Counted from the stretch's first letter, positions 1 through 64,000 are shown. The stretch: 64,000 nt of DNA from an uncultured Actinomycetes bacterium (GCA_963709345.1 CAVPVX010000011.1:224001-288000); one strand, 5' to 3'. The notes: generated from the sequence alone by a model not told the origin. Translations and numbers: made by a program.

Positions 1-1
1 G

Positions 2-2263
2 ACCCCCGAGTTCATGGGGGCCGATGTCGTCCACTACCACCTGGTGCACGGGCGGATGATCTCGCTGTTCGACCTGCCCTGGCTGAGCACGCTCAAGCCG
101 TCGGTGTGGACGATGCATGACGCGTGGGCGCTCACCGGCCATTGCATCCAGCCTGGAGAGTGCGTCGGCTGGCGCGAGGGATGCGCCGCCTGCCCCGACT
201 TGGATTCAGTGTTCCCGCTGAGAACGGATCGCGCCGATCAGATGTGGCGCGTCAAGCAGCGGGTGCTGGCGGATGTCGACATGGACATCGTCGTGGCCTC
301 CGAGTTCATGCTCGACATGGTCAGACGCAGCCCGCTCACGCAGCACTTCGACCGTGTTCACCTCATCCCGTTCGGGATCGACGTGAGCACGTTTCTGGCG
401 GACGAGGAAAGAGCGGCCAGCCGCAAGCTCTTGGGGATCGGCGCCGATGAGTTCGTGATCTGCTTCAGGTCCACCGCCGCGCCGATCAAGGGTCTCGAGT
501 ACATCAAGGAAGCTCTCGGCTCTCAACCACCGGCGCGCCCCACCACGCTGCTGACCGTCGACGAGCCGGGCTTGCTCCAGGACCTGGCCGCCGACTACCG
601 GATCGTCGAGCTGGGTTGGGTCGAGGACGAGTCCCGGTACCGGCGTCTGCTATCGGCGTGCGACGTCTTCGTCATGCCGTCGACGGCCGAGGCCTTCGGG
701 CTGATGGCGGTGGAGGCCATGGCGGCGGGACGACCGGTGATCTGCTTCGAGGGCACCGCGCTGGCGGCGGTGACGCACGCCCCGGACTGCGGGATCGCCG
801 TCAAGGCGCGTGACTCGATGGCCCTGCGCGCCGCCCTGGACGAACTGCGGGATCGACCCGAGGAGGCGGCGCGGCGAGGGCGTCAGGGAAGGAAGATCGC
901 GGTCGAGCAGTACGGGCACGATCGCTATCTTGACGCTCTGGCCGCGCTGTACGGCTCCGTCCTGGCACGGTCGCGCCGGGCGCGTCTCTTGACGGGTGAC
1001 GTGGCGGACATCCCGCATGATCCCGCACGAGGAAAGGCGCCGCTTGCGGGCGTGCGGGTGTGTCTCGTCTTCGAGCACAGCCTCTCGCACTACACGCGCC
1101 TCCTGGACGAGATCGAGGCGCTTCAGAGCGCGGGCGCGCGCGTGCACTGGCTGACGTCGAACCAGGACGACGAGGCCCCGCCGCCCGGTGTCGGCAAGAC
1201 CGTCGCGCCTCTCGTCGAGCCCCCGAGCGAATCGGCTGCTCGCTGGCGGCCGCTGCGCGTCGCGAGCAACGTGTCCCGGGAAGCTGTACGTCTCCCTCGC
1301 GACGCGCGCGCGCCCCAGGAGGGCGGCGCGCTTTCGCGTCGCCGCCCTGACGAGGATCGGCCGGCGCGCCGACCTGTTCTGGGTCGTCGACTTCCCGGGC
1401 CTTCCCACGGTCATGGCCGTCGCCGCAAGGACGAAGACGAGGGTCGTCTACGAGACCGTCGACCTCGTTCCGGAGTACCGCTATCTGGGAGACGAGCATC
1501 GTTCCCGGAGCCTGCAGGAGGAGCGGCGTCTCATCGGACGGGTCGACGGGTTCATCACCGCGTGCGACTGGTACGCGGACTACTACGTGGAACGCCATGG
1601 CGATGTGCTACGACGACCGCCCGTCGTGCGCGACAACATGCCGAGACTCCTGGCCGAGGGAGTCAGGGCCACGACGAGACCACTGCGGATGGTCTTCCTG
1701 GGAACGCTCATGTTCGATCGACCGGTGAAGGAGCTCTTGCAGGCGATGGCCCTCTCGTCCGCCGACAGCACACTGACCCTCCAGGGGAAGAACCTCCTCG
1801 GTGAGGCCCCGGCGGCTCTCATCTCGGAGTTGGGGCTGCAGGACCGCGTGGAAGTGGTGGGTCCTTGCCCGCCCTCAGCGATCGTGGAGACCGCGGCGTC
1901 CTACGACATCGGAGTGGTCGCGCTGTGGGGGCGCGACGAGAACGAGCGCCGCGCCGCCACGTCCAAGATCTTCACGTACATGGCGGCGGGTCTGGCGGTC
2001 TTCGGGATCCGATCTCCCCGGGATCGCGCGGATCGTCAGGCGGCACTCGAACGGCGTCCTCGCCGAAGGCATGCGACCGGAGGCGTGGGCGACGGCGATG
2101 GATGAGCTCGCGCTCCTTGCCCACCGCCGCGATCGACGACATGAAGCGACGATCGCTCGAGGCCGCGCGGCTCCACGCCTGGCAGCGGCAGGCGCCCGCG
2201 TTCCTGGGGGAGTTCAGCCGGGCGCTTGGCCGGCCGGGTGGTGAGGGTCCCCGTGGGACGTAG
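2..2263 (+). CDS. GT4-family glycosyltransferase(s): a 5'-truncated GT4 running in frame into a second, frameshifted GT4
   Basis: First unit has DVFVMPSTAEAFGLMAVEAMAAGRPV. Second unit starts near 1040 (VRVCLVFEHS) and continues across ORFs 1188-2105 (YETVDL, KIFTYMAAGL), 1801-2244 (SDLPGIARIV) and 1865-2263. Confidence 0.75.
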
Positions 2264-3023
2264 CGTGCGAGCAGCCCTCGGCAAGACGCGTGTCGCCGCC
2301 CGTGCGCGCGGCCTGCGCCACGACCTCATGGGCGCCTGGACGCCCCTGAGGAACACGCTGGTGGGTTGCCGGGTGCATGCGCGCGGGACGGGCAATCGCG
2401 TCGCCTGCGCGCGGACCCGGCAGCTGAGCAAAGCCACGATCACGATCGTCGGGAATGGCAACTCGGTCGTGATCGCCCACGATGCCCAGGTCCGATCCTT
2501 CACCGTCGTCATCCGCGGCGACGGCAACCAGGTCTGGATCGGCCCTTCGTACCTCGACGGAGTCGGCGCCACGATCTCGGGCAATGGCAACGTCATCGCC
2601 ATCGAGGGCGGCTGCATGCTGCTCAGCCTGGGTCTCGTGTGTGAGGACGACGCCAACGCCATCTCGATCGGCGCGGCGACGCAGATCCACGGCTCCACGG
2701 AACTGGCCGCCATCGAGGGTACCCGCATCACCGTTGGAGAGGGCTGCCTGTTCTCCGGCGGCATCAGCTTCCGCACCGGCGACAGCCACTCTCTGACAGA
2801 CCGCGAGGGCAGGCGCATCAATCCGTCGCAAGACATCACGATCGGCGACCGCGTGTGGATCGGGATGAAGGCCACGGTCCTCAAGGGCGCGTCCGTGGCC
2901 GGCTTCTCGGTCGTCGGCGCCTGCTCAGTCGTGTCCGGGAGGTTCGACCGGCCGAACTGCGTCATCGCCGGCAACCCTGCGCGCGTCGTTCGCGAGGAGA
3001 TCGACTGGCGAGTCGAGCGGTGA
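2226..3023 (+). CDS. Hexapeptide-repeat (left-handed beta-helix) acyltransferase
   Basis: FRTGDSH, DITIGDRVWIGMKATVLKG and IAGNPARVVRE motifs; located in a polysaccharide cluster. Confidence 0.85.
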   Translation: MAGRVVRVPVGRSVRAALGKTRVAARARGLRHDLMGAWTPLRNTLVGCRVHARGTGNRVACARTRQLSKATITIVGNGNSVVIAHDAQVRSFTVVIRGDGNQVWIGPSYLDGVGATISGNGNVIAIEGGCMLLSLGLVCEDDANAISIGAATQIHGSTELAAIEGTRITVGEGCLFSGGISFRTGDSHSLTDREGRRINPSQDITIGDRVWIGMKATVLKGASVAGFSVVGACSVVSGRFDRPNCVIAGNPARVVREEIDWRVER

Positions 3024-3123
3024 GTCGAGCCTGCTAGGACGGGAACGGGCCAGCGCGGACTGCGTTCTGGCGGCGTCCGAAGATGCTGATCGGGCATGTC
3101 GCGTCGTACCTGCCGTCGCCGGT

Positions 3124-4023
3124 CTACGCGCCCCGGCGTCCGGCGGCACGGGACGCGCGCAGCGGCCACTCGGCAGCCAGGTCGGCGAGCATAGCGTCCC
3201 AGCCCGGCGGCGCCCAGCCCGTCCTCTCGCGGAAGCGGGTGCTGTCCAGAGAGCGGTCGATGGCCGGCTGGTCCACCGGGTCGAGTCGCACCTCCCAGCC
3301 GAGGTGGCCGGCCAGCTCGGTGAGCAGCGTGTACTTGTCGATCGGGGCGGCGGACAGGTGCCAGAGCCCGTGGAGGCTCACGTCTGGCAGGATCACGTCG
3401 CGGACGACGGCCGTGAAGGCGTCGGTGGTCAGCCCGCTGAAGACGGCTCTGGTGAAGCCCTTGAGCGGCTCGTGACGGTGGGCGGCGAACCAGCCCGCCA
3501 GCGCGGTGGGCTCGCCGATCTGCCAGCCGATGATGGACGTCCGCAGGGTGACGACGTTGTCACGGTCGGCGACCTCGCCGAGCAGCTTGGAGCGCCCGTA
3601 GAGGTCGCGGGCGTCGGGCACGTCGTCCTCGGTGTAGCCGCCTCGCGCGCCGCTGAACACGCAGTCGGTGCTCACGTGGACCATGCGCGCGCCGTGGGCG
3701 CTGCACGCGTCCGCGAGGACGTGCGGCCAGAGGCTGTTGACGGTGATCGAGGGGATCGCCGCCCTGGCCGCGTCGAGCTGCTTGACGATGCCGACGGCGT
3801 TGAGCACGAGATCCGGCCGCACGCGCTCGAAGAGCGCGGCCGCCGACGCGGTGTCGGCGGCGTCGAACCCCTCGACGATGCGGCCGGCCGGCACGCCGAG
3901 ATCGGCGATCGAGCGCCGGTCGCGGCAGGCGCCCCACACCTCGAAGTCCGGCGCCAGTACTCGCAGGGCCTCGTGGCCCAGCATCCCCGTGGCGCCGACG
4001 ACCAGGATGCGCGGCGTGCTCAT
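3124..4023 (-). CDS. RmlD-like NDP-4-keto-6-deoxysugar reductase (QnlA/WbvR-like SDR)
   Basis: GATGMLG, HVSTDCVFSG, YGRSK and LRTSIIG motifs; ATG at 4023 overlaps the stop of the upstream gene. Confidence 0.85.
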   Translation of the reverse strand: MSTPRILVVGATGMLGHEALRVLAPDFEVWGACRDRRSIADLGVPAGRIVEGFDAADTASAAALFERVRPDLVLNAVGIVKQLDAARAAIPSITVNSLWPHVLADACSAHGARMVHVSTDCVFSGARGGYTEDDVPDARDLYGRSKLLGEVADRDNVVTLRTSIIGWQIGEPTALAGWFAAHRHEPLKGFTRAVFSGLTTDAFTAVVRDVILPDVSLHGLWHLSAAPIDKYTLLTELAGHLGWEVRLDPVDQPAIDRSLDSTRFRERTGWAPPGWDAMLADLAAEWPLRASRAAGRRGA

Positions 4024-5099
4024 GCGATGCCCAGCACGATCCTTGCGACAGTGTCCGACACGTTCTCGGCGAGGTACTCGGGCGGCGGCGTCCAGGTGCC
4101 GGCGGACCGCACGGCGAGCTCGATGGCCGGCAGGATCCGCTCGGCCTCCACGCCGGCGAGCAGGTTGCTGCCGCACTCGATGGTCTCCGGTCTTTCGGTG
4201 ACGTCGCGCATCGTCACAGTCGGCACGCCGAAGATGCAGCACTCTTCCTGCACCGTGCCGCTGTCGGAGAGCACGCAGAGGGCCTCCTTTTCGAGCCGCA
4301 CGAAGTCGAAGAGGCCCAGCGGGGGGACGAACCCGATCTTGCCCGCGTCGACGCCGAACGCGCGCAGCTTGTCCGCCGTCCGCGGGTGCAGCGACGCCAG
4401 GATGGGCAGGTCGAACTTCTCGATCGCGGCGTTGAGCGCCGCGATGAGCGCCGCGAGCCGCACAGGATCGTCCACCGTCTCGGCCCGGTGGGCGGTGACG
4501 AGGAAGTATCGGCCGGGCTCCACGCCGAAGTCCGTGAACGGGTCGGCGGCCTCGATCTGCCCGGCGTAGTGGTCGAGCACTTCTTTGATCGGGTTGCCGG
4601 TCACGTAGATGCGCCGGCGCTCGATGCCCTCGCGCACCAGGTTCTCGGCGCTGCGGTGCGTGTACGGCATGAGGACCGTGCTCGAATGGTCGATGACCCG
4701 GCGGTTGACCTCTTCCGGCACGCGGTCGTCGAAGCAGCGGTTGCCTGCCTCCATGTGACAGACGCGGATGCCCATGCGCTTGGCCACGAAGGCGGCGAGG
4801 CCGCGTGTTGGTGTCGCCCAGAATGAGGACCGTGTCGGGCGTCTTCCGCGCGAAAGAGCTCTTCGCACTTCGCGAGGATCTGCCCGATCTGGTCGGCGAA
4901 CCCCGTGCCGCGCACGCCCATGAACAGGTCCGGCTCGCGGAGCCCGAGGTCGCGGAAGAACATGCCGCTCAGCCGGTCGTCGAAGTTCTGGCCGGTGTGG
5001 ACGAGCAGGTGGTCGCACGACTGGTCGAGCGACCTCGATCACCCGCGACAGGCGGATGATCTCGGGCCGCGTGCCCAGCAGGGTGATGACCTTGGTCAT
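4020..5099 (-). CDS. wecB: UDP-N-acetylhexosamine 2-epimerase, non-hydrolysing (frameshifted in this sequence)
   Basis: LGTRPEIIRLS, HMEAGNRCFD, PEEVNR and SDSGTVQEE motifs; the 4800-5030 segment is coded in alternative frames (MFFRDLGLREPD). Confidence 0.85.
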   Translation of the reverse strand: MTKVITLLGTRPEIIRLSRVIEVARPVVRPPARPHRPELRRPAERHVLPRPRAPRAGPVHGRARHGVRRPDRADPREVRRALSRGRRPTRSSFWATPTRGLAAFVAKRMGIRVCHMEAGNRCFDDRVPEEVNRRVIDHSSTVLMPYTHRSAENLVREGIERRRIYVTGNPIKEVLDHYAGQIEAADPFTDFGVEPGRYFLVTAHRAETVDDPVRLAALIAALNAAIEKFDLPILASLHPRTADKLRAFGVDAGKIGFVPPLGLFDFVRLEKEALCVLSDSGTVQEECCIFGVPTVTMRDVTERPETIECGSNLLAGVEAERILPAIELAVRSAGTWTPPPEYLAENVSDTVARIVLGIA

Positions 5100-6162
5100 C
5101 TACGACTCCAGATAGCGCCGGCCGAGGACCTCGGGGATCCTTGCGCTTGAGGAAGTCGGCGAGGTCTTCCGCACTCATGAGGGCGTTCGCCGAGCTGTAG
5201 TCGCCCACCAGCGCCGGCTGGTCGACCGGATCGGCCAGCTCGGGGAGCATGGGGCGCAGGGCGAAGTAGCCCTCCTGCCCGTCGATCGGTGCGAGTGGCT
5301 TCTTCTTCGCGACAGGAGGATCTCGTGGATCTTCTCGCCCGGGCGGATCCCGGTGATGACCGTCTCGATGTCGCGATCGCCGATGAGGCGCGGCCGCAAG
5401 ATCCGTCATCCTGCGCGCTCGGGCAGCGCGGGATGTAGGTCTCGCCGGGGCTCGCGGAGCGCACCGCCGCGAAGATGGTGTCCACGGCGTCCTCGAGCGT
5501 GAGGAGAAAGCGCGTCATGTCGGCGGTGGTGATGGTGACCGGCCCGCCGGCGGCGATCTGCTCGAGGAAGAGCGGGACGACGGAGCCGCGCGAGGCGAGC
5601 ACGTTGCCGTAGCGCACGCAGATGAACCGCGTCTCCGGGCAGTGGAGGTTGCCGTCGATGTAGACGCGCTCCTGGATGGCCTTGGTCATGCCCATGACGT
5701 TGACCGGCTTGCAGGCCTTGTCCGTCGAGATGCCCATCACGGTCTCGACGGGCAGGCGGAACTCGGAGATGGCCCGCACGATGTTGACGGCGCCCTCGAT
5801 GTTGGTCCTGCACCGCCTCCCACGGGAAGTACTCGCAGCTGGGCACCTGCTTGAGGGCGGCGGCGCTGAAGACGACGTCCGCCTCCTTCACGGCGCGCAC
5901 CACGCTGCCGTAGTCGCGCACGTCGCCGATCCGGAACTTCAGCCGCTGTCTGGAAGTTCTCGAAGATGACTTCGTCGGTGGCGGCGTTGCGCTGCATGAA
6001 GTCCAGACGCATGTAGTGCTGCTTGGCCTCGTCGCGCGAGAAGACGGTGACGCTCTCGGGGACGCCCTCGACGCCGCTCATGAGCCGGCGCGTGAGCACC
6101 TGTCCGAGCGAGCCGGTGCCTCCGGTGACGAGGATGCGCTTGCCTTCGAACACTCCTGCCAT
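5100..6162 (-). CDS. UDP-GlcNAc 4,6-dehydratase/epimerase, FnlA/WbjB/CapE family (several frameshifts)
   Basis: TGGTGSLG, FSRDEAKQ, AAALKQVPSCE, STDKACKPVNVMGMTKA, VRYGNVLASRGSV, MTRF and GIRPGEKIHE are spread over several ORFs. Confidence 0.85.
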
Positions 6163-6278
6163 CTCCAAACCCCCGTCGATTCTGCTGCTGTCACTCACCG
6201 TCCGGACCGCTTCCGCATTCTAGCAGCACGTCGCGGAGGGGGAGGACCGTCGGGCCGCGTCGCCTCAGACGATGTTGC

Positions 6279-7154
6279 TCAGGCTCGGCTCGAGAGCCAG
6301 TCCGAGATACCCTGTGCCGAGAGCAGCCGAGGGTGGGGGGCGGGGGCCGCCCAGCGTGCGCACACTCTCTCACGGAGCCACGGCCCGTACCACGGCAGGG
6401 CCTGGCGGCCGAGGTGCAGCCCGTCCGACGCCATCGGGCGGCGGAGGATGCCCTGCTCGTCGGCCACGTGCGAGAACAGGTCGACGTAGTCGACGCCGTG
6501 CTCGTGGCACCACGCCTCGAGCTCCTTGTTGAAGAGCTGCGCGATGTGGCCGCGCACGCCGATGTCACCCGAATGGTCGAACCACCCGTACTCCTCCGTG
6601 TGGGCCGCGCCGACCACGCTTTGGGCAGCCACCCGGAAGCCGCGCTCCCGTACCAGGTCGATCGCCGTGCCGTAGCGCACCACGGTCTCGTGGGCGAGCT
6701 CCTCGAGGGATCTCCGTCCCGACGAGCGCAGGTGCTGATCGTTGATGTGGAGCCGGCAGTCGGTGCCGCCGGCGGTGAGCAGGATGATGTCCCTGCGAGG
6801 ATCCGCCGACCGGAGCGCCTCGAGCAGACGGGTCCGCGACTGGGTCGAACTGGTGGGTGACGCGAGGTTGTACGCGGTCAGTGGTGCGATGTTGTGGACG
6901 ATGAACGGCCACACGCCCGTCAGCATGACCGTGTGGCTGTCGCCGATCGCATGCACCACCGGTGCACCCACCAGGCGACTGCGCGCCACGATGAGCGCAT
7001 CGCGGATCTCCGCCGGGTTCATCGTCACCTTCGCGCGGAGAGGGTCGACCCCCTGGGTCCAGGCCAGCACGAAGGCACGGCGAAGGACGAGAGGCGACCC
7101 GCCTTCGTCGAGGGCCTTGCGGACTTTGCGCTGAATGTGAGTGAGCGTCTGCAT
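6279..7154 (-). CDS. SGNH/GDSL hydrolase family protein
   Basis: IGDSH block I and SDGLHL block V. Confidence 0.7.
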   Translation of the reverse strand: MQTLTHIQRKVRKALDEGGSPLVLRRAFVLAWTQGVDPLRAKVTMNPAEIRDALIVARSRLVGAPVVHAIGDSHTVMLTGVWPFIVHNIAPLTAYNLASPTSSTQSRTRLLEALRSADPRRDIILLTAGGTDCRLHINDQHLRSSGRRSLEELAHETVVRYGTAIDLVRERGFRVAAQSVVGAAHTEEYGWFDHSGDIGVRGHIAQLFNKELEAWCHEHGVDYVDLFSHVADEQGILRRPMASDGLHLGRQALPWYGPWLRERVCARWAAPAPHPRLLSAQGISDWLSSRA

Positions 7155-7240
7155 CGCGTTCGCCGGCGCAATGGTACCGCGCCGGATCGTCGTCGGCCCA
7201 GCGCCTCCCTTCTCGTGCGGTCGTGAGAGAATAGCGCCCG

Positions 7241-8488
7241 ATGAAGACGCCCGACCGCCCGCCTCGCGTCACGATGGTCAACAAGTACTACTCGCCGCCG
7301 CACCTGGGCGGCGTGGAGACGGTCGTGCGCACCCTGTCGGAGGGGCTCGTGGAGCACGCCGGCGTGCAGGTGCGCGCGCTGGTGAGCAACGAGAGCCGCG
7401 AGCGCGTCGAGGAGACCATCGGCGGCGTGCGCGTCGTGCGCCTCCCGCGGCAGCTGGCGGTGTCGTCGGCGCCGGTCGCCGCAGGCATGCCCGGCGCCCT
7501 GCGCGCGGAGATGCGCGGCGCGCCGCCGCCCGGGTCCGCGCCGCCCGACGTCCTCAACCTGCACTCACCCTATCCGTGGGGCGAGCTCTCGTTCCTGCAG
7601 GCGAATCCGGACGTCCCCAGCGTGGTGCTGTACCACAGCGACATCGTGCGCCAGAAGCGCCTGCTCGCGGCCTACAGTCCCTTCTTGCATCGCTTTCTCG
7701 ATAGAGTCGACCTCATCGTGACGTCGTCCCCGCAGATGGTCCGCCACTCGCCGTATCTCGCGCCTCGCGCCGAGAAGTGCCGCGTCGTGCCGTTCGGGCT
7801 GCCGGCCGGCAAGCTGACGGCTGCGCCCGGGGTGGAGGAGCGCGCGGCGGAGCTGCGCGCGGCGCACGCCGGGCGGCCCCTCGTGCTCTTCGTCGGCCGG
7901 CTCGTCTACTACAAAGGCGCCGACGTGCTGGTGCGCGCCATGGCGCAGGTCGACGCTGACCTCGTGCTCGTCGGCCGGGGTCCGCTCGAGGGCGAGCTGC
8001 GCGCGCTGGCCGCCGCACTCGGGATAGGCGGGCGCACCACGTTCCTGCCGCCGCAGGACGACGCCGAGCTCGCCGCCTGGTACCACGCCGCCGACGTCTT
8101 CTGCCTGCCCAGCGTCGCCCGCAGCGAGGCCTTCGGCCTCGTGCAGATCGAGGCGCACGCGGCGGGCACCCCGGTCGTGTCCACCGACCTGCCGACCGGG
8201 GTGCCGTACGCGAACCCGGACGGCGTGACCGGGCTCACGGTGCCGCCGGGCGACGCCGCGGCTCTCGCCGCGGCGCTGGGCCGGCTGCTCGGCGACGACG
8301 AGCTGCGCGCGCGGCTCGGCGGCCAGGCGCAGGCGCGCGCACGGCGCGAGTTCACCGTGCCGCGCATGGTCGCGCGCACGCTGGACGTGTACACGGAGGC
8401 GACGGCGCGTCATGAGGCAGGCCGGGCGTCGCGGGCGGGTGCGCGCCGCAGCGCAGCAGCGCCGGCGCGTCGGGGGGGCGTCCGCTAG
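7241..8488 (+). CDS. GT4-family glycosyltransferase
   Basis: GGVETVV, FVGRLVYYKG and LPSVARSEAFGLVQIEA motifs. Confidence 0.9.
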   Translation: MKTPDRPPRVTMVNKYYSPPHLGGVETVVRTLSEGLVEHAGVQVRALVSNESRERVEETIGGVRVVRLPRQLAVSSAPVAAGMPGALRAEMRGAPPPGSAPPDVLNLHSPYPWGELSFLQANPDVPSVVLYHSDIVRQKRLLAAYSPFLHRFLDRVDLIVTSSPQMVRHSPYLAPRAEKCRVVPFGLPAGKLTAAPGVEERAAELRAAHAGRPLVLFVGRLVYYKGADVLVRAMAQVDADLVLVGRGPLEGELRALAAALGIGGRTTFLPPQDDAELAAWYHAADVFCLPSVARSEAFGLVQIEAHAAGTPVVSTDLPTGVPYANPDGVTGLTVPPGDAAALAAALGRLLGDDELRARLGGQAQARARREFTVPRMVARTLDVYTEATARHEAGRASRAGARRSAAAPARRGGVR

Positions 8489-9883
8489 ATGTCCCGCACC
8501 CGCTTCATCATCCTCTCCGTCGTCACCGACGCCGTGCTGGTCAACGCCGGCTTCGTCCTCGCCTTCCTGCTGCGCTTCGAGGGCCGGCTGCCGGCGTTCA
8601 ACTTCGAGGCGTATCTGCTGCTGGCGCCGCTGCTCACGCTGTTCTACCTCGGCGGCGCCTGGACCTACGGGCTCTACGACCCGGAGCGCGCCGACACCGC
8701 CTGGGCGGTCGTGCGCGGCGCCGTGGCCGCGGTGACCGTCGGCACGCTGCTCACCGCCGCGGTCGCTTTCTTCGGCGGCGAGCGTACGGCGTCGTTCGCG
8801 CGCTCCACGATCCTGCTCGCGTGGCTCATCGACCTCGTGCTGCTCACCGGCTGGCGTCTCGCCTTCTTGCACCTCGCGCGCATCAGCTGGCCGGAGCAGC
8901 GCGTGCTGATCGTCGGCACCGGCCCGGCGGCCGTCGAGCTCGCGCAGCACGTCTCGGCGCGCGACCGCTGGGGCTGGACGGTCACCGGGCTGATCGAGGC
9001 CGATCCCGACGCCTGGGGGGCGGGCTTCTCGGCGGCCGGGGACGAGTCGTCCACGGCCGGGGGCTTCCCCATCCTTGGGGGCGCCCAGGACGTGGCGCGC
9101 ATCGCCGGTGAGCAGGGCGCGAACCGCGTGATCGTCGTCAGCCCGATCGCCCTGCGCGAGCTGGTCGAGTCCCTCGTGCTCGCCGACGAGGCGAGCGTGC
9201 GCGTCGACGTCGTGCCCGGGCTCTACGAGATCTTCATCGGCACGGTGGACGCGATCGTCGGCGACGTGCCGCTCATGGAGATCACGCACGCCTCGGTCCC
9301 GCGCTACTACGCCGCCATGAAGCGCGTACTCGACCTGGTCGCCGCCGCGCTCCTGCTGGTCCTGACCAGCCCGCTCCTGCTGGTCGCCGTCGTCGCCGTC
9401 GCCCTCGACGACGGCTTGCCCGCGTTCTTCTCGCAGGAGCGGTCCGGCCGGGGGATGAAGCCGTTCCGGATGCACAAGCTGCGCACGATGGTCAAGGACG
9501 CGGAGGCGGCCAGCGGCCCCGTGCTCGCCGAGGCGGACGACGCGCGCATCACCACGGTCGGCCGCGTGCTGCGCCGCTTTCGCATCGACGAGCTGCCCCA
9601 GCTGGTCAACATCCTGAGGGGCGAGATGAGCTTCGTGGGGCCGCGCCCGGAACGGCCCTTCTTCGTGGAGCAGTACCTGAAGGAGACGCCGGGCTACCGC
9701 GAGCGCTTCACCGTCAAGCCCGGCGTCACCGGTCTGGCCCAGGTCAGCGGCGGCTACGCGACCACGCCGGAGCGCAAGCTCAAGTACGACCTCATCTACA
9801 TGTATCATCAGACGCCGGCCATGGACGCCCAGATCGTGGCCGAGACCCTGCGCGTGGTGCTCACCGGGCGCGGAGCGAGATAA
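8489..9883 (+). CDS. Polyprenyl-phosphate sugar phosphotransferase (priming transferase, WcaJ/WbaP-like)
   Basis: N-terminal TM helices followed by KRVLD, KLRTM, DELPQLVNILRGEMSFVGPRPERP and KPGVTGLAQV. Confidence 0.92.
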   Translation: MSRTRFIILSVVTDAVLVNAGFVLAFLLRFEGRLPAFNFEAYLLLAPLLTLFYLGGAWTYGLYDPERADTAWAVVRGAVAAVTVGTLLTAAVAFFGGERTASFARSTILLAWLIDLVLLTGWRLAFLHLARISWPEQRVLIVGTGPAAVELAQHVSARDRWGWTVTGLIEADPDAWGAGFSAAGDESSTAGGFPILGGAQDVARIAGEQGANRVIVVSPIALRELVESLVLADEASVRVDVVPGLYEIFIGTVDAIVGDVPLMEITHASVPRYYAAMKRVLDLVAAALLLVLTSPLLLVAVVAVALDDGLPAFFSQERSGRGMKPFRMHKLRTMVKDAEAASGPVLAEADDARITTVGRVLRRFRIDELPQLVNILRGEMSFVGPRPERPFFVEQYLKETPGYRERFTVKPGVTGLAQVSGGYATTPERKLKYDLIYMYHQTPAMDAQIVAETLRVVLTGRGAR

Positions 9884-9895
9884 GGAAGCACGCGC

Positions 9896-12184
9896 TTGGC
9901 CAAGAGCGACAAGAACGCCCGCGCGGCACGCCGGCAGGCGGCGCGCAAGAAGGCGGCTCGCGAAGAGGCGGCGCGCAAGCGCTCGCCGCGGCCGCCCGCC
10001 GCGGCCGCGCCCGCCGAGCGGCCGCCCGCCAAGCCGTCGCACACCGCGGCCGGGGAGTCTGCCGCCGCGGCCGAGAAGCCCTCCCGCGCGGCCGAGCCGC
10101 CCGAGTCGCCGGACGAGGCGATGAGCCTCGCCCGTCGCATCGCCTGGTGGGCGCTCCTGGCGATGGTGTTCCTGGTGCCCATCGCCATGAGCAACTTCAC
10201 CTTCATCGGCATCGACATGCCGTTCACCTACGACCAGTTCGACATCGTCAAGGTGGCCCTGCAGCGGGTGCTCGGCCTCGTCGCGCTCGGCGCCTGGGCC
10301 TGGGACATGCTCCGCAACGGCGGCAAGCTGCGCCGCACCCCCGTCGACTGGCTCATCCTCGCCTTCCTCGTCTGGGCGGCGATCACCACGATCACGTCGA
10401 TCCACTGGCCGATGGCTCTGTTCGGCAAGCCGCGGCGGTACGAGGGTCTGCTGTCCTTCGTCAACTACGCGGTCATCTACTTCCTCGTGCTGCAGTTCGC
10501 CTGCACGGCGGCGCGGGTGCGCATGCTGGCGCGGTCTCTCTTCTTCGGCAGCCTCGTGGTCGCCGGTTACGGCGCGCTCCAGGCCGTCGGGGTCGACCCG
10601 GTCCAGTGGGCCGCGCTGCCGTTCGAGGCCAACCGCGTCCTTCTCCACCTACGGCAACCCCGACCTGCTGGGCGGCTTCCTCATCTTCGCCGTCACCGTG
10701 GCGCTGGGCCTGGCGCTCACCGAGAAGAACCTCGTGTGGCGGCTCGTCTACTGGGCCGGCTTCGGCCTGAGCGGCCTGGTGCTGATCACCGCGTTCACGC
10801 GCGGCGCCTGGATCGGCGGCGGGCTGAGCCTGCTGCTTCTCGGGGTCATCGCCTGGCGTCATCGCGCGCCGCTGCGCCGTCTCGACTGGATCCCTGCGGG
10901 CGTGAGCGCCGCCGTGGGCATCGGCGTCATCGTGCGCAGTCTCTCGAGCTCCGACGACGTCATGAACTTCGGCAAGCGCCTCGCCTCGATCTTCGAGTTC
11001 GACGCCGGCAGCGGCCAGACGCGCACGGAGATCTGGCAGGCGGCGATCGCCGCCATCAAGGAGCGGCCCGTGCTCGGGTGGGGCGCCGACACGTTCCGCC
11101 TCGTGTTCCCCCAGTTCAAGCCGGTGGAATACGTGCGCGACGCCGGCGGTATGTCCGTGGCCGACAACGCGCACAACTACCCGCTGCAGCTGGCGGCGGG
11201 CGTGGGCATTCCCGGCATGCTCCTGCTGTACGGCGTCTTCGTGTGGGCCGGCATACGCTCGTTCCGCACCGTGTTCGGGCGCTCGCACGACGCCTCCCGC
11301 ATCGTCATCGGCGCCTTCTGGGCCGCCGCCGCCGGGTACCTCGTGCAGCTCTTCTTCGGGCTCTCGGTCACCGGCACCACGTTCCTGCTGTGGGCCGCGA
11401 TCGGCCGTGGTGCTCGCGCCGACCGCCCGGGTCGTGACCGTGAAGGCGCCGCGCTGGGGCGCCGCGGTGGCCGTGGTGATCCTCTGCGCCGCCGCCCTGG
11501 GCATCGGCTACCAGGGGCTCTTCATCCTCGCCGACAACGCGTATCTGCGGGCCGAGGCGACCGGCGACGGCGCCGAGAGCATCGAGTTGGTGCGCCGGGC
11601 CGCCCGGCTGCAGCCGCTGAACGGCACCTACAAGGAAGCCGTCGGGCTGGCCTACGCCGCGCGGGCGCGCGAGTATCTGCGGGCCGGCGCCGCCGCGCAG
11701 CAGCGCGGCGACGACACGACCCCGTACGCCGAAGCGCTTCAGGCAGAACTTCGCGAACGCGGAACGGGCGCTCAAGGAGGCGATCGCCTTCGTGCCGAGC
11801 GAGTACGACTCGTACGTCTCGCTGGCCGAGCTGTTCGTCCTCGGCGGAGAGGCGCTTCGCGAGGACCTGTACCAGAGCGCCGTCCAGGTCGCGCGCCAGG
11901 GCATCGAGGTCGAGCCCTTCGGCACGGCGATACGCGTGCAGCTCGCCCGCGCGCTTCTCGCGCAGGGCAAGACGGACGAAGCCGTCGAGGCGCTCGAGTA
12001 CGTGGTGCGCATCGACCCGTCGGACGGCCGCGCGGCGCTGCTCCTCGCGGGGGTCTATCAGCAGCGGGGCAAGACCGCCGAGGCGCTCGCCTTGCTCCGG
12101 GCCGTCGATGCACGGCTGCCCGGTCAGGCCGGCGTCGCCGAGGCTATCCGGCAGCTCGAGGCGGGCGAGCAGCCCGAGCAGTGA
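9896..12184 (+). CDS. O-antigen ligase/Wzy_C-family membrane protein with C-terminal TPR-like repeats (frameshifts near 10640, 11405 and 11740)
   Basis: TFTRGAWIG, RTEIWQ, GWGADTF and DNAHNYPLQ in ORF 10698-12365; TPR-like helices in 11792-12184. Confidence 0.75.
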
Positions 12185-12243
12185 CGCCGGCCGCCCGGCA
12201 GCGGCGCCGGCGACGGGCGCGGGCGCAGCGCGAGGCCGTACGC

Positions 12244-12288
12244 GACGAGGGAGGCCCGGGAACCGCAGGTTCCCGGGCCTCCCTCGTC
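12244..12288. terminator. Perfect 21-bp hairpin between convergent genes, probable bidirectional terminator
   Basis: GACGAGGGAGGCCCGGGAACC-GCA-GGTTCCCGGGCCTCCCTCGTC; no U-tract. Confidence 0.7.
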
Positions 12289-12312
12289 AGCCGCCGAGCG
12301 TGTGCCGTCCGG

Positions 12313-12636
12313 TCAGGCGATCTCGAACTCCCGCAGGAAGTCCGCCTTGGAGCGCGCGCCGATGACCTTCTTCGCCGGCTCGCCGTCCTTGAACAGGATG
12401 ATCGTCGGGATGCTCATGATGCCGAACTTCTGCGCCGTCGCCGGATTCTCGTCGACGTTGAGCTTGCCGATGCTCACCTTGTCGCCGTGCTCGTCGGCGA
12501 TCTCGTCGAGCACGGGGCCGACCATGCGGCAGGGGCCGCACCACGGCGCCCAGAAGTCGACGATTATCGGATTGCTCGCGGCCGTCAGTTCGGTCTCGAA
12601 GGTCGCGTCGGTCAGGGTCTTCACTTCGGCTGCCAC
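12313..12636 (-). CDS. trxA: Thioredoxin
   Basis: VDFWAPWCGPC and SIPT motifs; GGAGGAG RBS. Confidence 0.95.
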   Translation of the reverse strand: MAAEVKTLTDATFETELTAASNPIIVDFWAPWCGPCRMVGPVLDEIADEHGDKVSIGKLNVDENPATAQKFGIMSIPTIILFKDGEPAKKVIGARSKADFLREFEIA

Positions 12637-12693
12637 TTGGTCTCCTCCTTGGGGGGCAGGTCAGGCCCTGCCGGGTTGATCGTTGCGGTCGTG

Positions 12694-13086
12694 CTACAGC
12701 TTCTCGATGACGCGGCCCAGCCGAGCCTGGATGTCGTCGGCGATCGGGACGAGCTCCGCATTACCCACCATACCCAGCATCGCGCCGGCGTTCACGACGG
12801 TGACTCTGGTGCCGCCGTCGGTCTCGTAGACGACGACGTTGCAGGGCAGCAGGACCCCGATGTCCGGCTCGACGCCGATGGCGTCGTGGGCGGACTGCGG
12901 TCTGCAGGCTCCGAGGATCAAGTAGGGCCGGACGTCGGCGTCGAGCTTGTCCTTCATCGTCTGTTTGACGTCGATCTCGGTGATCACTCCGAAGCCCTCG
13001 GCCTTGAGGGCGTCGCGAACGCGCGCGACGACGATGTCGTAGGCGTCGTCGAACTCGCGACCGGTGCCGTATGCAGATGCGCTCAT
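12694..13086 (-). CDS. DUF302 domain protein
   Basis: GFGVITEID, YLILGAC and IGVLLPCNVVV motifs; RBS GAGGAG before the ATG at 13086. Confidence 0.85.
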   Translation of the reverse strand: MSASAYGTGREFDDAYDIVVARVRDALKAEGFGVITEIDVKQTMKDKLDADVRPYLILGACRPQSAHDAIGVEPDIGVLLPCNVVVYETDGGTRVTVVNAGAMLGMVGNAELVPIADDIQARLGRVIEKL

Positions 13087-13120
13087 GGCAGGACTCCTCG
13101 GTGGTGGGGCTGCCGAGCTT

Positions 13121-13136
13121 ATACCCATTGGGGTAT
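13121..13136. promoter_or_regulatory. CsoR/RcnR-family-like operator upstream of DUF302-trxA
   Basis: ATACCC-ATTG-GGGTAT palindrome with C/G tracts, overlapping a minus-strand -10-like TATAAGCT. Confidence 0.6.
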
Positions 13137-13322
13137 GCTTCCACGCCTCCGCGCGGCTGGGGCGCTCATGGCTACCATGCCCGCGCGATGCCGCCGCCAA
13201 TCGTTGGATCCGCGCCGGCGCTCCTCGCCGACTCCATGCCGTTTCCGGTATCATCGTAGGCTCACGGCCGTCGTTGCTCCGCAGCGCGGCCGGCACAGCT
13301 CCGTGACGAGAAGGTGGAACTT

Positions 13323-14980
13323 GTGAGAAGCGACGAGATCAAGCGCGGCGTGGCGCGCGCACCGCACCGGTCGCTGCTGCGCGCCCTCGGCATCAGCGAT
13401 GCGGAGATGGAGCGCCCCTTCATCGGCATCGCCAACTCGTTCAGCGAGGTCGTCCCCGGCCACGTGCATCTGCGTACCGTGGTCGATGCGGTCAAGGCCG
13501 GTGTGCGCGGGGCCGGGGGCGTGCCGCTCGAGTTCGGCGTCATGGGCATCTGCGACGGCATCGCCATGAACCACTCGGGCATGAACTACTCGCTGCCGAG
13601 CCGCGAGCTGATCGCCGACACGGTCGAGTCGATGACGCTGGCACATGCGTTCGACGCGCTCGTGCTGGTCCCGTGCTGCGACAAGATCGTGCCCGGCATG
13701 CTCATGGCGGCGATGCGCCTCAACGTGCCGGCCGTCATGGTGAGCGGCGGCGCCATGCTGGCGGGGCGCCTGGAAGGCCGTACCCTCGACCTGAACAGCG
13801 TGTTCGAAGCCGTGGGGCGGCACCAGGCCGGCGACCTCGGCGACGAAGGGCTCAAGGCGATCGAGTGCAGCGCCTGCCCGACCTGCGGGTCGTGCTCGGG
13901 CATGTTCACGGCGAACTCCATGAACTGCCTCGCCGAGGTCATCGGCATGGCTCTTCCCGGCAACGGCACGATCCCCGCCGTGTACAGCGAGCGACTGCGC
14001 TTCGCCAAAGAAGGCGGCGCGAAGGTCATGGACGTGCTCGCCGCCGACCTCAAGCCGCGCGACATCCTCACCGACGCGGCGGTGGGCAACGCGCTCGCCG
14101 CCGACGCCAGCCTGGGCTGCAGCACCAACACCGTGCTGCACCTGGCGGCTATCGCCACCGAGGCCGGGCTCGAGTTCGACCTGCGCCGGATCAACGAGGT
14201 AGCGGCGAAGGTCCCGCACCTCTGCAGGATGGCTCCCGCCGGCGCGCATCACATGGAAGACCTGTACCACGCCGGCGGCATCCAGGCGGTCATGAAGCAG
14301 CTCATCGAGGCCGGCCTCATGGACGGCTCCGCCCTCAGCGTGGCCGGCGGCACGGTGGGCGAGGCGGTGGCCGGCGCCCGCGTCGTCGACGACGACGTGA
14401 TCCGGCCCCTCGACCGGCCCTACCACGCCACCGGCGGCCTGGCCGTGCTGTTCGGGAACCTCGCTCCCGACGGCTCCGTGGTCAAGGAGGCCGCCGTCGC
14501 CGACGAGATGCTGCGGCACAGCGGGCCCGCGCGCGTGTTCGAGAGCGAAGAGGCCGCTGTGGCGGCCATCGCGGCGCGTGACATCGCGACCGGCTCGGTC
14601 GTCGTCATCCGCAACGAAGGCCCCAAGGGCGCGCCCGGCATGCCCGAGATGCTGAGCGCCACCTCCATGCTGTCCGGCCAGGGCCGCGACAAGGACGTCG
14701 CGCTCATCACCGACGGCCGCTTCAGCGGCGCGACGCGCGGCGCAGCCATCGGCCACGTGGCGCCGGAGGCCCAGGCCGGCGGCCTCATCGGCCTCGTCCA
14801 CGACGGCGACCCGATCACCATCGACATCCCCGCTCGCTCCCTCACACTCGACGTCTCGGAGGATGAGATCGCGCGGCGCAGGGCGGCGCAGCCGCCCATC
14901 ACGCCGCGCGAAGGCGTATCCGGGTATCTCGCCCGCTACGTCAAACTCGTCTCCGGCGCGGAGAAGGGAGCTGTTCTCCA

Positions 14981-14984
<4 letters not shown>
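13323..14984 (+). CDS. ilvD: Dihydroxy-acid dehydratase
   Basis: PGHVHL, CDGIAM, CDKIVPG, MFTANSMN and TDGRFSG motifs. Confidence 0.96.
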
Positions 14985-16701
<1,717 letters not shown>

Positions 16702-16705
<4 letters not shown>

Positions 16706-17181
16706 AGCACACGCTCTCCATCCTCGTCGAGAACAAGCCCGGCGTGCTCACGCGGGTCGCCGGGCTCTTCGCCCGCCGCGGCTTCAACATCGAGAGCCTG
16801 GCCGTCGGCATGAGCGAGGATCCCCAGCTGAGCCGCATCACCATCGTCATCGACGGCGACGAGCACCCGGTGGACCAGGTCACGAAGCAGCTGCACAAGC
16901 TCATCAACGTGCTCAAGATCCGCGACCTCGACCCCGGCAACGCCGTGGCGGCCGAGCTGCTTCTGGTGCGCGTCGCCGGTGAGGGCGACAAGCGCGACGA
17001 GGTGCTGCAGATCGCCGAGATATTCAAGGCCAAGATCGTCGACGTCGACCGGCGGACGCTCGCGCTGCGAGTGGTCGGCACCAACGACAAGCTCGAGGCG
17101 CTGCTCGAACTGCTGCAGCCGCTCGGCGTGCTCGAGGTGGTGCGCACGGGGACGATCGCGATGGGGCGGGGGCGCGGCTGA
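16702..17181 (+). CDS. ilvN: Acetolactate synthase small subunit
   Basis: LVENKPGVLTRVAGLFARRGFNIESL ACT domain. Confidence 0.96.
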
Positions 17182-17241
17182 GGCTGCGCCCGGCCGCTTC
17201 GTACGATCGCGCCGGTGTGCGCGTACCGGCGAGAGCGCGGC

Positions 17242-17925
17242 ATGAGCCCTGAGCTCGCCGCCGCGCTGTCGCTGGGCGCGCAGGCCTTCATCGTGGGGCT
17301 CTCGGGTGCCATGTCCCCGGGCCCGTACCTCACGGTGACGATCGCGCGCACCATGCAGAAGGGTCCCTTCTCAGCGGCGCTGATGCTCGTCGGGCACGCC
17401 GTCTTGGAGGCCGTGCTGCTGATCGGCTTCGCCTTTGGCCTGCAGCACGTTCTCCAGCTCTCGACCGTGATGCTGGTGCTCGCGCTTGCGGGCGGCGCGG
17501 TCGTGTTGTGGATGGGCTACGGCCTGCTGGCCGGAGCCGTACGAGGCACTATCGCCGCCGATCTGGAGAGCGCCGAGGGCGTCGCCGGCATGTCCGGTCA
17601 TCCCCTCGGCGCCGTCGCCCACGGCGCGATCGTCTCGCTCTCGAATCCCTTCTGGACGATCTGGTGGGCGACGATCGGCGTCAAACTCGCGGCCGACGGC
17701 CTTGCGATCGGGCCGATCGGTGTGGCCGCGTTCTTCATCGGGCACGAGCTTGCAGACATCTCGTGGTACGGGTTCGTGATCGCGGTCGTGCATCGCGGCA
17801 AGGGGCTGCTCACACCGCGCGTGTACTGCATCATCATGGGCGTGCTCGGTGCGGCCCTGCTCTACATCGGTCTGCGCTTCGTCGGCGAGGGACTCGGGAT
17901 CCACCTGCCCTGGCTGCCGCTGTAG
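17242..17925 (+). CDS. LysE-family translocator
   Basis: GLSGAMSPGP, GHAVLE and SNPFWTIWW motifs; hydrophobic. Confidence 0.85.
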   Translation: MSPELAAALSLGAQAFIVGLSGAMSPGPYLTVTIARTMQKGPFSAALMLVGHAVLEAVLLIGFAFGLQHVLQLSTVMLVLALAGGAVVLWMGYGLLAGAVRGTIAADLESAEGVAGMSGHPLGAVAHGAIVSLSNPFWTIWWATIGVKLAADGLAIGPIGVAAFFIGHELADISWYGFVIAVVHRGKGLLTPRVYCIIMGVLGAALLYIGLRFVGEGLGIHLPWLPL

Positions 17926-18049
17926 GCGACCCGGCCGGATCCGAGGTGGTCGCGCCACCGCCATGTGGCCGCTGCACGCGGCACTCTTGTGCCCGTCGTG
18001 TCGGCTCGTGGTACGGTGAGCCCGTCATGCGTTCGCGCGAGACTACAGA

Positions 18050-19294
18050 GTGAAGAGACTCCTGGGGCGGAGAAGCCGGTCGGAGCCACCCGAGGCGCTC
18101 AGTCACGACGCCGCAAGCCGCGCCGTGGGGCGCGTTGCTCTGTGGGGCGTGGTCGTCAGCCTTGCTCTTCTCGCCCTCACCGTGGTCATCGCGCTGGCAT
18201 CTCGCAGCCTTGCTCTCACCGCCGCGGCCGTGGACTGTGCCGTCGATGTCGTCGCTGCGCTCGTCCTCTGGTTGGGTCTCAAGCTCGCCGACCGCAAGTC
18301 GTCCAGGTTCCCGTTCGGCCTCTACAAGATCGAGAACCTGCTGCAAGTGACGATCGCCATCCTCATCTTCATCGCGGCATATGAGATCGGGGTGCAGGCG
18401 TTCAGCCCACGACAGGATGAAGCCAGCATCGACTTGTGGATCATCGCCGGCGTGGTGGTCGCCATCGTGGCCACCTGGGCCTACGGGTGGTACGCGGCCT
18501 CCTGGGGCAAGCGGGTCTCGTCGCCGGCACTGATCGCCGACGGCAAGCACCGCCAGACAGACGTCCTCTCGACCTCGCTCGTGCTCGCTGCCGTGATCTC
18601 GACCTACGCGGGTCTCGACATCGACCGGGTCGCGGCCGTCGTCATCCTCGTGTTCGCCGTCTACTCGGGCTGGGGTCTGCTCGTGGGCGGCATGAAGGTG
18701 CTTCTGGATGCATCGGTGGATGCCGCGACGACGGCGCAGATCCAGCGCCTGCTCGCAGCCGAGGCGCTGGTGGCTCAGGTCGACGATCTGGCGGTGCGCA
18801 GCGCCGGCCGCTATCTCTTTCTCGAGGCCACGCTGCGGCTGCGCACCGAGGACCTGGCCAAGGCTCATGCGACAAGTGAGCGTCTGGAGGCGGAGGTCCG
18901 CGCGGCGATCCCGGCAATCGAGCGGGTGAACTTCCACCTCGAGCCGCGGCGCCGCGAGATCCTTCATGTGGCCGTCCCGCTGGCTTCGGCGGACGGGGAC
19001 ATGAGCGGCGAGTTCGGCGAGGCACCGTACTTCGGCTTCGCCGAGGTGCGGGCGGCCGATGGCCGGGTGCTGCGGCAGGAGGTCATCGTGAACCCCAAGG
19101 CCGGGGCCGAGAAGCAGAAGGGCATCCTGGTCGCCGAGTGGCTCGTGGAACACCGCATCGATGTGCTCGTCACACGGCACGCGGTGAACAAGGGCCCGAG
19201 CTACGTGCTGCGAGAGGCCGGGGTGGAGACACGGATCGCGCAGCATCCCCGGTGGAGCGACGAGCTGGACAGGCTCCGGTCCGACGCCGGTTAG
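18050..19294 (+). CDS. Cation diffusion facilitator (CDF) fused to a C-terminal NifB/NifX-like domain
   Basis: FPFGLYKIEN, LIADGKHRQTD and FHLEP motifs, then VAVPL...EFGEAPYF. Confidence 0.85.
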   Translation: MKRLLGRRSRSEPPEALSHDAASRAVGRVALWGVVVSLALLALTVVIALASRSLALTAAAVDCAVDVVAALVLWLGLKLADRKSSRFPFGLYKIENLLQVTIAILIFIAAYEIGVQAFSPRQDEASIDLWIIAGVVVAIVATWAYGWYAASWGKRVSSPALIADGKHRQTDVLSTSLVLAAVISTYAGLDIDRVAAVVILVFAVYSGWGLLVGGMKVLLDASVDAATTAQIQRLLAAEALVAQVDDLAVRSAGRYLFLEATLRLRTEDLAKAHATSERLEAEVRAAIPAIERVNFHLEPRRREILHVAVPLASADGDMSGEFGEAPYFGFAEVRAADGRVLRQEVIVNPKAGAEKQKGILVAEWLVEHRIDVLVTRHAVNKGPSYVLREAGVETRIAQHPRWSDELDRLRSDAG

Positions 19295-19305
19295 ACCTCG
19301 TCGCG

Positions 19306-19325
19306 TTGTGGGCATAAGCCCATAA
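19306..19325. promoter_or_regulatory. Palindromic operator-like site (copy 1)
   Basis: TTGTGGGCATAAGCCCATAA, an imperfect palindrome about 20 bp upstream of the TehA-like gene. Confidence 0.55.
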
Positions 19326-19347
19326 CCTTTCGACCTACTGGAGCACC

Positions 19348-20370
19348 ATGGACTCTCGCCTGCGGCATCTTCCCGTCTCGATGTTCTCGCTTATCCTCGG
19401 CCTTGCCGGCTACACCGTCGCCACGCAGCGCGTGTTCGGCTATCTCGGCTGGAACCCCACGATCGCGAACGTTCTCCTGGTCGCGATCACCGTGTTCTAC
19501 GTCGTGCTGCTGGTAGCGTACGGTCTCAAGGTGGCGATCTACCGGGACGCCATGCTCGCCGAGTTCCGCCATCCGGTGATGATCAACTTCTTCCCCACGA
19601 TCACGATCTCTCTCCTCCTGCTCAGCATCGCCTACGCGGGGCTGAGCACGCCGCTCTCGTACTACCTCTGGATCGCCGGCGCGGCGCTCAACTTCATCCT
19701 CACCATCGTCGTGCTCTCGACCTGGATGCGACACACGCGCTTCGAGATCACGCACTTCAGCCCGGCGTGGTTCATCCCCGTCGTCGGAAACCTGATCGTG
19801 CCCATTGTGGGGGTGCAGCACGCCCCGGCCGACATCTCCTGGCTGTTCTTCGCGACGGGTCTGGTGTTCGCGGTCGTCTTGATGGTGATCTTCGTGTACC
19901 GCATGGTGTTCCATCAGCCGCTCCACGACCGGCATCTGCCGACGCTGTTCATCATCATCGCGCCACCGGCCATTGGGATGATCGCCTACGTCAAGCTCAC
20001 GGGAGCGTTCGACTCGTTCGCGCGGATCCTGTACTTTCTCGCCGTGTTCTTCGTGATCTTCCTCGTCGCGCACATCCGCCTGTTCAGCCGGCTGCGCTTC
20101 TACCTCTCGTGGTGGGCGTACACCTTCCCGCTGGCGGCATTCACCATCGCGACGTTCCTGGTCGGCGAAGAGACGGGGACGGGCTTCTACCTGGATGCGG
20201 CAACGGTCCTCTGGGGGGCAGTGACAGTGCTGATCGTAGGGCTGCTCATGCGCACGGGGGTCGCGATGCGACGGCGAGAGATCTGCGTCGCCGAACCGGG
20301 AGTGGTGAAGGACGATCCTGCGCCGGATGCCGACGCACTTGCGCCGGAGGACAGCGCGGCCCGGGCGTGA
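19348..20370 (+). CDS. SLAC1/TehA (TDT family) anion channel
   Basis: EFRHPVMINFFP, PAWFIPVVGN and SWWAYTFP motifs; about 10 TM segments. Confidence 0.88.
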   Translation: MDSRLRHLPVSMFSLILGLAGYTVATQRVFGYLGWNPTIANVLLVAITVFYVVLLVAYGLKVAIYRDAMLAEFRHPVMINFFPTITISLLLLSIAYAGLSTPLSYYLWIAGAALNFILTIVVLSTWMRHTRFEITHFSPAWFIPVVGNLIVPIVGVQHAPADISWLFFATGLVFAVVLMVIFVYRMVFHQPLHDRHLPTLFIIIAPPAIGMIAYVKLTGAFDSFARILYFLAVFFVIFLVAHIRLFSRLRFYLSWWAYTFPLAAFTIATFLVGEETGTGFYLDAATVLWGAVTVLIVGLLMRTGVAMRRREICVAEPGVVKDDPAPDADALAPEDSAARA

Positions 20371-20394
20371 CGAGCCCGGCTCCCCGGGTAGTCC

Positions 20395-21291
20395 TCAGCC
20401 TGCCGTCGGCGAGCGGAGCAGGGCATGGGCCTGCAGGGGCAGGCCCGAATGGTGAGCCACGAGCGGGCACTTCACCTTGAACAGGAAGAAGATGTCGGCG
20501 CCGGCGTCACTCAGGGTCTCGTAGTTGCCCTGGCCCTTGGCGATGATCAGATCGGCCCGGTTGAAGACGTCACGAAAGCCCGGCGAGCAGTCGTCGAGGA
20601 GTGTGCCCGGCGCGTCGGAGCCGTTGTCGATCACCGGGGCCAACTCGTTGAGGCCGGCGGTGGCGGCATCGTCCAGCGTGGCATCGTTGAGCACCGGCCG
20701 GCCGCGGACCGCGATGGTCAGCCGCTCCGTGGGGAGTTGCTCGACCAGCAGGCGGTCGACTACGATCTCGCCGCTGTTGTCGGTGAGAAGCAGCAGTCGC
20801 CGGGCGTGTGCGACGGCGGCGCGGAAGTCGTCCACATCGCCGCGGAGAGGTTCCGTGAGGCCGGATTCGAGAGCCTGCACGACCCCGTTGCCGTCTTGTG
20901 ACGATCCCTCTTGCAGAGCGCCGGCCACGGCCGCTGCGTTCATCCCCGCATCCAGAACGTTGGCCGCAATCGCCAGGTGCGCCGCGCTGGCGAGGGGGTC
21001 GGCGGAGTCCTGCACCAGAGTCCGCAGACGCGGCAGCGCCGCGAGCGCCGCGCTGTTGGAGCGGCGCTTGATCTCGGCGTAGGGATCGTCGTTCTCCGTC
21101 AGACGGCGCACCAGACGATGGATGAGCTGGCCGATGTGCGGCGGAGACTGACCGGTCTTGATCTCCGCCGCCAGCATGGCCAGCGCTTCCTGCATGATCC
21201 GATGCTGCGTGGCGTCGTCGTCCGCGGCGGACCGTGCCGCCTCAAGAGCCTGACGCACGAGGCACGGTGTGCAGTCGAGCGTGGTGAGCAT
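20395..21291 (-). CDS. ARMT1-like / DUF89 damage-control phosphatase
   Basis: DCTPCLVRQ, DPY, ANVLD, DNSGE, LNDAT, KGQGNYE and KVKC motifs. Confidence 0.88.
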   Translation of the reverse strand: MLTTLDCTPCLVRQALEAARSAADDDATQHRIMQEALAMLAAEIKTGQSPPHIGQLIHRLVRRLTENDDPYAEIKRRSNSAALAALPRLRTLVQDSADPLASAAHLAIAANVLDAGMNAAAVAGALQEGSSQDGNGVVQALESGLTEPLRGDVDDFRAAVAHARRLLLLTDNSGEIVVDRLLVEQLPTERLTIAVRGRPVLNDATLDDAATAGLNELAPVIDNGSDAPGTLLDDCSPGFRDVFNRADLIIAKGQGNYETLSDAGADIFFLFKVKCPLVAHHSGLPLQAHALLRSPTAG

Positions 21292-21396
21292 GGGAGCCTC
21301 GAAGGCCTTTCGATCGCTGATGACGCGAGAGCGCTCGTGCCGATCGGACGCAGGTTCGAGGCGTGCGATCCTGCTGCCGACTCGGGCCCCACATGA

Positions 21397-21416
21397 TAGT
21401 GGGCATATGCCTGTGC
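21397..21416. promoter_or_regulatory. Palindromic operator-like site (copy 2) next to a minus-strand -10
   Basis: TAGTGGGCATATGCCTGTGC shares the GTGGGCATAWGCC core with copy 1; TATCAT on the minus strand at 21393-21398. Confidence 0.5.
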
Positions 21417-21512
21417 GACCACCCGCCGAGGCGGCCGGCCGTGGCGATGCGCCCTACGCAGTCTGTAGAATCCAGAGTTGGGCGTAGCGGTACCGTTCGA
21501 TTGGGGGATTCC

Positions 21513-22043
21513 GTGCGAATCGATGAGGCCGTTGCTAGCGATCTCGGCAGCGTGTTGGCCGTCGAACGCGCGGCGTTTGGTGGAGACGAGGAGGCGGGAC
21601 TCGTATACGACCTGCTCAACGATCCCAGCGCGAAACCACTGCTGTCGCTTCTTGCACGTGAAGGCGATCGCGCAGTCGGACACATCCTGTTCACTGCGGC
21701 TCGGCTGGATGGAGCAGATCGACACGTCTCAGTTGCGATACTCGCCCCGCTCGCAGTTGCCCCGGAATACCAACGGATCGGCATTGGCGGGAGCTTGATC
21801 GAGGAAGGTATCGCGCATCTGGCGTCGTCGGGTGTCGAGCTCGTCTTCGTGCTGGGGCATCCTCACTACTACCCTCGTCACGGTTTCGTTCCCGCGGGAC
21901 GCCTGGGGCTTTCTGCGCCGTATCCGATCGAGCCGGAGGATGCCTGGATGGTGCGGGCACTTCGTCAGGGAGTCATCGGAGACGTGCGCGGAATGGTCAT
22001 GTGCGCGCACGCGATGGATAAGCCGGAGTACTGGCGCGAGTAG
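21513..22043 (+). CDS. GNAT N-acetyltransferase (YhbS-like)
   Basis: VGHILFT, LAPLAVAPEYQRIGIG and VLGHPHYYPRHGF motifs. Confidence 0.9.
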   Translation: MRIDEAVASDLGSVLAVERAAFGGDEEAGLVYDLLNDPSAKPLLSLLAREGDRAVGHILFTAARLDGADRHVSVAILAPLAVAPEYQRIGIGGSLIEEGIAHLASSGVELVFVLGHPHYYPRHGFVPAGRLGLSAPYPIEPEDAWMVRALRQGVIGDVRGMVMCAHAMDKPEYWRE

Positions 22044-22073
22044 TGCACGCGCGGCACTCGGCTAGTTCGGGCC

Positions 22074-22161
22074 GCCCGACAAGCGCACCCAGCAGACGGC
22101 CAGAAGGTAGGATCGGGAAGAGAGGCGCACCGGCCGCAGCTGATGCGCAACAAGGCTAGAC
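22074..22161 (+). other. Degenerate integron attC-like site 1
   Basis: GCCCGAC-AA-GCGCAC(C)CAGCAG(A)CGGCC...GGCCGCAGCTGATGCGC...GCTAGAC: an imperfect palindrome with two extrahelical bases and decayed R''/R' boxes. Confidence 0.6.
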
Positions 22162-22177
22162 GGACAAGGACCGCTCG

Positions 22178-22738
22178 CTGTCACCTGACTACCTCATCAA
22201 CCCCGCTGCCCGTGAGCATCTCGAGGCGCTTCCGGCCATCGAGTTGCGCGCCGCGACCCGTTTCTCCGGGTATGACGTCCCGCCCAGCGTGTTCGCGGAG
22301 GCGACCCCGGCCGCGGTCTTTGCGACCGCGCAGGCCGAGGGCCACCTCTGGGTCGCACTCGCCTCGGTTGGCGAGTGCGTAGGCTTTGCGCTTGTCGCGC
22401 CCTCGGGTAGACGCCTCCATCTCGCGGAGCTCGACGTCCTGCCCGAACATGGTGGCCGCGGCATAGGCAGCGCGCTTGTGGGCGAGGTTGAGCGCTGGGC
22501 TAGTGAGGCTCGCTTCGCCGAGCTCACCCTGACGACCTACCGCGACGTGGCCTGGAACGCGCCCTTCTACGTGCGGCTGGGCTTTGCGATCGTCGAGTCG
22601 GCCGCACTCGACGCCGAGCTCACGGCGCGGTTGGCGGCTGAGGCCGAGCGGGGGCTGGACTCGATGCCACGCGTTGCCCTGCGCAAACCGGTGGGTCGTC
22701 CAAGAAGCGCATCGAGCAGACAGGCCCCGCAGGCATGA
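22178..22738 (+). CDS. GNAT N-acetyltransferase
   Basis: LHLAELDVLPEHGGRGIG and LTTYRDVAWNAPFY motifs. The frame is open back to a CTG at 22178 behind an AAGGA RBS, so the start codon is atypical or mutated. Confidence 0.85.
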   Translation: MSPDYLINPAAREHLEALPAIELRAATRFSGYDVPPSVFAEATPAAVFATAQAEGHLWVALASVGECVGFALVAPSGRRLHLAELDVLPEHGGRGIGSALVGEVERWASEARFAELTLTTYRDVAWNAPFYVRLGFAIVESAALDAELTARLAAEAERGLDSMPRVALRKPVGRPRSASSRQAPQA

Positions 22739-22789
22739 TGGCTTCGAAGCGACGGCGATGGTCTGCTTCTCATGTGCGACCCGTTCGAT
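22698..22789 (+). other. Degenerate integron attC-like site 2
   Basis: GTCCAAG-AA-GCGCAT(C)GAGCAG(A)CAGGCC...GGTCTGCTTCTCATGTGC-GACCC-GTTCGAT; the two bulges are at the same positions as in site 1. Confidence 0.62.
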
Positions 22790-22926
22790 GCACGGACGGA
22801 TGCGGACCGAAGCCCCGGTCCAGCCGGGTTGAACCCGCGCAGGGACGGCCTCGGGTCCGGGACCACGCGGTGCGACATCGTGTAACGGACTCGAAGACCT
22901 GGACACGACGGGGAGGAGAAACGGGC

Positions 22927-23325
22927 ATGAAGAAGAGCGAATCGGAGGACAGCAGGTCTCCCTCCCAGCTGATAGACGCGAGAATCGAGGAACTGGGCGA
23001 TTGGCGGGGCAAGATGCTCAGCCGGCTTCGCACCCTGGTCGCGGAAGCCGATCCCGAGGTCGTCGAGGAGTGGAAGTGGCGAGGGGTCCCGGTGTGGTCG
23101 CACGACGGAATGGTCTGTACGGGCGAGACCTACAAGAACGTGGTGAAGATGACCTTCGCCAAGGGGGCGGCTCTGAAGGATCCGTCGGGCCTGTTCAACT
23201 CCAGTCTCGACGGGAACACGAGGCGTGCCATCGACTTTCATGAGGGCGAGGAGATAGACGAGGAGGCGCTCAAGACTCTCGTTCGCGCCGCCGTGACCCT
23301 GAACAGGTCCACAACTCGAAGCTGA
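22927..23325 (+). CDS. DUF1801 domain protein
   Basis: [28 protein letters not shown] and [15 protein letters not shown] motifs. Confidence 0.88.
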
Positions 23326-23393
23326 CCCACGGAATGGGGATAGGGTGCGTGGCCCGCCATTCCGAGTAGGCAAGGATCGACGGTCGGAGGACC

Positions 23394-23746
23394 GTGACTT
23401 CCTGGGATCCGAGCCGTTACCTGCGTTTCGCGGACCAGCGCACTCGGCCGTCGGTCGATCTGACGGCACGCGTCGCGCCGGTCGCTCCGCGAAGGTGATC
23501 GACCTCGGCTGTGGCCCGGGCAACAGCACCATGGTGCTGCGAGATCGCTGGCCTGAAGCCGGCGTGATCGGCCTGGACAGCTCATCGATCGTCTGTTTGC
23601 GGCCGTTCCTCGAGGTCCTCGACCGGTCGGAGGCTGCGCGGTTCAAGAACCAACTCGTCGGTCGGGTCGAGGGGGCGTATCGGCGCCGCGTCGACGGGCG
23701 CGTGCTCTTCCCGTTCCGCCGGACCTTCGTCATCACCTGCAAGTAG
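23394..23746 (+). pseudogene. tam: Trans-aconitate 2-methyltransferase remnant (frameshift and large internal deletion)
   Basis: [20 protein letters not shown], then a frameshift, then [11 protein letters not shown]...GLDSS joined directly to the C-terminal LRPFL...LFPFRRTF. Confidence 0.8.
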
Positions 23747-23830
23747 GCGAGGGCTGCTTGCCTGGAGAAGCGAGGCAGCCTGCCTTCGTGCGATGGCGCC
23801 GGGCTCGCAAACCGCATACCCTACGGCTCG

Positions 23831-25318
23831 ATGAACGGCGACCCGCTGCATGATCTCGTTCTTCTCATCCGCTCTCGCTACGGGGCTTTGCTGATCGACA
23901 CGGCAGAAGAGGACCGCGCGGAGGCACTGGTGCAGCGCGCGGCAGAGCAGCTGCAGCTCGCGCTGTTCGTGTGGCGGCGCGCCTCGGGGCTCAAGCGGGT
24001 GGGCACGCTGACAGGCATCTACGGCACCCAGGACCCGCGCATGGCCCTCAGTCATGTCGTGAGCTCCGAGCTGCCGGCCCTGTACGTGTTCCACGGCCTC
24101 GGCCCCGACCTCGAGCGGCCTGAGGTGGCCGACCTTCTGCGCGAGGCGGCGCAGCGGCTGGTCGGCTTCTCGGGCGCCGTCGTGCTCTCCGGCGCCGGCG
24201 TCCACCTGCCCGAATCGCTGCGCACCGTGGTCGGCCCGGTGCGCGTGCCGGCCCCCACGCGCGAGGACTACCGGCGACTCCTGCGCCGCGTCGTCCACGA
24301 TGTCTCCACGCGGATGAAGGTCGACGATTCGCTGGCCCGGCAGGACGAAGACCGTCTGCTGGCCAATCTGCAGGGTCTGGCGCTCGCCGAGGCCGAGAAG
24401 CTGCTGACCCGGGCGATCGTCGAGGACGGTCGACTGTCCGCGGACGACCTCGCCCGCGTCGCCGCGGCCAAACGGGATCTGGTGGAGCGGGACGGCCTGC
24501 TGGAGTACTGCCCGGCTGCCGGATCCCTGGACGAGATCGCGGACCTCGTGCGGCTCAAGGAGTGGCTCGGAAAGCGACGGATGTTCATGGACGACCCGCA
24601 GCGGGCCACGCAGTTCGGCCTCGAGTTCCCGCGCGGCGTGCTGCTCGTGGGCGTGCCCGGATGCGGCAAGAGTCTCTGCGCCAAGGCGGTGGCCGCGGCG
24701 TGGGCGCTGCCGCTGGTGCGGCTCGACCCGGGCGCGCTGTACGACAAGTACGTGGGTGCGACCGAGCAGAACTTTCGCGAAGCGATGGGCTCCGCCGACC
24801 GGCTGGCGCCGCTGGTACTCTGGATCGACGAGATCGAGAAGGCGTTCGCAGCCGGCGGGGAGGAGGACAGCGGCACCTCCCAGCGCGTGCTCGGGACGTT
24901 CCTCTCGTGGCTGCAGGAGCGCAGAGGCGACGTGTTCGTGGTCGCGACGGCCAACGACGTTCAGCGGCTGCCGCCTGAGCTACTGCGCAAGGGCCGCTTC
25001 GACGAGACGTTCTTTGTGGATCTGCCCGACGAGGCGGCGAGGGCGATCATCTTCGCGATCCACCTGCGCAAGCGTAAGCAGGCGGTCGAGGGCTTTGACC
25101 TGCCCGTGCTGGCGCGCGAGAGCGAGGGCTACAGCGGCGCGGAGCTGGAGCAGGTCGTCGTCTCCGGTCTGTACACCGCGTTCGCGACGGACGCGCCGCT
25201 GACGGACCGTCTGCTGCTCGATGAGCTGCGACAGATGCCGCCGATCGTCTCGACCGCCCGCGAGAAGATCGCGGCGCTGCGCGCGTGGGCCGAAGGCCGG
25301 ACTGTCTCGGCCAACTGA
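23831..25318 (+). CDS. AAA+ ATPase, Ycf46-like
   Basis: GVPGCGKS Walker A, LWIDEIEK Walker B and PPELLRKGRFDE. Confidence 0.88.
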   Translation: MNGDPLHDLVLLIRSRYGALLIDTAEEDRAEALVQRAAEQLQLALFVWRRASGLKRVGTLTGIYGTQDPRMALSHVVSSELPALYVFHGLGPDLERPEVADLLREAAQRLVGFSGAVVLSGAGVHLPESLRTVVGPVRVPAPTREDYRRLLRRVVHDVSTRMKVDDSLARQDEDRLLANLQGLALAEAEKLLTRAIVEDGRLSADDLARVAAAKRDLVERDGLLEYCPAAGSLDEIADLVRLKEWLGKRRMFMDDPQRATQFGLEFPRGVLLVGVPGCGKSLCAKAVAAAWALPLVRLDPGALYDKYVGATEQNFREAMGSADRLAPLVLWIDEIEKAFAAGGEEDSGTSQRVLGTFLSWLQERRGDVFVVATANDVQRLPPELLRKGRFDETFFVDLPDEAARAIIFAIHLRKRKQAVEGFDLPVLARESEGYSGAELEQVVVSGLYTAFATDAPLTDRLLLDELRQMPPIVSTAREKIAALRAWAEGRTVSAN

Positions 25319-25381
25319 CGGCGCGGGCGGACCGGTCGCTCGCGAGTCAAGCGCCGAATCAGGCAGTGGGGCGATGGACTC

Positions 25382-25570
25382 CTACAGGCTGGCCGACTGC
25401 TCGGCTCGGGGCGCCCAGTCCGGCAGGTCCCCGCCGGCCTGCTGCGTTCCCGCTCCGGAGGCCGGAGGCCGGTTCACCTGATCGCCGCCCGCCGAGGCGG
25501 CCGCCGGCGCCGCCAGGAAGACCGAAAGCATCGCTGTCAGCACCACTGCAGTCAGTTTGTTCCGAGTCAT
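25382..25570 (-). CDS. Small putative secreted protein (62 aa)
   Basis: GAAGGGAG RBS; MTRNKLTAVVLTAMLSVFLAAPAAASA looks like a signal peptide. Confidence 0.5.
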   Translation of the reverse strand: MTRNKLTAVVLTAMLSVFLAAPAAASAGGDQVNRPPASGAGTQQAGGDLPDWAPRAEQSASL

Positions 25571-25858
25571 CTTCGAGCTCCCTTCGTCCATCGGTTCATG
25601 TGTCTGTATCGGCAGACCGTCCGGGGGCGTTAGTCCTGTGCAGTGGTCGGGCGCCGAGTCGGATCGCATCCAGCGATGTGGCAGGCGTTGAACACTCTCG
25701 CTACAGTGAGCACCACGAGCGCAGCCTGGAGTCTTGCCCGCAGCCCCTGTCTCGCCTGGGTAGACTCAGCCTTGCGCCGGTGGGCCGAGCCTCGCGCCTT
25801 CCGGCCGGGGTTGTGTGGCATCGAGCAGCGTACCCGCCGACCGAAAGGAAGTGGCGTC

Positions 25859-26185
25859 ATGGCCGTGGATGCGGAGTTCGTCGAGTATGTCTCTGAGCAG
25901 ATGAGCGATGCCGGCCAGATCACCTCCCGGATGATGTTCGGCGGTTGTGCCATCTACTGCGACGGCAAGGTGGTCGCGCTGGTCGGGGACGACCGTCTCT
26001 ACGTGAAGCAGACGCCGGGTGGGAGAGCGTTTGTCGGCGATGCCGCGGAAGAGCCGCCGTATGAAGGCGCGAAGCCCCACTTCCTGATCGAAGAGAAGCT
26101 TGACGACCGCCACTGGCTTTCAGCCCTCATACGGATCACCGCGAGTGAGCTGCCTCAGCCCGAGCCGAAGAAACGGAAGCAGTAG
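25859..26185 (+). CDS. TfoX/Sxy N-terminal domain protein
   Basis: ITSRMMFGG, IYCDGKVVALV and PPYEGAKP motifs; GAAAGGAAG RBS. Confidence 0.88.
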   Translation: MAVDAEFVEYVSEQMSDAGQITSRMMFGGCAIYCDGKVVALVGDDRLYVKQTPGGRAFVGDAAEEPPYEGAKPHFLIEEKLDDRHWLSALIRITASELPQPEPKKRKQ

Positions 26186-26225
26186 CCGATGGCCGTCCCC
26201 GGGGCCGAGTGCGCAAGGACGCACG

Positions 26226-27311
26226 GTGACTGACACGCATGGGCTGGAGGCCTTCGGCTACTCTCCGCGCTGGGAAGCGCTCTTTGAGCCCTACTCGGCC
26301 CTGGGTGTGACGCCGGCGCGGGTGATCCGCAGCGACCGCGGCAGCGCGCTCGTCGCCACACCGGACGGGACGGTGCGCGCCAAGCCGTCCGCTCGTCTGG
26401 TGAAGACCGCCAAGGGCGCCGGCGACCTGCCCGCCGTAGGCGACTGGGTGGCGGTGCTGGCCGGGGACGACTTCGACGTGCCTCTGATCGAGGCGGTGCT
26501 CCATCGCGCGAGCGCTATCACACGCGGCGACCCCGGCGGGAGCTCTGATCTGCAGGTGCTCGCCGCCAACGTCGACACGGTGTTCGTCGTGCACCCGATC
26601 GCCGAGTGGCCCAACCTCCGCCGCCTCGAGCGCGAGCTCTCGCTGGCGTGGGAGTCCGGCGCCGCCCCGGTCGTGGTCCTCACCAAGGCGGATCTATCGC
26701 CCGACCCGGACGCGGCGCGTGCGGCGGTGGAACCTGTCGCGCTTGGTGTAGACGTTCTCTCGACCAACGCACTCGCCGGTGACGGCGTGGAGCCGCTGGC
26801 CGGCTACATCTCTGGTCACCGCACCGCGGTGCTGATCGGTGCGTCCGGTGCCGGCAAGTCCACGCTCGTCAACGCACTGCTCGGCGAGGAGCGCCAAGCC
26901 ACTCGTGAGGTTCGCGAGAGCGACGGGCGTGGGCGCCACACGACCGTGACCCGCGAGCTGATCCCTATGGCGGGTGGCGGCGTGCTCATCGACACGCCCG
27001 GGCTGCGTTCGCTGGGCCTCACCGGGTCGGAAGCGGGGATTGCCTCGGCGTTCCCGGACATCGACGACCTGGCTCTGTCGTGCCGCTTCCGCGACTGCAC
27101 GCATCGCAAGGAGCCGGGGTGTGCGGTCGTGGCCGCTGTGGAGTCGGGAGCGCTGCCGTCGGAGCGCCTGGCGAGCTACCACAAGCTCATCCGCGAAGCC
27201 CAGGTCGCGGCCATGAAGACGGATCATCGCCTGCGTTCAGAAGAGGTCCGCAAGTGGAAGATCATCCACAAGTCGGTCAAGGGCCTGGACAAGCGGACCG
27301 GTCGCGGGTGA
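26226..27311 (+). CDS. rsgA: Ribosome small subunit-dependent GTPase A
   Basis: VGDWV, AANVD, TKAD, GASGAGKSTL, GRHTT and DTPG motifs, plus CRFRDCTH..EPGC Zn site. Confidence 0.93.
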   Translation: MTDTHGLEAFGYSPRWEALFEPYSALGVTPARVIRSDRGSALVATPDGTVRAKPSARLVKTAKGAGDLPAVGDWVAVLAGDDFDVPLIEAVLHRASAITRGDPGGSSDLQVLAANVDTVFVVHPIAEWPNLRRLERELSLAWESGAAPVVVLTKADLSPDPDAARAAVEPVALGVDVLSTNALAGDGVEPLAGYISGHRTAVLIGASGAGKSTLVNALLGEERQATREVRESDGRGRHTTVTRELIPMAGGGVLIDTPGLRSLGLTGSEAGIASAFPDIDDLALSCRFRDCTHRKEPGCAVVAAVESGALPSERLASYHKLIREAQVAAMKTDHRLRSEEVRKWKIIHKSVKGLDKRTGRG

Positions 27312-27326
27312 TGGGAGCCTGGGCGG

Positions 27327-27953
27327 ATGGCGGGCACAGGGAGCGATCTCTACAGCAAGTACCACAGCTCGAGGCAGGACGAGCGCCTCGGGCTCTTTCG
27401 CGGTCTTGTCGAGCGGTACGGCGTCTCGTCGGCGCTCTATCCCGGTTGCTTCGTCCACGTCACGCCGTCGTTCGTGATCCCCAGAGTCGTGTACATGGAC
27501 ACGGACGCCCGCGCCGCACGCTTCTTCAGCGGGCCGGCTGCGCTCGGTCTCGTGTGCAGTGAGCGCGAATATGCGGCGGATCCCCAAGTGACGTTCCATC
27601 GCGGCGACTACACGGCGCCCATCGCCGAGGACGACGAGGCCTTCGACCTGCTCATCTCGCAGTATGCGGGCTTCGTCTCCCGAGCCTGCAAGCGCCACCT
27701 GCTCGTCGGCGGTCACCTGGTCGCGAACAACAGCCACGGCGATGCCAGCATGGCGGCGCTGGACCCGGACTTCGACCTCGTCGCCGTGTACGGCCGCAGA
27801 GGTGAGACGTTCACGTTCACGTCCGACGAGCTGGAGACGTACATGCGACCCAAGCGCGGCGTGGCGCCCAGTCAGGCCGATCTGGAACGCACGAGGACCG
27901 GCCCCGCCTTCACTCGCGCGGCGGCGGGCTACGTGTTCCGGCGGACCGGGTGA
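27327..27953 (+). CDS. Hypothetical protein, class I SAM-methyltransferase-like
   Basis: LYPGC..H, YMDTD, FDLLISQYAG and GGHLVANNSHGDA motifs. Confidence 0.6.
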   Translation: MAGTGSDLYSKYHSSRQDERLGLFRGLVERYGVSSALYPGCFVHVTPSFVIPRVVYMDTDARAARFFSGPAALGLVCSEREYAADPQVTFHRGDYTAPIAEDDEAFDLLISQYAGFVSRACKRHLLVGGHLVANNSHGDASMAALDPDFDLVAVYGRRGETFTFTSDELETYMRPKRGVAPSQADLERTRTGPAFTRAAAGYVFRRTG

Positions 27954-28024
27954 GTGATCCACACGTCCGTGCGCAGGTACGGTCGTGTCGCAGGCGGCGG
28001 ACCAGCGAAAGGCAGGTCGAAGCG

Positions 28025-28384
28025 ATGGCGAAGAGACAGGTGGCCGCGTCCGTGGATGAGTACATCGCGGCGTTTCCCGAGGAGACTCGCGGGGTCCTGG
28101 AGGAGCTCCGGGCGCTCATCAGCGCCGCGGCACCCGGCGCGACGGAGAAGATGAGCTACGCGATCCCGACGTACTACCTGAACGGGAACCTGGTGCATTT
28201 TGCAGGCTACGAGAAGCACATGGGGTTCTACCCGGGCGCGAACGGGATCAGAGTATTCAAAGCCGAGCTGACGCCCTACAAGAGCGGCAAAGGGTCGATT
28301 CAGTTTCCCCTGGACGAGCCGTTGCCGGCGGACCTGATCCGCCGGATCGTCGAGTTCCGCGTAGCGGAGAACACGGCGGGCTGA
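28025..28384 (+). CDS. DUF1801 (YdhG-like) domain protein
   Basis: [23 protein letters not shown] and [13 protein letters not shown] motifs. Confidence 0.88.
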
Positions 28385-28464
28385 GGCGCGTCGCGCAAGC
28401 CGCCGCCGCGTCCCGTACACTTGGCAGTACGTCAGAACACCACCCACGGGTCGAGAGGTCACGG

Positions 28465-29697
<1,233 letters not shown>

Positions 29698-29714
29698 GCG
29701 CCGGGACCCGCACG

Positions 29715-30716
29715 ATGACGCACGCAGGCCTTGGGGAAGGCGCACGAGGCGGCCGCCCGGCGCGCTACCGCGACGCGTTGCCGCAGCTGGGCGGTGAGCT
29801 CTTCCTCGCGGACGGCGGCATCGAGACGAGCATCATCGTACACGAGGGGCTGGAGCTCACGGACTTCGCGGTGTTCCCGCTGCTCGGCAGCCCCGAGGGG
29901 GAGGCGGCGCTGCGTCGCTACTACCGTCTCTATGCGGCGATCGCGCGGGCCCACGGCGTGGGGCTCGTACTCGAGAGCGCGACGTGGCGCGCGAGCCCCC
30001 GGTGGGGCGCCCGGCTGGGCTTCACCGCGGTGATGCTCGAGGAGAGCGATCGCAGGGCGATCCGCCTGCTCGAGGCCATGCGCGAGGAGTTCGAGGGCGG
30101 GCCGACGCGCATCGTCATCAGCGGTTGCGTCGGTCCGCGGTGCGACGGCTACGACCCCGCGGACGCGCCGTCCGAGGACGAGGCGGAGGCGTATCACGCC
30201 GCGCAGATCGCGGCGTTCGCCGGCACCTCCGCGGACATGGTCGCCGCTCTCACGCTGACGAGTATCGCGGAGGCCACAGGCATCGCGCGGGCGGCCGCGC
30301 GGGCCGGCATGCCGGTCGCGATATCATTCACCGTCGAGACCGACGGCCGGCTCGCGTCGGGCCAGAGCCTGGGGCAGGCGATCGAGGCAGTCGACGAGGC
30401 CACGTCGGCGTATCCGTCGTACTACATGGTCAACTGCGCCCACCCGGCGCACTTCCGCGACGTGCTCACCGCCGGCGGGCCCTGGGCTGCGAGGATCCGC
30501 GGCTTGCGCGCGAACGCCTCGCGCCTGAGCCACGCCGAGCTGGACGAGCTGCCGACGCCGGATGCCGGCGAGCCTGAGGAGCTGGGGCGCGAGTACGCGG
30601 CGCTTAAGCGGCGGCTGCCGCAGCTGAGCGTGCTCGGCGGGTGCTGCGGTACCGACCACCGGCACATCGACCACGTTGCGACGGCCTGCGGGCCGCTCTT
30701 CCCACATGGCTCGTGA
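29715..30716 (+). CDS. Homocysteine S-methyltransferase family protein
   Basis: LADGGIET, YMVNCAHP and GGCCGTD Zn ligands. Confidence 0.9.
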   Translation: MTHAGLGEGARGGRPARYRDALPQLGGELFLADGGIETSIIVHEGLELTDFAVFPLLGSPEGEAALRRYYRLYAAIARAHGVGLVLESATWRASPRWGARLGFTAVMLEESDRRAIRLLEAMREEFEGGPTRIVISGCVGPRCDGYDPADAPSEDEAEAYHAAQIAAFAGTSADMVAALTLTSIAEATGIARAAARAGMPVAISFTVETDGRLASGQSLGQAIEAVDEATSAYPSYYMVNCAHPAHFRDVLTAGGPWAARIRGLRANASRLSHAELDELPTPDAGEPEELGREYAALKRRLPQLSVLGGCCGTDHRHIDHVATACGPLFPHGS

Positions 30717-30738
30717 CAGGCGAGGCACCGGCGGCGGC

Positions 30739-31194
30739 ATGACGAGGGGGCTCGCGGTCGCGGCGCTCATCGTGGCGACGGGCCTGGTCGCGCCGGGCTG
30801 CGCCTCGTCCGGTGGTGGGGCGGCGCCCGGCAGCGGCGACGAGACGCCGGTCGGCGCGGACGGCGACGCGATCCTGACGCAGGCGTTCGCGGACCGCGCC
30901 GCCGACCTCCAGGTCGAGGGCCGGGGGACGGTGGTGAGGATCCTTGCCGACGATACCGACGGCAGCCGGCACCAGCGTTTCATCCTGGGTCTTGCCTCCG
31001 GCCAGACGCTGCTCGTCGCGCACAACATCGATGTCGCCGCGCGGGTCGAGGGCCTGGACGTCGGTGACCGCGTCGCGTTCAGAGGGGTCTACGAGTGGAG
31101 CGCCGAGGGAGGCATCATCCACTGGACGCACCACGATCCGGGTGGGGAGCACGCTCCCGGGTGGCTCCGGCACGCGGGAACGACCTACGAGTAG
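30739..31194 (+). CDS. DUF3465 domain lipoprotein
   Basis: Lipobox-like APGC; [16 protein letters not shown] and IHWTHHDP motifs. Confidence 0.85.
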
Positions 31195-31336
31195 ACGGGC
31201 GCTCCCGGCTGCGGGTCGACGCCGAAGGGCGCGGCCTGCCCGGCAGTCTGCGTTGCCGCGTCCGGCGCGAGGCGGTAGCATCAAGCGTTCCCAGTGCACC
31301 CCGGCCCGCGGGGCCGTCCAGAGGAGGAGAGACCAC

Positions 31337-32341
<1,005 letters not shown>

Positions 32342-32381
32342 CGCCGTCACCAGACGACTGTCTGCCCGGGGGGTACGTGAG

Positions 32382-33980
32382 ATGAGCACCAACATGAGGG
32401 TCCTGGCCCAGGGCGACCTCGCGCCCGAGTGCCTCGCGTACCTTGAGGGCGAGGGCCTGCGGGTGGAGGTCGTCGCATCCGGAGACGACGAAGCGCTTCT
32501 GCCGGCGATCGCGGGCTGCGACGCGCTCATCGCCGCCCCGGGCAACGCCGTCGGCGCCGCTGCCCTGCGCGCCGGACGGCTGCTGCGGGTCGTCGGCCGG
32601 CCCGGAGCCGGCGTCGACGACATCGACGTCGCCGAGGCGACCAGGCAGGGCGTCCTCGTCGTCCATACCCCGCAGAGCAACGTGGTCTCCGAGGCGGAAC
32701 AGGCGCTGGCGATGCTGCTCGCCTGCGCCTGCGACCTCGCGCGCACGGACGCCGACGTCAGGGCTGGCCGCTGGCAGAAGGGCCGCTGGGCCGACTCCGG
32801 CGTCGAGGTGTGCGGCAAGACGCTCGGGCTCATCGGCCATGCGGAGAGCTCGGCGCTGCTCGCCGAGGCCGCGGGAGCGCTCGGCATGCGCGTCCTCGCC
32901 TGCGACCCGCGCGCGTCCGCCGACGCGTTCCAAGGTTCGGCGTTGGCGCGAGACGACCCGGAGCGCGTCTATCGCGAATCCGACTTCGTGCTCGTGCAAC
33001 TGCCCGCCGGCGCCGAGACCGAAGGCGTCGTCGGCGCCGGCGAGTTCGCGCTCATGAAGGCCGGCGTGCGGCTCGTCACCCTGTCCGGCCCCGGAGTCGT
33101 CGACCGGGCGGTATTGCTCGGAGCGCTCGAGAGCGGCAGGGTCGCTTCCGCCGCGCTCGAGGTCTCCGCCGCCGACCTCCAGCCAGGGGACGCTCTGCTC
33201 GCCGCCGACAACGTCCTCTTCACGGCGCACCTCGAGGCGTCGACGGTGGACGCTCGGCGGCGCGCCGAGATGACGGTCGCCGAGCAGGTCGTCGCCGTCC
33301 TGCGCGGCGCCTTCCCCAGCGGCGCCGTCAACGTCCCCGTCGGCGCCGGCGACGACGCCGGCGAACTGATGCCGTACCTGGACCTTTGCACGCAGTTGGG
33401 GCGACTGGCCGTTCAGCTCGCCGATGCTCCCGTGGACGCCGTTACAATCGCATACGGAGGCAGCGTCGCCTACTTCGACACCCGGCTGCTCACGCTCGGC
33501 GTCCTCGCCGGCGTCCTCGCCGGCCGCGTCGACGGGCCCGTCAACTTCGTGAACGCCCAGGGGCTCGCCGAGGAGTGCGGCGTGAGCGCGACGGAGGAGC
33601 GGCAGTCCGACGTCCCCGACTTCCCCCGGCTGATCACGGTCGCCACCGCAGGGCCGAAGGGCGGCGTGTCGGTCGCCGGCACCTCGCTCGGCCGCGAGCA
33701 CAAGCCGCGGCTCGTCCGGGTCTTCGGCGAGGACGTCGACATCGCGCCGGCGCCGCTCATGGCCTTCCTCCGATACGTCGACGCACCCGGCGTCGGCGGC
33801 AAGCTCGGAACGCTGCTCGGCGAGTGGGGCGTCAACATCGGTCACATGTCGGTCGGGCGCGGGAGGCTCGGCAACGAGGCCGTCATGGCGCTCACCCTCG
33901 ACTCACCGCTGTCGCCGGCCCAGATCGACGCCCTGATCGCCGGGTGCGGGTTGGAGTACGCCAGGGCGGTACGGCTGTAG
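32382..33980 (+). CDS. Phosphoglycerate dehydrogenase-like paralogue with degenerate catalytic motifs
   Basis: Colinear with serA at 35637 (532 vs 533 aa) but lacks GxGxxG and the catalytic Arg and Glu; the ACT domain is kept. Confidence 0.85.
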   Translation: MSTNMRVLAQGDLAPECLAYLEGEGLRVEVVASGDDEALLPAIAGCDALIAAPGNAVGAAALRAGRLLRVVGRPGAGVDDIDVAEATRQGVLVVHTPQSNVVSEAEQALAMLLACACDLARTDADVRAGRWQKGRWADSGVEVCGKTLGLIGHAESSALLAEAAGALGMRVLACDPRASADAFQGSALARDDPERVYRESDFVLVQLPAGAETEGVVGAGEFALMKAGVRLVTLSGPGVVDRAVLLGALESGRVASAALEVSAADLQPGDALLAADNVLFTAHLEASTVDARRRAEMTVAEQVVAVLRGAFPSGAVNVPVGAGDDAGELMPYLDLCTQLGRLAVQLADAPVDAVTIAYGGSVAYFDTRLLTLGVLAGVLAGRVDGPVNFVNAQGLAEECGVSATEERQSDVPDFPRLITVATAGPKGGVSVAGTSLGREHKPRLVRVFGEDVDIAPAPLMAFLRYVDAPGVGGKLGTLLGEWGVNIGHMSVGRGRLGNEAVMALTLDSPLSPAQIDALIAGCGLEYARAVRL

Positions 33981-34058
33981 CGTGACCGCGTGGGCCGCCG
34001 CCCGCCGGCGCCGGCGGGCGCGCGGATGTGCCGCCGGTCCTCGAGCTGCTTGTGCATC

Positions 34059-34088
34059 TGGACACAAGCGGTGCGCATACGCTATGCT
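34059..34088 (+). promoter_or_regulatory. Putative sigma-70 promoter
   Basis: TGGACA-N18-TATGCT; the inverted repeat GCTTGTG/CACAAGC straddles the -35. Confidence 0.5.
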
Positions 34089-34094
34089 TTTGCC

Positions 34095-34124
34095 ATGCAG
34101 GACTCGACTCATCGCCCGTCGTGA
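34095..34124 (+). CDS. Putative leaderless uORF MQDSTHRPS
   Basis: ATG sits 6 nt after the -10; the stop codon abuts a 22-bp hairpin. Confidence 0.35.
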   Translation: MQDSTHRPS

Positions 34125-34171
34125 CGGCTGGAGCGGGAGGGGCGGCACGGCCGCCCCTCCCGCTCCAGCCG
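34125..34171. terminator. Perfect 22-bp hairpin
   Basis: CGGCTGGAGCGGGAGGGGCGGC-ACG-GCCGCCCCTCCCGCTCCAGCCG; no U-tract. Confidence 0.6.
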
Positions 34172-34462
34172 GCTCCCGCATCCCATCACGAGACTCCGCA
34201 CCGCCTTCGGCCCGTGCGCCTGCTCCCCCGCCTCACGATCACGCGATCGCGCCCGGGCGCAGCTCGGCCTGAGCTCCTCTGCCGGTCACGCGCACCACTG
34301 GTGGGTGAGGCCGGGGACGCAGTCCCATGCGGCCCCTCCTGACTGAGCGTTCAGCGTTTGTGCGAGGCCGCACGCACGCCTAGAATTGCGTTCTTGCCTA
34401 CTCGATCATCCCATCCGCCGGCCGCACGCGCGGCGCCCGATCATTCAAGAAAGGACCACAAG

Positions 34463-35623
34463 ATGCAGAAGCGCTTTCTCATCACCCCCGGCCCGACGCC
34501 CGTGCCGCCGGAGGTGCTGTCCGCGCTCTCCGAGCCGGTCATCCACCACCGCGCGCCGCGCTTCACCGAGATTCTCATGCGGGTCGTCGCCGGGATGAAG
34601 TACATCTACCAGACCGAGAACGACGTCATGGTGTATTCCGCCAGCGGCACCGGCGCCATGGAGGCCGCCGTCACCAACGTCGTGAATCCGGGCGACCACG
34701 TCCTGGTCGCCTGCGTCGGCAATTTCGGCGAGCGCTGGAAGAAGCTCACCGGCACGTGGGGCGCCGAGGTCACAGCGCTCGACTACGCGTGGGGTACCAA
34801 GGCCGACCCGGCCGACATCGAGAAGGCGCTCGCCGCCGACCCGGCGATCAAGGCCGTGTACGTGCAGCACAGCGAGACGTCCACAGGCGTCGTCAACGAC
34901 ATCAAGGCGATCGGCGAGATCGTCGCCAGGACGCCGGCGATCCTGGTCGTCGACGCCATCAGCGGCCTCGGCGCCAGCGACCTTCAGACCGACGCGTGGA
35001 AGGTCGACATCGCCGTCGCCGGCTCCCAGAAGGCCCTCATGGTGCCGCCGGGCCTGGCATACGCCGCCGTCAGCGACAAGGCCTGGGCCGTCATCGAGCA
35101 GTGCACGACGCCACGCTTCTACTTCGACTTCGTCGCCATGCGCAAGAAGATGACCGGCGACTCCGCTCAGACGCCGTACACGCCTGCCGTGAGCCTCATG
35201 ATCGCGCAGAACGCCGCCGTCGACCTGATCAGGGAAGAGGGTCTCGAGAACGTGTTCGAGCGGCACCGCGTGCTCGGCAAGGCCGCTCGCGAAGGCGTCA
35301 AGGCGCTCGGCCTCGAGCTCTTCGCCGTCGAAGACCCGGAGGCCAACTCCGTGACCGCCGTCAAGGTCCCCGAGGGCGTCGACGGCGGCAAGATCGGCAA
35401 GATCGCGCGCGACAAGTGGGGCGTGTGGCTCGCCGGCGGCCAAGGCGCCGTCAAGGGCAAGATCTTCCGCTTCGGCCACTGCGGCTACTTCGGCCACAGC
35501 GACATCATCGTCGGCCTGAGCACCGTCGAGATGGTGCTCGCCGAGCTCGGGTACGACGTCAAGTTCGGCGCCTCCACGGCTGCCGCGGAGCAGGTGTTCT
35601 TGACGAGCACCGTGCTCCTCTGA
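34463..35623 (+). CDS. Class V aminotransferase (alanine-glyoxylate/serine type; probable phosphoserine aminotransferase role)
   Basis: TPGPTPVP, SGTGAMEA, HSETSTG, VDAIS and GSQKA motifs; adjacent to serA. Confidence 0.9.
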   Translation: MQKRFLITPGPTPVPPEVLSALSEPVIHHRAPRFTEILMRVVAGMKYIYQTENDVMVYSASGTGAMEAAVTNVVNPGDHVLVACVGNFGERWKKLTGTWGAEVTALDYAWGTKADPADIEKALAADPAIKAVYVQHSETSTGVVNDIKAIGEIVARTPAILVVDAISGLGASDLQTDAWKVDIAVAGSQKALMVPPGLAYAAVSDKAWAVIEQCTTPRFYFDFVAMRKKMTGDSAQTPYTPAVSLMIAQNAAVDLIREEGLENVFERHRVLGKAAREGVKALGLELFAVEDPEANSVTAVKVPEGVDGGKIGKIARDKWGVWLAGGQGAVKGKIFRFGHCGYFGHSDIIVGLSTVEMVLAELGYDVKFGASTAAAEQVFLTSTVLL

Positions 35624-35636
35624 AGGGCGGGACGAG

Positions 35637-37238
35637 ATGACTGATGTGAAGAGGATCCTCGTCAAGGAGAAGCTGGCCCCCGAGGGCGTCAAGTACCTCG
35701 AGGATCGCGGGTTCCAGGTCGACATGGGCACCGAGTGGGACGCCGGCGAGCTGCTCGAGCGCATCCCCGAGTACCACGGCCTCATCATCCGCTCGGCCAC
35801 CAAGGTGACCGCGGACGTGATCCAGGCCGGCACGAACCTGCAGGTCGTCGGCCGCGCCGGCGTCGGCGTCGACAACGTCGACGTCAAGGAGGCGACCAAG
35901 CGTGGCGTCATCGTCGTCAACGCGCCGCAGAGCAACGTGCTCAGCGCCGCCGAGCAGACGATCGCCCTGCTCATGGCCTGCGCCCGCAACCTCGCCCAGG
36001 CGCACGCCGACCTCAAGGACGGCCGCTGGGAGAAGGGCGTCTGGGGCAAGAGCGGTGTCGAGGTACGTGGCAAGACGCTCGGCATCATCGGCCTCGGCCG
36101 CATCGGCTTCCTCGTCGCCGAGGACGCCCGCGGCCTCGGCATGAGCGTGCTCGCCTACGACCCCTTCGTACCGGCCGAGAAGTTCCACGAGCTCGGCCTC
36201 GACCGTGCCGACAGCCCGGACAAGATCTATCGCGAAGCCGACTTCATCACCGTGCACCTCCCCAAGAACGCCGAGACCATCGGCTTCATCGGCGACGACG
36301 AGTTCGCCAAGATGAAGGACGGCGTGCGCGTGATCAACGTCGCGCGCGGCGGCATCATCGACGAGGAGGCCTGGGCGCGCGCCATCGAGAGCGGCAAAGT
36401 CGCCGCGTCCGCGGTCGACGTGTACCCGAAGGAGCCGACCACCGAGAGCCCGCTGTTCAAGTACTCCAGCGTGGTCGCGACGCCGCACCTGGGCGCCAGC
36501 ACCGTGGAGGCGCAACTGCGCGCCGGCATGATCATCGCCGAGCAGGTGGCGGCGGTGCTTCAGGGCGAGTTCGCGAGCAACGCCGTGAACATCCCGCTCG
36601 CCCCCGGCGAGGACGCCGACGAGCTCATGCCGTTCCTGGGGCTCTGCCAGCAGCTCGGCAAGCTCATCGTGCAGATCGCCGACGGTCCCGTCGACGCATT
36701 CGACATCGCCTACGGCGGCGGCATCGCCCGCTACGACACGCGCATCCTCACGCTCGGCGTTCTGCAGGGCGTGCTGGCCGACAAGGTCGACGGTCCGGTG
36801 AACTTCGTCAACGTGCAGACCATCGCCGAGGAGCGCGGCATCACCGCCAAAGAGAGCAAGCAGCCGGCGGCGGTCGACTTCCTCAACCTGATCACGGTGA
36901 CCACCCGAGACGCCCGAGGCGAGCTCTCGGTCTCGGGCACGACGCTCGGCCCCAAGCATCGGCCGCGCCTCGTCAAGGTGTACCGCCAGGATGTGGACAT
37001 CGAGCCGGCGGCGCACATGGTCTTCCTGCGCTACTCCGACGTGCCGGGCATGATCGGCAAGATCGGCACCAAGGTCGGTGAGTTCGGCATCAACATCGGG
37101 CAGATGAGCGTGGGTCGCGAGGTCAAGGATCAGAAGGCCGTGATGGGCCTCACGCTCGACGAGCCGATGAGCGCGGAGCAACTCGACGACCTGGTGGTGA
37201 GCTGCGGGCTTGCCGACGGCAAGAGGGTCTGGCTCTGA
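35637..37238 (+). CDS. serA: D-3-phosphoglycerate dehydrogenase
   Basis: GRAGVGVDN, GLGRIG, NVARGG, DVYPKEP and TPHLGAST motifs; ASB and ACT domains. Confidence 0.96.
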   Translation: MTDVKRILVKEKLAPEGVKYLEDRGFQVDMGTEWDAGELLERIPEYHGLIIRSATKVTADVIQAGTNLQVVGRAGVGVDNVDVKEATKRGVIVVNAPQSNVLSAAEQTIALLMACARNLAQAHADLKDGRWEKGVWGKSGVEVRGKTLGIIGLGRIGFLVAEDARGLGMSVLAYDPFVPAEKFHELGLDRADSPDKIYREADFITVHLPKNAETIGFIGDDEFAKMKDGVRVINVARGGIIDEEAWARAIESGKVAASAVDVYPKEPTTESPLFKYSSVVATPHLGASTVEAQLRAGMIIAEQVAAVLQGEFASNAVNIPLAPGEDADELMPFLGLCQQLGKLIVQIADGPVDAFDIAYGGGIARYDTRILTLGVLQGVLADKVDGPVNFVNVQTIAEERGITAKESKQPAAVDFLNLITVTTRDARGELSVSGTTLGPKHRPRLVKVYRQDVDIEPAAHMVFLRYSDVPGMIGKIGTKVGEFGINIGQMSVGREVKDQKAVMGLTLDEPMSAEQLDDLVVSCGLADGKRVWL

Positions 37239-37254
37239 TATGGCGAGCGGCCTG

Positions 37255-37665
37255 AACAGACGAGACGAAGGAGCGGCCGGACGACCCGTGTTGTTGTGCT
37301 CTTGAGGCGGAGGCGTGGACGTTGTGCGCCGCGCCGGTGAGAGGGCGGGAAGCCTGGTCCGGGTGCCCATCGACCCGCTTCTGGGATTGAAGGACTTCCA
37401 CGTGCGCGCGGTCATCTCTGCCTCCGGGCCGGGCGGCCCCCACCTGCGCAGTCGCTGGCGCGGACGGTGCGGCTCGCGTGGAGTCTCTACGTGGAGCAGG
37501 ATTCCACCTTGGTGAGATCGACCTCCTCGCCGACGTGCGAGACGGCGAGGGGCGGGCCGCGAAGTTCGTGAGCGAACGCGGGTCGAAGCCGGTCGCCGCC
37601 TGCCTGGCCGGTTTCGCTGTCCCACCCGGCAGGACCATGGGCCACGCCGGCGCGACGGCGCTCAG
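37255..37665 (+). pseudogene. Succinyl-CoA synthetase beta and alpha (sucC/sucD) fragments
   Basis: RPVLLCS*GGGVDV...IDPLLGLKDFHVR is sucC-like; GEID...KPVAACLAGFAVPPGRTMGHAGA matches the sucD phospho-His region. Confidence 0.7.
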
Positions 37666-37759
37666 CCGTCGTGCGTCCCGGCGCCCCGCTTCGGGTAACG
37701 AGTCCCGGCCCTCCCTTCCCCCAGGGAGTCCGGGACCGCCGGTCTCTGGAGACGCGCGA

Positions 37760-38420
37760 CCTGCGAGTGAAGTGGTGAGCGCGGCGCCCAACTGCTGGTC
37801 GCCGCGCTTGAGTCCCAGTCTGCGCCGGATGTTGCCGCGGTGGAACTCGACCGCGGAACGAGAGAGCCGCATGATCTCGGCCAGGCTTTCGCGCAGCGCC
37901 TCCACGAACTCGATCTCCGGCTGTGAGCGCAACTGCCGCTCCAGGCGATCGAGCGTCGGCATGATCAGCAGTTCAAGGTCGGCCGTAACGCGCTTCTCGA
38001 GCTCCAGCTTGTCGTCGTTCACCTGCTCGAGCGCGAGGCGTGCGTCACGCTCGCGGGTCGTGTCGCCGATTGTGCCGAGCATGCGCGCCGGATGCCCGCG
38101 CGAGCCCCGCACGATCACGCCCGCGTCACGGACCCACAGTGGGTGCGTCCGCGCGCCGCAGCCGGAGCCCTCCTTCCACATCGACTCCTGTCGCCGTCGT
38201 GCAGCAGTTCAAGCCAAGCGTAGAAGCAGCGCCGCGCGGAGCCCGTGGGCTGCCCGAGCATCTCGTCGAAGTGCTCGGAGAAGCAGTTGTCTCCAGTCGA
38301 GATGTCCCAGTCGTAGTAAGCGTCGAAGGACACGCCCACGATGGCATGGAAGCGTGCGTCCTGGACGGCCGGCTCGCGCAGCGGCCGGCTCGTCAGCAGG
38401 TCGTTGCGCTGCTGCACGGC
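37760..38420 (-). pseudogene. Degraded PAS-domain/LuxR-type regulator
   Basis: YYDWDISTG...WLELLH (PAS), a frameshift, WVRDAG...GTIGDTT (PAC), then AEIMRLSRSAVEFHRGNIRRRLGL (LuxR HTH end). Confidence 0.65.
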
Positions 38421-38537
38421 AGCCTCTCGCTTCGCATGTCGGATCCGGTGCGGTCTGTCCACAGTCGCCCGGTATCACCGCTCGCGGGCAATGCCTGCCG
38501 ACGCCCGGCTCGGTCCTCGGCGTAGCGGACGTCGGCG

Positions 38538-41500
38538 TCAGCGGGTGACCTCCAGGAACTCCTCCGGCGGGACGAATCCCCTCCGCAGCGTGTTCTCCGT
38601 GACGACGCGTGGTTCCAGGTACTGGACGAGGTACGAGGCTTCGGGACGTCTCGTCGTTGAGCGGTCCACGTCCGCGACCACGCGCTTGACACGGTCGCCG
38701 GATCCCCGGCGACCCGCCACGGCTGCGACCGCCGCTGCGGTCGCGAACGAACCGGTGAGCGCGACGAGGTCGACGTGTCGGTGAGCCACGAGCCACGCGC
38801 CGTGCGTGCCGCCGGGGAGTTGCAGTAGGCCCACGGCGTCGGCCGGGAACCCGGCCCAGACGAACAGGCGTGCCATGTATGCGCCGCTGGCTGAGGCGCG
38901 ACTGCCCGGCTTGAGGATCACCGGGTCGCCGGCAGCCAGAGCCGCTCCGGCCATCGTGCAGAGACTCGTGAGCGGTTGGCGGGACGATCCCAGGATGAGG
39001 GCGAGACCGCGGGGCTGGTAGAAGTAGTGATTGAGCTCTCCCGGCTGGTGACCCATCCGCCTGATCTCGTCCGTCTCCGGGATGAGCGCCGCGATGCGCT
39101 CAAGGCTGTCGGCCGCCGACTTCACCTCCACGGCGGCCCAACGCACCGCCTCGTCATCGTTGGCGGCCGCGTCGGCGAGCAGGCGCGCCTGAAGCTCGCG
39201 GCTGTGCCGGCGGACGAGCTGGGCGGCGCGGGCGACGGACTTGGCGCGGTCGGGCGCCGCGAGGCCCTTGAGGGCTCCGGTCATGGCCGCCGCTCTCGCG
39301 ACCACACCCTCGGCGTCCGGGTCCGGGGGCTCGAGGGTGGATGCGTCAGCCGCTCCTGCGCCGACCCCACCAGCAGCCGCGATCCTGCTCTCCTGGGTGG
39401 GTCTGCCGCAGCCCATGAACTGCGCAAGGTAGTCCGGCCCTCCCGCCTTGGAGCCGATGCCGCTCATCTTGAAGCCGCCGAACGCCTGGCGTTCGACCAG
39501 TGCCCCGGTCGTGCCGCGGTTGATGTAGAGGTTGCCTACCAGGAACTCGCGGCGCACCCGCGCGATGGCGGCCGGACTGCGGCTGATGAGGCCCCCGGTC
39601 AGCGCGTACTGCGTGCCGTTGGCGATCGCCAGGGCTTCATCCAGATCCTTCGCTTTGATGACGGCGACCACGGGGCCGAAGATCTCCTCCTGGGCGATCA
39701 CGGCGTCGGGGGCGACGTCGGCGAAGATGTGGGGGCCGACGTAGTAGCCGTCTCCGGGCCATTCTCCGGCCGGCGGCTCGGTCACCAGGACCGGCCGGCC
39801 CTCCTTCTTGCCCTGCTCGATGTACCCCTCGATGGTCTTCTTCGCCTCGGCGGTGATGACGGGACCCATCCGGCTGGCCGGATCCTCGGGAGGGCCGATG
39901 ACGACGGACCGCGCCGCCTCGACGAAGCGGGCGAGAAACTCGTCGTAGGCGCTCTCGAGCACCACGATGCGCGACGCGGCGGAGCACTTCTGACCCTGGT
40001 AGTGGAAGGCGCTCACGATGCCCTCGAGGACGGCGACGTCCAGGTCGGCGTCGGCGTCGACGATCAGGGCGTTCTTGCCGCCCATCTCGGCGATCACGTG
40101 CTTGAGTCCCGTGTGTGTCGGGTGGCTCGCCGCCTCCTCGATGATGCGCAGCCCCACCTCCTTGGAGCCGGTGAATGCGATGACTTCGACGTCGGGGTGT
40201 CGCACAAGCCGCGCGCCCACGGTGCTTCCAGGAGAGGGGAGGAAGTTGATCGTGCCTGCCGGCGCGCCGGCCTCGTGGAGGAGGCGAGCCAGTTGGGCGC
40301 CGATCACCGGGGTCGGGCCGGCCGGCTTCACGATGACGGCGTTGCCGGTCACCAGTGCGGCGCTCGTCATCCCCGTGAGGATGGCCAGCGGGAAGTTCCA
40401 CGGCGCGACGACCAGCGCTACGCCCAGCGGCCGCATCCGGTCCTCATCGTCGTCGTCGACAGAGATGAGTTCGCCGTCCGCCTGCAGCCGGAGGATCTCG
40501 CGCCCGTAGTACTCGAGGAAGTCGATCGCCTCGCCCACGTCCGCGTCTGCCTCGCGCCACGCCTTGCCCGCCTCGTACACCTGGAGCGCCGCCAACTCGA
40601 AGAGCTCACGGCGCATCAATTCCGCGGCGCGGAACAGGACGCCGGCGCGCTCCACTGGCGGAGTCGTGCTCCAGCTGCCGAACGCCGCCTTCGCGGCTTC
40701 CACCGCCTTCTCCGCCTCGTCCGGACCACCGTAGGCCACCGTGCCGACTTCTTCCTCCGGCCGGCAGGGGTTCACCGAGGTGATTCTCTCCTTCGTCTTC
40801 ACGGCTTCGCCGCCGATCCAGAGCGGCCAGTGCTTGCCCAGTCCGGCCGCCGCCTCACCGGACTTGACGCGCTCGAGCGCCTCGGTGAACGCGACGCGGT
40901 TCTCTGGGCGTGCGAAGTCGGCGTGCGGGTGGTTCACGAAGGGGCCGGGGAACGCCGCATCCGTGGGCACCCAGAGGGGGACGCGCTGCGGCGCGCGACT
41001 GACGTCGGGAGAAGGATGTGGCGCTCGCGTCAGCCGGGCCTGGTCCTCTCCTTCCGCGAAGGTGCGGCGAAGGAACGATTCATTGGCGGTGTTCTCGAGC
41101 AGCCGGCGCACGAAGTAGGCCATGCCGGGGATGAGCTCGCCTACCGGCGCGTATTCGCGCAGCCGCAGGCCCAGCCTCCTGATGGCGGCCTTGATGGGTT
41201 CTCCCATGCCGTGGAGCATCTGCAGCTCGTACGCATCCTTGGGGAGCCCGAGAGCCTCGGCCGTGGCGATGGCGCAGGCGAGCGAGCGCACGTTGTGGCT
41301 GGCGAAGGCGGAGCGGATCTGCTCCGGGTGCTCCAGCATGATGCGCGTGATCCGTTCATACATCACGTCCGAGTCAGGCTTGTGCGTGAACACCGGCGCC
41401 GGCCAGCCTTCCTGCGCGGCCTGCACGGTCTCGTAGTCCCAGTACGCGCCCTTGACGAGACGCACGGTGATGACCCGCTTGTGTTCCTTGGCCCAGGCGA

Positions 41501-42410
41501 TGAGGTCGCGGACATCGTCTTCCGCGTCGCGCAGGTACGCCTGCACCACGATCCCGGCCTCGTCGTAGGTGGCGAACTCGTCCTCCTCCAGCAGTTCCTT
41601 GAACACGCTGAACGTGAGATCGCGATACCGGAACTGCTCGAGGTCGATGTTGACGAAGGCCCCGGTGTCCCGTGCCTTCCGGAAGATCGGACGCAGGCGG
41701 TCCTTCACGGCCTCGACGGACCCGCGGGAGCTCAGCGGGTCGATCTGGGAGAACAGCGACGTGATCTTGATCGAGATGTTGACGCGGGGGACGGGACCCC
41801 AGGAGGCATGGTCGAGGACCGGATCGGGGGTCCACGCGCCGACCTCCCGCTGCAGGCCGTCGAGAAGCTCGATGTAGCGCCCCTGGTAGTCGATGGCCTC
41901 ACTCTCGCCGACTGATGCCTCGCCGAGGACGTCGAGTGTGAACCCGAGGCCGCGCTTGCGCAGCGCCCTGAGCTTGGGCAAGGCCGCGGCCGCATCCTTG
42001 CCGAAGATGAAGCGGCCGGCGAAGGAGAGCATCTGGCGGCGGATCACCGCGGTCGCGACCGGCGCCACCACGCGCTTCTTCGAGGCGGAAAGCCCGAGGC
42101 GCACGACGCGCGGCACTTCGAGGCCCGGCTGCTCGAAGTACTCGCGCAGGTGACGATCGATCTCTTCGCTTGTGCGCAGGGTGGGGAACACGTCGACGAA
42201 GCGGAAGAGTTCCACCTTGAGCCGTTCGTCGGCCATGGCCCAGTCCATCATCTCGCCCTGCCAGCGTTCGCTGGACAGCGGTGACAGCTTGTGTTGAGCG
42301 ATCAGGGAGAAGAGCTGCTTCGCTTGAGCCTGCACTGCGGGCTCAAGCTCTGCCGCCCACGACGCTCTCGGGTCGGCGGAAGCCTTCTGGTCCGGTGCGA
42401 CTGTGCCCAT
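38538..42410 (-). CDS. putA: Bifunctional proline dehydrogenase / P5C dehydrogenase with an extra C-terminal ALDH-like domain
   Basis: LFRFVDVFP, RLVKGAYWD, RRLLENTAN, PWNFP, AEMGGKN, QGQKCSA and EEIFGPV motifs. Confidence 0.93.
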   Translation of the reverse strand: MGTVAPDQKASADPRASWAAELEPAVQAQAKQLFSLIAQHKLSPLSSERWQGEMMDWAMADERLKVELFRFVDVFPTLRTSEEIDRHLREYFEQPGLEVPRVVRLGLSASKKRVVAPVATAVIRRQMLSFAGRFIFGKDAAAALPKLRALRKRGLGFTLDVLGEASVGESEAIDYQGRYIELLDGLQREVGAWTPDPVLDHASWGPVPRVNISIKITSLFSQIDPLSSRGSVEAVKDRLRPIFRKARDTGAFVNIDLEQFRYRDLTFSVFKELLEEDEFATYDEAGIVVQAYLRDAEDDVRDLIAWAKEHKRVITVRLVKGAYWDYETVQAAQEGWPAPVFTHKPDSDVMYERITRIMLEHPEQIRSAFASHNVRSLACAIATAEALGLPKDAYELQMLHGMGEPIKAAIRRLGLRLREYAPVGELIPGMAYFVRRLLENTANESFLRRTFAEGEDQARLTRAPHPSPDVSRAPQRVPLWVPTDAAFPGPFVNHPHADFARPENRVAFTEALERVKSGEAAAGLGKHWPLWIGGEAVKTKERITSVNPCRPEEEVGTVAYGGPDEAEKAVEAAKAAFGSWSTTPPVERAGVLFRAAELMRRELFELAALQVYEAGKAWREADADVGEAIDFLEYYGREILRLQADGELISVDDDDEDRMRPLGVALVVAPWNFPLAILTGMTSAALVTGNAVIVKPAGPTPVIGAQLARLLHEAGAPAGTINFLPSPGSTVGARLVRHPDVEVIAFTGSKEVGLRIIEEAASHPTHTGLKHVIAEMGGKNALIVDADADLDVAVLEGIVSAFHYQGQKCSAASRIVVLESAYDEFLARFVEAARSVVIGPPEDPASRMGPVITAEAKKTIEGYIEQGKKEGRPVLVTEPPAGEWPGDGYYVGPHIFADVAPDAVIAQEEIFGPVVAVIKAKDLDEALAIANGTQYALTGGLISRSPAAIARVRREFLVGNLYINRGTTGALVERQAFGGFKMSGIGSKAGGPDYLAQFMGCGRPTQESRIAAAGGVGAGAADASTLEPPDPDAEGVVARAAAMTGALKGLAAPDRAKSVARAAQLVRRHSRELQARLLADAAANDDEAVRWAAVEVKSAADSLERIAALIPETDEIRRMGHQPGELNHYFYQPRGLALILGSSRQPLTSLCTMAGAALAAGDPVILKPGSRASASGAYMARLFVWAGFPADAVGLLQLPGGTHGAWLVAHRHVDLVALTGSFATAAAVAAVAGRRGSGDRVKRVVADVDRSTTRRPEASYLVQYLEPRVVTENTLRRGFVPPEEFLEVTR

Positions 42411-42616
42411 CGTGCGCCTCCCGTCGACTGCATCAGGTATCCTCCCCCGGATTTGCCGGGAGGGTGTCGATGTAGCGTGGTCCGCGGCGGCGGCCGTGAC
42501 AACGGAGTCTATCCCCAGGTAGTACCTGCGGTCACGGCTGTGGACTCAAGCATGCGTGGTCTCGATACGGCGAGGCGGGTCGTGAGGCCCGCCGCCCCTT
42601 TCGCATGCCTTGTCCG

Positions 42617-44458
42617 TCAGCCGCGGCGGATCTTGATGCGCACGGTCCCCGTAGGCGACGCGCCCTCGGAGTGGTCGCCGTGCTTGGGCAGGATCACACG
42701 CACCTTGTAGGTGGCCGTGCGGTAGGGCAGCCTCCAGCCGACGCGGTAGTGCGAGCGCCTGTCGAGCCGGCCAGCCGCGACCGTGCGCCAGCTCGAACCG
42801 ACGGCCTTCTGGACGAGGATCTTCTTCCCCGCGTGGTTGGGCGCGACTGAACCGCTGAAGATCTCGGTGAGCCTGGTGCCCGAGACGCTGTGCGCCAGCT
42901 TGAGTGTCACACGCGGCATCACGAGGATCTCGACCGATACGTTGGTGGCATCGGTCGCCACCGCGCTCCAGGCGGCATTGGACCCGGGCGTGATGGTCGT
43001 GCTGTAGAAGCCCTGGCCGTCGGTGGTCGCCGCCCCCCGGTCTCGGCTGACGTCTCCGCGAGTCTCGAACAGGGTGACGGTGCTGCCCGCCGCGACCGGC
43101 TCGCCGCTGTCCGTGAGGTAGCCGGAGACGATGACGGACTTGCCGTACTCCACGAGCGCGGATTGCGGGCGGAAGGTGACGGCTTTGCCGGTTTCGGCGT
43201 AGCGCAGCAGCGCCGCGCCTCCGCCGGCGCCGAGGACGTAGGCCCCACCGCCGCCGTCCGGGGCCGCGGCTGAGAAGGACTCCGGCGCCGGCGTGAGCTC
43301 GTCGTTCTGCCAACGGCCTAAGGCCGTGAGCTGCGCGACACCGGGGACCGTGGCCGACGCAGCGTCGCTGTACGCGACCGCGAGGTCGCCGGCGCGATTC
43401 GCCGCGACCGCGTCGACCTGTGACTCGCTGATGCCGGGGACCTGAAGGACGCTGCCGGGAGCGTCGATCTCGCGCCCCCCGGCGTCCAGGTGCCGCGCGA
43501 CGATACCGCTCGCGGACGGCCCGACCAGATAGCAGCCGGAGAAGCCGTCAGCGGCCAGTCTCACGGCGCCGGCCGCCATCGTGACCGCCGCCGGCCGCAG
43601 CAGAAGGCGCGCCCCAGTGGCGGAGAATCGCTGCATCTTGACCTTCGCGCCTTCGCGCCAGGCGACGGTCGCTGCGGAGACCGCGGTGACCCCGATGGGC
43701 ACCTTGACCGCTGCCGTCTCGCCGAGAAGAGGGTTGTACGGCGAGACCGCGGAGGGCCAGACAGGGGTGACGTTCGTGTCGTAGCGCTGCACCTTGATCG
43801 ACGTGCGTCCCTGGTCGACGAGCAGGACGAACGCGTGGTGGTCGGCGTCGACCCCGAGGGCCTCCACCGTTCCGCCGGGGACCTCCAGGCCGGGGTCTGT
43901 TTCGCCGAGCGTGCCGGTGGGCGACACGTGGTTCAGCAGGGTGTCGCCGGAGCTCTCGGTGGGCGAGGCCGTGCACCACACCCAGACACCGCCGGCGCCG
44001 TCCGCCGCGGCGCCGGTGAGGGCCACTGTGGAGCCGGAGCCGCGTGCCGTCACGACGGCGGCATCCGTACACACGACCACGGGACCATACGTCGCGGAGC
44101 CGGTGCTCAGGTCGACGCGCTTGGCGTGGACTGCGCCGCCGGCCTTCCAGACCACCGTGACGTTCTGCGAGCCGTCGCCGGTCACGTACCAGTCCGTCAG
44201 ACCGGCGACGGCCGGAACGACGGTGCGGGTCGCTACGGCGGCGCCCCCCTCGCGCGGGTGCTGCGCAGCCTGGAGCGAGGTCGTCCCGCCGTCTCCGGCG
44301 ACCTCCCAGGCCACGATGGGCCCGCGTGTGCCCGTTGCCAGCTGCGCGTCGCCGGCTACGTCCTGCGACCACATCGGGTCGAACGCGAGCGCCGGTGCGG
44401 CTGCGCAGGCCAGCGTGAGGATGACGAACACCGTGATCGCGAGCGATCGCCGGCACAT
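42617..44458 (-). CDS. Secreted beta-rich hypothetical protein
   Basis: Signal peptide ending AAPALA; repeated DGxGGxYV-like segments; Ig-like basic C-terminus. Confidence 0.7.
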   Translation of the reverse strand: MCRRSLAITVFVILTLACAAAPALAFDPMWSQDVAGDAQLATGTRGPIVAWEVAGDGGTTSLQAAQHPREGGAAVATRTVVPAVAGLTDWYVTGDGSQNVTVVWKAGGAVHAKRVDLSTGSATYGPVVVCTDAAVVTARGSGSTVALTGAAADGAGGVWVWCTASPTESSGDTLLNHVSPTGTLGETDPGLEVPGGTVEALGVDADHHAFVLLVDQGRTSIKVQRYDTNVTPVWPSAVSPYNPLLGETAAVKVPIGVTAVSAATVAWREGAKVKMQRFSATGARLLLRPAAVTMAAGAVRLAADGFSGCYLVGPSASGIVARHLDAGGREIDAPGSVLQVPGISESQVDAVAANRAGDLAVAYSDAASATVPGVAQLTALGRWQNDELTPAPESFSAAAPDGGGGAYVLGAGGGAALLRYAETGKAVTFRPQSALVEYGKSVIVSGYLTDSGEPVAAGSTVTLFETRGDVSRDRGAATTDGQGFYSTTITPGSNAAWSAVATDATNVSVEILVMPRVTLKLAHSVSGTRLTEIFSGSVAPNHAGKKILVQKAVGSSWRTVAAGRLDRRSHYRVGWRLPYRTATYKVRVILPKHGDHSEGASPTGTVRIKIRRG

Positions 44459-44544
44459 GATGTACCCCCTGAGCTGAGCCCGACGGACATGCCGATGGTA
44501 CCAGAGTCGCCGTCCTGATCACGGCCGTTCGAACCTCCCGGTGC

Positions 44545-44574
44545 TTGCGCCTGCCCGCGCGCCTGACGTACACT
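44545..44574 (+). promoter_or_regulatory. Putative leu operon promoter
   Basis: TTGCGC-N18-TACACT, 9 nt before the leader ATG. Confidence 0.5.
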
Positions 44575-44583
44575 CCTCAGGCC

Positions 44584-44697
44584 ATGCGTCGACATGCGAC
44601 AAGTGAGTCCGGCCGGGAGGCCCACATTGGGGTACGCGCCCGCGACCTCTCCCTCTTCGGCTGCCTGCTCCTCCTCCCCCCGCGGGGGGATGCGTAG
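44584..44697 (+). CDS. Leucine-rich leader peptide of the leu operon (37 aa)
   Basis: MRRHATSESGREAHIGVRARDLSLFGCLLLLPPRGDA*, with four tandem Leu codons, directly upstream of leuA. Confidence 0.75.
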   Translation: MRRHATSESGREAHIGVRARDLSLFGCLLLLPPRGDA

Positions 44698-44790
44698 ACA
44701 CCTGCGGCCTGCACGGCCATCTCTTGGATCACATCCGGATCCGCTGTTCCATCTGACGACGACGCGTGCCTTGGGAGGTGTAGGTGACTC

Positions 44791-46326
44791 GTGAGCACTG
44801 ACAGGTACATCAAGATCTTCGACACGACGCTGCGCGACGGCGAACAGGCGCCGGGCGCTACCTTGAACAGGGCCGAGAAGCTCGAGATAGCCCACCAGCT
44901 CGCCAAGCTGCGGGTGGACATCATCGAGGCCGGCTTCCCGATCGCCTCGCCCGACGACTTCGAGGCCGTCAAGGCGATCGCCACCGAGGTGCAGGGCCCG
45001 CGGGTCGCAGGCCTCGCGCGGGCCATCGAGCAAGACATCACGACCGCCTGGGACGCGGTGAAGGTGGCCGAGAGGCCACGAATCCACACCTTCATCAGCA
45101 CCAGCGCGGTACACATGAAGCACCAGATCAGGAAGACGCCGGAGCAGGTGCTCGCCGACACGCGCGCCATGGTGGGTTTGGCGCGCGACCTCGCGAGCAC
45201 CCACGCCGGCGCCGACGTCGAGTTCAGCGCCATGGACGCGAGTCGCTCCGAGCCCGCCTTCCTCGCCGAGGTGCTGGGCGTGGCCGTCGAGTGCGGCGCC
45301 ACGACCATCAACGTTCCGGACACGGTGGGCTACGCGCTGCCGATCGAGTTCGGCGAGTTCATCCTGCGGCTCTACGAGCTGTGTCCCTCACTGAGCGACG
45401 TCGACGTGAGCGTCCATTGCCACAACGACCTCGGGCTGGCCACCGCCAACTCCCTCGCCGCCGTGCGCGCCGGCGCGACGCAGGTGGAGTGCGCCGTCAA
45501 CGGCATCGGCGAGCGGGCCGGCAACGCCTCGCTCGAGGAGGTCGTGATGGCGATCCGTACGCGCCGCGACTCCTTTGTCTGCGAGACCGGCGTGGACACC
45601 ACTGAGATCGCCCGCACCAGCCGGCTGGTGAGCTCGCTCACCGGCTACCAGATCCAGCGCAACAAGGCGATCGTGGGGCGCAACGCGTTCGCCCACGAGA
45701 GCGGCATCCACCAGGCGGGCGTGCTCAGCGAGGCGTCCACCTTCGAGATCATGACGCCCGCCGACGTCGGTCTCACCGACAACGACATCGTGCTCGGCAA
45801 GCACTCCGGCCGGCACGCGCTGCGCGCCAAGCTGGCCGAGCTCGGCTACACGCTCTCGGACGCCGAGCTCAAGCTCGCCTTCGCGCGCTTCAAGGAGATC
45901 GCCGACAAGAAGAAGCAGGTCACCCTGCTCGACCTGGAGGCGCTCGTGAGCGAAGAGATCCGCGAGCGCGAGGATCAGTTCACCCTCCGCAGCTTCGTCA
46001 ACCAGTCGGGATCGTCGATCATCCCGACCAGCCAGGTCGAGGTCGAGGCGCGCGGCGAGGTCAAGAAGGGCCGCAGCTTCAGCAACGGCTCGGTCGAGAG
46101 CGTGTTTGCCGCCATCGACGACGCGGTCGGCATCAGCGGCAGTCTCGCGGACTATCAGGTACACGCGATCTCATCCGGGAAGGATTCGCTCGCCGAGGTG
46201 CGCGTCGCGGTGGAGGTCAACGGCCGTTCGTTCAACGGTCAGGCGGTCAGTTTCGATGTGATGGAAGCCTCGGCGAAGGCCTATGTGAGGGCCGTCAACA
46301 ACGCCGCGGCCGCAGGGGAGGTCTAG
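44791..46326 (+). CDS. leuA: 2-isopropylmalate synthase
   Basis: FDTTLRDGEQ, HCHNDLG, GERAGN and AHESGIHQ motifs. Confidence 0.96.
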   Translation: MSTDRYIKIFDTTLRDGEQAPGATLNRAEKLEIAHQLAKLRVDIIEAGFPIASPDDFEAVKAIATEVQGPRVAGLARAIEQDITTAWDAVKVAERPRIHTFISTSAVHMKHQIRKTPEQVLADTRAMVGLARDLASTHAGADVEFSAMDASRSEPAFLAEVLGVAVECGATTINVPDTVGYALPIEFGEFILRLYELCPSLSDVDVSVHCHNDLGLATANSLAAVRAGATQVECAVNGIGERAGNASLEEVVMAIRTRRDSFVCETGVDTTEIARTSRLVSSLTGYQIQRNKAIVGRNAFAHESGIHQAGVLSEASTFEIMTPADVGLTDNDIVLGKHSGRHALRAKLAELGYTLSDAELKLAFARFKEIADKKKQVTLLDLEALVSEEIREREDQFTLRSFVNQSGSSIIPTSQVEVEARGEVKKGRSFSNGSVESVFAAIDDAVGISGSLADYQVHAISSGKDSLAEVRVAVEVNGRSFNGQAVSFDVMEASAKAYVRAVNNAAAAGEV

Positions 46327-47625
46327 ATGGGTTCAACGATCACTGAGAAGATCCTCGCCCGCGCCGCGGGCGCGGGCGAGGTCCATGCCGGCGATATCAT
46401 CGAGGCGAAGGTCGACCTCGCGCTGGCCAACGACATCACCGCGCCGCTGGCGATCGCGGAGTTCGAGAAGGCCGGGTTCACCAAGGTCTGGGATCCGGCC
46501 CGCATCGCGCTCGTGCCCGACCACTTCACGCCCAACAAAGACATCAAGGCGGCGGCCCAGAGCAAGCTGATGCGCGAGTTCGCGCGCAGGCACGAGATCG
46601 TCAACTACTTCGAGGTCGGGCGCGTAGGCATCGAGCACGTGCTGCTCCCCGACACCGGCATGGTGGCGCCGGGCGACGTCGTCATCGGCGCCGACAGCCA
46701 CACCTGCACCTACGGCGCCGTGGCCGCCTTCAGCACCGGCATGGGCAGCACCGACTTCGCCGCCGCCATGGCCTGGGGCCACACGTGGCTGCGCGTGCCC
46801 CAGAGCATCAAGTTCGTCTACTCGGGCCGCCCGCAGCCGTGGGTCACGGGCAAGGACCTGATCCTGCACACCATCGGCCTGATCGGCGTCGACGGGGCGC
46901 TCTACCAGGCGATGGAGTTCACCGGCGAGGCCATCGAGGCGCTCTCCATGGACGAACGCTTCACGATGTGCAACATGGCGATCGAGGCCGGCGGCAAGAA
47001 CGGCATCGTCGGCTTCGACGAGAAGACGACGCGGTACCTGCAGTCCCGGCCGGAAGGCAGCCGCGCACGGACCGCCGGCACGGTGTTCGCCAGCGACGCC
47101 GACGCCGACTACGCGCGCGTGCTCGAGATCGACGCCTCCGTCGTGCCGCTCACCGTGAGCAAGCCGCACCTGCCGAGCAACGCCGCGGCTGCGGCCGACC
47201 TGGCGGGCATCGCCATCGACCAGGTGGTGATCGGCAGCTGCACCAACGGCCGCCTCGAGGACCTGCGTCAGGCCGCCTCCATCCTGCGCGGCAAGAAGGT
47301 GCACCCGGGCGTACGCTGCATCATCCTGCCGGGCACGCAGCAGGTGAGCCTGGACGCGATCGCCGACGGCACCATGCAGACCCTCATCGAGGCCGGCTGC
47401 GCCTTCAGCACGCCCACCTGCGGCGCCTGCCTCGGCGGTCACATGGGCGTCCTCGCCGACGGCGAGCGCGCCGTCGCCACCACGAACCGCAACTTCGTCG
47501 GCCGCATGGGCCACCCGGGCGCCGAGGTCTACCTCGCGAGCCCGTACGTGGCCGCCGCCTCGGCGCTGGCCGGCCATGTCGCCACGCCCGAAGAAGTCGG
47601 CGCGGAGCAGGGAGGGTCGCGATGA
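46327..47625 (+). CDS. leuC: 3-isopropylmalate dehydratase large subunit
   Basis: GADSHT, GSCTNGR, CGACLG and TNRNF motifs. Confidence 0.96.
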
Positions 47626-48125
47626 TCTTCGAGGGCGCCGTCCACAAGTACGGCCGCGACGTCGACACCGACGTCATCATCCCGGCCCGCTACCTCAACA
47701 CCAGCGACCCGGACGAGCTCGCGACGCACGCCATGGAGGACATCGACGCCGGCTTCGTCAGCCGGGTGCAGCCCGGCGACATCATCGTCGCCACCGAGAA
47801 CTTCGGCTGCGGCAGCTCGCGCGAGCACGCGCCGGTGGCCATCAGGTACTCAGGCGTCAGTTGCGTCGTCGCCTCGTCGTTCGCGCGCATCTTCTACCGC
47901 AACGCCATCAACACCGGCCTGCCGATCGTAGTCTGCCCCACGGCCGCCGAGGAGGCCCGCATGGGCGACCGCCTCAAGGTCGACCTCGCCGCCGGCACCG
48001 TCGAGAACCTCACGCAGGGCACGAAGTACGACGCCGAGGCGTTCCCGCCGTTCATGCAGGAGCTCATCGACCGTGGCGGCCTGCTCGAGTACGTGAAATC
48101 GCGCGTGGGCGGAGAGGGCGCGTAA
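47622..48125 (+). CDS. leuD: 3-isopropylmalate dehydratase small subunit
   Basis: [22 protein letters not shown] and SFARIFYRN motifs. Confidence 0.96.
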
Positions 48126-48169
48126 GCGCCGCCGCCATGCCTGAACGTCCAGTATCGGAGAGAAGGACC

Positions 48170-49252
48170 ATGGGGAAGACGTACAAGATCGCAGTCATGC
48201 CGGGCGACGGCACCGGGCCCGAGGTCGTGGCCGAGGGCCTCAAGGCCCTGGAGGCCGCTGCCGCGAAGCACGACTTCAAGCTCGACCTCACGCACTACGA
48301 CTTCGGCGGCGAGCGCTACCTGCGCACCGGCGAGATCCTGCCGGCGTCGGCCGTCGGCGAGCTCAAGGGATCCGACTCGATCTACCTCGGCGCCGTAGGG
48401 CACCCGGACGTCGAGCCCGGCATCCTGGAGAAGGGCCTCCTCCTGCGCCTGCGCTTCGAGTTGGACCAGTACATCAACCTGCGTCCCGTGCGTCTCTACC
48501 CGGGCGTCGAGACTCCGCTGAAGGACAAGGGCCCGAAGGACATCGACTACACCGTGGTCCGGGAGAACTCCGGCGACATGTACGCGGGCGGCGGCGGCAT
48601 CATGATGAAGGACACGCCGCACGAGGTCGCCGTGCAGAACATGCTGTACAGCCGCGCCCAGGTCGACCGCTGTCTGCGCTGGGCGTTCGAGTACACACGC
48701 AAGCATGGCAAGAAGTCACGCGGCATCGGCCCGGACAACACTCTCGGACTGGTGGGCAAGACCAACGTCCTCACGTTCGTCTACGACCTCTGGAACCGCC
48801 GCTTCAACGAGATCGGCGAAGAGGAGTACCCGGACGTCAAGCGCGAGTACTACCACGTGGACGCCACCTGCATGTGGATGGTCAAGAGCCCGGAGTGGTT
48901 CGACGTCCTCGTGACCGGCAACATGTTCGGCGACATCATCACCGACCTGGGCGCGATCACCCAGGGTGGCATGGGCGTCGCGGCCGGTGGCAACATCAAC
49001 CCCGAGGGCGTCAGCATGTTCGAGCCCATCGGCGGTTCGGCGCCCAAGTACACCGGTCTGGGTGTGATCAACCCCGTCGCGGCCATCGTGGCCGGCTCCA
49101 TGATGCTCGACACCCTGGGCGAGAGCCAGGCGGCGCAGGATGTGGAGCGCGCCGTGACCGAGGTCACCGGCACGAAGATGAAGGGCATGGCCTCCGGCCA
49201 GATGGGCTACTCGACGAGCGAGGTCGGCGACCTCGTGGCCGAGCGCGTCTGA
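48170..49252 (+). CDS. leuB: 3-isopropylmalate dehydrogenase
   Basis: PGDGTGPEV, NLRP, NMFGDIITD and FEPIGGSAP motifs. Confidence 0.93.
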   Translation: MGKTYKIAVMPGDGTGPEVVAEGLKALEAAAAKHDFKLDLTHYDFGGERYLRTGEILPASAVGELKGSDSIYLGAVGHPDVEPGILEKGLLLRLRFELDQYINLRPVRLYPGVETPLKDKGPKDIDYTVVRENSGDMYAGGGGIMMKDTPHEVAVQNMLYSRAQVDRCLRWAFEYTRKHGKKSRGIGPDNTLGLVGKTNVLTFVYDLWNRRFNEIGEEEYPDVKREYYHVDATCMWMVKSPEWFDVLVTGNMFGDIITDLGAITQGGMGVAAGGNINPEGVSMFEPIGGSAPKYTGLGVINPVAAIVAGSMMLDTLGESQAAQDVERAVTEVTGTKMKGMASGQMGYSTSEVGDLVAERV

Positions 49253-49336
49253 GCCAGTACGGGAGGCTGCCTTAACCCTTAGGTCGAGGTTGAAGGTATC
49301 GCGCGGAGTCCGCGCAGAAGGAACAGGAGGAAGACG

Positions 49337-50260
49337 ATGGCCTCGATCCCGGAGGTTGACACGATCTGGATGGACGGCGAGCTCGTGCCATGGGCGGACG
49401 CCAAGGTCCACGTGCTCTCGCACGCCCTGCACTACGGCTCCGGCGTCTTCGAGGGCATCCGCGCCTACCACACGCCGAAGGGGCCGGCCGTCTTCCGCCT
49501 CGAGGAGCACCTCAAGCGTCTCGTCCGCTCCGCCAAGCTCTACTACATGCCGGTGCCGTACAGCCTCGAGCGGCTCTACGACGCGACCTTCGCGGTGATC
49601 GAGGGCAACGGGCTCGAGCACTGCTACATCCGCCCGATCATCTTTCGTGGGTACGGCGAGATGGGTCTCTTCCCTCTCAACGCCCCGGTCGAGGTGGTCA
49701 TCGCCGCCTGGCCGTGGGGAGCCTACCTCGGCGAAGAGGGCATCGAGCGGGGCATCCGCGCCAAGATCTCGAGCATCCAGTCGCTCGACCACACGGCCCT
49801 GGCCCGCGCCGCCAAGGCAACGGGCCAGTACCTGAACAGCATCCTCGCCAAGGTCGAGGTCACCAACGCCGGCTACGACGAGGCGATCATGCTGACGGGC
49901 CACGGCCACGTCGCCGAGGGTTCGGGCGAGAACATCTTCGTGGTGCGCAACGGCGTGCTCATGACGCCGCCGCCGAGCGACGGCGTGCTCGAGGGCATCA
50001 CGCGTGACTCCGTCATGCAGATCGCGCGCGCCGAGGGTATCGAGGTGCAGGAGCGCACGCTGGCGCGCAGCGACCTGGTGATAGCCGACGAGCTCTTCTT
50101 CACCGGCACCGCCGCGGAGATCGTCCCGATCCGCGAGGTCGACGACCAGTTCGTCGGCGAACCCGGCCCCATCACGCGGCGTGTGCAGGAGCGCTTCCGC
50201 GCCATCGTCGAGGGCAGGGACGAGGAGTTCGGCCACTACATGGAGTACGCGAGGGACTGA
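49337..50260 (+). CDS. ilvE: Branched-chain amino acid aminotransferase
   Basis: LHYGSGVFEGIR, AKATGQY, EGSGENIF, LEGITR and GTAAE motifs. Confidence 0.96.
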   Translation: MASIPEVDTIWMDGELVPWADAKVHVLSHALHYGSGVFEGIRAYHTPKGPAVFRLEEHLKRLVRSAKLYYMPVPYSLERLYDATFAVIEGNGLEHCYIRPIIFRGYGEMGLFPLNAPVEVVIAAWPWGAYLGEEGIERGIRAKISSIQSLDHTALARAAKATGQYLNSILAKVEVTNAGYDEAIMLTGHGHVAEGSGENIFVVRNGVLMTPPPSDGVLEGITRDSVMQIARAEGIEVQERTLARSDLVIADELFFTGTAAEIVPIREVDDQFVGEPGPITRRVQERFRAIVEGRDEEFGHYMEYARD

Positions 50261-50301
50261 CGATCGGCCGGCGTCCGGGCGCCGGCCGCGGGGAGGACCC
50301 G

Positions 50302-51879
50302 ATGCACGAGCGGCAGGTACAACTCTACGACACCACCTTGCGGGACGGCATGCAGCAGGAAGGCATGTCGGTATCGGTCGAAGAGAAGGTGCGCATCGCG
50401 CTCAAGCTCGACGAGCTCGGCATCGGGTTCATCGAGGGCGGCTTTCCCGCGTCCAACCCCAAGGAGATGGAGTTCTTCCGGCGGATGCGCGACGAGCGGC
50501 TCGCGACTGCCGAGCTCGTCGCCTTCGGCATGACGCGGCGCAAGGGCGTGCCGGCCGAGGCCGACGACAACCTCCGGGTGCTCGCCGAGGTGTTCACGCC
50601 CACGGTCACCATCGTCGGCAAGACGTGGGGGCTGCACCTGAGCAAGGTCATCCGCGTGAGCCGCGACGAGAACCTGCGCATGATCGACGAGTCGGTGCGC
50701 TTTCTCACGGCGCAGGGCAAGAGCGTCGTGTACGACGCCGAGCACTTCTTCGACGCGTGGCGCGACGACCGCGAGTACGCGCTGCGGTGCGTCACCGCGG
50801 CCGCCGAAGCGGGCGCCGCGGTGCTCTGCCTCTGTGACACCAACGGGGCGTCGTTGCCGCCGCTGGTCGCGGACGTGGTCCGCGAGGTCACGGCGGCCCT
50901 CGGCGGCGCGCTCGTCGGTGTGCACGTCCACAACGATGGCGACTGCGCGGTCGCGAACAGCCTCGTTGCGGTGGAGGCCGGCGCCCGCCACGTCCAGGGC
51001 ACGGTGAACGGGTACGGCGAGCGCTGCGGCAACGCCAACCTCATCAGCATCATCCCGGCGCTCAAGCTCAAGATGGGGTACGACGTGGTGAGCGATGATC
51101 AGCTGCGGCGGCTCACCGAGACATCCCACTTCGTCGCCGACGTCGTCAACGCGGCCATCTGGGCGCACGCGCCCTACGTGGGCCGCTCGGCCTTCGCCCA
51201 CAAGGGCGGTCTGCACGTGGCGGCGGTCGAGAAAGCTCCCGAGACCTTCGAGCACGTCGACCCGGGGAGCGTGGGCAACGAGCAGCGCGTCGTGATCTCG
51301 GAGCTGTCCGGCAAGGGCGCGGTGATCCGCAGGGCGCACGAGCTGGGCCTGCAGATCGAGGGCGACGACGCGCGCGTCGCCATGGTGCTCAAGCGCCTCA
51401 AGGCGCGCGAACACGAGGGCTACCACTACGAGGCCGCGGACGCGTCGTTCGACCTGCTCCTGCGCGAGGAGCTCGCGCCGCACGACCCACTGTTCCGCCT
51501 CGAGAGCTTCCGCGTCATCGTCGAGAAGCGGGAGGACGGCAAGGCGGTCGTCGAGGCGACGATCAAGGTGCACGTGGGCGACGAGCGCATCATCAGCACG
51601 GCCGAGGGCAACGGGCCCGTCAACGCCCTCGACACGGCGCTGCGACAGGCGATCGTGGGCAAGTACCCGCACCTCGCCGACATCGAGCTGGTCAACTACA
51701 AGGTGCGCATCCTCGACGAGACCAAGGGCACCGGCGCCGTCACCCGCGTGCTGCTCGACGCCAGCGACGGCGAGGAGAGCTGGGGCAGCATCGGCCTGAG
51801 CGAGAACATCATCGAGGCGAGCTGGGAGGCACTGGTCGACTCGATCGAGTTCGGGATGCTGCGGGGCGCGGGGGAGTGA
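50302..51879 (+). CDS. cimA: Citramalate synthase
   Basis: YDTTLRDG, YDAEHFFD, CDTNG, AHKGGLH and GNGPVNALD motifs. Confidence 0.93.
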   Translation: MHERQVQLYDTTLRDGMQQEGMSVSVEEKVRIALKLDELGIGFIEGGFPASNPKEMEFFRRMRDERLATAELVAFGMTRRKGVPAEADDNLRVLAEVFTPTVTIVGKTWGLHLSKVIRVSRDENLRMIDESVRFLTAQGKSVVYDAEHFFDAWRDDREYALRCVTAAAEAGAAVLCLCDTNGASLPPLVADVVREVTAALGGALVGVHVHNDGDCAVANSLVAVEAGARHVQGTVNGYGERCGNANLISIIPALKLKMGYDVVSDDQLRRLTETSHFVADVVNAAIWAHAPYVGRSAFAHKGGLHVAAVEKAPETFEHVDPGSVGNEQRVVISELSGKGAVIRRAHELGLQIEGDDARVAMVLKRLKAREHEGYHYEAADASFDLLLREELAPHDPLFRLESFRVIVEKREDGKAVVEATIKVHVGDERIISTAEGNGPVNALDTALRQAIVGKYPHLADIELVNYKVRILDETKGTGAVTRVLLDASDGEESWGSIGLSENIIEASWEALVDSIEFGMLRGAGE

Positions 51880-52676
51880 GCGGCGTCGGCGTCTTGGGCG
51901 GCGCTCCTGTGACGCCTCCGGTCGGGGCCTTCGGTCGCGTCCTTGTGGCGGATCACGCCTGGCACTGCCTATTCACCGACGACCGCGTCGAGCTGTTCGA
52001 CCGGCCGGCGTGGGATTCATTGGCCACGCTGGTCGCGGACGCTGATCCGAAGAAGACGCTGCTGCTCGCGCCCGTCGTCCCTGGCAAGATCGTCGCCGTG
52101 GGACTCAACTACCGTGCGCACGCCGAGGAGCTGCGCATGGAGACCAAGGCCGAGCCCATCCTCTTCATGAAACCGCGCACGGCGGTGATCGGGCCGGGGA
52201 AAGCCGTCGTCCGCCCGGCCCGCTCGCTGCAGGTCGACTACGAGGCCGAGCTGGTCGTCGTGATCGGCCGGCGCTGCAAGGGCGTCTCGCCGGCCGACGC
52301 CGCCGATTTCGTCGCCGGCTACACCTGCGGCAACGACGTCACCGCTCGCGACCTGCAGAAGGTGGACGGGCAGTGGACGCGCGCCAAGAGCTTCGACACC
52401 TTCTGCCCGCTCGGGCCGTGGATCGTGCCGGAGGCGCCGGGAGCCGGCGCGCGCGTGAGCGCGCGCCTCGACGGCGCCGAGGCCCAGCACGGCCTGGTCG
52501 GCGACATGATCGTCTCGCCGCTGGAGCTCCTTGCGTTCGTGAGCGGCGTCATGACGCTCGAGCCCGGCGACGTCCTCATGACCGGCACGCCGCCGGGCGT
52601 CGGCCCGCTCGCCGCCGGCCAGACGGTGACGATCACCGTCGAGGGCGTCGGGGAGCTGAGCAACCCCGTCACCTGA
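51876..52676 (+). CDS. Fumarylacetoacetate hydrolase family protein
   Basis: GLNY, DYEAEL, NDVTARD, KSFDTFCPLGP and TGTP motifs. Confidence 0.9.
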   Translation: MSGVGVLGGAPVTPPVGAFGRVLVADHAWHCLFTDDRVELFDRPAWDSLATLVADADPKKTLLLAPVVPGKIVAVGLNYRAHAEELRMETKAEPILFMKPRTAVIGPGKAVVRPARSLQVDYEAELVVVIGRRCKGVSPADAADFVAGYTCGNDVTARDLQKVDGQWTRAKSFDTFCPLGPWIVPEAPGAGARVSARLDGAEAQHGLVGDMIVSPLELLAFVSGVMTLEPGDVLMTGTPPGVGPLAAGQTVTITVEGVGELSNPVT

Positions 52677-52827
52677 CGCGGGTGGGCGAGGACCACGCGG
52701 CCCAGATCGTCGTTCATGGTCCGCCTCCTGTGAGGGAGATCCGTTCAACCAACGCGGTGGGTGTACCCGGCGCGCAGAGAGCGAAGCGCCCAAGGACCGG
52801 CGGCGCCCCCGCCGTCTCTCGGTCGGA

Positions 52828-53142
52828 CTACCCGAGGCCGGACCCGCCGCTCTTGGCGTGGGCCGCGGCGGCCTCCAGAGGCACGATCTGGGTCGTCACC
52901 CTCATGCCCAGAGCAAAGGCGAGCTTGCCCATGGTCGCTGCGGTGAGGTTGCACTCGCCGGCGAGCACGCGCGAGACCCAGGCCCGTGACGTGCCCATGC
53001 GACGGGCCAGCTCGGCGCCACTGACTCCCTTGGCGTCCATCTCGGCGACCAGCGCGTCGATGAGCTCGAGCGTCATGAGGTAGCTCCAGTACTCGGGATG
53101 CTGCCGCGCCAGCGTCGCGTGCTCATCGAAGGTCGGCGCCAT
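52828..53142 (-). CDS. XRE-family HTH antitoxin (HigA-like)
   Basis: ELARRMGTSRAWVSRVLAGECNLT; translationally coupled to the toxin gene. Confidence 0.8.
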   Translation of the reverse strand: MAPTFDEHATLARQHPEYWSYLMTLELIDALVAEMDAKGVSGAELARRMGTSRAWVSRVLAGECNLTAATMGKLAFALGMRVTTQIVPLEAAAAHAKSGGSGLG

Positions 53143-53543
53143 CACGCTCCTATCTCGACAACGATGTCGCCGACGGCCGAGGCGGCGAGGTAGTCCGTGC
53201 GGAGATGCTGTGCACGCCGGACGATCCCCCGGAGCTCGCGCGGTTTGGGCTTCCTGCAGAGCTCGCTGCACACGATGAGCCGCCGCTGCTCGAAGAAGAA
53301 GACGAGCCGGAACCCTCGAGGCGTCTTGAGCTCGAAGATGCCCTCGCCGAGGTGTCGCGACCGGCGCTCGTCTCTCGGTGGTCCGGCGAGAGCGATCTTG
53401 CCCAGCAAGGCGAGGAGTTGAGCATGGGCCGCTCGGTCGGTGACCGCGACTGCATCAAGCGCCTCCCTGATGGAACAGCGACCGCGACCATCGACCACGG
53501 CGGCGATGATCCACGTGCTGCTCGAGATGACAGTGAGCCGCAT
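53142..53543 (-). CDS. RelE/ParE-superfamily (Gp49/HigB-like) toxin
   Basis: HLGEGIFELK...FRLVFFF...RKPKP; toxin-first gene order. Confidence 0.78.
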   Translation of the reverse strand: MRLTVISSSTWIIAAVVDGRGRCSIREALDAVAVTDRAAHAQLLALLGKIALAGPPRDERRSRHLGEGIFELKTPRGFRLVFFFEQRRLIVCSELCRKPKPRELRGIVRRAQHLRTDYLAASAVGDIVVEIGA

Positions 53544-53561
53544 GTTAACTCATAAGTTGAC
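53544..53561. promoter_or_regulatory. Putative toxin-antitoxin operator
   Basis: GTTAACT-CATA-AGTTGAC near-palindrome abutting the toxin ATG. Confidence 0.55.
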
Positions 53562-53744
53562 GCGGCGCAAAGCTTGGACACTGTCCCGCGTTGGAGTATC
53601 GACGTGCCGGCGACACGGGAAACTGGTTCATGGAGTCCTCACGACGCCAGCGTATGCCGGCCGCACCACGCGTCAGGATGACGAAAGTGGGGCGGGGTGG
53701 ACGTTGCGGGGTGGCGGCGCGGCAGTGCTCGCGCGGCGCGCCGG

Positions 53745-54854
53745 TCAAGCAGAAGCGACCTGCCCGCGGCCACGCCACCCGGCGTCCAGACGCGCGTACC
53801 CGAGCGCGAGAAGGTGGCTCGCGACCAGGATCGGCACCCCGAGCAGCGCGGCGACCCATGACGGCTGGTCGAACACACCGAGGCCGATCGCGAGCCAGCC
53901 GATCAGTACCCACTGGATCAGGTAGACGGCGGTGATGTTGCGGCTCAGCGAGGTCAGGTAGCGCGGCACGATGCGCCACGAAAGGCGGCCGTCCAGCCAC
54001 CACAGGAGCGGCAGCCAGAGCAGGACGAAGCCCGCCAGCAGCAACTGCACCGGCAGGCCGCTGCGGTAGTAGTCGCCGAAGGCGAGGATCTCGCCGGGGC
54101 CGGGAGCAAAGGGGAGGAGCGCTACGCCGGCCAGAGCCGCACCGCAGCCTGCGAGCGCCCAGCCCCGCATCAGCCGGCGCGCGGAAGAGGCACGGGCGGC
54201 GAACCCGGCCAGAGAGAGGCCGAGCAGTGGGTAGGCGAGCCACGGGAAGAGCGGGAACGACACCCAGTCGCCGAGCCCCCACAGCGGGTCGAGGGCGACG
54301 TTCCCGCCGCCGACCCCCCACAGGAGCGGCGCGACGACCGCCACCACCGCCGCCAGCGCCAGGACGAGGCGCGGGTCGCGCGCGTACCGCTTGACCGGTC
54401 CGAGGACGATGAGCGAGAGGCCGGCGAGCTGGAGGATGTCGATCTCGAAGAGCGGCCCCCACCAGGTGCCGCCGAAGGCGTCGATGGCGCGCGCGTCGCC
54501 GCTCACCAGCAGCGGCACGGAGAAGCGCACCAGGTTGAGCAAGTAGCCGAGCGCGAACAGCTGCAGCCCGCGCACGACGCCCTCGCGCACTCCGGTGCGG
54601 GACGAGCTGCCGAACAGGAAGCCCATCGCGACCATGAAGACCGGCGCGGCGGGGGCGGTGCCGAGGAGCAGGAAGGTCACGCCGAGCACCGAGTCCTCGC
54701 CGGAGCCCACGGCGAAGATGATCTGGACGTGCTGGAAGACCATGAAGACGATGGCCAGCCCGCGGGCGAGGTCGAGAAAGCGGAGTCGGCCGTCGGTGGT
54801 GAGCAGCGGTCCGAACGCTCGACGAGGACCAGGGCCCGGGGTCGGCCGGCTCAT
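53745..54854 (-). CDS. DUF1624 / HGSNAT-like membrane acyltransferase
   Basis: LDLARGLAIVFM, AAPVF, DILQLAG and FPLFPW motifs. Confidence 0.8.
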   Translation of the reverse strand: MSRPTPGPGPRRAFGPLLTTDGRLRFLDLARGLAIVFMVFQHVQIIFAVGSGEDSVLGVTFLLLGTAPAAPVFMVAMGFLFGSSSRTGVREGVVRGLQLFALGYLLNLVRFSVPLLVSGDARAIDAFGGTWWGPLFEIDILQLAGLSLIVLGPVKRYARDPRLVLALAAVVAVVAPLLWGVGGGNVALDPLWGLGDWVSFPLFPWLAYPLLGLSLAGFAARASSARRLMRGWALAGCGAALAGVALLPFAPGPGEILAFGDYYRSGLPVQLLLAGFVLLWLPLLWWLDGRLSWRIVPRYLTSLSRNITAVYLIQWVLIGWLAIGLGVFDQPSWVAALLGVPILVASHLLALGYARLDAGWRGRGQVASA

Positions 54855-54863
54855 CGTGCGACG

Positions 54864-55088
54864 TCACGCATCGTCGGCGTCCGCAGACTTGTGGCGGTAG
54901 GCCTTCCACGCGATGTAGGCGAGGCTGCCGGCCATGAGGACGATGAACCACGGGCTGGTGATGATGGCGGCGAGAGGTTCGCCGAGCAGGACCAGCACCC
55001 AAAGGATCACCGCGGTGATCAGCGCATCGACCGCCAGCTCCTGCAGGACGAATCTGGCTCGCGAGGCAGTGCGCTTTGGGGACGCCAT
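54864..55088 (-). CDS. Small membrane protein (2 TM)
   Basis: Two hydrophobic segments; tightly spaced upstream of the acyltransferase gene. Confidence 0.6.
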   Translation of the reverse strand: MASPKRTASRARFVLQELAVDALITAVILWVLVLLGEPLAAIITSPWFIVLMAGSLAYIAWKAYRHKSADADDA

Positions 55089-55164
55089 CGGAAGTCGCTT
55101 TCGTCGTCTGACCAGGGAGGCCGGTCACGCAACGGCTACCTCAGGATAGTATCAGCAGAGGTCA

Positions 55165-55359
55165 GATTCGCTGGGCCGCGTCGTCGTCGATCTCATGGAG
55201 GCGCGCGGGTTCGACGGGGTGACCCTGCGGCACGTCGCGGGTGTCTCGCAGTCGACAGTCCGCCGGTGCTTCGACGCCGAGGGGCGTGTCACCCCATGGG
55301 ACGAGCATGACGTGCCCATCGGCGCTCCCGCACGGGTATTCGTGCAGAATCCCGGCTAG
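55165..55359 (+). pseudogene. TetR-family N-terminal HTH remnant
   Basis: Translates as DLMEARGFDGVTLRHVAGVSQSTVRRCF...WDEHD; not in the ORF track. Confidence 0.55.
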
Positions 55360-55438
55360 GATAGCGTCCCGCGCTGGTCGCCGATCCCGGCGCGGTGTGC
55401 ACGGCGACACCACCGGCCGACACGTCGGAAGGGCGTTC

Positions 55439-56644
55439 ATGAACGATGCGATCCCTTACTCCCCAGGCGCGCCGGCGGCGGACCGTGATGATCCGGCCAC
55501 GGACCTGCAACGCGCGATGGACCGCTGGTTCTTTCGTCGCGGGCTGCCGCAGTTCGCCCTCGACCACAGTTCCACCACGGCCATCTGGACGAGGGCGTCG
55601 CCGTTCCTCTTCGTCAGCTTCCTCTTCCTCGTCGTCACGAGCGCCGCCGATGTCCGCAGCGTCGCGGGCGGCGTGGCCGTCGCCGTCGCCGCCGGGCTGT
55701 TCCTGGTCGCCTTTGGAGTCGTCAATCTGCGCGGGGGGCGACCGTTCCATGCGCTGCCGCGGCGCGTCGGCTGGGGCGTGCTCGCTGCCTACGTCGTCGT
55801 GCCCACACTCCTCAGTGGCTTCGCCTCACTGCGGTGGCTCCCACCCCTGGTGACCGTGGGGGTGGCCGTCGGGTTCCTCGCGCTCGCCTGGGTCGTCACC
55901 TGGGCAGCGCTCATCCCGCTCGTTGGCTGGGCCGTCCGGTGGACCACGCGGCAATTCGGCAGCGTCGTGCCGCTCGTCACCCGTGCCCTGCCACTGCTTC
56001 TGCTCTTCGTCACCATCATCTACCTCACCACGGAGGTCTGGCAGGTCGCCGGCACGCTGCCCGCCCGGTGGCTGTGGCTCACCATCGGACTCTTCATCCT
56101 TCTCGGCCTCTGCGTCATCGCCACGCGCCTTCCGCAGGGGATCCACAGCCTGGAGGCCACTGGCGACAGAGCCTCCATCGAGAGCGCCTGTGCCGGCACG
56201 CCGCTGGCCCCCGTCGTCGCCGGCATCGCCGACCTCGGCGAGCCGCGGCCGCTGACCCGTCTGCAGCGTCTCAACATCGGCGTCGTCATGACGATGGCCC
56301 AGGTGGTGCAGGTGGCTCTGTTCGCCGTGGTCGTGTGGCTCTTCTTCCTGCTCTTCGGGACCATCGCCGTCTCCATCCCCGTCCAGATGGAGTGGCTGGG
56401 CGGCATCAACCCCGTGGACGTGCTGTGGCACCTGACGCCCGATCGCGGCCTCACCCGCGAGTCCGTGCGCGTGGCGACGTTCCTCGCCGGCTTCTCGGCG
56501 TTCTACGTCACTGTCTACAGCGCTTCGGACGCGACCTACCACGAGCACTTCTACGCGGACATCGGTCGCGAGCTGGAGCGTGCCATGGCGGTCCGCCAGG
56601 CCTACGTGGCCCACAGCGTCGAACGCGGTCCGCAGACGCGCTGA
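55439..56644 (+). CDS. Integral membrane protein of unknown function
   Basis: WFFRRGLP, RALPLLLLFVT..TTEVWQ motifs and multiple TM segments. Confidence 0.75.
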   Translation: MNDAIPYSPGAPAADRDDPATDLQRAMDRWFFRRGLPQFALDHSSTTAIWTRASPFLFVSFLFLVVTSAADVRSVAGGVAVAVAAGLFLVAFGVVNLRGGRPFHALPRRVGWGVLAAYVVVPTLLSGFASLRWLPPLVTVGVAVGFLALAWVVTWAALIPLVGWAVRWTTRQFGSVVPLVTRALPLLLLFVTIIYLTTEVWQVAGTLPARWLWLTIGLFILLGLCVIATRLPQGIHSLEATGDRASIESACAGTPLAPVVAGIADLGEPRPLTRLQRLNIGVVMTMAQVVQVALFAVVVWLFFLLFGTIAVSIPVQMEWLGGINPVDVLWHLTPDRGLTRESVRVATFLAGFSAFYVTVYSASDATYHEHFYADIGRELERAMAVRQAYVAHSVERGPQTR

Positions 56645-56727
56645 GCCGAGAGCCGGCGCGTGGATCCGGCGCAGGCGCGCCGTCGCCTTCGACCCTCCAA
56701 TCCGTCACACCGGAGAGAGTGCGCTGA

Positions 56728-57267
56728 TCAGTCGATCTGCGTCTCTGCGGCTGTGAGTCGCGCGATCCACGCCGACCCGTCGCACGTGAACAACGTGCCG
56801 ACTGTGCGGGATCCCACCCTCTCGAGAGTGACGGCGTACTCGCCCACTTGCACGCGGAGAGACGACCCAGATTCGGCCACCCTCCCTGGCTCGTCCCCGA
56901 CGTCCATGCGTCCCCAATACTCAGTGTACGCGTCACCATCCTCGCGCATCAGACGGGGATTTCCTTCGCAGGGATAGACATGAGCGCTCGAGCGCTCGGA
57001 GCGGTCTTCTGTGTCGAATCGACTCACCCACTCCATCGTGTGCGTTGCCGGATCATAGGATGCGTGCCCTGCGAATGCCTGCGTGGAGGAATAGGGAAGA
57101 CGCTCGGGGTCGGCGGAGCGGGAGACACGGATGTCGGCGAAGTGGCGATCGCACTGTAGCCACCAGACCTCGGAGACTTCGCTCGGGCCATGGCCGTCGG
57201 CCTCAATGGAAAGGCGGCGCCATGCACCGTTGGGCCAATCCACTATGCCGTTTCCCCCAGACCGCAT
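56728..57267 (-). CDS. Hypothetical protein
   Basis: GAWRRLSI...VWWLQ..FADIR...YTEYW; lower GC than flanks; start uncertain. Confidence 0.55.
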   Translation of the reverse strand: MRSGGNGIVDWPNGAWRRLSIEADGHGPSEVSEVWWLQCDRHFADIRVSRSADPERLPYSSTQAFAGHASYDPATHTMEWVSRFDTEDRSERSSAHVYPCEGNPRLMREDGDAYTEYWGRMDVGDEPGRVAESGSSLRVQVGEYAVTLERVGSRTVGTLFTCDGSAWIARLTAAETQID

Positions 57268-57734
57268 ACAGGACCGTTCGAGCCGAGCCGCCACTCTCGC
57301 CGAAAGAGCGGCTCGGGGAAGGGCAATCGACAAGTCCGCAGGAGATTCAGCCTGCCTCCGATGGCCTGTGGGTACTGTCTCATCGAGCCCCACCTCTCCG
57401 CTACGTCGATGGTCGGGGAGCGCCCCGACTGAGCGGCCCCGCGTTCTCTGCGATTGCGCCCAGAGCCACCTTCGGCGTGGCTCAGTGCTCCTCCTGTGCA
57501 TCGACGTATCGATTACGCTACTGGGAGCAGTCATCGGGCGCAAGGGTTCGCTGCTCTTCATCCATCCTCGTACGAGTGCGCGCGTCTCATGACCGGTTCG
57601 CAGTTCTGGCTGTTGCCATCGACCCGTACCCTGCCCGGAATCCCGGCATCTCTCGAGGAATCGGGCCCGCCATGGACGCCTCCCAGTACCCCGACGTCGC
57701 CGCAGCGTCCTGGTGACACGCCCGACCTCGGTTG

Positions 57735-58526
57735 ACGATCCTCACGACAGCGATCATGCGCAGTGCCCGATTCGCCGAACGATCGTCGCCGCGATTGAGC
57801 CGGGGACGTCTCGTTGGCCCCGAGGAAGCGGGGAGGGGCGCGGCTCGGCGGACGAGCTCCGCGAGGGCCCGGTCGAGTCGGCCGATCTCCCTCTCGAGGG
57901 CGGCGATGCGCAGGGCGAGGCTTCGCAGGGCGAACTTGGCCGCCTGCAGGGGCTCGGCAAGCCGCCGTGGATCCGGCCGCATTCGTGCGCACAGACGTGC
58001 CTGCCTGCCCGAGGAGAGTCTTGCCGAGCAGCGACTCGCGCAGCTCGGCAGGAGCGGTCGCGATCAGGTCTCCCGGCTGGCACATTGCAGCGGCAAGCGC
58101 CTTCACGGCCCCCTCTCGAGAGACGCGAATCTGGCGGATCGACTCGATCACCCCGGTTGTGTCTTTCGGCACGACGACGATCTCGCCGGCCAGGACATTC
58201 CGCGCCGCGGCCAGGGCGTCGACGGGGTCGGGATTTCCCCTTGCGGCTGCGCGCGTGCTTGTGCGGCTGATTCACCTCCAGCAGGCAGACCTGTCGGCCT
58301 GTGAGCCAGCGCGTGAGACCAGCGCCGTAGGATGAGGTCGATTCGATCCCCAGAGCCGCGATCGGGCCGAACCCCTCCAGCCACGAGTGAAGCGCACGAT
58401 AACCCGCGAGCGTCGCGGGAAGTCCGCGTCCCCGAGTCGCTGCCCGCGCTCGTCCAAAGCCACGGCGTGATGCGTCCGAGAGTGACAGTCCACGCCGCCG
58501 ATGACACCAAGCCACTGTTCCGGCAT
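57735..58526 (-). mobile_element. IS110-family transposase pseudogene
   Basis: GGVDCH, GIESTSSYGAGL, EVNQP and GKSD/PVDA (DEDD) motifs, C-terminal RLNRGDDRSANRAL; frameshifts and deletions. Confidence 0.85.
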
Positions 58527-58832
58527 GCTCGCTCGCCCTCCTCATGGCGGTGACCGTGGGGCCGCGGCGGCCGCACAAGACAGCGAAGGGACTCACTTCG
58601 TGCGGGTTCCTGACTTGGCTACAACGAGGAGAGCTCCGTCGCGCACGACACCTCGTTCACTGCGATGTGCCGACGCATCGTCGTGGACGGCAGCGACCGT
58701 GTGCTCTGGGTGGCCGTCACGGGCGAGCAGCGTCCCGGGGGGCCCGGACGACCTCCCACCAGAGTGACGCGGCCCGCGAGTCCGCAGGTCACGTCCGCGG
58801 GCCCGGCGCCAGGTGCTAGAATCCGGGCATCC

Positions 58833-61800
58833 ATGGCCGCCGACTTCGTCCATCTCCACGTGCACAGCGAGTACTCGCTGCTCGACGGCGCCTGCCGTGT
58901 GAAGAGCCTCGTCCACAGGGCCAAGGAGCTGGGGATGCCGGCCGTCGCGCTCACCGACCACGGCACGCTGGGCGGCGTCGTCAAGTTCTACAACGCCGCC
59001 CGGGAAGAAGGCATCAAGCCGATCATCGGCCTCGAGCTCTACGTCGCGACCGACCGGCGCTCCCGCGCCGGCGTCAAGGAGAAGAACGCCCACCTCACGC
59101 TGCTCGCCCGTGACGAGACCGGGTACCGCAACCTCGTCAAGCTCTCCACTCACGCGTACCTCGAGGGCTACTACTACAAGCCGCGCGCCGACTGGGAGTT
59201 GCTCGAGCAGTACCACGACGGTCTGATCGCGCTCACCGGTTGTATGAGCGGCAAGGCGTCGCAGTTGCTCCGCGACGGCAACGACGAGGCCGCGCTGGCC
59301 GAGGTGCGGCGACTGGCCGACCTCCTCGGCCCTGAGAACGTTTACGTCGAGCTGCAGGACGCCGGCCTGCCCGAGCAGCGCGAACTGCTGCCCAAGCTGG
59401 CGCAGCTCGCCGAGCAGGCCGGTCTGCGCACGGTCGCGACCAACGACGTGCACTACCTCCGTCACGAGGACGCTCACGCGCACGACGCCCTGCTCTGCAT
59501 CCAGACGCAGAGCAACCTCTCCGATGAGGTGCGCATGCGCTACGGCAGCGACGAGTTCTACCTCAAGTCGCCGGAGGAGATGGAAGAGCGTTTCAAGGAC
59601 TACCCGGGCGCGTGCTCCGCGACGGTGGAGATCGCCGAGCGCTGTGACTTGAGCCTCGACTTCGGCGACTACAAGCTGCCGACGTACCCGGTGCCCGAGG
59701 GCACTACCGAGGCGGCGCACCTGCACGCGCTGTGCGAGCACGGGCTCGTGAAGCGCTACGGCGCCGAGCCCTCGGCCGAGGCGCGCGAGCGCCTCGACTT
59801 CGAGCTCGGCGTCATCGGCGAGATGGGCTTCGACGCGTACTTCCTCATCGTCTGGGACTACGTCAAGTACGCCAAGGACAACGGCATCGCCGTCGGACCC
59901 GGCCGTGGGTCGGCCGCCGGGTCCATCGTCAGCTATGCGCTCGGCATCACCGACATCGACCCCCTGAAGTACGACCTGCTCTTCGAGCGCTTTCTCAACC
60001 CGGGGCGCAAGAGCATGCCCGACATCGACATGGACTTCAGCGTGGAGCGTCGCGAGGAAGTGATCGCGTACGTGGCCGAGAAGTACGGTCGCGACCGGGT
60101 CGCCCAGATCATCACGTTCGGCACCATGGCGGCGCGCGCGGCCGTTCGCGACGCCGCCCGGGTCATGGGTCTGCCGTACGCCGTCGGCGACAAGATCGCC
60201 AAGATGATCCCCGAGCAGGCGCCGCCGGCGACCTTCGCGCAAGCGATGCATTCCGGCAGCGAGCTCAAGCAGGCCTGCGACGCCGACGAGCAGGTCAGGG
60301 AGGTCGTCGACCTCGCGATGAGCCTCGAGGGCCTCATCCGCAACGAATCAATCCACGCCGCCGCGGTGGTGATCAGCGACAAGCCGCTCACCGAGTATCT
60401 GCCGCTGCAGCAGAAGGGCGAGGCCGAGCTCGTCACGCAGTTCGACATGAACGACGTCTCCAGGCTCGGCCTGCTCAAGATGGACTTCCTCGGGCTGCGA
60501 AACCTCGACGTCATCGAGGCTGCGCTCGCGATCATCGAGAAGACACGCGGCGTCTGCATCGAGATAGACCAACTGCCGCTGGACGACGCGAAGACGTACA
60601 CGATGCTGCAGCGCGGCGACTCCATCGGCGTGTTCCAGTTCGAGAGCCCCGGCATGAAGGAGGCGCTCCGCGACGTGGGCCCCACGCAGTTCGAGGACCT
60701 CATCGCCATCGTCGCCCTCTACCGGCCGGGGCCGATGCAGTACATCCCGACGTATGCGCGCAACAAGAAGAACCCGGCCTCGGTCGTCTACGACCACGAG
60801 GCTCTGCGCCCCATCCTGGAGCCGACCCACGGCGTGACCATCTACCAGGAGCAGTACATGGCCATCGCCCGGCGCGTCGGCGGCTTCACGCCGGCTCAGG
60901 CCGACGACCTGCGCAAGGCCATCAGCAAGAAGAACCACCAGCTGATGGCCACCCTCAAGGAGCCGCTGCTGGAAGGGCTGGAGAGGAGCGGCGTGCCGCC
61001 GGCCGTCGCCACCAGGCTCTGGTCGAGCTTCGAGGCCACCGGCGACTACTCGTTCAACAAGAGCCACGCCGCCTGCTACGCGATGATCAGCTACCGCACC
61101 GCCTGGCTGAAGGCGAACTATCCGGTCGAGTACATGGCCGCGCTCATCAGCAGCGTCATGAACACCAAGGACAAGGTGCCGTTCTACGTCAACCAGTGCC
61201 ACGAGATGGGCCTCGATGTCCTGCCGCCGGACGTCAACGAGAGCGATGTCGGCTTCACGGTCGTCGAGGACAAGATCCGCTTCGGCCTCAACGCCGTCAA
61301 GGGCGTCGGTGTGGGAGCGATCGAGGCGATCATCTCCGCCCGCGCCGGCGGGCCGTTCACATCCGTCTTCGACTTCTGCGGCCGCGTCGACTCGCAGCTC
61401 GCCAACAAGCGCACGCTGGAGGCGCTGATCAAGAGCGGCGCCTTCGACAGCACCGGCGATCCGCGCCGGGGCATGCTCGAGGCGCTGCCGCTGGCGATGT
61501 CGGACGGCGAGCGCCGCCGCAAGGACGCAGCGCGCGGGCAGGGTGGGCTCTTCGATCTCGTGCCGCCCGACGACGGCGGCCACCCCGCGCCGACGGTGCC
61601 GCGGGGCGAGTGGAATCAGGCGACGCTGCTCAAGGCCGAGAAGGAGGCCCTCGGCCTGTACGTCTCGGCCCACCCGCTGCAGGGTCTGCGCGATCAGTTG
61701 CGCGACGAGATCGAAGTCCCCGTCGGCGCTCTCGACGACAGCGGCGACGGCGCCGTCCTCTGGACCGGCGGCATCGTCGCGAGCGCCCAGAAGCGCGTCA

Positions 61801-62243
61801 GCAAGAACGGCGGCGTGTGGCTCTCGTTCCGTCTTGAAGACGTTGACGGCGGCATCGAGTGCCGTGCCTGGCCCAAAGTGTACGAGCAGTACCGCGACGA
61901 ACTGGTCGAAGACGGGATCATCAAGGTCAAGGGCAGGATCGAGCGCCGCAACGAGGGTGAAAGCATGCTCGCCGTGATCGAGGTCGTGCCCTTCAACGGC
62001 GTCAGCGAATACCATCCTCTCACGGTGGTCATCGACGCCGGCTGCGTGCCGGCGGACGTGATCGACGATCTCCACCGCGTACTCTCGGACTTTCCCGGCC
62101 AGGTGCCGGTGGTGCTGCAGATGGTCCGTGGCGACGAGCGCGCCAGGCTGCGGGTCGGCGATGGTCTGCGCGTGGACCCGGTCGCCGGTCTGTACGCCGA
62201 GCTCAAGGCGCTGCTCGGCGAGAGCTGTATCGGGGTCGGCTGA
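58833..62243 (+). CDS. dnaE: DNA polymerase III alpha subunit
   Basis: HLHVHSEYSLLDG, GRGSAAGS, SMPDIDMDF and YSFNKSH motifs; extended -10 TGCTAGAAT upstream. Confidence 0.97.
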   Translation: MAADFVHLHVHSEYSLLDGACRVKSLVHRAKELGMPAVALTDHGTLGGVVKFYNAAREEGIKPIIGLELYVATDRRSRAGVKEKNAHLTLLARDETGYRNLVKLSTHAYLEGYYYKPRADWELLEQYHDGLIALTGCMSGKASQLLRDGNDEAALAEVRRLADLLGPENVYVELQDAGLPEQRELLPKLAQLAEQAGLRTVATNDVHYLRHEDAHAHDALLCIQTQSNLSDEVRMRYGSDEFYLKSPEEMEERFKDYPGACSATVEIAERCDLSLDFGDYKLPTYPVPEGTTEAAHLHALCEHGLVKRYGAEPSAEARERLDFELGVIGEMGFDAYFLIVWDYVKYAKDNGIAVGPGRGSAAGSIVSYALGITDIDPLKYDLLFERFLNPGRKSMPDIDMDFSVERREEVIAYVAEKYGRDRVAQIITFGTMAARAAVRDAARVMGLPYAVGDKIAKMIPEQAPPATFAQAMHSGSELKQACDADEQVREVVDLAMSLEGLIRNESIHAAAVVISDKPLTEYLPLQQKGEAELVTQFDMNDVSRLGLLKMDFLGLRNLDVIEAALAIIEKTRGVCIEIDQLPLDDAKTYTMLQRGDSIGVFQFESPGMKEALRDVGPTQFEDLIAIVALYRPGPMQYIPTYARNKKNPASVVYDHEALRPILEPTHGVTIYQEQYMAIARRVGGFTPAQADDLRKAISKKNHQLMATLKEPLLEGLERSGVPPAVATRLWSSFEATGDYSFNKSHAACYAMISYRTAWLKANYPVEYMAALISSVMNTKDKVPFYVNQCHEMGLDVLPPDVNESDVGFTVVEDKIRFGLNAVKGVGVGAIEAIISARAGGPFTSVFDFCGRVDSQLANKRTLEALIKSGAFDSTGDPRRGMLEALPLAMSDGERRRKDAARGQGGLFDLVPPDDGGHPAPTVPRGEWNQATLLKAEKEALGLYVSAHPLQGLRDQLRDEIEVPVGALDDSGDGAVLWTGGIVASAQKRVSKNGGVWLSFRLEDVDGGIECRAWPKVYEQYRDELVEDGIIKVKGRIERRNEGESMLAVIEVVPFNGVSEYHPLTVVIDAGCVPADVIDDLHRVLSDFPGQVPVVLQMVRGDERARLRVGDGLRVDPVAGLYAELKALLGESCIGVG

Positions 62244-62273
62244 GGCCGACCGTCACGACGGGGGAGAGGGCCC

Positions 62274-63473
62274 ATGATCCCTGAAGGCATGCGCGACGTG
62301 CTGCCGCCCGAGATGGGTCGCCTGCGCGCCGTCGAGACGGCGCTGTGCGGCCGCTTCGAGGCGTACGGGTACGGTGAGGTTCGCACGCCCTGGCTCGAGT
62401 TCGCGAAGTCCTTCGCCGTCGTGGACGACGACACGCTGGCGGCGGGGTACCGGCTGCACGGCGAGCAGGGGCACGAGCTCATGGTGCGCACCGACATGAC
62501 GGCGCCGGTCGCGCGTCTTGCGGCGGAGCGCTGTGACGACGAGCCGCTGCCGCTGCGCTTCTTCTACGTCGCGCCCTGCATCCGCCCTTGGGCGCCGCAG
62601 CGCGGGCAGGACGGCGAGTTCATGCAGGCGGGCGCCGAGCTCCTCGGTCTCGACTCGGCGGCCGCCGACGCCGAGTGCGTGACGCTGCTCTGCGACGCGC
62701 TCTCGTCGTTGGGTCTGCGCGAGTTCAAGATCACCCTCGGCAGCGTCGCCTTCCAGCGAGCGCTCATCGAGTCTCTCGGCCTCGACCCGGCCGACCGCGA
62801 GGATCTCATCGAGGCGCTCGCCGACCGCGACTATCCGCTGGTCGAGAGCATCGCCGCCAACGCCGGGCTCGGGCACGACGCGCTCGGAGCCTTGTGGCGG
62901 ACGCTCGAGCTCAGCGGCGTCGACGACAGCCTGGCGCAGGCGCGCAAGCTGGCGCGGAGCGACACGGCCGACGCGGCCATCGCGCGGCTCGTCGCGGTGC
63001 GCGACCTCGTCGGCGAGGCGGGGTTCGGCGCCGAGCTGGCCTTCGACTTCGGGCTCATGCACGACCTCACGTACTACTCCGGCCTCATCTTCGAGGCGTA
63101 CGCTCCTCGTGTGGGGCTGCCGGTCGCGACCGGTGGCCGCTACGACCATCTCGTCCAGCGCTTCGGCTGGGACGTCCCCGGCGTGGGCTTCGCGATCGCC
63201 GTGGACCGGCTCGTCGACGCGCTGGACGAAGCCGGGCTGGCGCCGGTGGCGCCGCCGCCGGCGCTCGCCTTCGTCGGGGGTCTCGAGGAGCCGGCGCGGG
63301 CCGCCGAGCTTCGTCGCGCCGGTGTCGGTGTCCGCGCCCTGCCGGAGGGCGCGGCCGATCCGGCGCCGCCGCGGCTACGGCGGCGCGGCGGCAGCTACGA
63401 GCTCGAGCTGGCCGACGGGCGGACCGTCGGCGGGAGCTGGCGCGACGTTCGGCGCGCCTTGGGGTCGCAGTGA
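62274..63473 (+). CDS. hisZ: ATP phosphoribosyltransferase regulatory subunit
   Basis: PEGMRD, VRTDMT, EFMQAGAE, YYSG and GGRYD motifs; upstream of a hisG-like gene. Confidence 0.9.
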   Translation: MIPEGMRDVLPPEMGRLRAVETALCGRFEAYGYGEVRTPWLEFAKSFAVVDDDTLAAGYRLHGEQGHELMVRTDMTAPVARLAAERCDDEPLPLRFFYVAPCIRPWAPQRGQDGEFMQAGAELLGLDSAAADAECVTLLCDALSSLGLREFKITLGSVAFQRALIESLGLDPADREDLIEALADRDYPLVESIAANAGLGHDALGALWRTLELSGVDDSLAQARKLARSDTADAAIARLVAVRDLVGEAGFGAELAFDFGLMHDLTYYSGLIFEAYAPRVGLPVATGGRYDHLVQRFGWDVPGVGFAIAVDRLVDALDEAGLAPVAPPPALAFVGGLEEPARAAELRRAGVGVRALPEGAADPAPPRLRRRGGSYELELADGRTVGGSWRDVRRALGSQ

Positions 63474-64000
63474 GGATCGGCGTCGCCTGTGGCCCGGCGC
63501 CCCTGCCGGCCGAGCTTCTCGATCTGCTCGGGGCCGCCGGGCTGCCTGTAGCCCCACTGCGTGGCACGTTGCCGCCCGCGTTGCTCACGGCGGTCGACAC
63601 GACGTGGCTCCTCGCGTCCGGCGCCGACGTGCTGCGCGCTTGCGACCGGGCGGCCGTCGACCTCGGCGTCGTGGGCAAGCTCGAACTGCTCGAGTCGCGG
63701 CACGAGGTCAGCGAGCTTCTCGACCTCGGGTGCTGCCGCGACGCCTTGGTGTACGCGGCCCTCTTCGGCGCTGAGCCGGGCCGCGCGCTCCGCATCGCCA
63801 CGAGTCACCCGGTAAGCGCACGCGGGTACTTCGCCGCAGCCGGCCGCCAGGTGGCGATAGTCGTGATGGACGAACCGGCGCTCGCGCTGGGGCTGGGTCT
63901 GGCCGACGGGGTCGTCGCGCTGCAGAGCCATCTCGCCGCTCCCGTGCCCGGGGCAGACGGCGCGCTCGAGATCCGCGACCAGGTCGCGGCATGCAGCGCG
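63470..64000 (+). CDS. HisG(short)-like protein with degenerate active site (3'-truncated by the window edge)
   Basis: GTG overlaps the hisZ stop; DLGVVGK.ELLE, ELLDLG, RIATSHP, YF and GLADGVV motifs; open to the window end. Confidence 0.75.
   Translation, partial: MRIGVACGPAPLPAELLDLLGAAGLPVAPLRGTLPPALLTAVDTTWLLASGADVLRACDRAAVDLGVVGKLELLESRHEVSELLDLGCCRDALVYAALFGAEPGRALRIATSHPVSARGYFAAAGRQVAIVVMDEPALALGLGLADGVVALQSHLAAPVPGADGALEIRDQVAACSA

Follow-up and report, generated by a model that had tools for sequence, protein, structure and literature searches.

The locus described here is very probably a small, partly decayed CALIN. Its host, a probable Thermoleophilia actinobacterium, carries it in the chromosome and has a complete integron on another contig. 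The locus lies in a window of 64,000 nucleotides, the whole stretch of DNA that was analysed (C11:224001-288000 of a 3.11-Mb assembly in 11 contigs). Multi-resistance in Gram-negative bacteria depends on integrons as its main system of gene capture, and we know of no explanation for the patchy distribution of integrons across bacteria. The bottom strand of a working attC site forms an imperfect hairpin in which an R box and an L box are separated by an unpaired spacer, G16 and T23 are flipped out and the loop is variable. This hairpin is bound by the integron integrase, which cuts the R' triplet, whereby cassettes are excised as circles and reinserted. In the IntegronFinder terminology of Cury from 2016, a CALIN is reportedly a group of at least two attC sites that lie close together with no integron integrase nearby. 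The cluster in the window agrees with this picture in its two co-oriented attC sites, 624 nt apart and each behind a short ORF, and in having no integrase nearby. It differs in the actinobacterial host (Actinomycetota), in the presence of a complete integron in the same genome and in its mutated R-box triplets. The locus is thus an element of a familiar kind in a lineage where it was not expected; this host and the living integron system are what make it of interest.

The cluster is flanked on the left by an ARMT1-like gene (20395-21291, minus strand) and on the right by an AAA ATPase gene (23831-25318). GNAT acetyltransferase gene 1 (21513..22043, plus strand), the cargo of cassette 1, encodes 176 amino acids from a GTG start and matched Acetyltransf_9, _1 and _7 in Pfam; among the NCBIfam models, none matched it over the cut-off. 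Its stop at 22043 lies 31 nt before attC site 1 (22074..22161, plus strand), which has R'' GCCCGAC, C16 at 22089, A23 at 22096 and R' GCTAGAC at 22155-22161. GNAT acetyltransferase gene 2 (22160..22738, plus strand), the cargo of cassette 2, matched Acetyltransf_1, _7 and _10. Its frame is open from 22160, the first ATG, GTG or TTG codon in it is a TTG at 22244, and its stop lies inside attC site 2 (22698..22789, plus strand), which has R'' GTCCAAG, C16 at 22713, A23 at 22720 and R' GTTCGAT at 22783-22789. GNAT2 is a single reading frame with 55-68% identity to its homologues. Both GNAT frames are intact and align with their homologues over the full length. The predicted cassettes each comprise a GNAT gene and then its attC site; cassette 1 spans about 21479-22155 and cassette 2 spans 22156-22783. 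A CTG codon in GNAT2, where three homologues have ATG or TTG, was considered as a sign of decay and rejected; the array copy in genome G005 also has CTG.

Beyond site 2 lies a DUF1801 gene (22927..23325, plus strand; Pfam DUF1801), which is a possible third cassette gene; no attC site was found after it in the window. A broken Tam-like methyltransferase gene follows (23345..23830, plus strand), as context beside the cluster and outside the cassettes. Only its first SAM motif was matched by Pfam, and the N-terminal part is in another frame. The two halves are 15 nt apart in the window, compared with 426-429 nt in genomes G004 and G006. In G004 an intact Tam-like gene stands directly after four attC hits. 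The other genes of the window are ordinary chromosomal ones, among them RsgA, IlvC, SerA and a PLP enzyme.

The first-pass annotation had described two imperfect palindromes at 22074-22161 and 22698-22789, in the same orientation, each at the 3' end of a GNAT gene and about 630 bp apart. This description was borne out, with a measured spacing of 624 nt. Common to both palindromes is a left arm of 29 nt (22069-22097 and 22693-22721), which is 79% identical between them. The 17-mer motif AAGCGCAYCNAGCAGAC has just two exact copies in the 3.1-Mb genome, both of them in the window at these sites, and is therefore not a dispersed repeat. With up to two mismatches, three copies were found in the window versus 0.11 expected. 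Looser genome matches to the shared 17-mer proved to be scattered coding sequence and were rejected.

The sites were scored with a covariance model, R1, built from the lineage's own sites. Crude AAC...GTT hairpin scans returned real arrays together with many false matches and were used for seed picking only. As seeds, 13 attC-like sites from contigs C2, C5 and C7 were taken, with the window excluded; two that were misaligned by MAFFT (L009:18885 and L012:10476) were dropped, which left 11 aligned sites. RNAalifold recovered the R-box and L-box helices from this alignment, with compensatory changes at 10 of the 17 predicted pairs. The resulting model has 87 positions and 20 pairs and was run on the window with filters off. 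The best match was 22074-22161 (39.2 bits, E 7.1e-8; 16 of 20 model pairs standard) and the second 22698-22789 (29.7 bits, E 1.9e-5; 17 of 20 standard), so the top two hits have exactly the boundaries read by eye. The third-best match in the window reached only 14.4 bits (E 0.16). Over its own genome R1 gave 19 hits at E<=1, namely the 11 training sites, the two window sites and six further ones, all of which except C6:78440 lie in clusters with training sites (C2, C5 and distal C7). The hits cluster beside IntI on C7 and also on C2, on C5, in distal C7, on C6 and in the window.

Because R1 favors its own family, low scores partly reflect distance from the training family. An untrained site recognized by eye in an integrase-linked array, L009:18885-18988, reached 31.5 bits, which places the window scores within the range of untrained true sites. 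Several members of integrase-linked arrays, this one and L081:2866-2963 (18.4 bits) among them, have scores as poor as those of the window sites or poorer, which speaks against decay. The window sites also show the spacing of attC sites, about 0.5-1 kb apart, with a co-oriented short ORF upstream of each. The two palindromes belong to the attC family of the host lineage. The support from a covariance model and the related sites in this genome and its relatives that had been sought after the first reading were both found.

The fine structure of the sites agrees with that of known attC sites. In the excerpt of Nivina 2016 (PMC5027507) that was available, the bottom strand is described as having an extrahelical G16 in L'', a conserved T23 or T24 and a 6-bp stem between them; cleavage falls within the bottom-strand AAC of R', which corresponds to a cut between G and TT (G↓TT) on the top strand. 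An unpaired C and an unpaired A, six apart, had been proposed as the counterparts of the extrahelical G and T of the bottom strand, and they fit this published geometry as C16 and A23. Both bases are unpaired on the top strand in both sites, the 6-bp stem between them contains one mismatch in each, and the L box is kept in both. Of 141 distinct attC sites from the lineage, 137 have C at position 16; at position 23, 99 have A, 35 have G and 6 have T. The lineage sites have a conserved left arm, RYYYAAC-AAGCG.ATC.AGC.G, and the palindromes of the C7 array take the form RYYYAAC-AAGCR..ATC.AGC.G ... C.GCT.AT..GC-(5-6 nt)-GTTRRRY, the same architecture as in the window sites. The inner stem of site 2 and that of its G005 counterpart (GAGCAG/CTGCT(T)C versus AACCTG/CAGGTT) are set apart by paired changes. 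The system resembles VchIntIA and VCR of V. cholerae in the C7 integrase, including the integron-specific insertion, and in the R box, spacer, L box G16, 6-bp stem and T23 of the attC sites. It differs in that the lineage sites are 53-104 nt long and have a conserved left arm of their own.

The complete integron of the genome lies on contig C7. Its intI gene (L009:16004-17068, 354 amino acids; TIGR02249, PF00589 and PF13495, that is, phage integrase and SAM-like N-terminal domains) encodes a full-length integron integrase that scored 463.9 bits with TIGR02249 versus a cut-off of 265. This was the sole match over the cut-off in the genome, and none of 14 control genomes passed. On C11, the contig of the window, the only TIGR02249 match scored 21.5 bits and stands some 115 kb ahead of the window. 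Residues 25-338 of the C7 integrase align with residues 3-318 of VchIntIA (2A3V) at an E value of 6.8e-93. There is no gap through the IntI-specific stretch, where the C7 sequence is ALARKYPKAPWEWRWQWVFP. An IntI with this diagnostic insertion had been sought in the genome and was found, and the enzyme, judged from its sequence, is apparently intact. Directly downstream of intI and on the same strand follow short genes, each with an imperfect palindrome behind it, which form an attC array. The presumed attI, the interval from the intI stop to the first cassette, contains GTTAGCC at L009:17125-17131. A tRNA-Ser gene beside intI was considered as a conserved landmark and rejected, as it was present in none of the loci of 15 relatives.

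In genomes of the same genus, the pieces of the window between 20400 and 24000 were scattered and never contiguous. The GNAT2 homologue of G005 lies between R1 hits of 52.2 and 62.7 bits on an IntI-bearing contig, within a run of 30 same-strand attC hits in 20 kb. GNAT2 homologues were found between attC sites in the IntI-linked arrays L111 and L031. A GNAT1 homologue with 66% identity is located between attC hits 1.2 kb downstream of IntI in L081, the record of which is titled Coriobacteriaceae. Since homologues of the GNAT genes stand between attC sites in integrase-linked arrays, the window locus was interpreted as a two-cassette CALIN. In G004 and G009 the two GNAT genes are in reverse order. 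The DUF1801 gene is 85-86% identical to the gene directly after the last of 21 attC hits (within 20 kb) in the IntI-linked array of G001, where a second DUF1801 copy is found behind another attC site; the similarity is limited to the coding part.

The first-pass annotation had also stated that the R boxes have drifted from RYYYAAC/GTTRRRY, and the sequences GCCCGAC...GCTAGAC and GTCCAAG...GTTCGAT confirm this. Site 1 has the triplets GAC in R'' and GCT in R', and neither change compensates for the other. In site 2, R'' ends in AAG and R' starts with the canonical GTT. Neither site combines an R'' ending in AAC with an R' starting with GTT, and both were therefore classed as degenerate rather than canonical attC sites. 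For comparison, R'' ends in AAC in 123 of the 141 lineage sites, in GAC in 8, in AGC in 6 and in AAG in 1, and R' starts with GTT in 131 and with GCT in 5. The ends of cassette 2 had been called nearly complementary; this was not upheld, as they agree at four of seven positions (five of eight in the 8-mers of the original claim). Core pairs on the bottom strand number 13 of 18 in each window site, and 13 or fewer were counted in only 2 of 61 other sites. By a crude measure of fold probability, on which bona fide sites span 11 orders of magnitude, the window sites come 56th and 61st among 63 sites. A canonical copy was found in G005, where the counterpart of site 1 reads GCCTAAC...GTTGGAC and is followed by the same GGAC. 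In addition, a 279-nt contig from run X1, another metagenome, differs from the window by a single change, C22156T, which gives GTTAGAC (single contig, depth 5.8).

The term decayed fits the R-box triplets, the small number of core pairs and the natural variant with GTT, and it falls short of proof. The broken Tam-like gene next to the cluster and a contig of run X3 that diverges from the window at the left end were counted as further signs of decay. The triplet changes (G↓CT and GAC in site 1, AAG in site 2), together with the loss of about 5 of 18 core pairs, suggest that the sites are partly decayed and that the cassettes are probably immobilized or rarely recombine. That the two sites are poorly active or inactive is a prediction to which we assign a likelihood of a little over one half. 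The earlier proposal of a fossil CALIN from a lineage-specific integron holds for the two-cassette CALIN and the signs of decay; it does not hold for the system as a whole, which is not extinct, given the apparently intact C7 integrase and its array. Only the window cluster is a relic.

Alternatively, the CALIN could be live, with both sites competent, the triplet variants tolerated and the C7 integrase excising or moving the cassettes in trans. In favor of this, both sites retain the L box, C16 and A23, site 2 has GTT, the ORFs are intact, and an apparently intact IntI is encoded in the genome. The variant triplets also occur in arrays: R'' GAC is found in 8 of the 141 array sites, one of them (L010:2938-2997) in the genome's own IntI-linked array, and R' GCT in 5, of which 3 are paired with R'' AGC, so that G↓CT may be tolerated by the integrase of the lineage. 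We nevertheless regard a live CALIN as rather unlikely. The two triplet changes in site 1 are uncompensated, and by number of core pairs both window sites fall within the lowest three of 63. The near-identical natural variant with GTT argues that GCT arose recently and is not characteristic of the family, and a partner cut at G↓TT would have no micro-homology to G↓CT. No recombination joints were seen in the metagenome contigs, which cannot show absence.

At the left end of the cluster, a further GTTCGAT before GNAT1 at 21495 had been pointed out. The heptamer is indeed present (21495..21501, plus strand) and is identical to R' of site 2, but it is no rarer than chance, with 4 copies in the window versus 6.5 expected by shuffling. 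It is not conserved in the homologous L081 cassette and probably lies inside the 5' UTR of cassette 1. In the alignment with L081, the R' box GTTAGGC upstream of the GNAT1 homologue falls on GTTGGGC at 21478-21484, and the 5' UTR is similar up to the GTG start, which makes GTTGGGC a better left junction than GTTCGAT. GTTGGGC is thus the likely left junction of cassette 1, with a predicted G↓TT cut at 21478/21479. A full attC site upstream of GNAT1 was not detected with R1. Half-site HMMs gave no match to a stump left of GNAT1, although these models have little power, as true half sites score only 5.8-16.3 bits with them. A 151-nt contig from run X3 (single contig, depth 2) matches the window from 21454 onwards and has 66 unlike letters before it, so that its point of divergence is 24 nt upstream of the GTTGGGC core. 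As a weak hint, this suggests that 21454..21484 (plus strand), which ends in that core, is the probable stump of an upstream attC site, its right arm, cut by an event without integrase. The cluster would then be a fragment of a larger array, with a left end cut inside an attC site and no involvement of the integrase.

Instead of being such a fragment of an older array, the cluster could have an attG-type origin, with free cassettes inserted in situ into a chromosomal GTT. Cassettes have been reported to insert at attG sites in genomes (Loot 2024, as cited in an excerpt of PMC12614218). The left junction has a perfect GTTRRRY core with no attC site detectable before it, and four other attC clusters lie away from IntI in this genome. 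We consider this origin improbable because the X3 contig shares 24 nt upstream of G↓TT, which an attG insertion would not carry and which correspond to the length of an attC right arm. Furthermore, the neighborhood is rearranged and contains a broken gene, and a search of relatives, where the flanks are rearranged as well, turned up no empty site. A CALIN cut from a larger array remains the preferred reading.

The folding energies of the window sites were compared with those of shuffled sequences and gave z values from -0.2 to -2.2, and -1.36 and +0.16 in a second run. The bona fide attC sites of the same genome gave z values from -0.76 to -3.5, and since even these true sites are not separated from shuffles, the comparison is uninformative in this genome. 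An Rfam scan of 20500-24000 at E<=10 yielded four weak unrelated matches, none of them at the sites. The idea that the palindromes are terminators, a dispersed palindromic repeat or a chance likeness could draw on this folding, on the missing Rfam family and on R boxes that are off consensus, but it is refuted for practical purposes by covariance E values of 7e-8 and 2e-5 at the exact boundaries, by the confinement of the motif to the two sites, by stems without a T run behind them, by the similar folding of bona fide attC sites and by homologous genes flanked by high-scoring attC sites next to integrases.

The host genus apparently belongs to the Thermoleophilia, an assignment that rests on the record titles of its IntI relatives. 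Among the 80 kept of 282 relative-encoding stretches, the nearest relatives (85-87% identity) come from MAG records titled Thermoleophilia, in line with the first reading of the host as a probable actinobacterium; Coriobacteriia and Actinomycetes MAGs follow at 62-80%, and then cyanobacteria at about 60%. Known inverted-integrase integrons occur in spirochaetes, cyanobacteria and others. The integrons found here resemble inverted sedentary chromosomal integrons in their long arrays and in the placement of attC sites downstream of intI on the same strand, both in this genome and in its relatives. They differ in their hosts, which bear the MAG titles Thermoleophilia, Coriobacteriia and Actinomycetes. 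The inverted type, with intI and cassettes on the same strand, is recognized in the available part of a 2026 permafrost study (PMC13323075), which also refers to a "virtual absence" of integrons in Actinomycetota. For Actinobacteria, the consulted part of the IntegronFinder 2.0 paper gives "a few CALIN", one In0 and no complete integrons (PMC9024848). In the excerpt of Ghaly 2022 (PMC9668308), other phyla are named and actinobacteria are absent. A search of the full-text literature for integrons in Thermoleophilia, Coriobacteriia and Actinomycetota, with supplementary tables outside its scope, returned only resistome surveys and unrelated mentions.

We see about an even chance that Actinomycetota harbor a large family of active chromosomal integrons, of which the window relic would be a by-product. 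The family would have co-oriented arrays of 20-30 cassettes, cassettes shared across classes, scattered clusters and perhaps an acceptance of G↓CT as well as G↓TT. As far as our searches show, such a family is so far undescribed in the literature covered. If it is real, it overturns the statement that Actinobacteria lack complete integrons. The integrases over the cut-off and the long attC arrays beside them make this high-GC, Gram-positive group suitable for work on strand choice, on triplet tolerance and on how cassettes spread outside the platform. In the window locus itself, point-mutated R boxes and a truncated attC site would provide a natural case of cassette fixation.

Of 54 genomes in the genus, 29 encode an IntI that exceeds the TIGR02249 cut-off, and a class-wide sample of 301 genomes yielded 39 such genomes. 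With the threshold at E<=1e-60, this sample gave 29 of 55 and 11 of 55 genomes in two families, 1 of 24 in a third and none in the other nine. When 46 loci were searched with R1, 137 hits were obtained at E<=0.01. The attC hits lay downstream of intI on the same strand, and one minus-strand hit was noticed, in L057. The cyanobacterial IntI loci also contained same-strand R1 hits.

The genome under study (G000) holds a complete integron on contig C7, at positions 428003-432000 (L009:16004-19501 together with L010:1-3000). Downstream of the integrase gene intI (354 amino acids), and on the same strand, lie at least four attC-bearing cassettes. The first cassette carries a dienelactone hydrolase as its cargo, and the core GTTAGCC of the presumed attI is located 57 nt 3' of the intI stop codon. 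A tRNA-Ser(cga) gene and repeats are found 5' of intI (L009:14762-15797). The tRNA lies ~220 nt ahead of intI, and 760-840 nt further upstream of it are a partial tRNA copy with 74% identity and a repeat of 105 nt (84%), an arrangement resembling the outcome of island integration at the tRNA. In none of 15 intI loci of relatives did a tRNA-Ser adjoin the integrase.

The majority of attC sites in G000 are distant from the integrase and spread over four other stretches: C2:215713-219943 (minus strand), C5:11720-13150 (plus strand), C7:764924-772520, and C6:78440-78537. At C7:764924, the R' box of the attC site reads GGTAGGC and not GTT. Three attC sites (L069:8343-8429, L012:11065-11151, and L110:13567-13653) have an R'' ending in AGC and an R' starting with GCT, so that both halves of the invariant AAC/GTT pair are altered in a compensatory way; two of the three are part of integrase-linked arrays. 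Judged from these sequences, the integrase of this lineage may cut at G|CT. The boxes of an attC site in a metagenome-assembled genome titled Coriobacteriia (L048:9935-10023) are R'' GCCCGAC, as in window site 1, and R' GTTCGAT, as in window site 2.

The flanks of the window cassette cluster were compared with those in same-genus genomes. A Tam-like SAM methyltransferase pseudogene is present at window 23345-23830, with its N-terminal part shifted to another frame and an internal loss of ~410 nt relative to the G004 and G006 genes. In G004, the intact Tam-like gene stands directly 3' of four attC sites. Comparison of window 16321-21315 with L116 (contig C58 of G004) revealed a different position of the ARMT1-like gene, which in G004 sits between blocks matching window 16321-17925 and 18104-19312. 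It follows that rearrangement has affected the cluster's left flank as well.

Within the cluster, the start region of GNAT2 (window 22244 / 22179-22181) reads CTG at the position occupied by ATG or TTG in the homologues from G003, G004, G009, and G010. A canonical start codon first appears as TTG at 22244, and initiation there would drop ~24 conserved residues. CTG at this aligned position also occurs in the array copy of G005.
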